Source: Dictyostelium discoideum | Taxonomy: Eukaryota | Length of the DNA stretch: 64,000 nucleotides | Reading direction: 5' to 3' | Assembly (NCBI GenBank): GCA_000004695.1 | Contig: CM000150.2 | Coordinates: forward strand, 3,904,001-3,968,000 | Program-made: the position numbers and the translations under genes | The notes under the pieces: model-generated | Told to the model about the DNA's origin: nothing | Database searches by the model: none | What the model saw: the letters and a program-made list of their open reading frames with translations, nothing else | In this document: positions 1-64,000 of the stretch, in pieces | Layout: each line of letters begins with the position of its first letter | How positions within the stretch are numbered: position 1 is the stretch's first letter

Positions 1-1
1 T

Positions 2-826
2 TTTAAAGGTCATAAAGAATATTTAAAATTATTATTAGCAGATGGTAAACAGCAAAAACCTGATAAATTTGGTGTAACATCATTACAAATTGCAATTCAA
101 AGAGGATTTTTCGATAGTGCTATATTAATTGTTGAAAGTGGTCTAGTTGATCCAAATCAAAGGGATACTAAACCTGGTATTAGATTATCACCATTACATT
201 TATCATTAAATCATTCAAATCCATCAATTGATTTAATTAAATTATTATTAAAAAAAGGTGCAAATGTTAATCAAGAATCAACTGATAAAAGAACACCTTT
301 ATTCCGTGCTTGCCAACTTTCAAGAGAAGACATCATTCAATTACTATTAGAATATGGTGCAAATATTAACATTCAAGATAATCCAAAAACTAATGGTTGG
401 GAATATTATAGAGTTTCAACTCCTTTACATATTTCAGTTTCAAAAGGTGATTACAATGTATGTTATTTATTTTTTATTTTATTTTATTTATTTTATTTTA
501 TTTTTGTAAATTTAGTACTAATTGGTGATATCATTCAAAAATTATTGATTTAGATTGTAAAATTATTATTAGAAAAAGGAGGTAATGCAAATTTAAGATT
601 AATGGATGATTGTGGTGAAAGTTTACTTCATGTTGCAGCATTAAATGGTGATATAGAAATGTCAAAATTATTAATTGAAAATGGTGCTGATTTTAATGCA
701 TTGGATTGTTATGAAGCAACACCATTAGATTATGCACAATCTGGTTATCAATCTAATTTAGAATATGTTGAATTTTTAAAATCAAATTATAAAAATATTA
801 AAAATGGAAAAGGAAGAAAAATGTAA
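2..826 (+). CDS. ankyrin-repeat protein, 5'-partial; exons 2..457 and 554..826 with a 96-bp phase-0 intron
   Basis: Frame-2 translation gives consecutive ANK motifs (TPLHLSLNHSNPSIDLIKLLLKKGANVN, RTPLFRACQLSREDIIQLLLEYGANINIQD, DCGESLLHVAALNGDIEMSKLLIENGADFNALD). Canonical GTATGT donor at 458 and TAG acceptor ending at 553. Both exons are in the same frame. Stop at 824-826. Confidence 0.7.
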
Positions 827-925
827 AAAAAAAAACAAACAAACAAACAATAAAAAATAAATATATTTATATATATATATATATACTTTATTATATATAT
901 ATAATAATATATATATATAATAATA

Positions 926-2193
926 TCAATCTTTATAAATTATTGGTTCCCAAATATTATTATCTGTATTCAAATGAAATTGAGATATTTTCCAATTTAA
1001 TTTCTTTTGATACTCAAGTATTTTTGATCTCTCTTTTGAAATATTAATTTTTTCACCCTTGCTAATTGGTACTATAATATCTTTCCAAACAATTGAAGAA
1101 TCTGTTGGTAAAATATCAGGAATTATTTTTGTAAAATAATTAAATGGTCTTTTATAAAGAAGTTTAGTTTCTTTAGTTTTACAATTTATAATTTCCATTT
1201 CATTTGACCAAGAACCATTTATTTTAAATAGTGGATTTGGATCATCACCATATAATAATTTAGCCTCAACCATATTTACATTTCCACCAATTAATGGTTT
1301 TGCAAGATTTGTTTTTTTTATATAATATTTTGAATTTTTAGATGTAATGGTAGTTTCACCACAATATTCAACAAATCCTCTTAAATAACGACCATAGAGA
1401 GTTGGATTGGTTATTGTATACTCTTCATTAAATTTTTCAAAACGAATAATAATATTACCAATTATTGGTAGTTTAATATTTGTTCCATTAAAAATTGTTT
1501 TTGTTTCAGTATTAAAGTGTACTTTTACACCTTCTCTTTTATTATAAATACATGATCCAACAAAAGCTTTTTCTTGATCCAATGTCTCTACCATATAGTA
1601 ATTATCTTTAATTATTTTTTCACTTTTATCTTGTTCATCAATAATTGTAACGTGAAAATTTGAACTTTTTGTTTCACCATTAACCGAACGAAGTGGTGAT
1701 CTAGTTGAATCTTCAATAATAGGTTTTATTGATAAAATATATTTAAAAACTCCTAATAATCTTTCAATTTCATTGTCTATATTTGATCTTTTTTTTTTAT
1801 TTTTTTATTTTTTTTTTTTTTAATCAAAATTAATTTTATTAAATTTAAATTTAAATCAATAAAATAATTGAATATTTACTTTAATAAAATATCAAATTCC
1901 CTTGCCATATTATCTGAATAATATTCATGTGTTGAATGGGGGAGTAAAAAACTTGACGCAAATTCAAAATGAGTTAAATCTGTTCCAATACCTATACCAT
2001 TTTTTTTAATAAATGAAAGAACAATGTGTAGTCTCGATGCACCAGAATTTTCAAGCTTTTCTAAATTCTCAATTTCTAAATCAGTTGGTGGTGATAGTTC
2101 TTTACAAGTTGTTTTAACATCAACTTCATTTTCTTCTTGATCAATAATTTCTTCTTTTTTATTATTTTTATTTAATATTTTAGTTTTTGCCAT
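926..2193 (-). CDS. oxysterol-binding protein (OSBP/ORP) family, short ORD-only member; exons 1880..2193 and 926..1787, 92-bp phase-2 intron
   Basis: N-terminal exon has the ORD lid motif ([20 protein letters not shown]). Second exon is colinear with the neighbouring paralog ([28 protein letters not shown], NLxREKSKI). Donor is AA|GTAAAT at 1879. Acceptor AG on the minus strand is at plus 1789-1788 (exon starts at plus 1787). Exon lengths 314+862 keep the frame. The OSBP fingerprint EQVSHHPP is degenerate here ([10 protein letters not shown]). Confidence 0.7.
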
Positions 2194-2623
2194 TTTTATG
2201 TATTTATTTAAATAAACATAAAAAAAAAAAAAAAGAATTTAATTATTTATACCTTTTTTTTTAAATAATATTATTGTGGTTTAAAAAAAAAAAAAATTAC
2301 TTTAATTGTTATAAATTTAAAAAAAAAAATAAACAAACACCAGATGAGATAAAATCTTATTTTTTATTTTTTTTTTGTATAAAAAAAAAAAATAAAAGAT
2401 TTGTAAGTTTAATTTTTTTAAAACTATTTACAAATCGATTAATATTTTCAAATAAAAAAAACACATATAGAAAAATTAATTATTATTATTATTTTTTTTT
2501 TTTTTTTTAATTGTTGTGATCATTTTTTTATTTTCACAATAATTTTTATTATTATTTTATTTTTTTTTTTTTTTTTATAAATTTATTTTTAAAAATGTTA
2601 TTTATAAAATTAATTAAAAAATT

Positions 2624-3837
2624 TTAATCATTTAATAATTTTGGTTCCCAAACACCCATTTCAAGATTTAAAAAGAATTGTGATGGAGCCCAATTTAAAG
2701 TTTTTTGATTTTCAATTATTTTTGATTTTTCTCTTGCTAAATTGATAGGTTTACCTTGAGCAACAGATTGAATGATTTTACCCCAAACTACACTTGAATC
2801 AGTATTTAAAATTGTTGGAGTGAAATTTGTAGTAGTTGTAATATTTTTAAAGAATGGTTTTGTTTCATTTGTTTTTAAATTTGTTATTTTACTTTCACCA
2901 TCCCATTGACCACTAATTTTATATATTGGTTTTGAATCAATACCATTATAAACTTTAGCTTCATATGCATGATAATTACCACCAATTAACGGTTTTGCAA
3001 TATAATTTGTTGAAACAAAACATTTTGATTTATTTGATTTAATTGAACCTTCACCACAATATTCAACGAAACCTCTCATGAAACGACTATGTAAAACTGG
3101 GAATTCAATATCATATTCCTCATCAAATTTATCAAAACGTACATATTTTCTACCAGTTGTTGGGGTTTTTACATTTGTAATTTGAAATACAATCTTTGAT
3201 TCATGGTTAAATAATGCTTTTACGCCTTCCTTTTTATTATATATACAAGTCGCAGTATTTGGTGGTAATTCACTAACTTGTTCAGTTATTAAATAATTAT
3301 CTGAAATTAAATCATTTGGACTATTTAAATCTGGTGTTTGAAAATTTAATGATTGAGTTTCACCAATAACTGCATTCAATGGAACTTTCATACAATCTTC
3401 TGGAATTTTATGTATTGTTGTTGAATATTTAAAAACTTCAATTAATCTATCCATTTCATTTTCAATTTTATTTGCACTAAAAATAAATAAAAAAAAAAAA
3501 AAAAACATAATAAAATTAAAATTATTATTATAAAGGATTGTTTTTTTATAATAAAAAAATTAAATAAATACCGTAATAAAATATTGAAATGATTTGCAAA
3601 ATTATTTGAAAAGAAATTTAAAGTTGAAAAAGGTGCTATAAAAGATGATGGATATTCCACTTGTGATAAATCACTTCCAAGTCCTAATCCTAATCTTTTT
3701 GCCATACTTGCAATCGCTACTATCTTTGATTGAGATGAATTATCAATTGCATCCATTTCTTCTTCTGTTAATTTCCCTGGTTTAACTCCATTTTCTATAC
3801 TATTCTCTTCTGTTAATTTTCTATCTGATTTTCCCAT
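2624..3837 (-). CDS. oxysterol-binding protein (OSBP/ORP) family paralog; exons 3572..3837 and 2624..3476, 95-bp phase-2 intron
   Basis: Contains a recognisable OSBP signature (ITEQVSELPPNTATCIYN) plus the lid motif (LGLGLGSDLSQVEYPSSFIAPFS). Donor is CG|GTATTT and acceptor TTTTAG. About 45-50% identical to the upstream copy along the whole ORD. Confidence 0.75.
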
Positions 3838-3999
3838 ATTCTTTTTTATTATTTTATTTTTTGTATAAAATTATTATAATAATTATATTTAAAAATTAAA
3901 AAAATTACCACTGTTTTTAACAAATAAATAATATTTTTTTAATTTAAAAAAAAAAATATAAAATATAAAATAACAATTAATTATTTAAATAATATTTTT

Positions 4000-4042
<43 letters not shown>

Positions 4043-4171
4043 AAGATAAAAAATAACAATAATCTTTTTTTATCTCACAAATTTTAGAACCCACACACAC
4101 ACAATAATAGTAATTTTTAATGGGCTAAAATAGCATAATATATTTAAATATAATTTTGGAGATTCAAACCT

Positions 4172-4209
<38 letters not shown>

Positions 4210-4490
4210 ATGTAAAATTTTGTAGTTTGGCAGTAATAATGTGAAAACATTAAAGTAAACACCATTTCAATATTAATAAATAAAGACAATTAATGGACCA
4301 ATTAAAATAATTATTGAACAATTTCATACAAGTTATTAAAAAAAAAAAAAAAAATTACATTGAAATGCTATTTACACGCTATTTCTTTTTATTTTTTTTT
4401 TTTTTATTTATTCTTATTTAAGACATAATTGAAATATTAATCATTTTTAATAGATTTTGAAATTGAGGTTGCAAACTAAATATTTAATTA

Positions 4491-5660
4491 TTAAAATAGA
4501 AATAAAATTAGTAATCTTTTTTTTTTTTTTTTGGTTTTTTTTTTATGGATAGAAAAATTATATATAATTTTTACATTAAAAGAAGTTTCTGGTAATAAAT
4601 ATAATTGAGTTTCAGAAGTTGGAATTTGAGATAATTTATCTAAATAATTTGAACTAACCAAATAACCAGTTGTACTAACATTTGAATTATCAATACCTTT
4701 ACGAATGAGACGAATTACCTCGGCGTCAGCTTGACTTTTTAAACGTTTGGATTCAGCAAAACCTTTAGCATTTTGAATGGATACAGTTTTATCAGACTCT
4801 GAAGAGAGTACGACCTTTGCAGCCAAACCTTTACTTTTTACAATCATACTTTCTTTTTCACCTTCAGCATGGAGTATAACGGATCTCTTTTCACGATCTC
4901 TTTGTATTTGCATCTCCATTGCATGTTTAATATCTTTTGGAGGTCTAATACCAGCTACCTCGACACGTTTAATAGTGACACCCCATCTTTCAGCATCTTT
5001 CATTGTACGTTCTTTCAATTGTGAATTAATGAATTCCCTCGATGAGAATGTATCATCTAATGTCAATGTTGCAATAATATTACGTAGAGTAGTTTGTGCT
5101 AACAATTCAACAGAGTCTGGTAAATTTTGAACTGAATACACAGCTGCCATTGGATCTGTCACTTGAATATACATTAGGGCATCTATATTAATTTGAACGG
5201 TATCTTTGGTAATAACATGTTGTCTTCCAAATGTAATAACATGTTCTCTCATATCGATTCTATCAGTATTTTGAATCATGACTTGAGTTTTCTTTGCACC
5301 AACAGGTAAATCAACATATCTCCAATGTATAACTCTTGGTGAATCTATAAAAGGTGCTAAAATATGTATACCAGGATTTAAAATTCTATGATATCTACCA
5401 AATCTTTCAATGATCATAACTTCAGTATGTCTAACTATCTTTATTATCTTTTTTGAAATTATTAATGTTAAAAATAATATTGAAAATACAATTATATACA
5501 ATGCTATTGCCAATCCAACTCTGGCATTTGAGTCTTCTCCATCACCACCACCACTATTATTGATATTATTATTTGGTATAAATGTACTACTACTATCTGC
5601 CCATGTTCCAACAATTCTATCACCATTAGTTTTTAAATAATCTAATATTTCAATCCCCAT
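4491..5660 (-). CDS. stomatin / SPFH (band-7) family protein with N-terminal hydrophobic hairpin; 3' end may be spliced (alternative last exon 4447..4485)
   Basis: Strong match to the stomatin core (LAQTTLRNIIATLTLDDTFSSREFIN...ERWGVTIKRVEVAGIRPP...ILHAEGEKES). Hydrophobic segment VGLAIALYIIVFSILFLTLII precedes the SPFH domain. The unspliced ORF ends in a K/F-rich tail translated from A-rich DNA. A donor AAT|GTAAAA at 4574 and acceptor TTTAG at 4486 would give ...LLPETSFN+FATSISKSIKND* instead. Confidence 0.75.
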   Translation of the reverse strand: MGIEILDYLKTNGDRIVGTWADSSSTFIPNNNINNSGGGDGEDSNARVGLAIALYIIVFSILFLTLIISKKIIKIVRHTEVMIIERFGRYHRILNPGIHILAPFIDSPRVIHWRYVDLPVGAKKTQVMIQNTDRIDMREHVITFGRQHVITKDTVQINIDALMYIQVTDPMAAVYSVQNLPDSVELLAQTTLRNIIATLTLDDTFSSREFINSQLKERTMKDAERWGVTIKRVEVAGIRPPKDIKHAMEMQIQRDREKRSVILHAEGEKESMIVKSKGLAAKVVLSSESDKTVSIQNAKGFAESKRLKSQADAEVIRLIRKGIDNSNVSTTGYLVSSNYLDKLSQIPTSETQLYLLPETSFNVKIIYNFSIHKKKTKKKKKRLLILFLF

Positions 5661-5749
5661 TCTTTTTTTTTTTTAAAAAAAAAAAAGGATTTAATATGTA
5701 TTTTGTTGTTTATTATTTATTTATCTATATATTAATGTATTTATTTATA

Positions 5750-5805
5750 TTTCTTTCTTTATTTCTTTATTTCTTTATTTCTTTATTTCTTTATTTCTTT
5801 ATTTC
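5750..5805. repeat. (CTTTATTT)n minisatellite, about 7 units
   Basis: Direct reading: tttctttatttctttatttctttatttc... Confidence 0.85.
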
Positions 5806-6093
5806 TTTATTAATTTATTTATTAATTTATTTATTATTTTTATAAACAAAGTAGAAAAAAAATTTTTCTTTGATTTTTTTTTTTTTTTTTTTTTTTATTT
5901 TAATATTTTTTTTTTTTTTTTTTTTTCAGTTGGCAAATTTATCAAACACCAAAAATTTATATTATTATTATTATAAACTGTAAAATAAATAAATTAATTA
6001 ATAATAAATATTAAATAATAAATAATTTATTTTAATATGAACTTAATATAGAAATAGTATTCAAAATACACAATTCGATATAAAAAAAAAAAG

Positions 6094-6124
<31 letters not shown>

Positions 6125-6223
6125 CAAAAATTTTATTTTTAGAATTTAATTATTTATCATTATGAATATCATGGTTTAAGTTTTGATCAAAACAGAATTG
6201 ATTTTGTTTTTAATAACCACTTT

Positions 6224-6258
<35 letters not shown>

Positions 6259-7016
6259 AGATTTATTAGTTTAAATCTGTTTATTATTAGGTTTTATAAA
6301 AATATGATTTTGTTTTAGTGTTTAACTTTTGTAAGTATCCATCTTGAGGTATTACAGCTGTGGCTATTGAAGTTCTAACTAATCCAATTCTATTGTTTTT
6401 AATAGAGCTTGTAGAAATAAATTATGATCCTCATATAATTTAGTACTCTGCGGTATGGTTGAAAAATAATTATCATAAAACTATTGTCAAGGATGCTTTT
6501 AACCGCACCTTAAAATTATAATATTTATTGATTAATTTTCATTTTTTTTTTTTTTTTCATATTACCTGTCGTATCCCACAAGTTAAAAAAAAAAAAAAAA
6601 ATAAAAATAAAAATAATAATAATAATAATAAAAATAATAATAATAATTATTATTGTTTTTTTAATAAGTAACACATAATAATAAATATAGAAATAAAAAT
6701 AAAAATAAACAAAATATAAATATAAATTTTATTTATAAATAGTTCAAATTTCCTTTATTAATATTCAAATAAACGAATGCATAGTTTCATTTGACTAATT
6801 AATAAAATGAGTCATCCAAAATAAAAAAAATAAAAAAAAAAAAAAAATAAAAAATATCATTTTTTAAAAATTTTTTATTTTTTATTTTTTGTTTTTTTTT
6901 TTATTTTTATATTTAATTAATGTCAAGTAATAAAATAAAAAAATAAAATAATTATAACAATAATAATAATAATAAAATAATAAAAAAATAAAAAAATAAA
7001 TATATAGAATTTAAAA

Positions 7017-8100
<1,084 letters not shown>

Positions 8101-8176
8101 ATAAAATAAACGATTTTTAAATAATAGAACAAAAAAAAAAAAAAAAAAAAAAAGAGTAATAACAATTTTTATTATA

Positions 8177-8269
<93 letters not shown>

Positions 8270-8888
8270 ATTAAATAATAATTTTAAAATAAAAAAAATA
8301 AGGAAATTATATGAAATAATCATTTAATTTAAAATGATGGTAATATATAAATAAATAAATAAACTAATTAATTAATTAATTAACTATGTGATTAATAATA
8401 ATTAATCATAATGATTAAAAAAAAAAATAATAATAATAATAATAATATAAAGTTTTTTTTTTATTATTTTATTTATTTTTATTTACACGTGCTTTAAACA
8501 ATTTTTCATTTGTTTTTCATATTTAATTTAATATGAAAAATATATTAATATATTTTATTTAAATTTTAATAGTGTTATTAAATTGGAGTGGATTTTTATA
8601 ATTATTTTTTCATTTGCTATAAAAAATAAAAAAATATTAAAAATTAAATAAAAAAAATTAAATAAAAAAATAATTAAAAAATGGGAAAATTTAAAAAAAA
8701 AATATTAAATACATGTGCACCACAAACACACTCTTGATCTTTTAAAAATAAAAACAAACAATGACTAAACAATCTAAAACTAATTGTTAATTGTTAACTA
8801 CCTTTATCAATCTTCCTGGGGAATTAAAATTTTAATAAAAAAAAAAAAAAAAAAAAAAAATAAGAATAAGAAAAAGGATTACTTGTTG

Positions 8889-8926
<38 letters not shown>

Positions 8927-9000
8927 CATTATTTAATATATTAATAAAATCACACAAACCACAATAAATAATAATAAAAAAAATAATAAAATTTAAAAAA

Positions 9001-10017
9001 ATGACAATGGAATTTATAGTATCAAATTATAATACTGGAAATTATAATATTAGTAATAGTGGAGAAATATTTAATACGGGAGGGTTAAATAATCCATTGG
9101 CAGTAATTTATGGGTATTTAGGATGCAATAAATCTATATTAATTGGCCAATATTCGAGTATTTGGACAAATAGAGGATTCAATGTTTTAATTTATTATCC
9201 ATCTTCAATTTTATCAAATTATAGAAAAGGTGTGAAAATTTTAAATACATGGATAAATAAATATTTTAATGAGAATCCATATAGGTCAAAAGTATTAGCA
9301 TTTCATTCAATTTCATCTGGTGCAAATTGTTTAGCATATCATTTGAAATTAATGATGAATGATAAATACTCAAATTCAATATCAATGATTAAAGCATGTT
9401 TATTTGATAACATTTCAAATTTTAATAATTCAATATTATCTTTAAAAAATAATTTAATTTCAAGTGGTGATATTTTTAAATTAATAAGATCAATATTTTT
9501 ACCTTTTTTTATACCTTTATGGGGTTGGGGGGGAAAAAATGAGTTTAAATATTTAATTTCAAAAAATGTAAAACCAAAACCAAAAATATTTTTTTTTTTT
9601 TTTGCTTTTTATTTATTTTAATTATTATTAATTTTTTTATTTTATTTTTAAAAAAAAAAAATTCTCTAAAAATAGAATAAATTTCATTATTTAGTAATTT
9701 ATAATAGTGGTTATAATAATAATGATAATAGTAAAACTTTTATTAAAACTTTAAAACAAAAAGGAAATCAATTCAATGAAAAAAATTCAGATTCTGGAAT
9801 TATTTTAATTGAAAAAGTAATTCACGAGAATAATTCACAAATATATTCAGATTGTACAAATCAATTGATTGATTTAATAATATACAATTACAATAAATGT
9901 AACAGTATCGATAATTATAATAATAATAATAATAATATTAAAACCAATAATAGTAATAATAATAATAACAATAGTAATATTAGACATCAAAATAGTAAAA
10001 ACACAATGTATTGGTGA
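9001..10017 (+). CDS. TMEM53 / DUF829-like alpha/beta-hydrolase-fold protein; join(9001..9567,9676..10017)
   Basis: NPLAVIYGYLGCNKSILIGQYSSIWTNRGFNVLIYYPS matches the TMEM53 core (PLVILLGWGGC...Y..G.....Y). Donor AAT|GTAAAA at 9568, acceptor AAAATAG at 9675. Second exon is in frame and ends TGA at 10015-10017. Confidence 0.55.
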
Positions 10018-10309
10018 AATTAAAAAATTTTTAAATAAAAATAAAAAAAAAAAAAAATTTAATTTAATTTTGGAACTTTCAAAAAAAAAAAAAAATATCA
10101 AAATAATTTTTATTTAAGTTTTAAATCTAATATGAAGGTGGACAGGAGGGTTTGTATTTTTCATTTTTTTTTTTTTTTAATTTTTTTTATTTTTGAAAAT
10201 TTTTTTGAAAAAAAAAAAAAAAAAAAAAAAAAAATAAAAAAAAGGTTTAATATATTTTTTTTGATCACTTTTAATTAAACTGTTTAAAATAAAAAAAATA
10301 ATAATAGGA

Positions 10310-11255
10310 ATGGAATCAGTTATTGGACAAGTAAATCAAGTAATTAAAACTACATTAGGACCAGAATGGGATTTAAGTTTACTCATTAGTAAAGCTTTAG
10401 GTTATGGAATTATTGCAGGCTCATTATTATTAAAAGTACCACAAATACTTAAAGTTGCAAGTAGCAAATCTGCAGAATCTTTATCTGCTTCATCAATTGC
10501 CATGGAAAATATTGGGTATGTTAAAAAACATATATATATATATATATATATATTTTAAAAGATTATAATTAATTATTAATTAATAAATTATCATCACCAT
10601 AATCGAAATAGTTTCACAATTTCACTCCTTGCAGGTTATAAATTATTGAATCCATTTTCAACCTATGGTGAAAGTGCATTCATTTTAGTTCAAAATTTCT
10701 TCCTTTTAATTTTAGTTTTAAAATATACTCAAAAATTAAATGCTGTCTTTTTTACTGGTTTAGCTTTGTAAGTATTATTTATATATATAAAAAAAAAAAA
10801 TAAAAAAATAAAAAAAATAAAAAAAATAAAAAAATAAAAATTAACCCATTCCATCCACCCATCCATCGATCCATCAATTTAATATTAAACAGATATGCAG
10901 GAGCTGTTTTTGCTGCATTAAATTATGTCGATAACGATGGTTTCAATTTATTATTGGTAAATTTTAAATTATATATTTATAGATATATATAGATATATAG
11001 ATAATGATCATTATATTAATATAGGGAAAAATTAATAATCAATTTATTTTTACATACTATAAATATATATATAATAAATAGAAACTCAATATTCCATTAT
11101 TCATTATTAGCAAATTCCCACAAATCATTACCATCATCAAGAATAAGAGTGTTGGTCAACTTTCATTCATTACTTGTTTCTTAAATTTGGCTGGTAGTTT
11201 AGCACGTGTTTTCACAACCATCAAAGAAGTTAATAATCCAGTTAGTAAGTATTTA

Positions 11256-11308
<53 letters not shown>

Positions 11309-11463
11309 TACTTTTTTTTTTTTTCTTTTCCTAATAATTTTTAGTTTTATTAAGTTATGGAATTGGAAGTTTCTTAAATAGTATTATTTTAATCCTCTTC
11401 TTTGTATATGGAACTAAAAAAGTACCAGCAAGAAAACAAGTTGGTACTAAGAAAACAAATTAA
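10310..11463 (+). CDS. MPDU1 / Lec35-like PQ-loop protein (mannose-P-dolichol utilisation defect 1 homolog); join(10310..10515,10612..10767,10893..10956,11082..11244,11345..11463)
   Basis: PQ-loop (YGIIAGSLLLKVPQILKVASSKSAESLS). Second half GQLSFITCFLNLAGSLARVFTTIKEVNNPV matches MPDU1 [30 protein letters not shown]. All five exons join in frame across donors GG|GTATGT, TT|GTAAGT, TTG|GTAAAT and A|GTAAGT and acceptors ending AG. Product is 235 aa. Confidence 0.75.
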
Positions 11464-11624
11464 ATTAAAGTTCTTAGTTGGAAAAATAATAATAATAATA
11501 ATAAAAAAAGGTTTTAAATCAATTATTTGTGTAGACTACTATTTACAATTTATTACTCTTTTCGTGTTTTGTTTTTTTTTTTTTTTTTTTCTTTATATTA
11601 TAAATTTTAATTTATGATCACTTC

Positions 11625-11986
11625 TTATTTCTTTTTTGGTTGTTGAGTTTTTTTATTTTTTGTGCTATCTTCTTCAGCTTTTAAGACTGTTAATTTGCCA
11701 TTGTTTTTCTTTAATCTGGTAGTCATTTCAGTTTCAATCTTTTGAGTGATAGCTGATTCTAATTTTCTATTTACTTTAGCTTTGGCTATTGAAATGGCTG
11801 ATTTATTAACTTTTTTCTTTTTATTTAAACCAACTAATTAAAAAAAAAAAAAAAAAAAAAAATTAATTAGTTATTATGTAATAAATATTATTATTATTTT
11901 TATGATTTTGTTGTAAAGTATTTTGTACCTTTAGAAACTTTATTGGTTGCACCAGCTTTTTTAATTTTTAAATTTGATTGTGCCAT
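11625..11986 (-). CDS. L10K / UPF0390 family small basic protein (Leydig-cell-tumor 10 kDa protein homolog); exons 11929..11986 and 11625..11833
   Basis: MAQSNLKIKKAGATNKVSK + VGLNKKKKVNKSAISIAKAKVNRKLESAITQKIETEMTTRLKKNNGKLTVLKAEEDSTKNKKTQQPKKK. Donor AAAG|GTACAA, acceptor TTAATTAG, phase 1. Product is 87 aa, lysine-rich. Confidence 0.55.
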
Positions 11987-12815
11987 TGTTGTGTGTGTAT
12001 GTATGCGTATAGTTGGGAAAAAAAAAAAAAAAAAAAAAAAAAGAAAAAAAGTTTAAAAAACGAAAAAAAAAAAAATTTTATTTTCACTTTTTTTTGGAAT
12101 AAAAAAAAAAAAAAAAAGAAAACTATTTTTAAATAATCAAATAATTATCTTTCTAATTAAGTCATTTTATTTTTATCTTTTTTTTATTTAATAGTTTTAA
12201 TTTAATTTGTTTATTTTTATTTGTTTTATTTTTTTTTATTTTTTATTTTTTATTTTTTTTTTTATTTTATTTTTTTTTCAAAATTGTGGTGTGGGTGAAA
12301 AAAAAAAGAAATATATTTATCTTTCATATTTTCTAATTTTATAATCTTTTTGTAAAAATAATAAAAACAAGAAACATCCTTTTTTTATATTATTTAGGTA
12401 TTATTAATTTGATTTATAATAAATTCTTGAATTAATTATGTGAACTTGGCCATCCACATTTTTTTTTTTTTTTTTTTTTTTTTTCAAAATTGTTTTTTTT
12501 TTTTTTATTTTTTTTTTTTTTTATTTTTATTTTTTTTTTTTTTATTTTTTTTTTTTTTTTATTTTATTTTTTTTTTTTTTTTTTCTCAATCATTTACACA
12601 TCATTACTACATATATACTTTTTTGACCCATTTATTAAAGAAAAAAAAAAAAAAAAGTATTTTAAATAATAATAACTTTTAAAATTAAATAGTTTTTTTT
12701 GTTTTTTTTTTTCAAATAATAATAACTAATAATTAACAAGTAAATAAAATTTTTAGAATAGTAATATTATAATAGAAAAAAAAAAAATTAAAAAAAAAAC
12801 AAAAAAAGAATAAGA

Positions 12816-12920
12816 ATGAGTGAATGGGTACCAAACCAAGATGGTTTAAAACAGTTAGTTTATGTTTTAAATTTATCAAATTCAACATCAAGAGAAGTTC
12901 ATGACCAAATTAGAGAGGTA

Positions 12921-12959
<39 letters not shown>

Positions 12960-15900
12960 ATTTTCATTAGTTTTACAAAAAATTTTTTAATCTTTCTCTC
13001 TTTCCCCCTTTTTTTTTTTTTTTTTTTTTTCTCTCTCTTTTTCTCTTTTACACAATTACCAATAAAATAATAAATTAATTTATATTCATTACTAATTATA
13101 TAAATAAATAAATAAATACACCTATTACAACAAATATAATTATAATTTATTTTCAAATATTTGAAAAAAACATAGGAATTAGATAAATTCCATTCAGTAC
13201 CAGATTATAATAACTATCTAACACTTATATTCAAAAGTAATGAATTACAACCACATATTAGAAGTGTTGCAGGTTTAGTTTTAAAGACTAATATCAAACA
13301 ATACTTTGAAAAAATGCCAAGAGAAGTTCAAAACTATATCAAAAGGGAGATTTTACCAGTTTTATCTGACCCAGATGCTTCAGTTCGTCATACAGTTGGT
13401 AATATCATTACAAATTTAATTAAAAAGAGTTGTTTTTCTGTATGTATAAAATTAATTTAATATTATAATATTAAATAAATATAAAATATAAATACTAATT
13501 CTTTATTATTATTATTATTATTATTAATTTATTTTAGGAATGGCCAGAATTATTACCAGCATTAAATTTAGCATTAGATAGTAATAGTCAAGATTTAATT
13601 GAAGGTTCACTTTATACATTATCATTGTTATGTGAAGATTCAACTAAAAAACTTGATTCAGATGATAGTGGTAGAGCATTGAATCAATTAATTCCAAAAT
13701 TGATTATGTTTTTCAAATGCAATAATGCAGATTTCAGAAAGAAAGCATTGGTATCCATTTCCTATTTCATTATTAGTATGCCAGGAGCATTGCTTATCAA
13801 TATGGAAGCATTTTTAAAGGGTATCTTTTCAATGAGTGAAGATCCATCAGAAGCTGTTAGAACCAATGTTTGTAAGACATTGGTTACCTTGGTAGAGACA
13901 AAGATCGAATTTTTACTACCATACATTAAAGATGTCATTCAGTATATGTTACATGCTACCAAAGATAAATCTGAAGAGGTAGCATTGGAGGCATGTGAAT
14001 TTTGGACAGCAATATCTCAAGCTGAAGGTTGCAGAGATTTATTAAGAGATTATTTACCAGTATTAGTACCAATTCTATTGAATGGTATGGTTTATACCGA
14101 ACAAGATTATGAATATTTAGATCAAGGTGATGATTCAATGACACCTGATAGACCACAGGATATTAAGCCATTTATAGCATCAACTAAATCACATGGTAGT
14201 GGTAGTAGTGGTGGTGGGCAAGATACAGGTTTTGTAAATCCAGATAATAATAATAATAGTAACAATAATAATAGTAGCAATAATAATAGTAGCAATAATA
14301 ATAATAATAATAATAATGAGGATGATGAAGAATATAATGATGATGATGATGATGACGATGATGATGGATTTGAAGATGAAGCATGGACAATTAGAAAGAG
14401 TTCAGCTTTTGCAATTGATGTTTTATCAGGAATATTTCCAGATGCAGAATATTTATCAGTTACATTACCATTGATTGAACAACGTATGAATGAACAAAAT
14501 CCATGGCCAGTTAGAGAATCGGCCATTTTAGCATTGGGTGCAATTGCAGATGGAAGTAAGAATGGATTGGCACCTCATCTTTCAAAAGTAATACCTTATT
14601 TAATCAATACATTGAATGATCCAAAACCATTGGTACGTAGTATAACATGTTGGACATTATCACGTTACTCCTATTGGATTGCACAAGCGGATGGACGTGA
14701 TTACCTTCATCCATTGGTTGTCAACTTGCTTAATCGTATCGTTGATAACAATAAAAAGGTTCAAGAAGCAGCATGTTCAGCATTTGCAACATTGGAAGAG
14801 GAAGCTGATCTCCTCTTGATACCATATCTTCAAATGATTTTGGTCACATTTGTCAATGCATTTGGAAAATATCAAGCAAAGAATCTCTTGATTCTCTACG
14901 ATGCAATCTCAACATTGGCCAAGGTGGTAGGTAATGAATTGAATAAACCAGAGTTGATCAATATATTGGTACCACCACTCTTACAGAAATTCAATGCATT
15001 GGATGATTCAAATAAGAATCTATTACCATTGTTGGGTTGTTTGAATCAAGTTTGCTCCTCCATTGGTGCAGGACTTCAAAATTTAATTTCTTTGTTTTTC
15101 AATCGTTCAATTAAATTAATTGAAGGTTCATTACAAGCTCATTATAAATATAATAATCAAGATCAAAAGGGCTCATCATCGTCGTCTGATCAAGATTTCA
15201 TTGTTGCAGCATTGGATCTCTTACAAGGTCTATCCGAAGGTATTGGTACATCGATCGAATCACTCATTCCAAATAGTAATTTACCTCATCTCCTCTTACA
15301 ATGTATGAATCTTCGTGGCTCCGATGTTTTACAATCAAGTTTTGCACTTCTTGGTGATATGAGTAAATTCTGTCTCATTCATTTCAAACAATACATACCA
15401 GACTATTTAAATATCCTCACAAACAATCTATATCCAGAGTATTTATCGGTTTGTAATAATGCAAGTTGGGCAATCGGTGAAATTGCCATTAGAATGCCTG
15501 ATGAAGTTAAACCATTCGTGGTTGCAATTCGTGACCGTTTAATTTCAAACATCAATAAAGTCAATTTAAATCGTGGTGTACTTGAAAATACCGCTGTAAC
15601 CATTGGTCGTTTGGGTATCGTTTCACCTGCTGATATCTCTCCATTTGTCGACAAGTTTATTCAATGTTGGTGTATGGCCATTCGTAGAAAAACTGATGAT
15701 ATTGAAAAGGATTCAGCTTTTCGTGGTATGTGGTTAATCATTAACAATAATCCAAATGGTGCTTTACGTCATTTAGTTTACATTTGTGACGCTGTTGCCT
15801 CTTGGGATAAAATGCAACCTGATCTCTATGAAGCTTACTTTAAACTTTTACATATGTATAAAACTAGTATGGGTGGTGTTTGGGCTCAATTCTATAATCA

Positions 15901-15967
15901 ATTTCCAGAACAACTTCGTGAAATTTTAAATGAGAAATTTAAATTGAATCAAGATATATCTCAATAA
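12816..15967 (+). CDS. transportin (karyopherin/importin beta-2); join(12816..12917,13176..13439,13538..15967)
   Basis: End-to-end colinearity with transportin-1: MSEWVPNQDGLKQL, PDYNNYL, SVAGLVLKTNIK, EWPELLPAL, EACEFW, acidic loop, WTIRK, VRSITCWTLSRYS, NKKVQEAACSAFATLEEEA, KNLLILYDAI, DSAFRG. Donors GAG|GTAATT and TCT|GTATGT; acceptors CATAG and TTTTAG. All three exons are in frame. Confidence 0.88.
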
Positions 15968-16042
15968 ATAAAAAAAAATAAATAAAAAATAAAAAATAAA
16001 AAATAAAAAATAAAAAAAAAATCAATAAATTAATAAATAATA

Positions 16043-16162
<120 letters not shown>

Positions 16163-16490
16163 TTAAAAAAAAAATAAAAATAAAAATAAAAAAAAAAAAA
16201 TTAAAAAAAAAAAAAAAAATAGATCAAATTAATTTAATCACAAAATTAATATTTAATCATAAAATAATAGCCAATAATAAATAATAATAATAATAAATAA
16301 AACAATGGCTATAATAATAATATAGCTATTTATAAAAATAATTTTTTTCTTTTTTTTTTTATTATTTCTCCGATCGGCGTTCTATTTTATTTTTTAAAAA
16401 CAGGGTTTTTATTTTTATTTTATTTTGGTTTTATAAAATGGTTTTTTTTTTTTATTTTTTATTTTTTTTTTTTTATTTTCCCAAACTGCA

Positions 16491-16522
<32 letters not shown>

Positions 16523-16592
16523 TTATTTTTTTTTTTTTATAACTTTTCCTAAAACAAACGTTTATAAAAAAAAAAAAACAAATAAAATTAAA

Positions 16593-17329
16593 ATGACAGA
16601 AAATATTAATGAATTTAGAGTTAATAATTTTGGAGCAGGACCAGGATGTATTCCAACTGAAGTTTTATTAGAAGCACAAAAAGAATTATTAAATTTTCAA
16701 GGTTGTGGTAAAAGTATAATGGAAGTATCACATAGGGGTAAAGAATTTGAAGGTGTAATCAATGAAACCAAATCAAATTTAAAGAAATTATTATCAATCT
16801 CTGATGATTATGATATATTATTTTTACAAGGTGGTGCATCATCTTTATTTGCAGGTATTCCAATGAATTTATGTGAAAATGGTGTTGAGGATATTGTTGA
16901 TTTCATAGTAACAGGATCATGGTCAAAACAAGCCTCAAACGATGGGAAATACTTTTGCAAAGTTAATAAAGTCGTTGATATGGAGAAAGAGAAATTCCTA
17001 ACTGTTACAGAGCCACAATCATGGAAATTCTCACCAGATGCAAAGTATGTCCACTATTGTGATAATGAAACCATTCATGGTATTGAAATGCCAATTTCAA
17101 CACCTGATCATTTACCATCAAATCTTATCAAAGTTTGTGATATGTCTTCAAACTTTTTATCAAAACCAATCGATGTCAATAAATTTGATTTAATTTTCGC
17201 AGGTGCTCAAAAAAATGCTGGTATCTCTGGTATTACAATAGTTATAATTAAAAAATCTTTATTATTAAAAACAAAACCAAATGTACCTTCAGTTTTTAAT
17301 TTTTTAGTAAGTTTTAATTATTAATTATT

Positions 17330-17361
<32 letters not shown>

Positions 17362-17886
17362 GTGTTTAGGTTGTGATTTTTTTTTTTTTTTATTTTTTTT
17401 TTTTTTTTATTTTATTATTTTTATTATTAATTATTTATTAATTATTTATTAATTATTATTTTATTAAAAAAAAAGAAAAAAAGTCAAAATAATTCATTAG
17501 ATAATACACCACCAACATTTAATATTTATATTACAGGATTAATATTGAAATGGATTATTAATAAAGGTGGTTTAAGTGAAATTGAAAAATTAAATATTGC
17601 AAAAGCACATGCACTTTATGAATATATTGATAATTCAAATAGTTTCTATAAATGTTCAATCGATAAGAACTATAGATCAAGAATGAATGTTGTATTTAGA
17701 ATTCAAGATGGTAATACTGAATTGGAAGAGAAATTCATTAAAGAAGCTTCAAAAGAAAATATCACCGATATTAAAGGTCATAGATCTGTTGGTGGTTTAA
17801 GAGTTTCTTTATATAATGCAATCACTATTGATCAAACTTTAATTTTAATTAATTTTATGACAAATTTTCATAATAATAATAAATAA
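16593..17886 (+). CDS. serC: phosphoserine aminotransferase (SerC/PSAT, PLP-dependent class V); join(16593..17306,17476..17886)
   Basis: GAGPGCIPTEVLLEAQKELLNFQGCGKSIMEVSHRGKEF, FLQGGAS, IFAGAQKNAGISGITIVII, NTPPTFNIYITGLILKWIINKGG, KGHRSVGGLRVSLYNAITI. Donor TTA|GTAAGT at 17307. The acceptor used is the AG at 17474-17475, which gives the 20-residue spacing PSV...NTPP seen in PSAT1. A-rich upstream tract. Confidence 0.85.
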
Positions 17887-18019
17887 AATTTAAAAATAAA
17901 AATAAAAATAAAACCAATAAAAAAAAAAAAAAAAAAAAAAACCAATTACAATATCTTTTTTTTATTTTTTATATACACTTATATTTGAATATTATTTATT
18001 TATTTTTTCATTTTTCATT

Positions 18020-18077
18020 CTATAAAAGTGAAAGATTACCAAGTAAATCTTCTAAATCATCAATAGTTTTTGAAATT

Positions 18078-18150
<73 letters not shown>

Positions 18151-18814
18151 CATCATTCATATCATCATTCATATCATCATTCATATCATCATTATTATTA
18201 TTATTATTATTATTATGAATTCTTTGTTGAGGATGCTCAAAATTATAAATGATTTTTTTTATTTTTTCTTTATCTTTTTCACTACCAGAAACATTTACAT
18301 AATCAATTATACTCTTTATGATTTGTCTTAATTCATTTTCTAATCTAGTTGCTTGTTGTTGTCTTTCAAGTTGATTAGTTGTTTTAATATTATCAAACAT
18401 TCTTTTTAATCTTGAACTTGCTAATTGTAATGCAGTATTATTGTTATTATCTCTTGTTAATATTGATTGCTGTTGTTGTTGTTGTTGTTGTTGTTGTTCA
18501 ATATTTCGATTATTTTGATTATTATTATTTTGATTATTATTTAATATCATTGAAACAATATTTGAAAAACCATTTATTGAAGCAATATGTAATGGTGTAT
18601 TATTATTTATATCTTTAAGTGTTGGATTTGCACCATTTTCTAATAGGTATTTTACAACATCTTGTTTATTTTTACAAACTGCAAAGTGTAATCCACTTCT
18701 TTGTTTATCATCAACTTGATTAACATTTACCATCCCATTTTGTATTAAATAATCAAGTAGTTGTAAATTTGAATCACTACATGCTTGAATATATTGACTC
18801 CAAAAATTATCCAT
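18020..18814 (-). CDS. ankyrin-repeat protein with poly-Q/poly-N tracts and a (DDMN)4 repeat
   Basis: ATG at 18814. ANK motifs (GLHFAVCKNKQDVVKYLLENGANPTLKD, NTPLHIASINGFSNIVSMIL). The track ORF started upstream at a non-ATG start, and its first residues are intron/UTR translation. No upstream exon was searched for. Confidence 0.55.
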
Positions 18815-19640
18815 TAAAAAAAAAAAAAAATATAAATCTCTATATAGTGGTTGTTGTTGTTTATAAAAAAAATAAAACAAATAAAATAAAAAAAAAAAAT
18901 TAAAAAAAAAAAAAAAAAAAAAAATTTGAAAATTAAAAAAGTGAAGTTATTTTTGGTTATTTTTTTTTTTTTTTTTTTTTTTATTTGATTTTTTATTTTT
19001 TTATTTTTTATTAAAATTCTCTTTCCCCAAAAATTTTTTCCATTTTTTTTGAGGGAAAAACTAATAAAAAATAAAGAAAAAAAAAAAAAAAAAAAAAAAA
19101 TCAAAACAATTCCCACTTTGAAAAAAAATGAAAAAACAATTAAAAAAAAAAAAAACCTAAACCCAAATCCAATTTTAATACAAATGCTCGAAACTCAAAA
19201 TCTATAAATTCCAAAATTTTTTTAATTTTTTTTTTTTTTTATTTCTTACTTGTACAAAAGCTCGGTTTTAGATAGATATTTTAATAATTGATTTTTATTT
19301 TTTTCTTTTGTTTTCGTGCAATGATTGGTTTTTATTTTAAAAATTTTTTTTCCAATTATTTTACCCAAAAAATGAGAAAAATCACAGAATTTGCGCTTTT
19401 GGATATTTTCATTTTGGAAAACTACGTCATGAAAATTATAAAATGATGAAATTAATCGGATTTTTTTATTTCTTTACCAAAAAATTTTTTTTTATAAATA
19501 GGGGATCGTTTTTTTAAAAAAAAAAAAAAAAAAATAATTTATTTAGTTAAACCAAAATAATTTATTTAAATCCATAAAAAATACAAAAAAATAATAATTA
19601 TAATAAATAATAAATTTATATTATAAAAAAAAAAAAAAAA

Positions 19641-22025
19641 ATGAAACAAATAATTTTCATTTTTTTAACTCTATTTATTTCATTAATATTTTCCGAATCA
19701 TCTGTTTATAATAAATTTGAATTCTTAGGCGAAGGATGTTCAGATTTTGGTGATAATTTAACAATTTCAAATTGCCAACCTTTATGTACCAACCATTTTG
19801 CTTCAATTTCACCAAGTAGTTCTATTTCCAATGGTTTTGATATTATTTTATATAATAATTCAGATCAATCATGTAATGTACCACTAATTCCAACCTTAAA
19901 TTTTACTTGTCTTGATAATGAGACTCCAGTTAAATTTGAAGATTTTGCAGTTATTTGTCAACAACAACAACCACCACAACCAGTATCAAAATTTATTAGT
20001 TTCCAATTTTTAGGTGATTCATGCCCAGATAATGGTGATTATTTAAATGTTTCTAATTGTCAAAATGCATGTGGAACTGATTTAATTTCAATTTCTCCAA
20101 GTCCAGATGTAACAGATGGTTTCATTGTAAATTTTTATAATTTAACTGATACTCTTTGTAAAACACCAATTGCTAATGATGTTTTCCAATGTCAAAATAA
20201 TGTCAGTGAATCTATAATTAATGATGGTACTAATGAATTTGATATCTATTGTAGTACCACTGTTCCAACACCAGCTCCATTACCATCTCCTTCCCAATTT
20301 ACTAGATTCTTATTGTATGGTGATTCATGTCCAGATAGTGGTCAATATTTAAATATTTCAAATTGTCAAAATACCTGTGGTACTGATCTCGTTTCAATTT
20401 CTCCAAATCCAACTGTTACTGATGGTTTCCTTGTAAATTTTTATAATTTAACTGATACTCTATGTAAAACCCCAATTGGTAATGATGTTTTCCAGTGTCA
20501 AAATAATGATACCGAATCAATAATCAGTGATGGTGATAATGATTTTGAATTATATTGTGAATATCCAGCAACATTATCCCCATTACCAACAAAAACTCCA
20601 TCACCAACTCCTTCACCAACTCAATCACCAACTCCTTCACCAACTCCTGCCCCATCAAAATATAATGAGTTTGAATTATTGGGCGATAATTGTCCTTCTG
20701 CTGGTGATCAAGTTGTAATTGGTCTTTGTCAAAATGCTTGCAATTATAGATTGGTTAATATTATTCCAAGGGATGATGTTTCTGATGGTTTTATCATTGA
20801 GTACTATAATATTACTGATACTTATTGTCAAACTATTTTAGATACAGACGAATTCCAATGTTCTGCCAGTACTTCAGTTGTTGATTTGTTCAATATTAAT
20901 TGTGAAGCTGTTACTCCTGCACCTCCATCTCCAACTCCAAATCCTTCAAATGGTAATATCTTTGGATTTTATGGTGATTATTGTCCTTCTGCTGGTGATA
21001 GACTTGAAGTTGGACTTTGTCAAAATGCTTGTAATTATAAATTACTTAGTATCATTCCTAGTGACGATGATAATGAATCTTTTAATGTTCAATACTTTGA
21101 ATTAAATGATACCTATTGTCAAACCGTTGTTGATAATGATTATTTCGAATGTGCAGATGGTGAATCAAATATTGATGATTTCCAAGTTAATTGTTTAGTA
21201 ACCCCATCACCATCACCAACTCAAACTCCTTCACCAACTCAAACTCCAACTCAAACTCAAACTCCAACTCAAACTCCAACTCAAACTCCAACTCAAACTC
21301 CAACTCAAACTCCAACTTCAACTCCATCAAGATATAATTATTTTGAATTCTATGGTGATAATTGTCCAGAAGATGGTGATTATTTAGAGGTTGGTCTTTG
21401 TCAAAATGCATGTGATTATTTAAGAGTTAGTATCATTCCAAGACAAGGTGTTACTGATGGATTTACTGTTCAATATTATAAATTAAATGATACAGTTTGT
21501 GATAATCAAATTGATTCTGATGTTTTCCAATGTTCAGGTAGTGCTTCATCTATTGATTATTTTGATATTTATTGTGATGTTTCTACACCATCGCCAACTG
21601 AAACAACAACACCAACCCAAACACCAACTCAATCTCCTTCAACATCAGAATATGATGGTTTTGATTTTTATGGTCAAGTTTGTCCAACCACTGGTTATAA
21701 TCTTACAGTTGGAAATTGTCAAAATCTTTGCGACTATAGAAGAGTTTCTATTATTCCATCCGAAATAACTCAAGATGAATTCCAAGTACAGTTTTATCAA
21801 GTTTCAGATAAAAAATGTGCAAATGTTATTGAATCTTCATCATTACAATGCAATAATGGTGGTAACTCTACAACAATTGATCAATTTAACATTTATTGTG
21901 AAAAATCTTTTACCCCAACTAATACATCCTCTAATTCAAGCCATGAAAATATTGGTTATAAATTTGAAACTAATAATTTATTAATATTACTTTTATTGTT
22001 AATTTCAATTTTTATTTTTTATTAA
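19641..22025 (+). CDS. secreted, probably GPI-anchored, cell-surface glycoprotein with 7 tandem Cys-rich repeats (about 85-95 aa each) separated by Pro/Thr/Ser mucin-like linkers
   Basis: N-terminal signal peptide MKQIIFIFLTLFISLIFS. Seven repeats of pattern F.F.GD.CP..GD.L.V..CQN.C....L.SI.P...V.DGF.V.YY.L.DT.C.T.....D.FQC.......ID.F.I.C. Linkers PTPSPTQSPTPSP and (TQTP)n. Many N-x-S/T sites. C-terminal hydrophobic tail NLLILLLLLISIFIFY. Single exon. Confidence 0.7.
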   Translation: MKQIIFIFLTLFISLIFSESSVYNKFEFLGEGCSDFGDNLTISNCQPLCTNHFASISPSSSISNGFDIILYNNSDQSCNVPLIPTLNFTCLDNETPVKFEDFAVICQQQQPPQPVSKFISFQFLGDSCPDNGDYLNVSNCQNACGTDLISISPSPDVTDGFIVNFYNLTDTLCKTPIANDVFQCQNNVSESIINDGTNEFDIYCSTTVPTPAPLPSPSQFTRFLLYGDSCPDSGQYLNISNCQNTCGTDLVSISPNPTVTDGFLVNFYNLTDTLCKTPIGNDVFQCQNNDTESIISDGDNDFELYCEYPATLSPLPTKTPSPTPSPTQSPTPSPTPAPSKYNEFELLGDNCPSAGDQVVIGLCQNACNYRLVNIIPRDDVSDGFIIEYYNITDTYCQTILDTDEFQCSASTSVVDLFNINCEAVTPAPPSPTPNPSNGNIFGFYGDYCPSAGDRLEVGLCQNACNYKLLSIIPSDDDNESFNVQYFELNDTYCQTVVDNDYFECADGESNIDDFQVNCLVTPSPSPTQTPSPTQTPTQTQTPTQTPTQTPTQTPTQTPTSTPSRYNYFEFYGDNCPEDGDYLEVGLCQNACDYLRVSIIPRQGVTDGFTVQYYKLNDTVCDNQIDSDVFQCSGSASSIDYFDIYCDVSTPSPTETTTPTQTPTQSPSTSEYDGFDFYGQVCPTTGYNLTVGNCQNLCDYRRVSIIPSEITQDEFQVQFYQVSDKKCANVIESSSLQCNNGGNSTTIDQFNIYCEKSFTPTNTSSNSSHENIGYKFETNNLLILLLLLISIFIFY

Positions 22026-22819
22026 ATAAAAAAATATTTATTTAAATAAATTAATTATTATTAATATTATATGTTAGACATTTTCGCGTTGTTCATGTGA
22101 TTAATAATTCTCTAAATTTTTAAACATTTTTTAAATTTTTTAAAACTGTTACAGTTTTAAAAAAAAAAAAAAAAAAAAAAAATTTAAATTCCTTCACCCA
22201 AATTTTTTTTTTATTTTGGTAAATAGATAGAAAAGGTAAGATTTTATCAAAATATAGTGTCATTTTTTCAAATTAAGTAAAATTTTATAAAAATAAGAAA
22301 TATAATTAAAAAACAATAAAAAATAATTAAATATATTTAAAAAATGAATCTTGTTATAAATAATAAAAAACATATTTAATTAAATATAATAAAGGAAAAT
22401 ATAAAATAAAAAATAATATGTAAAACATTTTCTTTTTTAGTTTTTATTTTTTAATTTATTTTATATTTTATTTTTCCAAATAAAACTTTTTTTAAATTAC
22501 AAACAGTGGAAATTATTCCCAACAAATTTGTAATGATGTGGAAAATATGCATATAAAGACAATATTAATAATAATAAAATTAAAAACCACACTGGTAGCT
22601 CTAATTAGGAAATCTACAAAAATTTCCTTAATTAATTTCAATTTTTTATATCAATTTCAGAACACATATTAATATTTAATTTATTATTATCAATTTTGTT
22701 TAAATTTTTTTTTTTTTTTTACCTGTGATCAGACCTTCAAGGAATGTCCTTGTGTCTTTTCGGCGGTGTTTGTTAAACGGTTTTATTTTTATTATTCAAT
22801 TGTATTAAATTTTTTAAAC

Positions 22820-22828
<9 letters not shown>

Positions 22829-22897
<69 letters not shown>

Positions 22898-23960
22898 ACT
22901 ACTTAAATTGGAAGAGGGTTCGGAGCTGCTGGGGTTTGCCAGGCTTTGTTGAATTTGTATTTGTGAAGATCTTGATTGGTGTTTTTTAGTATTGCTTCGT
23001 CGTGTTTGATTTTCTTTAGTGTGATGAATTTTTCAGTTTCGATGAGATTTAGTTATTCTGTTTCTATGACCTTTTGTTCGAATTTTGGCTCTGGTTTGCT
23101 TTCATCAGTGTTGAACAATTTGTGACAGATTATCTTCCATAATTGGTGTGCTATTATTCCTATGAGATTGGGGAAGATTCTCTCAGTTCTGTTGTATTTT
23201 GATATGTCTAAGGTATCCATCGACCATCTGTGGATTTTGATGAATGATAATTTGTTAACTGTTGATATGATGGTTTTTTCAATATCTAGGATATCTTGGC
23301 ATAGAGTGAAGAGGTGAGAATAAGGGTCTCTGAATAGGTGGCCACAGATCTTGCATCTGGTGTCTCTTTCGTGGTTGATACCTGGAAGTGATCTTGAGAA
23401 GAATCTGAAGAGGGTGTTTCTACCTTTTTGGTGAGAAATGCTGTTGATGTTTATGAATACTTTGGGTATTGCTGTGTTGTATCTCACCGCCCATAACTTC
23501 TGCCATTCTGTTCTTCTTGGTGTTGGGTGTCTGTCTTTGATCATGAGTTCGTAAATTTCTTTCAGTTTTAGTGGTTCGTCATTGTCGTTTCTTATACAGT
23601 CTGGAAGTTCATTTATCTTTGGATGGTTTTGGTAAAATTTGACTCTGAATACACCCCAGTGTCTGCACATATCGTTGAGGGTTGAAGTGTGGGCTTTTTT
23701 TCTACTTAATTGCTCCGTGTACCATTCTTGTAAGGTATTGTTGTTGTTGTTGTAGTTGTTATGGAGTAGCCTGTTCATGTACCAGATTTTGAATGCTATA
23801 TGTCTTAGTTCTATATCCCATAATTTTATGCCTCCTTCTTTCCAATCTGCATATGCTCTGTCTATTTTCATCATAGTTTTGTATTTTCTCTCTTCTGTAT
23901 ATGTATTCTTAACTGAGGAGAATAAGAACCATCTGGTCATGTTAAATTTTGTTTAAATAA
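22829..23960 (-). mobile_element. 5'-truncated non-LTR retrotransposon copy (tRNA-gene-targeted TRE-like element): ORF2 C-terminal region, 3'-UTR and poly(A) tail
   Basis: Plus strand shows a 66-nt T run at 22829-22894, which is the poly(A) tail of a minus-strand element. A roughly 160-nt GC-richer 3'-UTR follows. Minus ORF 23053..23940 contains the Cys/His motif typical of LINE ORF2 C-termini (CKICGHLFRDPYSHLFTLC). Local G+C is clearly above the genomic background. The element abuts a tRNA gene. Confidence 0.65.
23053..23940 (-). CDS. retroelement ORF2 C-terminal fragment (Zn-knuckle-like CKICGH...HLFTLC)
   Basis: 295-aa ORF inside the retroelement fragment. No homolog in the rest of the window. 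Confidence 0.5.
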   Translation of the reverse strand: MTRWFLFSSVKNTYTEERKYKTMMKIDRAYADWKEGGIKLWDIELRHIAFKIWYMNRLLHNNYNNNNNTLQEWYTEQLSRKKAHTSTLNDMCRHWGVFRVKFYQNHPKINELPDCIRNDNDEPLKLKEIYELMIKDRHPTPRRTEWQKLWAVRYNTAIPKVFININSISHQKGRNTLFRFFSRSLPGINHERDTRCKICGHLFRDPYSHLFTLCQDILDIEKTIISTVNKLSFIKIHRWSMDTLDISKYNRTERIFPNLIGIIAHQLWKIICHKLFNTDESKPEPKFEQKVIETE

Positions 23961-23977
23961 ATAAAATTTAAAAAAGT

Positions 23978-23981
<4 letters not shown>

Positions 23982-24008
<27 letters not shown>
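23982..24008 (-). terminator. RNA polymerase III terminator (T-run) downstream of the tRNA gene
   Basis: 27 A on the plus strand, which is a T27 run on the tRNA strand, beginning 14 nt after the tRNA 3' end. Confidence 0.45.
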
Positions 24009-24022
24009 TTGTTAAAAATATA

Positions 24023-24095
24023 TGAGATAGATGGGGATCGAACCCACGACCTAACCCGTGTGAAGGGCTCGTGATAACCACTACACTACTTTCCC
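24023..24095 (-). tRNA. tRNA-Val (anticodon CAC), 73 nt
   Basis: Minus strand GGGAAAG TA GTGT AGTGGTTA TCAC G AGCCC TTCACAC GGGTT AGGTC GTGGG TTCGATC CCCAT CTATCTC A. Canonical D-loop (AGTGGTTA) and T-loop (GGTTCGATCC). Anticodon stem AGCCC/GGGTT, loop TTCACAC. One A-A mismatch (positions 5 and 68) and one G-U pair in the acceptor stem, so functionality is not certain. Confidence 0.6.
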
Positions 24096-24299
24096 ATAGG
24101 CTGGAATGTTATCCTAAAATTTTTGGGAATTTTTATGATTCTTTTGTAATAATTTAATAGTTAATATTAATCACTATCAATCGGACCGCATCAATAAAAA
24201 GAAGACTCGAAAAATTCAGCCACAACTGGAACTCGAAACTCATGACCATAAAAATCCCGGAACACTTCATACCATACTGCTCATATAACACCAACTACT

Positions 24300-24339
<40 letters not shown>

Positions 24340-24463
24340 ATAACAATAATAATAATAATAATAATATAATAATAATAATAATATAATAATAATAATATAA
24401 TAATAATAATAATAATATAATAATAATAAAAAAAAAAAAAAATAAGAATAACAAGAAAAAAAG

Positions 24464-24498
<35 letters not shown>

Positions 24499-24689
24499 CA
24501 AATAAACTCTCCTAGAACACACTCAAATTGAGTGATGTTATTAAAAAAAAAAAAAAAAATAATTTAATGTGAGAGACCCTGTAAAAAAAAAAAAAAAAAA
24601 ACTAAAAATAAAATGAGATCTAGCATCTCAAGGAGAAGCAACTAATAATTGCGTTATCCAATTCAAAAAAAAATTTGTAATAATTTATT

Positions 24690-24745
24690 GAACCCACGAC
24701 CTAGCCCGTTTAAAGGGCTCGTGAAAACCACTAAACCACTTTCCC
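24690..24745 (-). pseudogene. truncated, mutated duplicate of the tRNA-Val 5' two-thirds plus its 5' flank
   Basis: GGGAAAGTGGTTTAGTGGTTTTCACGAGCCCTTTAAACGGGCTAGGTCGTGGGTTCAA is about 85% identical to the tRNA at 24023-24095. It shares the same 19-nt 5' flank (ATAACATTCCAGCCTATGG) but lacks the T-arm 3' half and acceptor 3' strand. The anticodon loop has changed to TTTAAAC. Confidence 0.5.
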
Positions 24746-25455
24746 ATAGGCTGGAATGTTATAGGTGGATTTACAAATTTTTATGTTTTTAGTTATCCAA
24801 TTCAAAAAAAATAAAATTTTTATGGTGGTTTCTTCTCTTTCATTGTAAATTTGACACACAAGTTGTTCTAATGTATATCCAAAACTCCATAGTTGATCCA
24901 TATTCAATCATTACCAAGCTTTTTTACATTGTATTCATTAAAACACACAACTATAAAATTAAAAAACCGTGAATATGGCTACTATTTATATTTATTTATT
25001 TATCTTCAACTGTTTTCAATATATTCTTGATAGCTTTGTGTTGGTATAATTTCTTTGGATAGTTCATCTGAACATTGCATCATATAGCCAGAAACCGATC
25101 GGTTCCAATCTTGCTGGCCTTTAGAATATAACTGATTTTTTGATACAACCCCCAACATACCAACTCTATATTACCTTTGATATAACCCTTTTGATTGCTA
25201 AGTCTATTCAAAGACATTTGGAAAACACGTTCATCAATATCAATTTTACGGGCGTACAACATTATAATCCCACCAAGTTTCCATTTACCTCTTTGTTTCA
25301 CATACAAATCTACTAAATCTTCTATAGTAATATCATGATCATATTTTTCTATTTTACCATTAATTACCTTTTTTTTATTTTTTCTAGTTAGAAACTATGG
25401 TGGGAATTAAGTAGAAGTTAATTCAATGAAGATAAAGTATTTTCAAAAAAAAATT

Positions 25456-25821
25456 TCAGAATAAATGACATTGTAACAACTGGTGGTCGGTGTCATCAGT
25501 GTTAGTTTTTCCTAATGATTTCTTTATTGTGTTGGTTATTGCTGCTGAAGTTATTGGTGTTGTAATGTTGGGTGATGATGGTGGTGTCGAATGGTTATTT
25601 AATTGTTGTTGAGATTGTTGATTTATTAATTGAATGTGTTGTTGAAGAAGTTGATTTTGTTTATCTATTACCTGTTGCTGTTCCCTTATTTGACGTAGCT
25701 GTTCATTGAAAGTTGATACCTGTGGTTGTTGTTGATGTTCCTCATTATCCTGTTGTTGCAATTCGTCATTATCAATATCTCCATTATTATTGTTGTTGTT
25801 ATTATTATTATTAGTTGACAT
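25456..25821 (-). CDS. hypothetical N/Q-rich small ORF (121 aa) inside the repeat island
   Basis: ORF only, low complexity. A second in-frame ORF (25080..25400, ...NQKGYIKGNIELVCWG...) lies just downstream on the same strand. No confident homology. Confidence 0.25.
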   Translation of the reverse strand: MSTNNNNNNNNNNGDIDNDELQQQDNEEHQQQPQVSTFNEQLRQIREQQQVIDKQNQLLQQHIQLINQQSQQQLNNHSTPPSSPNITTPITSAAITNTIKKSLGKTNTDDTDHQLLQCHLF

Positions 25822-25976
25822 TCTTTTTTTTTAATTATTTAATAAAATTTGATTATTTATTATTATTAATTTTATTTATTGTTTTATTATTATTGAATTT
25901 ATTTATTTTATTATTAAAATAAGTGATTAATTATTTAAGAAATAAATGTACACATGTATTTAATTGATGACCGTAG

Positions 25977-26108
25977 CCCTATCGCGTTTTTATTATTTTA
26001 TATTTTTTTTTATTACTGAGGTTGAATTAGAAACCTGGTTTTCTTTTTATAGTCCTCAGATTTGAGCGAACTCAAATCTGTTAACTACTCCAACCTCAGT
26101 CGATAGGG
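25977..26108. repeat. about 130-bp element with three nested perfect stems (8, 10 and 10 bp); MITE-like or structured-RNA candidate
   Basis: ccctatcg(25977-84)/cgataggg(26101-08). actgaggttg(26015-24)/caacctcagt(26091-100). Hairpin cagatttgag-cgaa-ctcaaatctg at 26057-26080. Confidence 0.5.
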
Positions 26109-26626
26109 TTAGATCCAATTTAAACTACAATATTATATTATTTTAATTTTATTCTAATTTATTATTATTTTCTTTTTAATTAAATTATTTTTAAATTTAT
26201 ATTATTTCGTATGGTGATTTTGTGTGTGACATTTTTAATATCTGGTATCTAATATCTATTATGAAAACTTTTGTGAAATTCAAATTAAATTTTTTTTTTT
26301 TTATTTTTTTTTTTGAGTTTATTATATAAAATGAAACAATTTATTAAAATAAATTGTTAGTAATAATTAATATTGAATTATTAATTCAATATTAATAGTT
26401 ATTTTTAAATGTTCTGTTTAGAACATTTCATAAAATTAAATATATATTAGTATTAACAAGATATTTTTGAGATCTTGTTACAGACATTCCTTGTAGAATC
26501 TTGTTCCCTTCTTGTTTTCACTGAGAGCCATTTTTATCTGTTCCAATTTGCAGAACTTTGCATTATACTTATAATTGGTTCAACATTACAAAACTCTTTT
26601 CCATTTTCATCGCGATACTTGATATC

Positions 26627-27600
26627 TTAGGTGATACTATTATCTATTCTATTTTCGGAGAGTGAGTTTAGCTTATCAGATCTTTTAACGAATTCGACCA
26701 TGGTAAAGGCACATCTATTTTGAAAATCATCACAGATCTTTTCTAAAGCTTTTTTAGTTAAACTATAAGTTCCTCTTCTACCTTGTTTTAAATGTTTTTT
26801 TGATTTTGTAAGTGCTCTTGCAGCAACTGTCTCAGTATAAAGTGTACCTTTTTTAAATCTGTGTGTGTAATTATTATGAAAAAAAAAATTAATATTATTA
26901 TAACTATTAAATAATTATAACTATAATAATAAATATAATAATAAAAAATAAAATATTGAAAGAAAATAATGACTACTTACAAACACATTATACACATTTT
27001 ATATGTATTTTTTTTATAATTTGATAATGGTTGAAATTGTAAACATTCATAACATTGTAAAAAAGTTTTTTCATCAGAATCAATAAAAATATCATTTTTG
27101 TCAAACTATTGTGAAAATGGAACAATTAAATAGTATTCATTTTCAATATTTTCCTTTACAAAGTATGATGATCTTGGATATTTTAAATAATGATCCATAA
27201 TTACTTTATTAATATCAACCCCATAATGTTTACTAGCAATATGTGAAAAATATTGAGTTCGTAAACGACAGCAAACCATACAATAACTATTTGGATCATG
27301 ATTATTAGTTTTTCTTTTTTTACCTATTCTAATTGATTCTTGATCTTTTTCAACTGATACTTTATATGGTGATGGTGAAGAAGATGATGGTGATGGTGAT
27401 AGTGATGGTGATGGTGATGGTGATGGTGATAGTGATGGTGATGGTGATGGTGATGGTGATGGTGATGGTGAGGATGTAATTGTTTTATTACTATTATCAA
27501 TTGCTTCATTATTAATTTTATTATAATTTATACTACAACTATTATAAATATCTTGTTGTGATTTTTTATTAAAATAAAAAGAAGTACCAAACTCTTCCAT
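26627..27600 (-). CDS. zinc-finger protein with (SP)n tract: BED-like C-x2-C...H-x4-H finger plus a second C4 finger; join(27205..27600,26981..27105,26627..26858), 5' end uncertain
   Basis: Exon 1 ...SPSPSPSP..., YCMVCCRLRTQYFSHIASKHYGVDINK. Donor AAA|GTAATT at 27204, acceptor CACAATAG at 27106. Exon 2 FDKNDIFIDSDEKTFLQCYECLQFQPLSNYKKNTYKMCIMC. Donor TT|GTAAGT, acceptor CACAG. Exon 3 FKKGTLYTETVAARALTKSKKHLKQGRRGTYSLTKKALEKICDDFQNRCAFTMVEFVKRSDKLNSLSENRIDNSIT*. Phases are consistent (0, then 2). Confidence 0.45.
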
Positions 27601-27790
27601 ACTATTCTCTCTAATCTCTTGGTTTTCTTTTTCTATTTTTTCATTATATTCATCTTTTGAAAAAGATGTTTCTGGTCCTGAAGGATAAACAAATTTTGGT
27701 GAAGAATTTTTATTTATTTTTGAATTATTTTTATTTTTTTAAAAAGAGGCATTATATAAAATTTCTTTTAAAAGAATAAATAATTAAAAC

Positions 27791-27968
<178 letters not shown>

Positions 27969-28611
27969 TGAATAATGGTTTTAATAATAATAATAATTTT
28001 AATAATAATAAAAATAATATTATTAATCTATTTCCCCAATTTCTTTGAATTACGATCTCGGGTTTAATTTTTAAAAAAAAAAAAATAAGAAAAATGGTGG
28101 TAATTGTTTTTATTGTTTATTTTTTTATTTAAATAATGAAAAAATATATTACGTTATTTTTAAAGAATTAATTTCATTTAAATTTTAATAAAAAATCCTA
28201 TATCTTATATTTACAATATTGTATAGAAAACTGAATTTTATCTAAAATTATTTAGGGAAGTTTAATAGATAATAAAAAAAAGAGGCCAAATTACCCATAG
28301 ACCTATAAAATTACTATTCAAACCTAAATACTGAAATTTTTTAATCAGGCCAAACTTTTGGAGAGTTGACTTTTTTTTTTTCTTTTTTTTTTTTTAAATA
28401 AAATAAATATAATTTATATAGCACAATGAAGGAATATTAAAACGAATAATTTAAAAATTAAATAGAAATTTTATATTAAAAATATTTTATAAAAAAAAAA
28501 AAGTAAAAATAAATAAAAAAAATTAAAAAAAAAAAAAAAAAAAAAACTATTATAAAGATTTTAATTGTCTTTTTCATATATATATATATTAATTAAATGG
28601 AAATTTTAAAT

Positions 28612-29662
28612 GAAAAAACTCCTTTTTAACTTTCAAATGATTGGATTTTTGATAAAGAAATTAAAAAAATTTGAAAAATCAATAAATAACTCCAATAATA
28701 TTATTGATCAAGATTTATTTAATTTAATAAAAATGTTTTTCATTTGGAATTTTACAAGATGATGAAAAAAGTAGAATTGTAGTAGAGGATTTATTTAAAA
28801 TGGCAATTTATTGTTTTCCATTATTAGTTGATCAAGAACAATTAAATTTAATTGGTGAAATTATTATGGGGTTTTCTATTAGATGATATTTTTGAAGAGG
28901 TTCCAATCATTAGAAAACAATATGAAATTCAACAATTAATTTGGTTATTTGGTCAATCCAATGAAATTTGCTCACAATTTGATAAATGGGCAATTGAATT
29001 AAGGAATACAATTCAAAACTATTGTGGTGATAATAAAATCCTTTTCAATAGATTCATAAATTCTGGTATTACAACCATTGAAGGTACTCTTTCATTTCAT
29101 AATATTAATTATTCATCAATTTATCAATTGGATAATTATATAAATATTCGTATTCAAAATAGTTCAGTTGGATTTTTAAATAATTTTAATCATCTTTTTA
29201 TTTTAAAATCACTTCCTACAAGTATGATCCTATTTTAGAGAAAATGGAAAAAATTCAATCTTTATTACTTGGTTTAATAAATGATCTCTATAGTTTTAAA
29301 AAAGAAGTTTTATTAAATGAAGAAAAGAAAAATATAATTTATTTATTTTCAAATGAAAAACCAAAACACCAACAACAAAAACCACAACCACAACAAAAAG
29401 AAAAAGAAAATAATCAAGATGACCAAAAAATTAAAAAGTTTATGATTTAATAAATGATTACATTTCAACTTATAAATTTTTAGAAATAAAAGTTAAAGAA
29501 AAATATATTCATACTTTTAAATTAAAATCTCAAGAAATTGAATTTATTAAAGTTATAAATTCTCAAAAATATTTAATTTATGGTTCCATAAAGTATTCAA
29601 TAGAAAGTAGAAGATATAATTGTAAAGAATTAAATCAATTATTATATAAATTTAAAAACTAA
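28612..29662 (+). pseudogene. frameshifted ORF array, probable pseudogene of an unknown protein
   Basis: Three successive frames carry continuous-looking protein (...EVPIIRKQYEIQQLIWLFGQSNEICSQFDKWAIELRNTIQNYCGDNKILF..., MEKIQSLLLGLINDLYSFKKEVLLNEEKKNIIYLF..., VYDLINDYISTYKFLEIKVKEKYIHTFKLKSQEIEFIKVINSQKYLIYGSIKYSIESRRYNCKELNQLLYKFKN*). They are separated by stops and +/-1 shifts with no intron signals in between. Confidence 0.4.
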
Positions 29663-29754
29663 ATTAAATTAAAATAAAAAATTATAATAATTATAATAAT
29701 AATAATATTGTTTAAATAAATTATTTTTTTATTTTTATTGATTATTTATTTTGT

Positions 29755-29785
<31 letters not shown>

Positions 29786-29817
29786 CCAATACTATCACTC
29801 TATTACTATTATTAATT

Positions 29818-29870
<53 letters not shown>

Positions 29871-29878
29871 TTATTGTC

Positions 29879-32251
<2,373 letters not shown>

Positions 32252-32467
32252 ATATTATTGAATAATAAAACATATATAGGTGTATATATGTATATATATT
32301 TATATTTATATATATAAATATATGTATATAAATTATATATATATTATATTTGAAAATTAAAATTATTTTTTTTTTTTTTTTTTTTTTGTTAAACTTTGCA
32401 CCTCTTTTGTGTAGAGGTTTTTTTTTTTTTTAATAAAAAATTTTTTTTGAAAATTTTATTAAAACTC

Positions 32468-32526
<59 letters not shown>

Positions 32527-33031
32527 TTTTTTTATTTTTGTTATTTTGATTGTTAATAGTTGTATTGTTTTTTGTTTTTTTTTCTTTTATTTTTGTTATT
32601 TTCCTCAAATTTAAAAAAGAAAGAAAAAATAAAATCAAAGATCATTTAAATTTTACAATTGTGGATAACTTCAAAAAAAAAAAAAAAATAAAAAATAAAA
32701 AAAAAAAAAAAAAGAAAAATAAATGGTTAAATAAATCCAAATTAGGTTTTGTTCAAAAAAATCCCTATCGTATTTTCACTATTATTTACAATATGGATAT
32801 TTATTGTAGTTTTTTTTTTATATTTTTTTTTTTTTTTTTTTTTTAATTTATAATTTTTATTTATTTTTTTTTTGTTTTTTTATTTTTTTTTTTTATTATT
32901 TTTGTTTTTTTTTTTTTAATTGGTGTTTAAGGAATTTCATTGATTTTCATACCATAGTAAATTTTTTTTTTTTTTTTTAATATTTTTTTATTTTTTTTTT
33001 TATTTTTTTTTTTTTTTCGAAATTTTTTTTT

Positions 33032-33063
<32 letters not shown>

Positions 33064-33102
33064 GATTTTCATATTCCAACACAACCTATACTTCATCACA
33101 TA

Positions 33103-33960
<858 letters not shown>

Positions 33961-34800
33961 ACTTAATCACATAATAATAATAATAATAACTAAAAAATAC
34001 TATATAAAAAAAAAAAAAAAAAAAATAAACAATTAAAAAAAAAAAAAAAAAAACTTTAATTTATCTCTTTTGGATATGAAAAAAAAAAAAAAAAAAAAAT
34101 AGATTTTTTAAATGTTTTATCGGTTATAAACAAATTAAATTTTCAATTTTTTTATTTTCTAAACAAAAATTATAAAAATATAATATCTATATTAAAATTA
34201 AAATCACCCCTTTTCCAAAATAAAAAAAAATAAAAAAAATTAAATAAAGTCTGAATTTAATTTAATTTAGAGATTTAAAACCATTCCATTTAAAATCTTT
34301 CATTTTTAAAAGGGTTTAGTTTGTTTTGTTTTTTTTTTTTTTTTTGTTGTTTTTTTTATTTCTTTATTTTATAATAAATAAATAATAATAATAATACCAA
34401 CCAATTAAAGTAATAAATAAAAAAAAAAAAAAAAAAAATTAAAATAGGTTGTTGTTTTTTTTTGTAAAAGAAAAAGTGGATTCGAAACGAAAAGAAACTT
34501 CTTTTTAAGCCTGGTGAGTTTTAATTTTTATTTTTCTTATTTTTTTTTATTTTTTTTATTTTTTTTTTCACTTTTTTTCACACAACACTCGCACTACTAC
34601 GGTATTAAAAATTTGATCACTGATTTTTTTTACTTTCACAATTTTTATTTTAATATTTATTTTTTTTTACCATATTTTGTGAAATTACTAAGAAAAAAAA
34701 AAAAAAGATTGGCATTTAAAATTTTAATAATACTATAATTATTATAGTTATTATTATAATTTATTTTATTTTTATTTTTAATTTAATTTAATTTATTTTA

Positions 34801-34863
<63 letters not shown>

Positions 34864-34865
<2 letters not shown>

Positions 34866-36930
34866 GGAATCAAATGAAATATCAAAAAATCATGTAACAC
34901 CAATGCCATGGAAAAAATTAATTGGTGCATATGTTTTATTATTATGTGAAGCCATTTCAACATCATCATTTTTTACATATATATCACCATTTATAATTTT
35001 CCTGGGAGTTACAGATAAAGCAGAATTGGTGGGATATTATGCAGGATTTATAGCAAGTAGTTTTTCAGCAGCCCAATTTTTATCATCATTTTTTTGGGGT
35101 AAAATGGCAGATAGACTTGGACGTAAACCAATTTTAATATTTGGTAGTGTTGGATCTGTAATATCATTACTTTGTATTGGTACTAGTAAATCATTGGTAA
35201 TGTTAATTTTATCACGTTCAATCAATGGTTTATTAAATGGAAATATTGGTGTAGTAAAAACTTACATTGGTGAGTGCACAGATAAAACCAATCAAGTTGA
35301 AGCATTTGGTTGGGTTGGTTTAACATGGGGTTTAGGTTCAATTTTAGGTCCATCAATTGGTGGTTTATTAGCTGATCCTGTGAAAAATATGTCTTCAATT
35401 TTCAAAGGTTCAAAATTATTTGAATTATTTCCATTCTTTTTACCAAATTTAGTTATTGCATTTTTGACTATCATTGGTTGTGTTTTCACTCAACTTTACA
35501 TGAAAGAAACTTTAGGTATGAAAAAATCAAAAACTATGATTGGATTAACAAGTTTGAAAACTTCACCATCAATGGTTAAATTCTCTGATAAAATTGAAAC
35601 TATTGAACCAATTAATCTTTCAACTGGTGGATTTGAAGAAGATGATGATTATAATAATGATGAAAATCATAATATTAAATCAATTTTAAGAAATGGTTCA
35701 AGTGAAATTAATATTTCAAATTCATCTGAATACTCAATTGAAAATATTGATACAGGTTCAATATTAACAGTTGGTACAGTTGTATTAGATGAGGATGAAA
35801 CTGAACAAATGAAAAAAAATATATTAAATTCAATTCAAAAACAAGAACAAATTACAATTGACTCAACAACACCATCAACAACACCATCAACAACACCATC
35901 ATCACCACCGCCATCATCATCATCAAGTCTTAAACCTTCCTTATCAGTTTTTGAAGATATGGCATTAACTGATAATAATACACATTTCTTAAAAAGATCA
36001 TATTCAAAATTAAAATTAAAATTTTTCAAATCAAAAGATTATAAAATGTTGAATACAAAAAGTAATGATAATACAAATTCTCCAATTGAAGAAGGAGGTG
36101 CAAGAGGAGGTGAGGAAGGGTTGGAAGAATCTAAAAATATATTTAAAGATAAATCAATCATGAAAACTGTATTAATTTATGCGACAGTTGGATTTATTTA
36201 CACAATGCTTGATGAAGTATTTCCATTATGGGCATTCGCACAAGTTTCAAGTGGTGGTTTATCAATGACAAGTGGTACAGTTGGTGTTTGTGGTATTATT
36301 GGTGGTGCAAGTATAATTTTTATTCAATTATTTCTTATAAAACCAGTAACAAGAAAACTTGGTTTAATTCAAACTTTTATTTATGGTTGTTCAATTGCTT
36401 TTTGCTCTTTTCTATCTTATCCACTTTTAAATTTCATACGAGCGCCTCATGAATCAATTTCAAGTGTAACACAAGATATAATATTTTGGGTTTCAGTTAC
36501 AATTGTAATTTCAATTAGAAATATTGGTGCTCAATTAATTTTTACACCAATTATGGCTTTAATTAATAATAGTGCTAAAATTGCTGTTAGAGGTAGTGCA
36601 AATGGGTAAATATTTTTTTTTTTTAATATATATAAATTAATTTTATATTAATTATTTTATTTTTATTTTTTTAGTTTGGGTCAATCATTGGTTGCAGCCA
36701 CTAGAACAGTTGCACCAACTTTAGGTGGAACTATTTTATCATGGAGTTTAACAAATGGACTTCCATTTCCTTTAAATTTTTTCTTTCCTTTTATTTTAAT
36801 GAGTATTTGCACAATAATTCCAATTATTACTTCAAAGTTCTTTTTCCCACTTTCTTTAAATTCTCCAATTAATGAAGATGATAATAATAATGATGATTTA
36901 GAGGAAAATCAAATACCAACATTCGAATAA
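34864..36930 (+). CDS. major facilitator superfamily transporter; join(34864..36605,36675..36930)
   Basis: 12-TM-type hydropathy. MFS signature region GKMADRLGRKPILIFGSVGSVISLL. Central Ser/Thr/Pro-rich loop. Donor GG|GTAAAT, acceptor TTTTTTAG, phase 2. Product is 665 aa. Confidence 0.8.
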
Positions 36931-36973
36931 TTAATAATAATAATAAAAAAAAAAAAAAAAAAAAAAAAAAAAG

Positions 36974-37012
<39 letters not shown>

Positions 37013-37487
37013 ATTAATCGCAAATTGATAGTTTTTTAAATATTGGATTTTTTTAATATCTTTAAATAATTAAAGTCAATGAAAATTTCCTTTACCAATA
37101 TTATTAATTTATAAAAATAAAATTAAAATTTTTTTTTTTTTTTTTTTTATTCATAAAAATAAAATAAAAATAAAATAAAATCCTTAAAAAGTTATTGTTT
37201 ATTAATAAGTTGTAATAATAAACAATATTTAATAATCATTTTCAAATTATTTTAAAATAATCCTTAATTGACTACTCATTTTTTAAAAAATATCTTCTTT
37301 TACTATATATATATATATATAAAAATATAAAACAAAAACAAACACAAAAAAAAAAATAATTTAATTAAACAAATTATTTTAATTCTCAAAATATTATCCA
37401 GAATTAAATAATAAAAATTATCTCAAATATTTCAAACATCAGGAATTTGGGAAATTGTTTTGAATTATTTTTTTTTTTTCTTTTTTT

Positions 37488-37532
<45 letters not shown>

Positions 37533-37616
37533 TTTTCACCTTTCTGCTTTTCAAACCAAAAAAAAAAAAAAAAAAAAACAATCATTTTTATAGAAACCTA
37601 ATATATCTAAAATACA

Positions 37617-40019
37617 ATGGTTTGGATCAATATAAATAATATATACATATGTTTATTCATTATTAATTAGTTTTTTTTTATTTTTATTTTTTATTTTTTA
37701 TTTTTTATTTTTTTTTATTTTTAGTCAGCATTTGAAGATTTAGGTGTTTTACCAGAAATAATTAAAGCAATTGAAGAATTAGATTGGTTATTACCAACAC
37801 CAATTCAAACAGAAGCAATACCATTAATTTTAGGTGGTGGTGATGTATTAGCAGCAGCAGAGACAGGATCAGGTAAAACTGGTGCATTTGCATTACCAAT
37901 TTTACAAATTACATATGAAACTTTAAATAAAAAAGCAGAGATTCCAATAATTGCACCAACCAATACATCAGGAGAAGATGGCACTAGTGGTGGTGGTGGT
38001 GGTGGTGGTGGTGGAGATACAATTGAATTGGATCAAATTGATAGAGATAAGAATATGGCAGTTGACGGATTAATTTGTCAATCTCGTTCATCGGATTGGT
38101 GTGGTATTAAAGCAACTAAAGGTATAAGCAGTGGTAAATTTTATTATGAATCCATTGTTAGAGATGAAGGATTATGTAGAATTGGATTCGCTTTAAAAAA
38201 ATCATCAAGAAATATTGGTACTGATAAATTCAGTTGGGGATATGGTGGTACTGGTAAGAAATCACATGAATCTAAATTTATAGATTATGGTAAACCTTTT
38301 GGAAATAATGATGTAATCGGTTGTTATATTAATTTTGATGAAGAAATAATTGGTTTCACAAAGAATGGTCAAGATTTTGGTGAAGCTTTCACTTTCAACT
38401 CTAAAGCTGGTATATTCTATCCTGCTTTAGTTTTAAAAAATGCTGAAATGGAATTTAATTTTGGTTCAAAACCAATGAAACATGATTTAAAAGGTTATAA
38501 ACCAATTAATCAAGCTGAATTATTAATTGATCAACAGACTAGTACTCAAATAGATAATTCAAAGAATAATAATAATAATAATAATAAAAAAGGTAGTGGA
38601 AATAATAAAAAAAATAAAGGAAAAGATGATGATAAAATGAATGATGAAGATAATAATAATAAACAACCACGTAAAACATTATCATTAATTATTGAACCAA
38701 CTAGAGAATTAGCAGATCAAGCTTATAGTGCAATTTTAAATTTTTCAAAATATTTAGATTCACCAAAGATTCAAGTTTCATTATGTATTGGTGGTGAGAA
38801 ATCAAATGGTGGTAGAAATAAGATTGAAGGTGATATTATAATTGGTACACCAGGTAGATTGGAATCATTGGTTAAAGAAGGTTCAATTGATTTATCATCT
38901 ATTAAATTCTTTGTTTTGGATGAAGCCGATCAATTGATTGATGATAATTTAGCAATTGTAAATTTCATTTATAATAAATTACCAATTGGTCAAAATTTAC
39001 AAGTACTCTTTTTTAGTGCAACCTTACATTCAACAAAGGTTATTAAATTTTGTGAACAAATTACAAAGAATCCAACATGGGTAGATTTAAAAGGTAGAGA
39101 TTTCATACCAGATCTTATCACTCATGCCTATGTAAAAGCTGATCCAATCAAATTTGAATCACTTTGGAGAAATAGTGAAAATCCTTTACGTATTCGTACT
39201 GATGGTGTTCATGCTTCAGATGTTCAACAATTTGGAAAGTTAAAAGAACCAGAACAAAAATCAGAGGCTATTAAATTATTAAAAGCTCAATTACTCTTAA
39301 AATGTATTCAATCATTTAAAATGGATCAAGCTATCATTTTTGCACGTACACGTTTAGATTGTGATCATATTCATCAGTTTTTGAAAGACGCTGGCGGTGG
39401 CAATACCTCTGGATTGGAGGGTGAATTCTCTTCGACCGTTTTACATGGTGGTGATAATATTTCACGTGCTAGAAAAGATAATTTAGAGAAATTTAGAAAT
39501 GGTGATGTTCGTTTCTTAATTTGTACAGATGTTGCCGCTAGGGGTATTGATATTAGAGGTTTACCATATATGATCAATTATACATTACCAGAATCATTCG
39601 AAGATTATATTCATAGAGTTGGTCGTGTTGGTAGATCCGATAGAATTGGTTTGGCAATTTCTTTAGTGGCTTATGAACAAGAGAAAGTTTGGTATCATAC
39701 TTGTCGTGATAAGGGTAAAGGTTGTCATAATACAAAATTAACAGAGAATGGTGGTTGTTGTATTTGGTATGATGAACCTCAACTTTTCACTGCTATTCAA
39801 GAAAATATTGGTCCAATTGAATTAGATTCAGATTTTCAATTACCAAAAGATATGAAACAATTAAATTTCGGTGGTTCAACTAAATTAACTGGTGCTTCTG
39901 CTGATTATAAACCTCATACTGAGGAATTACGTTCAAGAGTTTTACAATTATCTCAATTAGAAGAAACTATTCAAATTGATTATTTAACTTTACCAAAAAG
40001 AATAATAAAATTAAAATAA
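37617..40019 (+). CDS. ATP-dependent RNA helicase DDX1 (DEAD-box with inserted SPRY domain); main exon 37725..40019 preceded by a probable ATG-only micro-exon 37617..37619
   Basis: SAFEDLGVLPEIIKAIEELDWLLPTPIQTEAIPLILGGGDVLAAAETGSGKTGAFALPILQI (Q motif and motif I), then SPRY (GKFYYESIVRDEGLCRIGFA...TGKKSHESKF...GCYINFDEEIIGFTKNGQDFGEAF), DEAD, SAT, HRVGRVGR. Colinear with DDX1 to the end. The ATG at 37617 followed by GTTTGG, with acceptor TTTTAG at 37724, restores M-SAFEDLGV like MAAFSEMGV. Confidence 0.85.
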
Positions 40020-40028
40020 AATATATTT

Positions 40029-40077
<49 letters not shown>

Positions 40078-40437
40078 ACAGTACACTATAATTTTTCCAA
40101 AATAGATACAGATAATTGAATTGATCACACTGAAAATAAATAAATCATAAAAAATAATAAAAATAGTGGAAAAAAAAATGTTTTTGAAAATTAAAAAATT
40201 GATTTGATCTAATCAATTCTTTTTTTGGAAATAAATAATTAATTAAATAAATAAAAAAGTGAAAATAAAAAAATAACAAAAAATTAAAAAAAAAAAAAAA
40301 ATGCATTGGGGACAAAGAAAAACAAAAATAAATTTTTTCTTTTTTTTTTTTTTAATTTTTTTTTTTTTTTTTTTTTTTTTTTCAAACCACAACCACACAA
40401 CCACTCACACAAAAAATAAATAAATAAATAATCAAAT

Positions 40438-52915: not shown

Positions 52916-53791
52916 ATGACAGATAAAATTAATGGAGAGATTGAAATACCATATAGTTTATTTAAATCAATAGAATTAGGATCAGAGAAAAATATTCCAT
53001 TGAAATATTTAATATCACATGCAAATTATAGTTGTATTTGTAAAGATAGTTTTGTATCAGTTGAATGTGAATATCAAATTAGAGTATTTGATCATATTGA
53101 AAGAAATAAAAATTTATCATCAGTTGTTAAAGGTGGAAACGAAGGACATAAAGAATCAATTCAATTAGTTTCACAAAAAGCAACCATTTTAAATAGTACA
53201 ATTAAATATTTAAAAAATAGTCATGGTGGTAGTGGTGGTGATAATAGTGATGCAATAATTTTAACATCAGGTACACATTATTATTTACATACTGGTACAG
53301 CTGGTAGATATAGTGTAAAATTGGAATTGTCAGTACCCTATTTAACAGTGAAAGAAGCTGGTATGGATTTATCAATTCCACAATGTTCAAATAATTCAGT
53401 GTTCTTCCGAGTGCCACATGTTGATGCAAATATTAAAATTTTCAATTCATTCCTTGATACACAATCTTTATTGAATTGGTCAGAAAGAAATGGTAAAGAG
53501 TCAAATAATTATACAGTTACATTTGTAAAACTTGCAAATGAATTATCACTTAAAGCACAATGGACAATTAATGAAGATTTCATTTCAAATAAAATATCTT
53601 TAAAAAATACTGATGAAAATAATAATAACAACAACAATCAAATTGCACAACCAAAAGTTGTAGTTAAACCAAATGTTATAGTTTCACAAAATATACTTTG
53701 TTCAATTGGTGAAGGTTTATTATTATTAAAATATAAAATTGATTATAAAGTAAGTTTTAATTGTGAATTTAAAATTAAAATTAAAATGTTA

Positions 53792-53844
<53 letters not shown>

Positions 53845-55123
53845 TGATAAATAGATTATTGCAGGTACATTATCATCATTTAATATTGAAATTGAAGATA
53901 ATGTTAATATTATAAGTGTTAATGGTAAAGCAATTAAAAGATGGGAAGTTGTTGAATTGGAGAGAATTGAATCACCAAAACATAAAAGAGTGATACAAAT
54001 TCAATTAGATTATGGATTTGATACAAATTATAGTATTGACATTAATGGTGAATATTCAATGAAGGATACAAGTGGTGAATTGAATATACCATCAATGATT
54101 TGTAAAGGTGATGAAATTTCAAGACAACGTGGTTTTCTTGGTGTTGAAGCACGTACCAATGTTGAGATTTCAGATATTGGTAATGATGTACTAAGTGTAG
54201 TTGATGTTAGAGAATTACCAATTGAATTATGTAAAATGGCAAATCATCCAATTCTCCTAAGTTATAAATTCTTGGAACCACATTTCCAGCTAAAATTAAG
54301 AGTTAAAAGAAATTTAGATTGTGCTGTACTCGTATCGATCGTTGAGGAAATGAGTTGGGTAACAACAGTGAGTTATAGTGGAAAAATGATCCACCAAATG
54401 ATTTTAAATATTAAAAATACTCAAAAACAATTCCTAAAGGTTCAAATTGGATTCGGATACGAGGTTTGGTCTTGTATGATGGATGGTGATCCTTGTAAAC
54501 CTTCAATCATTGAGAACGATGGTGCTTTATTAATCCCAATTTTAAAACCCGGTGTTTTCGACCAAAATACTCCAATCAAGATTGAAATCGTTATTTTACA
54601 AGAGGAACTCCATAAATTCAATGAGAAAACACGTAAAGGTAAATTCAATTTCATAATTCCAAAGATTGATTTGCCATTAAGAGCTTGTTTCGCTACAGTT
54701 TATTTACCACAAGGTACTGTGGCTTCAAATTTTAATGGTGTTCTTAAACAAGTTTCTTACTTTTCTTCGACTCCACCTTCAGCTTCTCAACCAACTTCAA
54801 ATAATAATAATAATAATATTAATATATATGGTGCACCTGGTATTCGTTCACGTGGATTTGGAAATAGAAATGATAGTGTTTGTGATTTAGCTGAATATCA
54901 AGAGAAAGCCAAAGCTTCATCATTTATGAGCGTTAAAAAAAGTAGTGCTTATGGTGGTAGAGGTGGTGGTGGTGGTAATAAAAGAATAGGTGTTGTTCCA
55001 GTTTTCGTTGATATTCCAAAAACAATTCATTCTTATTGTTTTGAACAAATTTTATTATCTGGTGATAAAGATTTATCATTTGGTTTTGATTATAAATCTT
55101 TAAAACAAAAAGCTAGAAGATAA
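52916..55123 (+). CDS. conserved hypothetical protein (about 700 aa); join(52916..53749,53855..55123)
   Basis: Two long ORFs joined in frame by donor AAA|GTAAGT at 53750 and acceptor AATAG at 53854 (phase 0). No low-complexity bias except short N runs. Gly-rich C-terminal segment. Family not recognised from sequence alone. Confidence 0.55.
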
Positions 55124-55910
55124 ATTCTCAATCATTTTCTAAATTTATTTTTATTATTATTAAGGTCAAAATTATTTTATAATATATTATGTTTTATAAA
55201 AAAAAAATAAAAAAAAAAATAAAAATTAAATAAAATATGGTACTAATTTGGTAGTATACAAATAAATTTTTAATTATAATTTTTAATTTATTTATTATTT
55301 TTTTTTTATTTGTGGGTGGGTGTGAGTTTTTGTTGTTGGTGGTGGTTGAAGGAGAAGGTTTTATATTGAGAAAATTCAAGTTTTTTTTTTCGATGAGATA
55401 CACTTTATAAAGAGATTTAATGACCACATACTAGTGTTTGATGGCATTATTTTCTCTCAAGCTCATTGTTTTTTTACAACTAGCAAGATATATAATAATA
55501 AATTATCAAATTCCACTAAAAATAATTAATTTTTTGGAGTTTCCCACCCAATATGATGAACATAAAAATTAAGTTGTGTGTGTTTGTGTGTTTGTGTGTG
55601 TTTTAGTGGTAAATTATAAATAAATTATACAATTTAATAAATAATTATATGATAATAGCATTCAATTTTTTTTTTTTCTTTTTTTTTTTTTTTTCCCTTT
55701 TTTTGTTTTTTTCTTTTTTTTTTTTATTTTTTTTTTATTAATTATTAATTTTTTTTTTATCATTTCTATTCATTTTCCTTTTATTATTGTTCAATAAATA
55801 AAATTTTAATATATTCAATCATAAATATTTTTGAATATTATTATTTTTTTTTTTAAGAAAATTATTATTATTAAAAAAAAAAATTATTAAATTTTTTATA
55901 AATATAATAA

Positions 55911-55943
<33 letters not shown>

Positions 55944-55993
55944 AATACTAATAATATTAGTATAAATAATAATAATAATAATTTTTAAAATTT

Positions 55994-56026
<33 letters not shown>

Positions 56027-56031
56027 TAAAA

Positions 56032-57552
56032 ATGGGAATTAATGATAATGGAATTTATGGTTCTTTAAAAGGAAATTCAACGACTGGAGGTATTTATAAA
56101 ATGGGTGATCATAATACTGGATATGGTGAAAAAAATAATCAAAATAATAATAATAAATCAGGAGGTAAAACCATAGTTAATGGTGTTATTGTAAATTCAA
56201 ATCAACAAAAATTAAAAGGTGATGAAAATGAATTTGATCATTCTCAAGATGATAATGCAGATGAATTTAATAAATTTCCAAAAAAAGTAAAATATAATGA
56301 TTTATTATATTCAGTATTGTTTGCCATTCAAATGGTATTGTTTATTACAATGACAGTGATTGCCGGAACAAAACATCCAAATAAAAAAGAATTTGTTGAA
56401 TATTCATTACAAGGATTATTAATTATTGCAATTTCAATACCATTAATTTTGGCATTCTTTTTAATTTGGAAAAAGATTTTTAAAATCCATCCAACAAATA
56501 TGATTAAAACTAGTTTTTTTTCATTGATGATTACTGGTATTTTATTTATTGGATTGTTAATTGGCAATGGTTGGTACTCATGGGCAATTGTATTTGGCAT
56601 AACTTTAATTTCTTTAATATTCTTTTATTTTGCATTTAGGGATAAAATTCCATTCGTTGGAATAATAATATCATTGGTTTTAAAAATCATTGAAAAGTAT
56701 CCATCAACCTTGTTGGTTAGTTTCGTTTGTTTAATAATTTCTTGTGTTTATTATAATATTTGGCTATTTTCAGTAAGTTATAATTTCTATTATGATAGTT
56801 ATTGGACTGCCTGGAGTTATATGAAATTCATGTTCCTAGTATTCAATCTTTACTGGACACATTATGTAATCACCTATACTTGCTATAGTGTTGTATCTGG
56901 GTTGGTTGCAAGTTGGTATTTCTTTGCTGATGAAGATTTCAATGGTATGCCACCAAAACCATGCGCACACTCACTATATCGTTCCATGACTTCTTCATTT
57001 GGTTCAATTGCTTTTGGTTCTTTATTGGTTTGTTTGGTTCAAATGGTGCAATTCATTTGTAGAGGTTTTGCAAGAGTTCCAGGACTTACATCTTTGTTTT
57101 GTAATTGTCTCCAGTTTATTGCATTGATCTTCACAAGAATGTTATATACTTTTAACATTTACACATTCTCTATGGTTTCAATCTATGGTCAATCATTTTG
57201 TAATTCATCAAAGAAAACCTATAATTTAATGGTTAATAATAATGAAAAATTATTTGCAACTCATAATTATATGTTAATTACAATGCTATCAGTTTCTTTA
57301 TCAATGTTTTTAATAATTGGCTTCATTGTTACAATGATTATGGCAACAATTCAATTGGAAAACCAAGGTTGGTTATATGTACAATTGGTAATGTTTTTAT
57401 TCATCCTCTATAAACCATTTGATATTATCTTTAGTTCAGTTTTAACAATTTTAATGTGTTTAATTTCTGATCCAAATGCAATGGAAGTTACAAAACCAAA
57501 TACTTTTATTTTATTAAGTGAAACTTATGATTTTAAATCTTTAAATCCTTAA
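56032..57552 (+). CDS. choline-transporter-like (CTL/SLC44, Pns1-type) multi-pass membrane protein
   Basis: About 10 predicted TM segments. Conserved CTL-family block SSFGSIAFGSLLVCLVQMVQFICR and Y/W-rich TM region (YNFYYDSYWTAWSYMKF). Single 506-aa ORF from ATG 56032. Confidence 0.6.
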   Translation: MGINDNGIYGSLKGNSTTGGIYKMGDHNTGYGEKNNQNNNNKSGGKTIVNGVIVNSNQQKLKGDENEFDHSQDDNADEFNKFPKKVKYNDLLYSVLFAIQMVLFITMTVIAGTKHPNKKEFVEYSLQGLLIIAISIPLILAFFLIWKKIFKIHPTNMIKTSFFSLMITGILFIGLLIGNGWYSWAIVFGITLISLIFFYFAFRDKIPFVGIIISLVLKIIEKYPSTLLVSFVCLIISCVYYNIWLFSVSYNFYYDSYWTAWSYMKFMFLVFNLYWTHYVITYTCYSVVSGLVASWYFFADEDFNGMPPKPCAHSLYRSMTSSFGSIAFGSLLVCLVQMVQFICRGFARVPGLTSLFCNCLQFIALIFTRMLYTFNIYTFSMVSIYGQSFCNSSKKTYNLMVNNNEKLFATHNYMLITMLSVSLSMFLIIGFIVTMIMATIQLENQGWLYVQLVMFLFILYKPFDIIFSSVLTILMCLISDPNAMEVTKPNTFILLSETYDFKSLNP

Positions 57553-58022
57553 AAAAAAAAAAAAAAAATTTTAAAATTTTTTTTTTTTTTTTCTTTTTAA
57601 AAAATATATTTTTTTTATTTTAAAAATTAATAAATTATTAAATAAATAAATAAAATGAAATAAAATTAATAAATAAATATTTATTTTTTTTTAAATTTTT
57701 TAAATTTTATTTTTAATTTTTTTTTTTTTTTTTTTAATATTATTACTTTTATTTTTATCTTTGGTAAATTATAAATTGTAATATTTAAAAAAATGATGGT
57801 ATTGAAATCTCTTTATACAAAATAAAAAAATATCAACAAATTAATTTTTCGATATGGTATTGATGTTTAGATGATCATTTGTAAATCCACACTTTTTAAA
57901 TAAAATAAAATAAAAAAATAAAAACTTTTTCGGTTGTTTTTTTTTTTTTTTTTTTTTTTTTTTTCATTTTCAAAATAAAAAACAGACCAAATAACCCACA
58001 TATATATATTCAGATATTAAAA

Positions 58023-59455
<1,433 letters not shown>

Positions 59456-59576
59456 TATTATTTTTATTTTTTAACTTTTTGTATATATAATAAACTACTT
59501 TTTTATTTTTATTTTTATTTTATTTCCTATATTTGTTTACCTTTTTTTTATTATTTAATTTATAGTGTTTATATGT

Positions 59577-62500
59577 CTATTGTTTTAATAAATTTAATAC
59601 CATTTGTTCAGTAATATTCCAACCATCATAAGAACCAAAAGAAATTAAAAGTGATTTTGTATTTTTTGAAATTTTAAATTCTTTAGACATGTGATATTTT
59701 GTGGGAGTAAAATCTAAAGGATGAAAAGTTCTTAATCTGATACAAGTTTTATCATTTGATTCTGAAATCATTTTTTTCCAATTTATTAAAGTGGTTTCTT
59801 TGTAATTAAAATTTTTTTTTATCATTAGAAATATTTCATTTGTTGTTTGCAATTCACCATTTAATGAAATAATATTTAAAGTATTTATTTTTGTTTTTGA
59901 CCAACAACCTTCATTAAAGATTAAATTAATAATATTTTGTGCTACCCATGTTACTGGACTAATAAATAATGAAGTTGGTTCAATTGGGAAATATTTAGTA
60001 ACACTAATGGATTTAATTATTAATTGAAGCAAATCTCCACTATGACCAATACCAGTATGTGGATTTGAAAATATTGATGGTAATCTAATTGTCATTGCTG
60101 GAATACCTCTTGATGATGCTTCTAATAGTAAATGTTCACAGATAAGTTTACTTTGAATATAGCCACCTGGTAAATTATTTAAATTACTTAATGAAGGTAT
60201 TCCAACTTGGTATTCATCAAATTCGATTTCATCATTTAATTTTTGACCAAAGAAAATTGAAAATGAAGATAAATTTACAATTGGTATCATTGGTTTATTT
60301 GTACCTTTCGAAACTGATAGCTTTATAAACTCTTTAGTTGAGTCTACATTGGTTGGTTTAATTTCATCATAATTTGCATTTAAATTAATATCAGCACCAC
60401 AACTTAAAATTAAATTTACTTGATTTGAAATTTCTAAATACATTTTATCAGATAATCCAAGTTTACTCTTTCTTAAATCTCCACGGACTGGGAAAATCTT
60501 TTCCAATTCTGATTGTTCAAACATTTCAAATAATTTATGGTGTTTTAAATTGTCAATTATTTTATTCATTAAATCGATTTGGTCAGATAAATGACCTGAT
60601 CTTGTTAAACAATAAATTTTTGAACAGTTTTTCATTTTTACTAAATTCAATAAAAGATAACCTCCTAAAAATCCAGTTGAACCACTTAATAATATAACTT
60701 TATCCATTTTATTATCAATAATTAAATCTGATTTAATTGATGATGCAATTATTGTTTCATCTAATTTTGCTTCATTCTTCCAATATTCAAATGTTTTTGT
60801 TGTTGTTGTTATTTCATTGGTATTATTAACCACTGTACTACTTTTATTTTTACCTTCTTTCTTTTTATCTAATGAATTTGTTATAATTTTAATTGATGAT
60901 GAAATTGTATTTGTTTGAAGTTGTTGAATTGTAATAATATTACCTGATAATTCTTTATCTACCCAATTTTTTAATTGAACGATTGATAAAGAATCAGCAC
61001 CATATGCAGAAAGTTTAATATCGATATTAATCTTTGATATTTCAATTGATAATACCTCTGAAACTTTCTCTAAAAACATTTGATTTACAGAGTTTTTATT
61101 ATCCTGATTACCATCATGACCCAATTGATTAACTTTATTCTTTTCTTCTAAAGAAACTTGATAATCAATCTTTGAAAAATTATTTTTTTGTGGATTATAT
61201 TTTGTTATATTTGAGAAATTAAAACTTGAAACTATTAAATTTGTTGATAGTTCTTGATTTTGGATTTGTAAATCTAATGAACCTAAAATTGTATTGATTG
61301 AAAGTGGATTGAATCCTAAATTTTCAAACATTACTGAAACATTTTCATTTCTTGATACAAATCCAGTTGATTTTATTAAACCATAACTTGTGCAAATTGA
61401 TGGTAAGCCAAGTGATTTTCTATACTGTGAGAATGATTCTAAAACATTATTTGCACAAACATAACTACATTGGCTTTCAGAACCTAATGATGAGGTAACT
61501 GATGATGCAATTATAAAGTTTTTTAATTTCCATCCCCTTTTAATTGATTGATCGTGTAAAATGATTGCACCAATTGTTTTTGCGCCAAATGAAATATCCA
61601 GAGTATCCATATTGATAGCTTCTACATTCTTTGTTATTTGATGGAATGCATAGTGGAATATTGAATCAATGTTATCAATATCATTTGAAACTTCATCGAT
61701 TGCTTTTCCCATCGAGTTTATATCACCAACATCAACGCTCTTGAAATGAAATTTTATATGTTTATTTCTATTTACTAATAGTTCTAACTGCCATTTCATT
61801 GATGATTTTGAAAGGATAATTATATTTTCAACTAATGGCGCAAATTTAACTATCCATTTTATAATTTCAAAAACTATACCAGATTGACCAGTAACTATTA
61901 TATTCTTTCCTAAATTATTTATATTGATTTGATAATTTGATTTTAATAATGTAAAATCTAAATTGGAAGTTGAATTGATTTTCTCCTTTATTAAATTACC
62001 CACTAAATCTGTATCATGATTAACAACAATTTTACCAATATGTTTACGTTGATTAATATATTCAAATGCATTTTTAATATTAACATTTGAATATTGAGTT
62101 ATTGGTAAATTATTAATTAATTCATTATTTTCAATTGCTTTTGATATTGATTTTAATAATTTCTTTAAAATTGGTGCAGCTATAAAAAGTAATTCTACAT
62201 TATGATAACCATAGTTGAATTTAAATTTCTTATTATCAATATACTCATTTGAATTCAAATGAGTGATTGATAAATCTACAATTCTACCACTTTTTGAAAG
62301 ACAATTGAAATTTGAATCCATATAATCACTTGATAATGTATTTAATATTAAATCTACACCTGTTTTATCCGAGCCTAATTCTTTAAGTTTATCTTTTATT
62401 TTTTGAACATAACTCTTATCTCTTGTTGAATAAATACCTGTAATTAAAGATCCATAGGTGTCACGTAGATATTTCTCTTTCTCTGGTGATCCAACTGTAA

Positions 62501-64000
62501 GGAAAATATAAGAACAATGACCTTTCCATTTTAAAATATTTAATGAAGATAAACCAACACCACCGGATGCTGAATGAATTAAAATTGATTCATAATTTTT
62601 TAAATTACCAATATTGTAAATACTATGAAGAGATGTTGAATAAACTACTGGTATTGTTGATGCTTGTTCATGACTTAAGTTATTTGGTTTAAAATAAATT
62701 GAACCTGAATCTATAATAGATTTGGATGATGCAGTGTTATATGCAGTACCATAAACTTGGTCACCAACTTTAAATTCACTACAATTGTTTTTGGATACTC
62801 TTGTAATGACACCAGAAAAGTCACTACCAAATTCTGGGTCATTAATATCACCCGTTTTATGATTGACCATTTCAGGTGGCACACTTCCAATGTATGTAAG
62901 ATAATCTTTATAATTTAATGCAAATGATTTAATTTCAACTTGGACTTCAAATGGTTCTAAATCTTTTGTCATTGGTTTTAATTCATATTCTAAATTTGGT
63001 GATAAAACTGCTACTAAATCATTTTCAACTAAATCTTGATATGATTCAGATTTGAATTTTTTTCTAAGATTTTGTTCTTTCTTTATTCTTTCAAAATAAA
63101 CTTTACCATTTCTAATTAAATATTCTTTTTGAATAGATATTTTCTTATCTGTTAATAATTCAATCAATGATACTAAATTCTTTTCATTATTATTATGAGT
63201 GTATTCAATAATTGATTCTTTATCGAAATCTAATGTGAATAGTTGTAGTTGTTGAAATTCATCGAAATATCTTGCAGCACCTATAACTGATGATGCTAAA
63301 TAATTATCTTTTCTTGAATCTGATGTTATCAATACATGTTTGCACATTGAATTAAGTTTTAATAGTTTTCTATTAATTTCTATGTATTCAAATGTAATTG
63401 ATTTAAAATTATCCAATGTTAATTGTTCCATTGTTTTTATAAAATAAATCACAGATTTATCGGTTATTGATTGTTTTTCTACAAATTCATTAAATTTACT
63501 GATTGTTGATATTATACTTAATATCTTGTCATCAGTTGATTCTAGTGATTTTAAAAATTTATTACAAATTTCACTGTCATCATTACTATAAATTATAATT
63601 TGATCATAAGAGTCTATATTTGGATTTGGTGATAATTCTGATAGTAATTGTGGTTTTCTTGTTTGAATGATTGATTTTTTATCATTTGAAATGATTGTAT
63701 CTTTAAAATTACATTGATCTAATAACTCTTTTATTTCAATTAAGTTATTTCCATCATTATTTATTAATATTAATTGACCATTTGGTACCATTAAATTATA
63801 AATCATATAAAGTGTAGCCTTAATATCATTTGTTTCCTTTTCTAAATCATTTATTAATACAATATCATATTGTGAAGGTTTTAATTGATTATCTTCGAGT
63901 AACAAAGGATCATTAATGCTATAATCTCTATAAAGTATGCTAACACGTTCATTGATGTGTGATAGTTTATCCTTGATTGATGAGGTTAATGATTGTGGGA
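59577..64000 (-). CDS. type I polyketide synthase, 3'-terminal portion (methyltransferase tail, ER, KR, ACP, NAD-dependent terminal reductase domains); continues beyond window end
   Basis: The minus-frame ORF runs open to position 64000. ER/MDR motif HSASGGVGLSSLNILKWKG. KR Rossmann NIIVTGQSGIVFEI. ACP phosphopantetheine site KLSAYGADSLSIVQLKNWV. Terminal reductase GSTGFLGGYLLLNL...YIQSK. Upstream continuation ...NDPLLLEDNQLKPSQYDIVLINDLE resembles a C-methyltransferase domain end. The track M at 63905 is a TTG, not a start. Confidence 0.8.
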   Translation of the reverse strand, partial: PQSLTSSIKDKLSHINERVSILYRDYSINDPLLLEDNQLKPSQYDIVLINDLEKETNDIKATLYMIYNLMVPNGQLILINNDGNNLIEIKELLDQCNFKDTIISNDKKSIIQTRKPQLLSELSPNPNIDSYDQIIIYSNDDSEICNKFLKSLESTDDKILSIISTISKFNEFVEKQSITDKSVIYFIKTMEQLTLDNFKSITFEYIEINRKLLKLNSMCKHVLITSDSRKDNYLASSVIGAARYFDEFQQLQLFTLDFDKESIIEYTHNNNEKNLVSLIELLTDKKISIQKEYLIRNGKVYFERIKKEQNLRKKFKSESYQDLVENDLVAVLSPNLEYELKPMTKDLEPFEVQVEIKSFALNYKDYLTYIGSVPPEMVNHKTGDINDPEFGSDFSGVITRVSKNNCSEFKVGDQVYGTAYNTASSKSIIDSGSIYFKPNNLSHEQASTIPVVYSTSLHSIYNIGNLKNYESILIHSASGGVGLSSLNILKWKGHCSYIFLTVGSPEKEKYLRDTYGSLITGIYSTRDKSYVQKIKDKLKELGSDKTGVDLILNTLSSDYMDSNFNCLSKSGRIVDLSITHLNSNEYIDNKKFKFNYGYHNVELLFIAAPILKKLLKSISKAIENNELINNLPITQYSNVNIKNAFEYINQRKHIGKIVVNHDTDLVGNLIKEKINSTSNLDFTLLKSNYQININNLGKNIIVTGQSGIVFEIIKWIVKFAPLVENIIILSKSSMKWQLELLVNRNKHIKFHFKSVDVGDINSMGKAIDEVSNDIDNIDSIFHYAFHQITKNVEAINMDTLDISFGAKTIGAIILHDQSIKRGWKLKNFIIASSVTSSLGSESQCSYVCANNVLESFSQYRKSLGLPSICTSYGLIKSTGFVSRNENVSVMFENLGFNPLSINTILGSLDLQIQNQELSTNLIVSSFNFSNITKYNPQKNNFSKIDYQVSLEEKNKVNQLGHDGNQDNKNSVNQMFLEKVSEVLSIEISKINIDIKLSAYGADSLSIVQLKNWVDKELSGNIITIQQLQTNTISSSIKIITNSLDKKKEGKNKSSTVVNNTNEITTTTKTFEYWKNEAKLDETIIASSIKSDLIIDNKMDKVILLSGSTGFLGGYLLLNLVKMKNCSKIYCLTRSGHLSDQIDLMNKIIDNLKHHKLFEMFEQSELEKIFPVRGDLRKSKLGLSDKMYLEISNQVNLILSCGADINLNANYDEIKPTNVDSTKEFIKLSVSKGTNKPMIPIVNLSSFSIFFGQKLNDEIEFDEYQVGIPSLSNLNNLPGGYIQSKLICEHLLLEASSRGIPAMTIRLPSIFSNPHTGIGHSGDLLQLIIKSISVTKYFPIEPTSLFISPVTWVAQNIINLIFNEGCWSKTKINTLNIISLNGELQTTNEIFLMIKKNFNYKETTLINWKKMISESNDKTCIRLRTFHPLDFTPTKYHMSKEFKISKNTKSLLISFGSYDGWNITEQMVLNLLKQ

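Follow-up and report, generated by a model that had tools for sequence, protein, structure and literature searches.

An intact Dictyostelium gene for a seven-domain ponticulin-family protein, probably lipid-anchored and glycosylated at the cell surface

The question raised by this locus is what kind of protein is encoded by a long open reading frame with tandem six-cysteine modules, and whether the module belongs to a known family. The list of open reading frames contains a complete single-exon coding sequence of 794 codons plus a TAA stop codon at positions 19641 to 22025 on the plus strand of the window (the whole 64-kb stretch of Dictyostelium discoideum DNA that was analyzed), which has a GC content of about 22% and contains open reading frames with polyN/polyQ tracts, in keeping with Dictyostelium. 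The ATG of the gene is located 3' of a run of 17 A residues, and the predicted product is an acidic polypeptide of approximately 82 kDa with a pI of about 4. A gene model with exactly the same product is present in the GenBank assembly GCA_054883475.1, which represents a second strain; there, the DNA of the seven-module gene is 100% identical, whereas its flanks carry indels. The gene is under constraint, as follows from this complete identity in a second strain despite the indels in the flanks, and from the dN/dS ratio, which is below 1 in the closest repeat pairs and 0.40 for the second and third repeats. The exact 794-aa protein and its neighbours were not found in the clustered protein collection, and no C/G-rich developmental elements could be assigned in the region upstream of the gene, which was read by eye. 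We consider the locus to be an intact Dictyostelium gene whose product, judging from its sequence, is probably a lipid-anchored, glycosylated surface protein.

The claim of seven tandem six-cysteine modules, made in an earlier note on this DNA, was borne out by the analysis, as the 42 cysteines of the protein are distributed as seven times six over modules of 81 to 87 aa. The modules, all on the plus strand, are R1 (aa 23-106, positions 19707-19958), which is the most divergent copy, R2 (aa 118-204, 19992-20252), R3 (aa 220-306, 20298-20558), R4 (aa 341-421, 20661-20903), R5 (aa 438-518, 20952-21194), R6 (aa 565-645, 21333-21575) and R7 (aa 671-753, 21651-21899). The cysteine spacing computed per module is C-x11-C-x3-C-x28-C-x10/11-C-x13-19-C, so that the values of x10 and x~35 proposed earlier were slightly off. 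Protein identity between module pairs ranges from 32 to 76%. Fifteen positions are invariant in all seven modules, namely F4, G8, C11, G15, C23, Q24, C27, I34, P36, F44, D53, C56, C67, F83 and C87, numbered on the 87-residue module R2 (row 1 of the alignment); the sequence skeleton formerly described as common to all seven repeats holds for these positions, while the rest of it is a majority consensus only. In BLASTP comparisons, the modules match one another in all 42 ordered pairs, and the weakest pair, R1 and R5, still reaches 46.6 bits (E 9e-13), whereas the best of 700 shuffled modules scores 29.6 bits. The module repeats are thus real and not a product of chance. No more copies of the module were found by tblastn elsewhere in the 64-kb window.

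The closest pair is formed by R2 and R3, which had been described as near-identical in DNA and as the result of a recent duplication. Neither description applies, because identity between the two modules is 84% at the DNA level (263 nt compared) and 76% at the protein level, with a dS of 0.36 and a dN of 0.14; no exact match between them is longer than 31 nt.

The modules are separated by Pro/Thr/Ser-rich linkers of 11 to 46 residues each, 173 residues in total, with a pooled composition of 25% P, 25% T and 16% S and with (TQTP)n and (SPTP)n repeats. The third linker (aa 307-340, positions 20559-20660, plus strand) is PT/PS-rich and shows a 12/24-bp DNA periodicity at 20594-20648, and the sixth (aa 646-670, 21576-21650, plus strand) is PT-rich. 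The longest one (aa 519-564, 21195-21332, plus strand) holds the (TQTP)n tract, and the 12-bp DNA tandem repeat to which this tract had been attributed was indeed found: the unit ACTCAAACTCCA, encoding TQTP, is repeated over about 21234-21313, within a TRF array at 21216-21326. The protein also contains 18 N-x-S/T sequons, 15 of them within the modules. Dictyostelium possesses Golgi mucin-type O-glycosylation, initiated by a GT60 polypeptide alpha-GlcNAc transferase, as well as GPI biosynthesis (PMC3188802).

Only two hydrophobic segments were identified in the whole protein, at aa 1-17 and aa 780-794. The N-terminus MKQIIFIFLTLFISLIFSES (aa 1-20, positions 19641-19700, plus strand) is of the signal-peptide type by hydropathy, with an h-region at aa 3-17 and a Kyte-Doolittle 15-residue mean of up to 2.85 (aa 4-18). 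The stretch S18-E-S20 offers small residues at -3 and -1, from which we infer cleavage after S20, or possibly after S18; module R1 would then begin about 3 residues past the cleavage site, as in the PonC proteins discussed below. The C-terminal GPI-type signal, also recognized by hydropathy (aa 754-794, positions 21900-22022, plus strand), includes a Ser/Thr/Asn-rich stretch, a candidate omega site at N770-I-G (21948-21956) suggested by rule of thumb, a 7-residue spacer, and the terminal 15-residue hydrophobic tail LLILLLLLISIFIFY at 21978-22022, whose hydropathy reaches 3.21 (aa 780-794) and after which no residues follow. The signal peptide and hydrophobic C-terminus proposed earlier can therefore be recognized as signal-type and GPI-type segments by hydropathy and sequence rules, and these segments, together with the PT linkers, are consistent with the proposal of a secreted, mucin-linked, heavily glycosylatable protein. 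The tail may alternatively act as a terminal transmembrane anchor in place of a GPI anchor.

The module had been regarded as a domain without a named family, a view that would be refuted if it fell into a well-described one. Profile searches revealed that it is homologous to PonC1-5 of the UniProt ponticulin family; a name is thus available, which partly refutes that view, although the family is poorly described and has no Pfam model. Conventional searches gave little indication of this. A Pfam-A search of the whole protein (E <= 1) produced just two sub-threshold, unrelated matches, and neither the individual modules nor the ponticulin family and its relatives gave any Pfam match above threshold; since all Pfam models stay below their curated thresholds, the known spore-coat, prestalk-repeat and cellulose-binding (CBM49) domains are undetected in this protein. 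The PT linkers dominated the full-length protein search, whose only two matches, of bacterial or metagenomic origin, were irrelevant, and a word-indexed search with the seven-module alignment returned no match. When the seven-module profile was compared by hmmsearch to 1.84 billion proteins, a match designated P0013, whose 90% cluster contains the UniProt entries "Ponticulin-like protein C1-C5", was obtained at E 2.6e-4. Six of the 12 hmmsearch matches are repeat-protein false positives (P0005, P0006, P0008, P0010, P0011 and P0014), and the first four of these have better E-values than PonC in the same list, so that the PonC E-value is weak when taken alone. For this reason, the case for the family rests on the hhalign controls and on the structure comparison. 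In hhalign, the modules matched a PonC-only alignment with a probability of 96.6% (E 5.8e-10) and the mature PonC domain alone with a probability of 97.0% and a score of 58.5, compared with 10.6 +/- 2.3 (maximum 21.1) for 200 column shuffles and 11.6 for the reversed alignment. Moreover, six cysteine columns are common to the seven modules, PonC, P0012 and P0009 (DDB_G0271702), and the latter three share the order of signal peptide, module(s), Ser-rich stretch and terminal hydrophobic tail, i.e. the same end signals as in the seven-module protein. The single-domain size of approximately 15-17 kDa that is typical of the ponticulin family does not apply to a protein of 794 aa with seven domains. 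We therefore regard it as well supported that the protein belongs to the ponticulin family at the domain level, with a different architecture, where the homology was computed to PonC-type proteins and the link between PonC and PonA is given by the UniProt naming and a statement in PMC4920372. The multi-domain architecture of the gene product is new for this family, which is known but has been little described. The annotated dictyostelid proteomes of the protein library yielded no orthologue with several modules, and conservation is seen in two strains.

Module R6 was chosen for AlphaFold2 modelling, and the resulting model (pLDDT 93.4, pTM 0.81) contains eight beta-strands and no helix. Each module is accordingly predicted to form a compact eight-stranded all-beta domain. 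The module and PonC share the eight predicted strands in register, an agreement of two AlphaFold models that is not fully independent because both use one alignment. No close solved structural relative of the module was found by structure comparison, in which soluble barrels score equal to membrane barrels.

With a probability of roughly 70%, we interpret the product as a GPI-anchored, N- and O-glycosylated secretory glycoprotein of the ponticulin family that resembles "beads on a mucin string". Its seven-module architecture and family assignment are well supported; the GPI anchor and the glycosylation are deduced from sequence features, and its function would probably lie in adhesion or in the cell coat. 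According to this interpretation, the signal peptide would direct the chain into the ER, where the six cysteines of each module could form three disulfides and the 18 N-x-S/T sequons could receive N-glycans. In the Golgi, the PT linkers would be modified with mucin-type, O-GlcNAc-initiated glycans and turn into stiff spacers, and a GPI anchor would replace the C-terminal tail. The product would then stand out from the plasma membrane on its outer side, with seven beads strung along a mucin chain, and would provide multivalent surfaces for contacts with other cells, the substrate or the matrix, or serve as a component of the cell coat.

Alternatively, the tail could be removed or the anchor cleaved, giving a released glycoprotein of the extracellular matrix, slime sheath or spore coat whose modules cross-link the matrix. 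Matrix and coat proteins of Dictyostelium are usually built from cysteine-rich repeats together with PT tracts of the mucin type, and the present protein fits this plan. Additionally, in P0003, P0004 and P0015 a single module follows a PT linker and a hydrophobic tail is absent, which means that the module is used in soluble secreted proteins as well, and secreted multilamellar bodies carry PonC proteins in abundance (PMC4920372). The features observed would suit an anchored as well as a shed product; we nevertheless consider release the less likely of the two, as the C-terminus is built like that of the anchored family members and none of the above-mentioned spore-coat, prestalk-repeat or cellulose-binding domains was detected by Pfam. 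A carbohydrate-binding protein composed of degenerate H-type lectin domains, similar to the C-terminal domain of discoidin I, is a far less probable explanation, suggested by two weak matches: Pfam H_lectin (PF09458) on R7, with E 0.012 and 16.2 bits, and the H-type lectin region of discoidin-1, with E 0.43, which was the sole match of the module profile in the PDB sequence search. This candidate was dropped, given that the former match is below the Pfam gathering threshold and structural support is lacking.

Another rival is the classical view of ponticulin, in which the beta-strands of the modules would be inserted in the plasma membrane and linked to cortical F-actin. This appears more improbable still: the 15 sequons within modules, the six conserved cysteines of each module, the mucin linkers and the pI of about 4 all point to a luminal or extracellular location, no hydrophobic segment exists between the two ends of the protein, and membrane barrels gained no advantage over soluble ones in the fold comparison. 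We assign the lowest probability of all to a non-functional locus, whether a chance open reading frame or a decaying repeat array. The lack of an orthologue of the same architecture in the protein libraries searched would agree with it, but a frame of 794 codons is very unlikely to stay open by chance in AT-rich DNA, 42 of 42 cysteines are in register, dN/dS is below 1 in the closest repeat pairs, and an identical gene is present and called in the second-strain assembly.

If the anchored, glycosylated protein that we favour is accepted, a broader but tentative suggestion can be made, namely that the module is a Dictyostelium-restricted extracellular beta-domain, that the ponticulin fold may generally be an ectodomain, and that this gene might have become a lineage-specific surface adhesin or coat mucin via domain amplification. 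For thirty years, ponticulin has been called "atypical" for a membrane protein: it has a GPI anchor, yet is said to extend into the cytoplasm and to nucleate actin. The model of 1994 reportedly has it both GPI-anchored and membrane-spanning, binding actin, and would need re-examination if the fold were generally an ectodomain. The ponticulin family has neither a Pfam model nor a solved structure, and here its domain is used seven-fold in an apparently extracellular setting; the confidently predicted AlphaFold2 module could thus provide a concrete starting point for testing the topology and the real function of the family as a whole. Moreover, a candidate surface or matrix glycoprotein is added to the adhesion repertoire of the social amoebae. 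Should the protein be merely another uncharacterised surface glycoprotein, the gain would be limited to better annotation.

Among known proteins, PonC1-C5 (UniProt Q54LC2, Q54LC3, Q54LC0, Q54LC1 and Q54LB9; DDB_G0286715-23) have a homologous six-cysteine domain, which is directly preceded by a signal peptide and followed by a Ser-rich stretch and a hydrophobic tail. However, they have 147 aa, one domain and no PT linker, in contrast to 794 aa, seven domains and 173 linker residues here, and the identity between module and PonC is just 22-29%. PonA, or ponticulin, the founder of the family holding PonC, has a single domain instead of seven; it is described as a 17-kDa plasma-membrane glycoprotein with high-affinity F-actin binding and nucleation at the membrane (PMC2290967, PMC2290950), whose signal sequence is cleaved, whose glycosyl anchor has been demonstrated by biochemistry and which is predicted to be beta-rich (PMC2290967). 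The cytoplasmic actin-binding face proposed for PonA is inapplicable to seven glycosylated, disulfide-rich modules with mucin linkers, and F-actin binding by such a predicted ectodomain array seems implausible. The nearest multi-module relative found is DDB_G0271702 (P0009, Q75JB7), an uncharacterised D. discoideum protein of 233 aa, which likewise has a signal peptide, tandem six-cysteine modules (two) and a terminal hydrophobic tail, but whose modules are directly joined without PT linkers and show 22-28% identity to R6. A PT-rich linker followed by one module is found in ACTFIZ_004877 (P0003, D. cf. discoideum), in P0004 and P0015 of D. citrinum and in DDB_G0268436 (P0007, a truncated AX4 model). 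Of the seven copies, R7 most resembles the one module present in P0003 and P0004; it is 47% identical to residues 239-319 of P0003, and no better sequence match was obtained for any module. Unlike the seven-module protein, these four proteins have a single module and an unrelated N-terminal cysteine-containing domain, for which no Pfam or PDB sequence match was obtained in the case of P0003, and they are presumably soluble, since they have no hydrophobic tail. A literature search with the gene IDs of the relatives yielded nothing useful. To our knowledge, no GPI-anchored mucin-like surface glycoprotein of Dictyostelium has seven tandem ponticulin-like modules. PsA and contact site A, whose globular domains are unrelated to those of the seven-module protein, are GPI-anchored and mucin-like and follow the same general plan, in which a folded ectodomain is combined with an O-glycosylated, Pro/Thr-rich stalk and a lipid anchor.

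The seven-module gene is an uninterrupted open reading frame of 794 codons, from ATG to TAA, at 19641-22025 on the forward strand, with 17 A directly before the start codon; the window has a G+C content of about 22% and is rich in polyN/polyQ ORFs, as is typical of the Dictyostelium genome. The second-strain assembly GCA_054883475.1, which has a different source (it aligns with the window at 99.6-99.9% identity, interrupted by numerous short indels and a single insertion of 2.4 kb), carries a called gene whose product exactly matches this ORF, and the gene itself is 100% identical between the two. Minus-strand ORFs within it were discarded as repeat artefacts, and no RNA family or tRNA overlaps it.

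The 42 cysteines of the protein form seven sets of six, from which modules R1 (aa 23-106), R2 (118-204), R3 (220-306), R4 (341-421), R5 (438-518), R6 (565-645) and R7 (671-753) were delimited. All modules match each other in BLASTP; the lowest pair scores 46.6 bits (E 9e-13), above the maximum of 29.6 bits for 700 shuffled modules, and the repeat structure is therefore real, as the earlier note had proposed. The six-cysteine pattern described there was also recovered, with the spacing C-x11-C-x3-C-x28-C-x10/11-C-x13-19-C, that is, x11 and x28 in place of the suggested x10 and x~35. Pairwise identity is 32-76% for protein and 48-84% for DNA, and 15 positions are invariant across the seven modules. 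The modules fall into the R2-R3 pair, which is the closest, and a further cluster of R4, R5 and R6, with R1 and R7 diverging most. The view of R2 and R3 as near-identical products of a recent duplication was overstated, their DNA identity being 84%, the longest exact run 31 nt, dN 0.14 and dS 0.36. A tblastn search found no further module copies within the 64-kb window.

A Pfam scan of the protein and its modules yielded no model for the module, only sub-threshold noise; an H-type lectin lead (H_lectin, 16.2 bits in one module, cut-off 24), absent from the Foldseek matches, was dropped. A seven-module HMMER profile searched against 1.84 billion representative proteins gave twelve matches. Half of these are repeat-protein false positives; the remaining six come from Dictyostelium without exception. 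P0003 and P0004 combine an N-terminal domain of no known type with a single module behind a Pro/Thr-rich (PT) linker, and P0007 is DDB_G0268436 of AX4, a truncated model. In P0009 (DDB_G0271702) two modules precede a hydrophobic tail, while P0012, from D. purpureum, has a tail after its one module. The sixth is P0013, whose 90% cluster includes the UniProt "Ponticulin-like protein C1" to "C5" (PonC). Because the false positives outrank it by E-value in the hmmsearch list, the PonC link was tested separately with hhalign. The seven modules aligned with a PonC-type-only alignment at 96.6% probability (E 5.8e-10), and with the mature PonC domain alone at a score of 58.5, compared with 11.6 for a reversed alignment and 10.6 +/- 2.3 (maximum 21.1) for 200 column-shuffled alignments. 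Since the latter score lies far beyond the controls and all six cysteine columns coincide, we assign the module, by sequence comparison, to the ponticulin family, although the earlier note had considered it not assignable to a named family. PonC has no Pfam match either, which explains why the module went unnamed both there and in Pfam.

In a second architecture, that of P0003, P0004, P0015 and P0007, a signal peptide and an N-terminal cysteine-containing domain (about 150 aa) are followed by a PT linker and a single ponticulin-like module, with no tail. The N-terminal domain of these proteins has no Pfam or PDB sequence match, and DDB_G0268436, at 118 aa, seems to be this gene modelled in truncated or frameshifted form.

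The AlphaFold2 model of R6 (18-sequence alignment; mean pLDDT 93.4, pTM 0.81) has eight beta-strands and no helix. That of PonC (P0013; domain pLDDT about 90) also has eight strands, with helices only in the signal peptide and C-terminal tail. When mapped through the alignment, the strands of the two models line up, and DSSP assigns both the same state in 85% of the 80 columns they share, an agreement to be read in the light of the one common alignment on which both models were built. The predicted fold is a small sheet or barrel of beta-meander type; no close relative of it is among the solved structures, Foldseek against the PDB having given nothing at E < 1.

The linkers sum to 173 residues (25% Pro, 25% Thr, 16% Ser). 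The longest, aa 519-564, contains the (TQTP)n stretch, which is indeed encoded by a 12-bp tandem repeat (ACTCAAACTCCA, about 21234-21313); another array, of 12/24-bp periodicity, is found at 20594-20648. The two ends are hydrophobic, as the earlier note had indicated (aa 1-17 and 780-794), and no other segment is. By sequence rules, the N-terminus resembles a signal peptide, with MK before a hydrophobic core of 15 residues and S-E-S after it, and the C-terminus (a Ser/Thr/Asn-rich stretch, N770-I-G, a seven-residue spacer and terminal LLILLLLLISIFIFY, with nothing beyond) fits the usual GPI-signal layout. Fifteen of the 18 N-x-S/T sequons fall within modules, and the mature polypeptide is computed at about 82 kDa with a pI of about 4.

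The neighbours are ordinary housekeeping genes: a divergent ankyrin-repeat ORF upstream, importin-beta-like, class-V aminotransferase, MFS transporter, DEAD/SPRY helicase, 14-3-3 and choline-transporter-like genes, and a polyketide synthase. The C-terminal part of this large synthase (59577-63905, reverse strand; ER, KR, ACP and a terminal NAD_binding_4 reductase domain) continues beyond its listed ORF where the window ends on the right. The 826-bp intergenic region shared with the ankyrin-repeat gene (18815-19640) is near-pure A/T with a few C-containing islands, e.g. AACCTAAACCCAAATCCAA at about 19155-19173; read by eye, it gave no assignable regulatory element.

Possible mobile elements were also noted. 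The other strain (L001) has, in the corresponding DNA, an insertion of 2.37 kb (L001 14465-16834) that the window lacks; it lies 30-46 bp upstream of a tRNA-Val(CAC) gene (window 24022-24096, reverse strand), and the 17 bp of window 24126-24142 are duplicated at its flanks. It looks like a strain-polymorphic tRNA-targeted retroelement, presumably of TRE5 type; its 444-aa ORF has no Pfam match. About 80 bp downstream of the tRNA 3' end, a 295-aa ORF (23053-23940, reverse strand) with a C-x2-C...H...C motif and no Pfam match is possibly a piece of another tRNA-associated retroelement, one resembling TRE3. A 790-aa ORF (29879-32251, reverse strand), whose sole Pfam matches are N-terminal transposase-type helix-turn-helices (HTH_28, HTH_Tnp_ISL3), is probably a DNA-transposon gene.

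Ponticulin is made with a signal sequence that is cleaved off, and its glycosyl anchor has been shown biochemically (PMC2290967). PonC proteins are described as similar to ponticulin and abundant on secreted multilamellar bodies (PMC4920372), and Dictyostelium possesses GPI biosynthesis as well as mucin-type O-glycosylation in the Golgi, which a GT60 polypeptide alpha-GlcNAc transferase starts (PMC3188802). Drawing on these reports together, we suggest that the protein would enter the ER and fold as seven N-glycosylated modules locked by predicted disulfides, that O-glycosylation would turn the PT linkers into stiff spacers, and that a GPI anchor would hold this extended multivalent array on the cell surface. 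The GPI-anchored adhesion or cell-coat role put forward in the earlier note is the most likely one by inference. Its main rival is a role in matrix, sheath or spore coat after shedding, which is favoured by the existence of tail-less single-module relatives and by the occurrence of PonC on bodies that are secreted. An actin link through the modules, in the manner of ponticulin, is very unlikely, as these bear sequons, predicted disulfides and mucin linkers, and an internal hydrophobic segment is absent.

Exact look-ups returned GCA_054883475.1 only; no seven-module or other multi-module orthologue was found in the protein libraries searched, and neither the exact protein nor its neighbours occur in the clustered collection. 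The nearest multi-module relative, DDB_G0271702, has two modules compared with seven. Membership of the ponticulin family holds at the domain level; the defining form of that family is small and single-domain, whereas the architecture described here differs. This seven-module architecture speaks for the ponticulin fold being an ectodomain, a reading that touches the old puzzle of ponticulin topology, so that the main interest of the gene is indirect.

Follow-up and report, generated by a model that had tools for sequence, protein, structure and literature searches.

A valine tRNA gene of Dictyostelium discoideum is followed, on the same strand, by a GC-richer stretch of DNA that had been described as the tail of a non-LTR retroelement whose broken 5' end faces the tRNA. 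This raises the questions of what this element is, where it starts and ends, and whether it was truncated when it inserted or by later events. To answer them, we analyzed the whole 64-kb stretch of DNA containing the locus (hereafter the window). We conclude, with a probability of roughly 93%, that the element is an ordinary TRE3-type insertion (L1-like, with APE, RT, and zinc knuckle), dead on arrival, placed 64-77 nt downstream of tRNA-Val(CAC) and oriented as the tRNA gene is. In the D. discoideum genome, TRE3 elements downstream of tRNA genes are well known, to the point of being textbook knowledge. The chief value of the analysis is the correct annotation of the locus, in which the element is delimited exactly (22705-23944) together with its target-site duplication (Table 1).

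Table 1. Features of the tRNA-Val(CAC) locus, in positions of the 64-kb window
Feature	Position	Strand	Basis or remark
Truncated TRE5-A-like fragment	24157..24673	(+)	Upstream of tRNA-Val, opposite orientation
tRNA-Val(CAC) gene	24022..24096	(-)	ARAGORN; Rfam RF00005; targeted Pol III gene
Internal B box of tRNA-Val, GGTTCGATCC	first base 24044	(-)	Pattern search
T5 run	24014..24018	(-)	Sequence reading; inside the 14-nt spacer
T27 homopolymer	23982..24008	(-)	Run length measured; between tRNA and insertion site
Target-site duplication, 5' copy, TTTAAACAAAATT, 13 bp	23945..23957	(-)	Abuts the truncated 5' end
5'-truncated TRE3-type non-LTR retrotransposon copy, 1240 bp	22705..23944	(-)	BLASTN alignments
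ORF2 remnant, 295 codons (post-RT region and CCHC zinc knuckle)	23053..23940	(-)	ORF list, homologues
CCHC zinc knuckle, C196-X2-C199-X9-H209-X4-C214	23299..23355	(-)	Residue numbering of the 295-aa ORF
Rest of the ancestral ORF2 frame	22903..23052	(-)	Natural TAA stop at 22903-22905
GTAGTAGT after the natural ORF2 stop	22895..22902	(-)	Sequence reading
Internal A-tract, 66 nt	22829..22894	(-)	Run length measured
Conserved 108-nt 3' terminal module, TATAATATAG...GATCACAGGT	22721..22828	(-)	Multi-copy alignment
Terminal oligo(A) tail, A16	22705..22720	(-)	Run length; similarity stops right after
Target-site duplication, 3' copy, TTTAAACAAAATT, 13 bp	22692..22704	(-)	Abuts the tail at 22704/22705

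The tRNA-Val(CAC) gene and its surroundings

Besides tRNA-Val(CAC), the window contains no tRNA and gave no Rfam match. ARAGORN returned the isotype and anticodon that had been proposed from the sequence, and RF00005 matched at 24023-24095 on the minus strand with 54.5 bits, well above its gathering score of 29. The minimum-free-energy fold of the tRNA gave no cloverleaf, and a hand check and the Rfam model were used instead. The cloverleaf drawn manually from the sequence has an acceptor stem made of G1-C72, G2-U71, G3-C70, A4-U69, A6-U67, and G7-C66, interrupted by A5/A68. In other words, the A-A mismatch reported earlier at pair 5-68 is present. The sequence of the gene is identical at the orthologous locus of another D. 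discoideum assembly (L009).

The tRNA is separated from a run of 27 T by a spacer, tatatttttaacaa, whose length is 14 nt as originally described. Runs of four or more T residues terminate transcription by Pol III. The spacer already contains a T5 run, located 4 nt past the end of the tRNA given by ARAGORN (24022) and 5 nt past the discriminator A73; this run comes first and is the most likely Pol III terminator. Hence, the T27 run is not needed as a terminator. It does exist, as had been noted, but the terminator role that was assigned to it is doubtful, because T5 comes first. The run may act as a reserve terminator or be no more than common AT-rich sequence between genes. The internal B box of the tRNA begins exactly 100 nt upstream of the point where the element starts. 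No external B box was found between tRNA-Val and the insertion in the window, whereas two of the related loci (L004 and L008) have one.

The other side of the tRNA gene is occupied as well. A truncated TRE5-A-like fragment lies there, in the position and orientation typical of TRE5 elements (about 48 bp upstream, opposite orientation), and a further TRE5-A-like element is found at the orthologous tRNA-Val locus of the other assembly, GCA_054883475.1, on contig JBTAPE010000039.1. Since the gene has served as a landing pad for insertions of both the TRE5 and the TRE3 type, a Pol III complex very likely forms on it in spite of the A5/A68 mismatch. For comparison, it was published that 61% of the tRNA genes of D. 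discoideum carry a TRE and that 13% carry both TRE5 and TRE3.

Boundaries of the element and the origin of its truncation

We compared ten copies of the element, including the window copy and its orthologue in L009. The BLASTN alignments of the window copy to those of L001, L005, L007, and L008 begin at position 23944 and stop at 22705 or 22706, with 99.2-99.6% identity when only substitutions are counted, and each of these four copies extends further 5' in its own locus. The window copy is made of the C-terminal region of ORF2, the internal A-tract, the 3' terminal module, and the tail. Only two occurrences of the 13-mer TTTAAACAAAATT exist in the whole window; each coincides exactly with one junction of the element, and both are on the minus strand. 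Hence, the look for target-site duplications that had been recommended as a check revealed an exact one of 13 bp, around an element spanning 22705-23944, with its 5' start at 23944, and not 22829-23960 as first delimited. A duplication directly after the 66-nt A-tract was considered and rejected, as the sequence flanking this point, aatataatatag, is not repeated at the 5' junction.

The duplication begins 64 nt, and the element 77 nt, past the 3' end of tRNA-Val. Published TRE3 elements sit in a niche downstream of tRNA genes, at a distance of around 100 bp (40-150 bp). All ten copies, including those of the window, L001, L002, and L004-L009, are downstream of a tRNA gene and share its strand, which for tRNA-Val is the minus strand. 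Four independent cases are clean, counting the window; in these, the target site starts 62-72 nt and the element 77-87 nt past the tRNA (80-87 nt for the element in the copies other than that of the window), and the duplications are exact, with lengths of 13-19 bp (14-19 bp in the copies other than that of the window). The niche that had suggested a TRE3-type element was therefore correctly recognized.

The original prediction regarded a 5' end facing the tRNA as abnormal and deduced from it a later deletion or nested insertion. Yet, according to published work, TRE3 elements are normally oriented like the tRNA gene they target. Furthermore, the target-site duplication abuts the truncated 5' end, which shows that the element was already truncated when it inserted, and therefore that no later deletion or nesting is needed. 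An element that inserted at full length, or with its poly(A) toward the tRNA, and that was only later shortened by a deletion or rearranged by nesting, is a very improbable alternative. In its favor are the nested or tandem arrangements frequent in the retroelement clusters of Dictyostelium tRNA genes, and the TRE5-A-like fragment found on the other side of this tRNA. However, a deletion would have taken away or shifted the 5' copy of the duplication, and this copy is found abutting 23944/23945, as its counterpart abuts 22704/22705. Truncation, at varying points, is also seen in five other copies, which have their own duplications where these are readable.

A two-part 3' end

The element had been described as ending in a 66-nt poly(A). 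The length of this run is correct, but it is not the 3' terminus, since 124 nt follow (the 108-nt module and A16). We regard the A66 as internal, and not as the tail, because nine other copies continue with the 108-nt module and a short A-run. In the alignment of these nine copies, the A-tract has around 29-41 nt and the same module is always next to it, while in the orthologous copy of the other D. discoideum assembly the tract is about 38 nt shorter than in the window (approximately 28 nt). The 108-nt module is found in 9/9 other D. discoideum copies, and a diverged version of it in D. dimigraforme; a core of 46 nt is identical in L001. The module includes a hairpin, CAAGGA-CAU-UCCUUG, with a predicted RNA fold of -15.2 kcal/mol (z = -2.3). 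It is followed in the other copies by terminal tails of A12-18, and in every copy the similarity to the others ends directly after this terminal A-run.

One might alternatively suppose that the element ends at A66 and that the 108-nt segment with A16 is either flanking DNA or a second, tiny, and independent retroelement insertion. The natural stop of ORF2 lies just 8 nt before A66, an arrangement resembling a minimal 3' UTR with its tail, and tandem TRE insertions are known to occur. However, the order of A-run, module, and short A-run is shared by the nine other D. discoideum copies, which are at different tRNA genes, and by the relative from D. dimigraforme, and the copies diverge only past the second A-run. 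In the window, L001, L004, and L008, the target-site duplications also enclose the complete unit, and none brackets the inner piece. Finally, a second TRE3 subfamily shows an analogous two-part end. All this leaves very little likelihood for an end at A66.

We found no mention of a two-part 3' end in the TRE3 literature consulted. A long internal A-run such as this one would mislead any method calling boundaries on the basis of poly(A). Provided that the primary TRE3 papers do not already describe this layout, it is also possible, although we hold it as rather unlikely, that the 108-nt module is a specific 3' recognition signal for the reverse transcriptase of TRE3. If this were true, TRE3 would be a 'stringent' LINE with a fossil or functional internal poly(A).

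We propose the following scenario of insertion. The TRE3 ribonucleoprotein would first be recruited to the Pol III transcription machinery at the tRNA gene, where TFIIIC at the B box is the usual suspect as targeting factor; the experiments linking TREs to the Pol III complex that are described in reviews concern TRE5-A only. The endonuclease of ORF2 would then nick the target, and reverse transcription would be primed on the terminal oligo(A) behind the 108-nt module. It would have halted after 1240 nt, leaving the 5' truncation, and a cut of the second strand with a stagger of 13 bp would have produced the TTTAAACAAAATT duplication.

The ORF2 remnant and the family of the element

The ORF of the element was described as GC-rich, and the GC content is indeed 0.33-0.43 over approximately 22900-23800, versus 0.07-0.22 in the intergenic flank (approximately 22000-22900). 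The Cys-His knuckle proposed in the original prediction is a CCHC motif whose four residues are invariant or nearly so in 12 dictyostelid homologues. A homologue search with the 295-aa ORF matched dictyostelid proteins only. These are called 'hypothetical protein', 'Reverse transcriptase zinc-binding domain-containing protein', or have generic non-LTR names, none of which specifies a subfamily. An exact-protein look-up gave no match for the window ORF, nor for P0046 and a 790-aa flanking ORF. The Pfam search of the window ORF gave nothing above threshold, only noise (Forkhead with 19 bits, Imm26, and zf_PCFS4), and its retroelement nature was thus drawn from the homologues. In P0008, RVT_1 is directly N-terminal to the part matching the window ORF, and P0021 has Exo_endo_phos, RVT_1, and a C-terminal region that matches it. 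The stretch is therefore the tail of a retroelement ORF2, as first thought, and not a cellular gene.

A TTA>TAA change specific to this copy ends the ORF at 23053-23055. This premature stop is missing from the paralogous copies (L007, for instance, reads through the position) and present in the orthologue L009, while the homologues P0001, P0002, and P0003 read through to ...KFNKAWQTPAAPNPLPI. At its other end, the ATG of the ORF corresponds to a Met codon in the interior of ORF2 (...EEINNMTRW... in P0007). Because it has no promoter, ORF1, endonuclease, or RT, and has a premature stop, the window copy is inert. One could see a cellular or domesticated gene in a GC-richer, open frame of 295 codons that starts with ATG, whose similar fragments are annotated as 'hypothetical protein' and which has weak sub-threshold Forkhead matches. 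Yet, these matches score 17-23 bits, under the cut-off of 27, the sequence is multi-copy with 99.2-99.6% DNA identity that includes the non-coding 3' part, longer copies have RT and APE domains directly adjoining it, and its start and stop are those just described, which makes this possibility almost negligible.

A full-length relative is found in L008 (1059-5810), with 4752 bp between 19-bp duplications. It encodes an ORF1 of 293 aa, a UAAUG overlap, and an ORF2 in the -1 frame with Exo_endo_phos (2.5e-9), RVT_1 (1.6e-36), and then the CCHC region. An AT-rich, non-coding leader of 257 nt precedes the ATG of ORF1, which indicates that this copy is not a truncated version of a longer element. 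The two ORFs and the ORF2 with APE, RT, and zinc finger expected from a TRE3 non-LTR element are thus found in L008, of which the window copy keeps the CCHC end only. The oligo(A) tail (A16) and the target-site duplications (exact 13 bp) are found in the window itself. Membership in TRE3 is based on architecture, niche, and orientation, and not on a direct alignment to TRE3-A to -D.

Within TRE3, the subfamily is probably TRE3-C, as judged from the length of this single full-length copy. The published consensus of Dd_TRE3-C has 4734 bp, close to the 4752 bp of L008, and the element shares with it the non-LTR organization, two ORFs, an ORF2 with APE, RT, and zinc knuckle, and the oligo(A) end; no difference emerged in this assignment by length only. 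The architecture, niche, and orientation are shared, at the family level, with Dd_TRE3-A (Tdd-3) and Dd_TRE3-B, but the consensus of these two (5229 and 5279 bp, respectively) is around 0.5 kb longer than the L008 copy. The ORF2 of TRE3-A was reported to be in the -1 frame relative to ORF1, which may be compared with the UAAUG overlap in L008. The second TRE3-like subfamily, present in L002 and L006 with around 67% DNA identity, may be TRE3-A or TRE3-B.

Other elements targeting tRNA genes were also considered, since Skipper-2, a Dictyostelium chromovirus, has its landing zone downstream of tRNA genes, as TRE3 does, and since the ORF2 proteins of TRE5 and TRE3 are homologous. However, Skipper-2 is an LTR retrotransposon with integrase and chromodomain, and the window element has none of these and no RNase H, while its full-length relative has APE, RT, and an oligo(A) end. 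Dd_TRE5-A (DRE) shares with the TRE3-type element the homologous APE-RT-ZF ORF2, tRNA-gene targeting, 5' truncation, and target-site duplications, but it has A/B/C modules and inserts about 48 bp upstream in the opposite orientation, whereas the element at 22705-23944 and its family are downstream and co-oriented in 10/10 loci. Another abundant D. discoideum family of RT/zinc-knuckle proteins (P0031/P0064) shares only 26% identity with the window ORF. An assignment to Skipper-2 or TRE5 can practically be dismissed.

The TRE3-type element also resembles mammalian LINE-1 by its APE, RT, and C-terminal Cys-His motif, target-primed reverse transcription, A-tail, frequent 5' truncation, and target-site duplications of 13-19 bp. 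In contrast, L1 does not target tRNA genes, and the family of the window has an internal A-tract before a specific 3' module. The ORF1 of TRE3 is unrelated to that of L1.

The age of the insertion can be bounded from the orthologous locus. A homologue search with a flanking 794-aa ORF gave nothing at 1e-30, and the exact look-up of the same ORF located this locus, L009. It contains the same truncated copy, with 99.9% identity, and the same duplication. This indicates that the insertion is older than the split from the other assembly.

The tRNA gene and the ORF2 remnant

Overall, the stretch behind the tRNA-Val(CAC) gene is a 5'-truncated copy of a TRE3-type non-LTR retrotransposon, probably TRE3-C, in the canonical place and orientation downstream of a D. 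discoideum tRNA gene, an arrangement that is already known. ARAGORN calls the tRNA as Val(CAC), as in the original prediction, and the Rfam tRNA model scores 54.5 bits at 24023-24095 (gathering score 29); the 64-kb window has no other tRNA and no other Rfam family match. Its hand-drawn cloverleaf contains the A5/A68 mismatch already reported for the acceptor stem, the remaining stems being regular. The 14 nt and the run of 27 T that follow it had been taken for spacer and Pol III terminator. Both are real, but the long run is not needed as the terminator, because the T5 run inside the spacer would suffice to stop Pol III.

Features of the tRNA-Val(CAC) locus in window coordinates
Feature	Position	Strand	Remark
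tRNA-Val(CAC)	24022-24096	-	ARAGORN
Internal B box GGTTCGATCC	at 24044	-	
14-nt spacer tatatttttaacaa		-	after tRNA discriminator base, before T27
T5 run	24014-24018	-	inside 14-nt spacer
T27 run	23982-24008	-	exact run length measured
13-bp duplication TTTAAACAAAATT	23945-23957	-	abuts element's first base
Truncated element	22705-23944	-	
295-codon ORF	23940 to 23053	-	
Cys-His knuckle CX2CX9HX4C	23299-23355	-	12-sequence alignment
A66 internal A-tract	22829-22894	-	exact run length measured
13-bp duplication TTTAAACAAAATT	22692-22704	-	abuts A16 tail
Second 5'-truncated non-LTR fragment	24157-24673	+	opposite to tRNA, upstream of tRNA-Val
14-bp duplication TTTGTAATAATTTA	24143-24156 and 24674-24687		exact, around second fragment

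Judged from its homologues, the 295-codon ORF represents the end of ORF2 of a non-LTR element, as had been proposed. The block in which it lies was rightly described as GC-rich (33-43% G+C vs 7-22% in the intergenic DNA at about 22000-22900). Pfam returned nothing above threshold for this ORF, and its homologues are dictyostelid proteins only. In one of them (P0008), RVT_1 immediately precedes the part matching the window ORF, and another (P0021) has the order Exo_endo_phos, RVT_1, matching region. The D. discoideum homologue P0007 extends N-terminally through ...ERYLGLNF...EEINNMTRWFLF..., and therefore the apparent start of the window ORF is an internal methionine codon. The predicted zinc knuckle was also recovered: C196, C199, H209 and C214 are invariant or nearly so in the alignment of 12 sequences.

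Weak Pfam Forkhead (PF00250) matches recur at residues 115-179 of the window ORF (about 23404-23598) and in the homologues P0001, P0002 and P0005. They score 17-23 bits, under the cut-off of 27, at the same position in several homologues; the segment may be a winged-helix-like stretch between the reverse transcriptase and the zinc knuckle, or noise. An A-homopolymer within ORF2 (window 23705-23711 and homologous sites in loci L001, L004 and L008) also varies by a single A between copies. Seven A keep the frame open and six shift it, the latter being the case in 3 of the 7 other copies, the orthologue L009 excluded. This could reflect real decay or homopolymer errors of long-read assembly.

Boundaries of the element

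Nine homologous protein fragments were traced to their surrounding DNA, which comprises eight loci of D. discoideum and one of D. dimigraforme. Over its full length, the window element aligns with the copies in L001, L005, L007 and L008, and partially with those in L002, L004 and L006; counting substitutions only, it is 99.2-99.6% identical to related copies. The similarity extends past the 66-nt A-run, since a 46-nt stretch lying 60 nt beyond it matches L001 exactly. In an alignment of the 3' ends (A1), the other D. discoideum copies (9/9) have a common order: ORF2 stop, GTAGTAGT, a variable A-run, a conserved 108-nt module (TATAATATAG...GATCACAGGT) and a terminal A12-18, beyond which alone they become unrelated. 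The D. dimigraforme copy has a diverged form of it. The variable A-run has 66 nt in the window vs 29-41 nt elsewhere. Because the similarity runs to the terminal A-run, the element spans 1240 bp, and the boundaries originally proposed have to be replaced. The poly(A) taken for its end is indeed exactly 66 nt long, but it is an internal tract, followed by the module and the terminal A-run.

The 108-nt module has a predicted fold of -15.2 kcal/mol (z = -2.3), modestly better than shuffled sequence, and its CAAGGA/UCCUUG hairpin is retained in D. dimigraforme with an altered loop, which is suggestive only.

Just two occurrences of the 13-mer TTTAAACAAAATT exist in the window, each on the minus strand and exactly at one of the two element junctions; this is the target-site duplication that remained to be sought. 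Other copies have exact duplications of their own (15 bp in L001 and L004, 19 bp in L008, 14 bp in L006). Since the truncated 5' end directly adjoins the duplication, the window copy was already truncated at insertion, and the later deletion or nested insertion invoked earlier is unnecessary. Incomplete target-primed reverse transcription usually leaves insertions of this kind.

Position relative to tRNA genes and subfamilies

All copies examined are situated behind a tRNA gene encoded on their own strand: Ser(TGA) in L001, Val(AAC) in L002, Lys(TTT) in L004, Thr(AGT) in L005, Ser(AGA) in L006, Asp(GTC) in L007, Met(CAT) in L008 and Val(CAC) in L009. This bears out the tRNA-targeted TRE3-type niche. 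Four cases are clean and independent of one another, namely L001, L004, L008 and the window (taken together with its orthologue L009). In them, the duplication starts 62-72 nt and the element 77-87 nt past the tRNA 3' end (64 and 77 nt in the window). The window element begins exactly 100 nt from the first base of the internal B box. An external B box between tRNA and element is absent in the window and present in L004 and L008. In the literature, TRE3 elements are non-LTR, have two ORFs of which ORF2 is of the APE-RT-ZF type, end in oligo(A) and normally share the orientation of their tRNA gene. The 5' end facing the tRNA, originally judged anomalous, is thus canonical.

A full-length relative of 4752 bp with a 19-bp flanking duplication occupies L008 1059-5810. 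In it, an AT-rich leader of 257 nt precedes a 293-aa ORF1, and a UAAUG stop/start overlap sets ORF2 in the -1 frame; ORF2 has Exo_endo_phos, RVT_1 and, after them, the CCHC region. The published consensus sequences of Dd_TRE3-A, TRE3-B and TRE3-C measure 5229, 5279 and 4734 bp, respectively, with only a partial consensus for TRE3-D (Spaller et al. 2016, Table 1). By length (4752 vs 4734 bp), this family most likely corresponds to TRE3-C.

A second TRE3-like subfamily (L002 7996-9810 and L006 3450-4367) is likewise situated behind tRNA genes; its DNA identity to the window element is about 67-69%. Its two-part 3' end is analogous: the stop is followed by an A-run, then by an AT-rich module (about 130 nt, with CACCGCTTTTAGGT at its end), then by the tail. 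L006 has three or four successive tandem insertions, each with its own duplication, one fragment being only about 20 nt. Tandem TRE arrays of the kind in L002 and L006 are documented in the literature.

The orthologous locus and neighbouring repeats

D. discoideum assembly GCA_054883475.1 encodes a product identical to that of the neighbouring 794-aa ORF (19641-22022, +). The orthologous locus there, L009, shares 99.7-99.9% identity with window 15622-24142 and has an identical tRNA-Val(CAC). The same truncated TRE3 copy, duplication and TTA>TAA premature stop are found there, and the insertion therefore predates the split of both genomes. The A-tract is about 38 nt shorter in L009 (about 28 nt at about 7189-7216, vs 66 nt), which reflects either genuine homopolymer instability or an artefact of difficult assembly.

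The tRNA-proximal copy of TTTGTAATAATTTA starts 46 nt upstream of the tRNA-Val 5' end; this 14-mer occurs only twice in the window, and 0/100 shuffles reached two matches. From 24176 onward, the enclosed fragment corresponds to the 3' part of a long L004 element with a 444-aa ORF1. At the 5' end of that element, a unit of about 190 nt is repeated 2.5 times in tandem, and the repeats finish about 46 bp upstream of tRNA-Lys, head-to-head. TRE5-A has an A/B/C module structure. The L004 element fits published TRE5-A in the features given in the literature (position, orientation, 51-kDa ORF1). With a TRE5-type fragment upstream and TRE3 downstream, tRNA-Val thus carries both insertion types. Several A-runs and a (TAA)n stretch lie inside the 3' end of the fragment.

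The similarity between L009 and the window stops at 24142, where a TRE5-A-like element begins (L009 8466-10385). Its first part is the repeated 5' module, it starts 47 nt upstream of the tRNA, and it is 99% identical to the L004 copy. Unlike L009, the window has no such insertion at 24142/24143; the L009 element is probably a strain-specific added insertion, in tandem with the older fragment.

For the 794-aa ORF, a word-indexed protein search gave no homologue at E <= 1e-30, and its product is probably a low-complexity, lineage-restricted protein. It has an internal 263-bp direct repeat with 84% identity (19990-20252 / 20296-20558). Window 25472-26482 is 83-93% identical to L005 7182-8316, an unrelated locus of the other assembly, and is a repeated sequence or a paralogous gene.

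Follow-up and report, generated by a model that had tools for sequence, protein, structure and literature searches.

Within a stretch of 64,000 nucleotides of the Dictyostelium discoideum genome (here called the window; contig CM000150.2 of assembly GCA_000004695.1), whose base composition is Dictyostelium-like at about 22% G+C, three perfectly paired stems are nested inside one another in a segment of about 130 bp, which raises the question of what kind of genetic object such a segment is. A sequence-only reading had taken it for a structured RNA or a non-autonomous transposon. The stems do exist and are not a product of chance; a mobile element, ordinary in kind, accounts for them. They form an internal module of a mobile-element unit, being neither a gene nor a transposon in their own right. 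The earlier proposal was right as to mobile DNA in kind and wrong as to the 130-bp boundaries, and its independent RNA gene finds no support: the mobile unit measures 1,011 bp and is bordered by a target-site duplication (TSD), and the 130-bp segment has no TSD of its own.

The nested stems and their fold

A direct sequence check found all three stems fully complementary at the coordinates that had been assigned to them, and found as well the alternative pairing that had been pointed out, with CTGAGG at 26016-26021 and CCTCAG both at 26054-26059 and at 26094-26099. The segment had also been described as having no coding potential, and no ORF lies inside it. Folded as RNA, positions 25970-26115 are far more stable than dinucleotide shuffles on both strands, none of 200 shuffles being as good, with -45.5 kcal/mol and a z-score of -6.7 on the plus strand and -46.1 kcal/mol and a z-score of -7.0 on the minus strand, that is, with nearly equal energies. 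The extended 148-nt hairpin (Table 1) reaches a z-score of -7.9 on the minus strand, and the module folded as single-stranded DNA one of -7.6. A sliding-window scan of positions 25000-27000 gave two structure peaks only, the module itself and 26300-26480, both of them within the 1,011-bp unit.

Table 1. Features of the mobile-element unit and of its nested hairpin in the window; sequences marked (+) are written on the forward strand and those marked (sense) on the strand of the ORF
Feature	Positions	Strand	Remarks
Complete mobile-element unit, 1,011 bp	25472-26482	-	Sense strand set by the ORF; boundaries shared among copies
TSD copy 1, GACAT (+)	25467-25471
TSD copy 2, GACAT	26483-26487
5' terminal inverted repeat, TGTAACAA (sense)	26475-26482	-
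9-bp terminal hairpin, TAACAAGAT/ATCTTGTTA	26454-26480		Includes part of the 5' terminal inverted repeat
Second palindrome cluster, four consecutive 9-14-bp hairpins	26335-26480	-	Near the 5' end of the unit; z about -5
Poly(A) tract, sense strand	26290-26314	-
Structured module, extended nested hairpin	25969-26116	-	Core of the sequence-only reading, 25977-26108; z-scores of the fold in the text
Outer stem arm, cgataggg (+)	26101-26108		Pairs with 25977-25984
Middle stem arm, caacctcagt (+)	26091-26100		Pairs with 26015-26024
Inner-hairpin block, about 40 nt	26054-26096		CTGAGG direct repeat (sense) at the borders; exact placement ambiguous
Inner 10-bp hairpin with 4-nt loop, cagatttgag-cgaa-ctcaaatctg (+)	26057-26080
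Small side hairpin, agaaa/tttct	26029-26044		Partly conserved in D. cf. discoideum copies
Middle stem arm, actgaggttg (+)	26015-26024		Pairs with 26091-26100
A/T-only spacer between outer and middle stems	25985-26014		Length and sequence differ among copies
Outer stem arm, ccctatcg (+)	25977-25984		Pairs with 26101-26108
Start of the element ORF	25472-25821	-	ATG at 25821; open to the end of the unit; stops at 25456, in the flank of the window copy
3' terminal inverted repeat, TTGTTACA (sense)	25472-25479	-

A 1,011-bp unit with its own target-site duplication

The module occupies positions of about 367-514 of the unit. Read on the minus strand, the unit opens with TGTAACAAGATCT... and closes with ...CCAGTTGTTACA, forming a terminal inverted repeat of the TG...CA type, and the complementarity of its ends is confined to 8 bp, the adjoining bases being different. 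A block of about 190 bp, which is present in copies L002, L003, L013, L014 and L011, is missing from the window copy just 5' of its poly(A) tract. The unit is flanked in the window by two tandem pseudogene copies, and when these flanks were joined in an empty-site reconstruction no ORF was restored. The TGTAACAA...TTGTTACA combination recurs once more in L002, at 10389-10847, but there it falls within coding sequence and is a chance match.

Copies elsewhere were traced through the ORF of the unit, for which an exhaustive protein search gave six further family members beyond the first paralogues, from other D. discoideum strains, AX4 and "Dictyostelium cf. discoideum". The resulting set comprises the window copy and nine further copies, which come from four other D. 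discoideum assemblies and "D. cf. discoideum". A single-copy locus had been named in the sequence-only reading as the finding that would count against it; the element occurs once in the window and several times in the genome. One locus of another D. discoideum assembly (L001, GCA_054883475.1) matches the window at 99.5% identity, and the element it carries is identical. In the paralogous loci L002 and L003 the hairpin again lies upstream of the ATG, by about 155 nt, and the homology of the window to both of them begins and ends at the same two points, 26482 and 25472. Complete units with shared boundaries are found in L001, L002, L003, L013, L014 and L011, and the flanks differ among the six complete copies of unlike location (the window, L002, L003, L013, L014 and L011) without any relation to one another. 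Of these, L013 and L014, from D. discoideum, are 74-79% identical to L002, and L011, the complete D. cf. discoideum copy, shows 64% identity. The other copies are rearranged (L012), 5'-truncated (L010 and L015) or partial or rearranged (L016), and the length of the unit among copies ranges from 957 to 1,184 bp.

Each of the six complete copies is bordered by a different 5-bp duplication: GACAT/ATGTC in the window, AGTTT in L002, AATTG in L003, ATTTA in L013, TATTC in L014 and ATAAA in L011. Since these copies share the same ends and differ in their TSDs, they were inserted by an enzyme of the integrase or transposase type, and a 5-bp TSD that differs from copy to copy is what a DDE integrase or transposase leaves behind. 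The module stands at the same site in every copy that covers that part of the unit, and profile searches of the window and of about 100 kb of Dictyostelium loci found it nowhere outside the unit. No tRNA genes were found within 5-6 kb of the unit in L002 or L003.

An ORF that continues beyond the unit

In the window the ORF spans 25456-25821 on the minus strand, encodes 121 aa and has its start 155 nt downstream from the module. In all subfamilies no stop interrupts it before the unit ends, and it runs on into the flank, so that its C-terminus is different in each solo copy. In three predicted proteins (P0005, which is AX4 DDB_G0294302, P0011 and P0013) the ORF continues in frame right after TTGTTACA for about 275 more codons: the residues '...TDDTDHQLL' are followed by 'HGSFSSGCKV...', and the continuation of about 275 residues runs HGSFSSGCKVCTTNQ...NNGSRFNNGQRF. 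A fourth protein, P0015, likewise links the N-terminal and C-terminal parts. At the DNA level, L016 reads ...CCAGTTGTTACA followed in frame by TGGTAGCTTCTC..., that is, the 8-mer TTGTTACA and then TGGTAGCTTCTC, and the junction of the unit end with the continuation is TTGTTACATGGTAGCTTCTC. The first bases beyond the unit in the long copies are TGGTAGC, and the same bases are coding there (HGSFS, conserved). Within a species, the N-terminal part of the long copies and the solo units show about 93% identity; between species the figure is about 50%. Judged by these junctions, the 1-kb unit evidently represents the terminal kilobase of a longer element.

Neither the ORF of the unit nor the 369-aa long form contains a Pfam domain, the long ORF has no match among sequences of solved structures, and its AlphaFold model shows no confident fold, with a mean pLDDT of 33. 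The pN/pS ratio is 0.32 between close copies, a value drawn from only 14 differences, and comparison with a D. cf. discoideum copy gives a dN/dS of 0.36, comparisons with cfL011 being left out for an in-frame stop or intron. Since pN is close to the non-coding divergence, coding constraint carries no weight in the argument.

Evolution of the hairpin across copies

The six D. discoideum copies all fold alike, with z-scores from -5.1 to -7.9, and paired cells amount to 94% in an alignment of eight copies. Among the 47 pairs of these eight copies (three copies were tested first) no compensatory change was found, and the covariation score of the eight equals that of shuffles. About nine pair-breaking changes and five switches between G.U and A-U have occurred among them, as neutral decay would give. 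On the sense strand, the first pair of the middle stem is G.U in place of A-U in most other copies, and it is on this strand only that the helices are made longer, by five or six G.U pairs. Between subfamilies with 64% identity, few blocks are conserved as well as the outer arms and their neighbours (GATCTAACCCTATCGGCTGAG, AATAAAAACGCGATAGGGC).

The inner part has behaved differently. About 40 nt are missing from the D. cf. discoideum copies, a loss that takes away the inner hairpin together with some of the middle stem, and the edges of this gap are formed by the direct repeat CTGAGG, the very sequence of the alternative pairing. The inner hairpin is a lineage-specific palindromic block, confined to D. 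discoideum copies. Its stem has stayed intact or almost so, and its loop varies: on the sense strand the loop is TTCG in the window, L002 and L003, CTCG in L013, and ATTA in L014, and L012 has CGAA, which is TTCG exactly reverse-complemented, between unchanged stems. The loop of L012 is a flip of the hairpin. Together, the loop flip and the 40-nt indel point to the dynamics of palindromes (template switching or cruciform-type events) and not to selection on an RNA, and the perfect stems are inherited through the copying of the element.

An LTR or a DNA transposon

As far as its sequence can tell, the unit is probably an LTR, its six complete copies, that of the window among them, being candidate solo LTRs, with a putative gag-like ORF that would begin within the LTR, as in yeast Ty1, and with TGGTAGC as the predicted primer-binding site. 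In favour of this are the TG...CA ends with a short inverted repeat and a 5-bp TSD, the same boundaries in every subfamily, and the start of the ORF in the repeat together with a TGG immediately after it. Moreover, the units are nearer to the long copies of their own species than to the units of other species, and this difference fits LTRs that evolve together with their own element. The Ty1 primer-binding site begins with TGGTAGC, a sequence complementary to the ...GCUACCA with which initiator tRNAs of animals and fungi end. Here it would bind the ...GCUACCA-3' end of an initiator-type tRNA, a fit to the generic end found in other eukaryotes. An initiator tRNA-Met with a 3' end of ...AGAAGCUACCA would be complementary to TGGTAGCTTCT over 11-12 nt. 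A TGG just after the left LTR is the canonical mark of a primer-binding site, and in D. discoideum DGLT-A a TGG primer-binding site is found 2 bp after the LTR (PMC5006619).

No two units flanking an internal region were found among the copies recovered, the sole long locus, L016, being truncated on both sides by DIRS-1 fragments, and neither an RT nor an integrase gene linked to the long ORF was seen at the L016 locus or in domain searches with the long ORF. The element may have no pol gene of its own, in which case it would be gag-only and mobilised in trans. Described dictyostelid LTRs measure 208-390 bp (PMC5006619, Table 1), a range outside which the unit falls at 957-1,184 bp; an LTR of such length would be a family not in PMC5006619.

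The main rival takes the 1-kb unit for a cut-and-paste DNA transposon of the non-autonomous sort that arose by deletion from a longer one and is moved by an integrase-like transposase of the kind of Tdd-4/Tdd-5 (Ginger2/Tdd); the unit would then possibly be a catalogued thug or DDT-S, and the module would be a subterminal palindrome or a 5'-UTR element. The termini do obey TGTNR...CA, and the 5-bp TSD is as in Tdd-4 and Tdd-5 of the same genome (PMC2836005), the unit has terminal inverted repeats and many subterminal palindromes, and D. discoideum has DNA-transposon proteins without a recognisable transposase domain (PMC5633606), as is the long ORF, beside which no second unit and no RT was seen. 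Against this, the inverted repeat is 8 bp long, as compared with 260-297 bp in Tdd-4 and Tdd-5, and a breakpoint exactly at TTGTTACA would have to recur separately in at least three subfamilies, each of them like the long copies of its own species. An ORF that is open through the terminal repeat in all subfamilies would also be odd for a deletion derivative, and the TGGTAGC right behind the unit end would be left without an explanation. A DNA transposon of this kind is regarded as the less likely reading, and the unit is treated below as a probable LTR.

Possible roles of the module

Retroelement leaders are the site of strand-transfer, packaging or dimerisation structures. By analogy, it is possible, rather than probable, that the module lies in the leader of the element RNA and folds as a branched hairpin of the R/U5 type: transcription starting upstream of the module would give the element RNA such a leader hairpin, of which the conserved outer stem would be the frame and the inner palindrome a lineage-specific, flip-prone part. 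The G.U pairs confined to the sense strand give weak support to an RNA leader structure.

Alternatively, the outer inverted repeat AACCCTATCG...CGATAGGG might act as DNA, as a site for a dimeric protein (the enzyme of the element or a host factor) or as a promoter of the ORF, the RNA fold being incidental. The inverted repeat CCCTATCG/CGATAGGG is conserved, with both arms kept in sequence and not just in pairing at 64% identity between subfamilies, while the spacer and the inner parts vary or are missing; the lack of covariation, a fold energy that is alike on both strands and as DNA, and the further short palindromes at the 5' end of the unit agree with this. No binding protein or motif is known for it, a distance of 116-130 nt between the arms is large for a single dimeric site, and the five or six G.U pairs that extend the helices on the sense strand only speak weakly for RNA. 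Such a function in DNA is a serious alternative, judged slightly less probable than the leader hairpin, which is kept as the tentative reading of the module.

An RNA gene or a miniature element

It is very unlikely that the module is an independent structured ncRNA gene or a miRNA-like precursor that happens to sit in a repeat, like the thug-S-derived miRNAs. Its fold is very stable, its inner stem is kept around a variable loop, and transposon-derived miRNAs are known in D. discoideum (PMC4894637, PMC6161686), thug-S being one source (PMC4894637). Nevertheless, the arms carry asymmetric insertions of 24 and 30 nt, unlike a Dicer substrate, and the inner hairpin is wholly absent from the D. 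cf. discoideum copies. None of the published D. discoideum miRNA sequences and hairpins that were compared maps to the unit, the hairpins listed by Liao et al. 2018 included, and the thug-S intron miRNA (miRNA_can_D3, PMC4894637) has no match in the unit or its copies at up to 3 mismatches. A full-text search of the available papers for sequence strings and gene identifiers gave no match, and exact-pattern scans of metagenome and prokaryotic genome collections gave either 0 matches or six of 22 nt that are due to chance, in DNA that is unrelated and has 38-40% GC. The sole Rfam match in the whole window is a tRNA-Val(CAC) at 24022-24096, and positions 25800-26300 have none even at E<=10. Small-RNA genes of Dictyostelium carry the DUSE motif, [AT]CCCA[CT]AA, about 60 nt upstream. 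It is absent from that position here, the nearest match lying at 23816, and its 8 occurrences in the window are as many as chance would give. With no Rfam family, no upstream promoter motif and no compensatory change, the RNA gene was dropped.

It is just as improbable that the 130-150-bp palindrome is a miniature inverted-repeat element (MITE) that entered the larger unit at a time when the latter had not yet spread, a candidate suggested by an 11-bp imperfect inverted repeat (TAGCCCTATCG/CGATAGGGTTA) and by TA dinucleotides readable as flanks and rejected for want of a convincing TSD and of free copies, since TA flanks are expected by chance in DNA of 78% A+T, the outer arms stand at the same place in every subfamily, and the window and about 100 kb of Dictyostelium loci hold no free-standing copy.

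Implications for annotation

Several 'hypothetical protein' genes, namely the 121-aa ORF, DDB_G0271474 and DDB_G0294302 of AX4, and the ACTFI* model series, are read-through artefacts of one mobile element. For annotation, the GC-rich hairpin in this AT-rich intergenic DNA is to be masked as a repeat and not taken as an ncRNA candidate. To our knowledge, the list of mobile elements of D. discoideum is regarded as complete; if the low-copy family described here, with its TG...CA ends, 5-bp TSD, ORF from the terminal unit and TGGTAGC, is not a catalogued thug or DDT, it would add a new LTR-type lineage. Additionally, the exact inversion of a loop between paralogous copies illustrates palindrome flip-flop cleanly in DNA of the nucleus.

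Comparison with known systems

Some of the closest likenesses are to DNA transposons of the same genome. Tdd-4 and Tdd-5 possess TGTNR termini, a 5-bp TSD, inverted repeats of 260-297 bp and an integrase-like transposase, and the criteria for Ginger2/Tdd elements are TGTNR termini, a 4-5-bp TSD and inverted repeats of about 45-300 bp (PMC2836005). The unit shares the TGTNR termini and the 5-bp TSD, whereas its 8-bp inverted repeat is below that range and its ORF shows no integrase-like Pfam domain. The thug family makes up 0.1% of the D. discoideum genome (PMC5633606), and thug-S, thug-T and DDT-S, compared here by description only, resemble the unit in being small, low-copy and palindrome-rich elements of the same genome.

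Among LTR elements, those of the D. discoideum genome are only of the Ty3/gypsy type, with no Ty1/copia-like ones, and the 'H3R' repeats of this species are solo LTRs of DGLT-A (PMC5006619). In contrast to described dictyostelid LTRs, the unit is three to five times longer and, in L002 and L003, has no association with tRNA genes. It resembles 'H3R' and the delta and sigma solo LTRs of yeast (of Ty1 and Ty3, respectively) in its dispersed single units, its TG...CA ends and its 5-bp TSD. The sigma repeat of Ty3 has TG...CA ends with a short (8-bp) inverted repeat, and in Ty1 the ORF starts in the terminal repeat, with a TGG... motif right behind it. A more specific proposal, offered tentatively, is that the unit may be the LTR of a retroelement family of the D. 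discoideum species complex outside Skipper-1, Skipper-2 and DGLT-A, with LTRs of 1.0-1.2 kb, a gag-like ORF starting from the LTR and a Ty1-like TGGTAGC primer site, possibly pol-less and mobilised in trans, and that the nested hairpin may be its leader (R/U5) structure.

The inner hairpin, in turn, has its parallel in plastid non-coding DNA, where the 'flip-flop' inversion of hairpin loops at short perfect inverted repeats is well known. The likeness lies in a loop that is swapped for its exact reverse complement between unchanged stems, and the difference in that the swap is seen here between paralogous copies of a nuclear mobile element. As a putative leader structure, the module as a whole would resemble the R/U5 hairpins of retroviruses and LTR retrotransposons (TAR, the poly(A) hairpin and the Ty1 leader) in being a stable branched hairpin upstream of a putative gag start and within a terminal repeat.

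Variants of the repeat unit and its surroundings

A ~190-bp block of the unit (~5330-5520 of L002, another D. discoideum locus with a complete copy) is absent from the window copy at 26314-26322 and present in all other complete copies, and a 30-nt stretch within it has the same sequence in D. discoideum as in D. cf. discoideum. At locus L012, a rearranged copy (2123-3501) consists of the unit body, then 132 bp, then the last ~190 bp of that same unit, inverted; this is also the copy in which the loop of the inner hairpin is flipped. In the window, the unit has one stop-riddled copy of a gene for a small protein on each side, and its insertion point falls between the two; the motif S-x-[DN]-R-[IL]-[DS]-N-x-x-G-Y…N characterises the family to which both copies belong.

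Mobile-element-like genes near the copies

Several unit copies are hosted by clusters of DIRS-1-like fragments, found at 7157-9360 and 11832-12680 of L016 (a long copy with its ends cut by such fragments), at 1-1847 of L011 (a complete D. cf. discoideum copy) and at 8773-8825 of L014 (a D. discoideum locus with the complete unit). Tyrosine recombinase and RT ORFs occur within these fragments, and gene model P0004 has a recombinase C-terminus fused to the unit's own ORF. The transposase-domain gene of L010 is located ~1 kb upstream of a 5'-truncated copy in D. cf. discoideum. The 790-aa ORF of the window carries an N-terminal transposase-type helix-turn-helix (HTH_28, HTH_Tnp_ISL3 and HTH_23) and may represent a transposase gene that has been domesticated or has decayed.

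Features around the unit and its copies
Feature	Location	Strand	Remarks
790-aa ORF	window 29879-32251	-	extremely N/Q/H-rich
Two tandem small-protein-family copies	window 26620-26860 and 25080-25350	-	stop-riddled
Degenerate tRNA-Val-like fragment	window ~24690-24750	-	contains …GTGGTTTAGTGGTT…GGGTTCAAT…
295-aa ORF	window 23053-23940	-	directly downstream of tRNA-Val
354-aa gene	L010 891-2538		DDE_Tnp_1/DDE_Tnp_4 domains (PIF/Harbinger- or IS5-like transposase)
Repeated hairpins	L002 ~560-680	-	ACCATATTAATTTCAGC / GCTGAAATTAATATGG

The tRNA-Val neighbourhood and comparison with known elements

The tRNA-Val-like fragment has direct repeats, TTTTTTTTGAATTGGATAAC, on both sides. The 295-aa ORF, whose only match is a weak, sub-threshold one to Forkhead, probably represents part of a broken-up element of the TRE3 type. 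A 2.37-kb insertion is observed in the other D. discoideum assembly (L001 11685-14054), the window being without it (~24126-24142); it encloses a 444-aa ORF with no Pfam match, and between its end and the downstream tRNA-Val(CAC) there are 47 bp. The insertion looks like a retrotransposon of the TRE5-A.2 type, polymorphic between strains and placed at the classic distance of ~48 bp. The repeated hairpins of L002 resemble, with 3 mismatches, miRNA_can_D3, the location of which is given as a thug-S intron (PMC4894637).

Follow-up and report, generated by a model that had tools for sequence, protein, structure and literature searches.

The original catalogue of Dictyostelium discoideum PKS genes is said to be that of Zucko et al. 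2007. In a recent account of these enzymes (DdPKSs), an offloading domain follows the ACP in 21 of the 40 synthases; two of these domains are chalcone synthases and the rest are most likely thioester reductases (PMC12828403, 2025). The 19 DdPKSs with a terminal reductase (TR), that is, those without a chalcone synthase, are the closest described systems: according to the same account they come from the same organism as the gene described here and share its KS-AT-DH-MT-KRs-ER-KR-ACP core followed by the TR (PMC12828403). Our gene almost certainly belongs to this group of 19. Its reductase-terminated architecture is already known and is routine for the D. discoideum PKSs, of which about half (of 40) have it. 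The D. discoideum fatty acid synthase, Pks16, is described there as having the same core, in which the DH-ER-KR set is complete and the MT inactive, and as a homodimer of 5,206 residues (PMC12828403), or 2,603 per chain. This length suggests that Pks16 ends without an offloading domain after the ACP, whereas the gene described here adds a reductase of ~400 residues.

Two terminal reductases of solved structure provide a second comparison. The R domain of MxaA, from the myxalamid PKS-NRPS (PDB 4u7w/4w4t), shares with the present domain the motifs TGFLG and GGY.QSK and its place directly after the carrier domain, but it is bacterial, follows an NRPS module and shows only ~25% identity. MxaA R performs a 4-electron reduction to the alcohol, an outcome that cannot be carried over to the Dictyostelium enzyme. 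The Streptomyces coelicolor PKS thioreductase (PDB 8v1x; coelimycin) likewise ends a type I PKS and gave the highest TM-score, but its assembly line is bacterial and modular, not iterative, and the identity is ~19%.

The locus studied here appears to hold the C-terminal half of a PKS gene that is intact in D. discoideum. The neighbouring gene, DDB_G0269978, places the window on chromosome 1. The predicted product is an iterative, highly reducing type I PKS of architecture KS-AT-DH-(degenerate MT)-KRs-ER-KR-ACP-R, which would release its chain by reduction. We give this joint reading (intactness, architecture and reductive release) a probability of roughly 85%.

Gene structure and extent

Within the window, by which we mean the whole 64,000-nucleotide stretch of DNA analysed, an open frame of 1,473 codons without an internal stop runs on the minus strand from position 63998 to a stop codon at 59577-59579 (Table 1). 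At ~24% G+C, where ~9% of random codons are stops, we calculate the chance of a stop-free frame of this length as ~e^-138. The gene runs upstream past base 64000, the edge of the window, as the preliminary description had supposed, and is prolonged on a contig from a second D. discoideum strain (JBTAPE010000039.1), where the annotated product has 2,805 aa. The C-terminal 1,473 aa are identical between the two D. discoideum genomes. One intron was read in the gene; it is of the GT..AG type and interrupts the KS ~3.3 kb beyond the window end; the earlier statement that the gene has no introns thus holds for the part inside the window and fails for the gene as a whole. The large second exon is open over all of its 2,599 codons, and the intron upstream of it is canonical. 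A pseudogene in D. discoideum was rejected because this exon is open and identical in the two strains.

The poly-N insertions that had been described between the domains are absent. Asn-rich linkers were sought throughout the window protein and none was found: Asn occurs in runs of 3 at most, and nowhere do 20 consecutive residues include 8 or more Asn. This error and the reading of the MT are peripheral to the proposed reductive release. The gene may be pks3, UniProt Q55CN6, an accession that is two numbers from that of the neighbouring gene, Q55CN8. The literature and supplements searched gave no mapping of the gene to a pks number.

Table 1. Features of the PKS gene in the window, with residues numbered along the open frame.
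Feature	Position	Strand	Evidence
3' part of D. discoideum type I iterative PKS gene	59577..63998	-	open frame; identity to second-strain gene
Tail of degenerate C-methyltransferase-like domain, residues 1-125 (boundary approximate)	63624..63998	-	alignment with paralogues
MT-ER intervening region, residues 126-340, putative structural KR subdomain (KRs)	62979..63623	-	position only
Enoylreductase (ER), residues 345-660, NADPH motif HSASGGVG at 475	62019..62966	-	PF08240, PF13602, TIGR02824 E 1e-27
Catalytic ketoreductase (KR), residues 697-875, TGQSG at 703, YVCAN at 846	61374..61910	-	PF08659 E 1.3e-24
Acyl carrier protein (ACP), residues 963-1053, GADSL from 1000	60840..61112	-	PF23297 E 3.4e-33, PF00550
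Terminal thioester reductase (R), residues 1102-1432	59703..60695	-	PF07993 E 2e-43, TIGR01746 E 6e-44

Domain organization

Domains were identified with Pfam and NCBIfam HMMs. When the gene was extended on the second-strain contig, the matches were, in order, ketoacyl-synt (C-terminal end), Ketoacyl-synt_C, KAsynt_C_assoc, Acyl_transf_1, PS-DH, ADH_N/ADH_zinc_N_2, KR, ACP and NAD_binding_4; the annotated 2,805-aa product also matches PF00109. Inside the window the ER is matched by ADH_N (residues 349-419) and ADH_zinc_N_2 (residues 545-659), the KR match spans residues 699-875, and the ACP motif predicts Ser1003, encoded at 60990-60992, as the phosphopantetheine-accepting residue. The preliminary description had set such a search as its own refutation test, and the HMMs return ER, KR, ACP and R in exactly the order that it gave; the motifs that it quoted are likewise present (GADSL at 1000, GSTGFLGG at 1106 and GYIQSK at 1279). 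Along the gene we found the motifs GHSLG in the AT, HVVKGKFYFP in the DH, HSASGGVG in the ER, TGQSG and YVCAN in the KR and GADSL in the ACP. This check begins after the first ~200 residues, since exon 1, with the KS active-site cysteine, lies beyond the DNA read. A reductase had been proposed to stand in place of a thioesterase, and the matches agree: PF07993 is present, and no thioesterase family (e.g. PF00975) gave a Pfam match at E <= 0.01 in either the window frame or the extended gene.

Residues 126-340 have no Pfam match; in the alignment they are conserved with the paralogues, at columns ~430-567. The domain order given for D. discoideum PKSs in the 2025 account is DH+MT+KRs+ER+KRc+ACP, with the KRs between MT and ER (PMC12828403), and because of this position we regard the region as a putative KRs.

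Before this region lies the domain first described as a methyltransferase tail. It shares homology with the paralogues' MT, as its alignment with those of P0018 and P0038 shows, but is degenerate. It carries the motif II/III region YDIVLIND...VPNGQLILIN. Its match to PF08242, however, reaches 16.5 bits, below the cut-off of 30, while a paralogue scores 49.6 bits. Motif I reads ILDFSSGFAD, compared with ILEFGGGTAS and ILEIGSGIGQ in the paralogues, so that SSGFA occupies the place of GxGxG. The same alignment shows that the domain has lost ~150 lid residues and a further ~30 that follow motif III. An MT was counted as active if it combined the SAM motif I E/DxGxGxG with a Pfam methyltransferase score above cut-off; this domain has neither and is, as judged from its sequence, a degenerate remnant. 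A similar state is noted for some other DdPKSs in the 2025 account (PMC12828403).

Relatives and conservation

The best 46 homologues of the fragment are all dictyostelid or EukProt entries. Identity to D. discoideum and close Dictyostelium PKSs is 42-53% (45-50% to other DdPKSs over the core), and to fungal and bacterial PKSs at most 29%. The alignment with paralogue P0001 spans 99% of the fragment, takes in the R domain and shows 47% identity. Homologue searches with the whole fragment and with the R domain returned paralogues of at most 50% identity and a D. citrinum fragment, and the gene's own entry was absent from both.

In the syntenic orthologue of D. citrinum, as assembled, the equivalent of residues 566-1222 (~657 residues) is missing and at least two frame changes are present. 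This orthologue looks decayed, and the deletion and frame changes suggest that constraint on the gene does not extend to the whole genus. The D. discoideum gene, too, could be silent or in decay and have no product, a reading with which the fragmentary gene models in other strains (P0103) and the MT domain, already decayed, are also consistent. We consider it very unlikely in view of the fully open 2,599-codon exon behind a canonical intron and the identity of the C-terminal 1,473 residues in two genomes; in addition, every catalytic motif checked, apart from those of the MT, is intact.

The terminal reductase

The match of the C-terminal domain to PF07993 (NAD_binding_4) scores 148.8 bits, compared with a cut-off of 20.1, and covers residues 1104-1356, beginning 50 residues after the ACP. 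TIGR01746 matches residues 1102-1432 and scores 150.7 bits over model positions 2-319 of 371, under its curated cut-off of 213.35; a score of this kind marks the domain as an apparently divergent eukaryotic member of the thioester reductases. The Rossmann motif reads TGFLGGY at 1108, its TGFLG occupying residues 1108-1112 (60663-60677), and the catalytic-site motif GYIQSK at 1279 supplies Tyr1280 (60159-60161) and Lys1284 (60147-60149). The alignment columns Asn148/Ser175/Tyr211/Lys215 are invariant among dictyostelid and bacterial relatives of the domain, and the Arg after strand 2 is kept (CLTRS, aligned with CLVRS in MxaA). An AF2 model of the domain (pLDDT 79, pTM 0.84) gave 4u7w (TM 0.76) and 8v1x (TM 0.80) as top Foldseek matches over ~405-417 columns, followed by CAR and NRPS R domains. 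By sequence, MxaA R is the best match of solved structure (E 3.7e-28), and second comes the S. coelicolor PKS thioreductase (E 5e-21). The comparison with characterised terminal reductases that had been recommended thus finds the same two R domains as best matches in sequence and in fold, and by its sequence and predicted fold we regard the domain as a true terminal thioester reductase.

It is conceivable, though quite unlikely, that the R domain is inactive or structural, the chain being hydrolysed off or handed over to another enzyme. The TIGR01746 score below cut-off would fit such a domain, as would the existence of a close paralogue pair distinguished solely by the presence or absence of R. 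Moreover, roughly every second DdPKS, apparently including Pks16, functions without any offloading domain according to the 2025 account (PMC12828403). Against this, TGFLG, the Arg after strand 2 and the Asn/Ser/Tyr/Lys set are all kept, and a reading frame of 1.2 kb remains unbroken in very AT-rich DNA.

The family PF07993 also includes a non-redox form of the domain (R*), present in the tetramic acid synthetases of fungi (PKS-NRPS enzymes), which carries out a cyclisation of the Dieckmann or Claisen type. R* domains are typically without the catalytic Tyr, whereas the Tyr-x3-Lys of the present domain is intact. With a full DH-ER-KR set, moreover, the chain is expected to be reduced and to lack the beta-keto group required for cyclisation, and the solved structures nearest to the domain are those of true reductases. 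The Dieckmann-cyclase reading was rejected on the intact Tyr/Lys pair, and an R* function of either type seems to us extremely improbable.

Predicted chemistry

Reductive release to an aldehyde or alcohol, as originally proposed, is a reasonable inference, because the R domain resembles terminal reductases and has kept the residues needed for NADPH binding and catalysis. The gene most likely encodes an iterative, fully reducing, non-methylating synthase with NADPH-driven release of its product. A largely saturated, unmethylated acyl chain would be built from malonyl units on the ACP, in the manner of a fatty acid synthase. The C-terminal extended-SDR thioester reductase would then transfer hydride from NADPH to the acyl-S-phosphopantetheine thioester and so cleave it, and the chain would leave as an aldehyde (2-electron) or, after a second reduction, as a primary alcohol (4-electron). 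The choice between aldehyde and alcohol, the chain length and the biological role are not matters that sequence can decide.

Given its degenerate MT and full reducing loop, the enzyme would in essence be a fatty acid synthase with a reductase attached. A more specific and rather unlikely suggestion is that it could serve as a dedicated one-polypeptide fatty aldehyde/alcohol synthase for a D. discoideum-specific lipid or signal; if so, the loss in D. citrinum would represent a recent, species-specific change of chemistry. Products are listed in the 2025 account for Pks1, Pks5 and Pks16 only among the DdPKSs, and hence, within that list, for no reductase-bearing synthase (PMC12828403). The discovery value of the gene is small, as it lies in a long-sequenced model genome and its architecture has been published. 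With a dead MT and an intact reductase, it is a comparatively simple candidate for learning the products of reductive release in social amoebae.

Genomic neighbourhood

The window covers the downstream side of the PKS gene, where the genes encode RNase P p30, a CTL-like transporter, Sas10 and 14-3-3, all of them proteins of a housekeeping kind. A biosynthetic gene cluster is unsupported on this downstream side. The adjoining ORF in the window is identical to AX4 DDB_G0269978.

Domain organization of the PKS fragment

The minus-strand frame running from position 63998 to the stop at 59577-59579 comprises 1,473 open codons. Because about 9% of random codons are expected to be stops at the composition of this very AT-rich window (13-33% G+C), a frame of this length is not a product of chance (by our own arithmetic, a probability of about e^-138). 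Pfam and NCBIfam searches of the fragment found ER, KR, ACP and R in the order given in the preliminary description (see table). The thioester reductase proposed to replace a terminal thioesterase was borne out by the NAD_binding_4 and TIGR01746 matches, the latter with a score (150.7 bits) below the strict curated cut-off of 213.35; no thioesterase family was matched in the domain scan of the PKS. All of the motifs quoted previously are present (GADSL at residue 1000, GSTGFLGG at 1106 and GYIQSK at 1279), as are the cofactor and catalytic motifs of ER (HSASGGVG) and KR (TGQSG and YVCAN).

Domain matches along the 1,473-residue fragment, and a neighboring gene (window positions)
Feature	Position	Description	Source	E value
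ADH_N	residues 349-419	enoylreductase, with ADH_zinc_N_2	Pfam	
ADH_zinc_N_2	residues 545-659	enoylreductase, with ADH_N	Pfam	
KR	residues 699-875		Pfam	1.3e-24
ACP	residues 963-1053	HR-PKS type	Pfam	3.4e-33
NAD_binding_4	residues 1104-1356		Pfam	2e-43
TIGR01746	residues 1102-1432	thioester-reductase model	NCBIfam	6e-44
CTL-like protein DDB_G0269978 (UniProt Q55CN8)	56032-57552	intronless ORF, 100% identical to AX4 protein		

Two features of the preliminary description require revision. Poly-N insertions were said to lie between the domains, but asparagine runs in the 1,473 residues reach 3 at most, and any 20 consecutive residues contain fewer than 8 asparagines. The "methyltransferase tail" is indeed an MT-related region, which aligns with the MT-positive paralogues P0018 (from AX4) and P0038, but the domain is degenerate. 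Relative to these two proteins, its N-terminal lid is shorter by approximately 150 residues and approximately 30 residues are missing after motif III, and its SAM-binding motif I reads ILDFSSGFAD, versus ILEFGGGTAS and ILEIGSGIGQ in the paralogues. Its only Pfam match is a sub-threshold one to PF08242 (16.5 bits, cut-off 30), whereas the equivalent region of a paralogue scores 49.6 bits and matches five methyltransferase families. Absence of the MT domain, or of its lid alone, is noted for some D. discoideum PKSs in the Pks16 paper (PMC12828403).

Gene structure beyond the window

Identity of the ORF at 56032-57552 to AX4 DDB_G0269978 places the window on D. discoideum chromosome 1. That protein also led to a 3.2-Mb contig of a second D. 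discoideum assembly (GCA_054883475.1), of which locus L001 matches 18 kb of the window at 99.7% identity and reaches 3.5 kb past its end. The PKS product annotated there has 2,805 residues, the C-terminal 1,473 of which are identical to those of the window. Translation and domain scanning of the extension identified the end of the KS N-terminal domain, Ketoacyl-synt_C, the KS-AT linker, AT and DH ahead of the window part, with AT motif GHSLG and DH motif HVVKGKFYFP; the gene thus continues off the window, as had been surmised. The claim that it has no introns holds within the window but not for the whole gene, since a canonical intron (GTAAGT, poly-T, AATAG) splits the KS-coding region at about 21333-21421 of L001. 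The DNA read for this gene starts within KS, short of exon 1, which carries the KS cysteine. That the gene is silent is less likely, given an open exon of 2,599 codons, the C-terminal 1,473 of them identical in two strains.

Terminal reductase and chain release

By sequence, the closest solved structure is the terminal R domain of myxalamid synthetase MxaA (E 3.7e-28), followed by the S. coelicolor type I PKS thioreductase 8v1x (E 5e-21) and then by NRPS R domains and carboxylic acid reductases (CARs). TGFLG, the arginine of CL(T/V)RS and GGY.QSK are kept in the alignment with the solved R domain. The columns of the SDR catalytic residues (Asn148, Ser175, Tyr211 and Lys215) are invariant among the dictyostelid paralogues and one bacterial homologue. 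An AlphaFold2 model of the domain (mean pLDDT 79, pTM 0.84) likewise had MxaA R and 8v1x as its best fold matches (TM 0.76 and 0.80), followed by CAR and NRPS R domains. These sequence matches, invariant residues and predicted fold argue that the domain is a bona fide thioester reductase, and it looks catalytically competent. MxaA R carries out a 4-electron reduction yielding an alcohol.

Established PKS and SDR enzymology suggests that the synthase would extend its chain iteratively with malonyl units, each beta-keto group being reduced via KR, DH and ER without C-methylation. R would then move hydride from NADPH onto the acyl-S-phosphopantetheine thioester, and the chain would leave as an aldehyde or, where a second reduction takes place, as a primary alcohol. 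Such iterative reducing synthesis with NADPH-driven release is the most likely reading, and the sequence is compatible with either product. Two alternatives, an inactive R whose chain is released in some other way and an R* that cyclises without redox chemistry, appear less likely, as the Tyr/Lys pair is intact and the chain would be a reduced one.

All 40 D. discoideum PKSs were modelled in the 2025 Pks16 structure paper, and products have been identified only for Pks1, Pks5 and Pks16 (PMC12828403). The same work reports an offloading domain after ACP in 21 of the 40, two being chalcone synthases and the others most likely thioester reductases. Our finding is a correct reading of an organization already known, in a catalogued gene family.

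Relatives in other strains and D. citrinum

A syntenic orthologue occurs in D. citrinum (GCA_054859145.1, contig JBTAPK010000057.1; L002 5655-12207 (+) and 15344-16512 (-)), where its neighbors are likewise the CTL-like and RNase P p30 genes but its orientation is opposite to that in D. discoideum. The stretch corresponding to residues 566-1222 is missing from it, which removes the end of AT, the whole of DH and the beginning of the MT remnant. The reading frame shifts at least twice (near 9873/9881 and 12043/12058), and the annotation divides the copy into two genes, of 1,396 and 699 aa. About 3 kb away, the opposite strand carries a second fragment in a more advanced state of decay. The copy is therefore probably a pseudogene and the orthologue seems to be dying in this sister species, unless the frame changes reflect assembly errors.

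Another D. discoideum strain (GCA_054859385.1, contig JBTAPF010000011.1; L003 1-13098) carries a tandem pair of PKS paralogues almost identical through ACP. The first stops after ACP (2,514 aa), like AX4 DDB_G0295667, and the second, P0001, runs on into a thioester reductase; recently duplicated genes thus seem to differ through gain or loss of the R domain. Next come a methyltransferase encoded by a gene of its own (472 aa) and a third PKS (2,931 aa). Five short models from newly sequenced Dictyostelium strains (P0102 and P0104-P0107), comprising an NAD_binding_4 region alone or PKS pieces spliced together, probably represent PKS C-termini that were split or wrongly modelled, not free-standing reductases.

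Genomic neighborhood

The PKS gene is convergent with an RNase P p30 gene whose end is separated from the PKS stop by about 125 bp; beyond it in the window lie the CTL-like transporter, a Sas10 homologue and a 14-3-3 gene. No obvious tailoring enzyme was found among these four, and hence no gene cluster is seen on the window side of the PKS. A large protein database search with the fragment and with the R domain did not return the gene's own AX4 protein; the best match over the whole fragment was a paralogue with 47% identity. The gene may be that of UniProt Q55CN6 (PKS3_DICDI), an assignment that would fit an entry two accession numbers from Q55CN8.

The sole tRNA in the window is a tRNA-Val (anticodon CAC) at 24022-24096 (-). 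A 790-aa ORF at 29879-32251 (-), in a stretch of strongly negative AT skew (-0.33), has an N-terminus matching the transposase-type helix-turn-helix families HTH_28 and HTH_Tnp_ISL3 and may derive from a mobile element.
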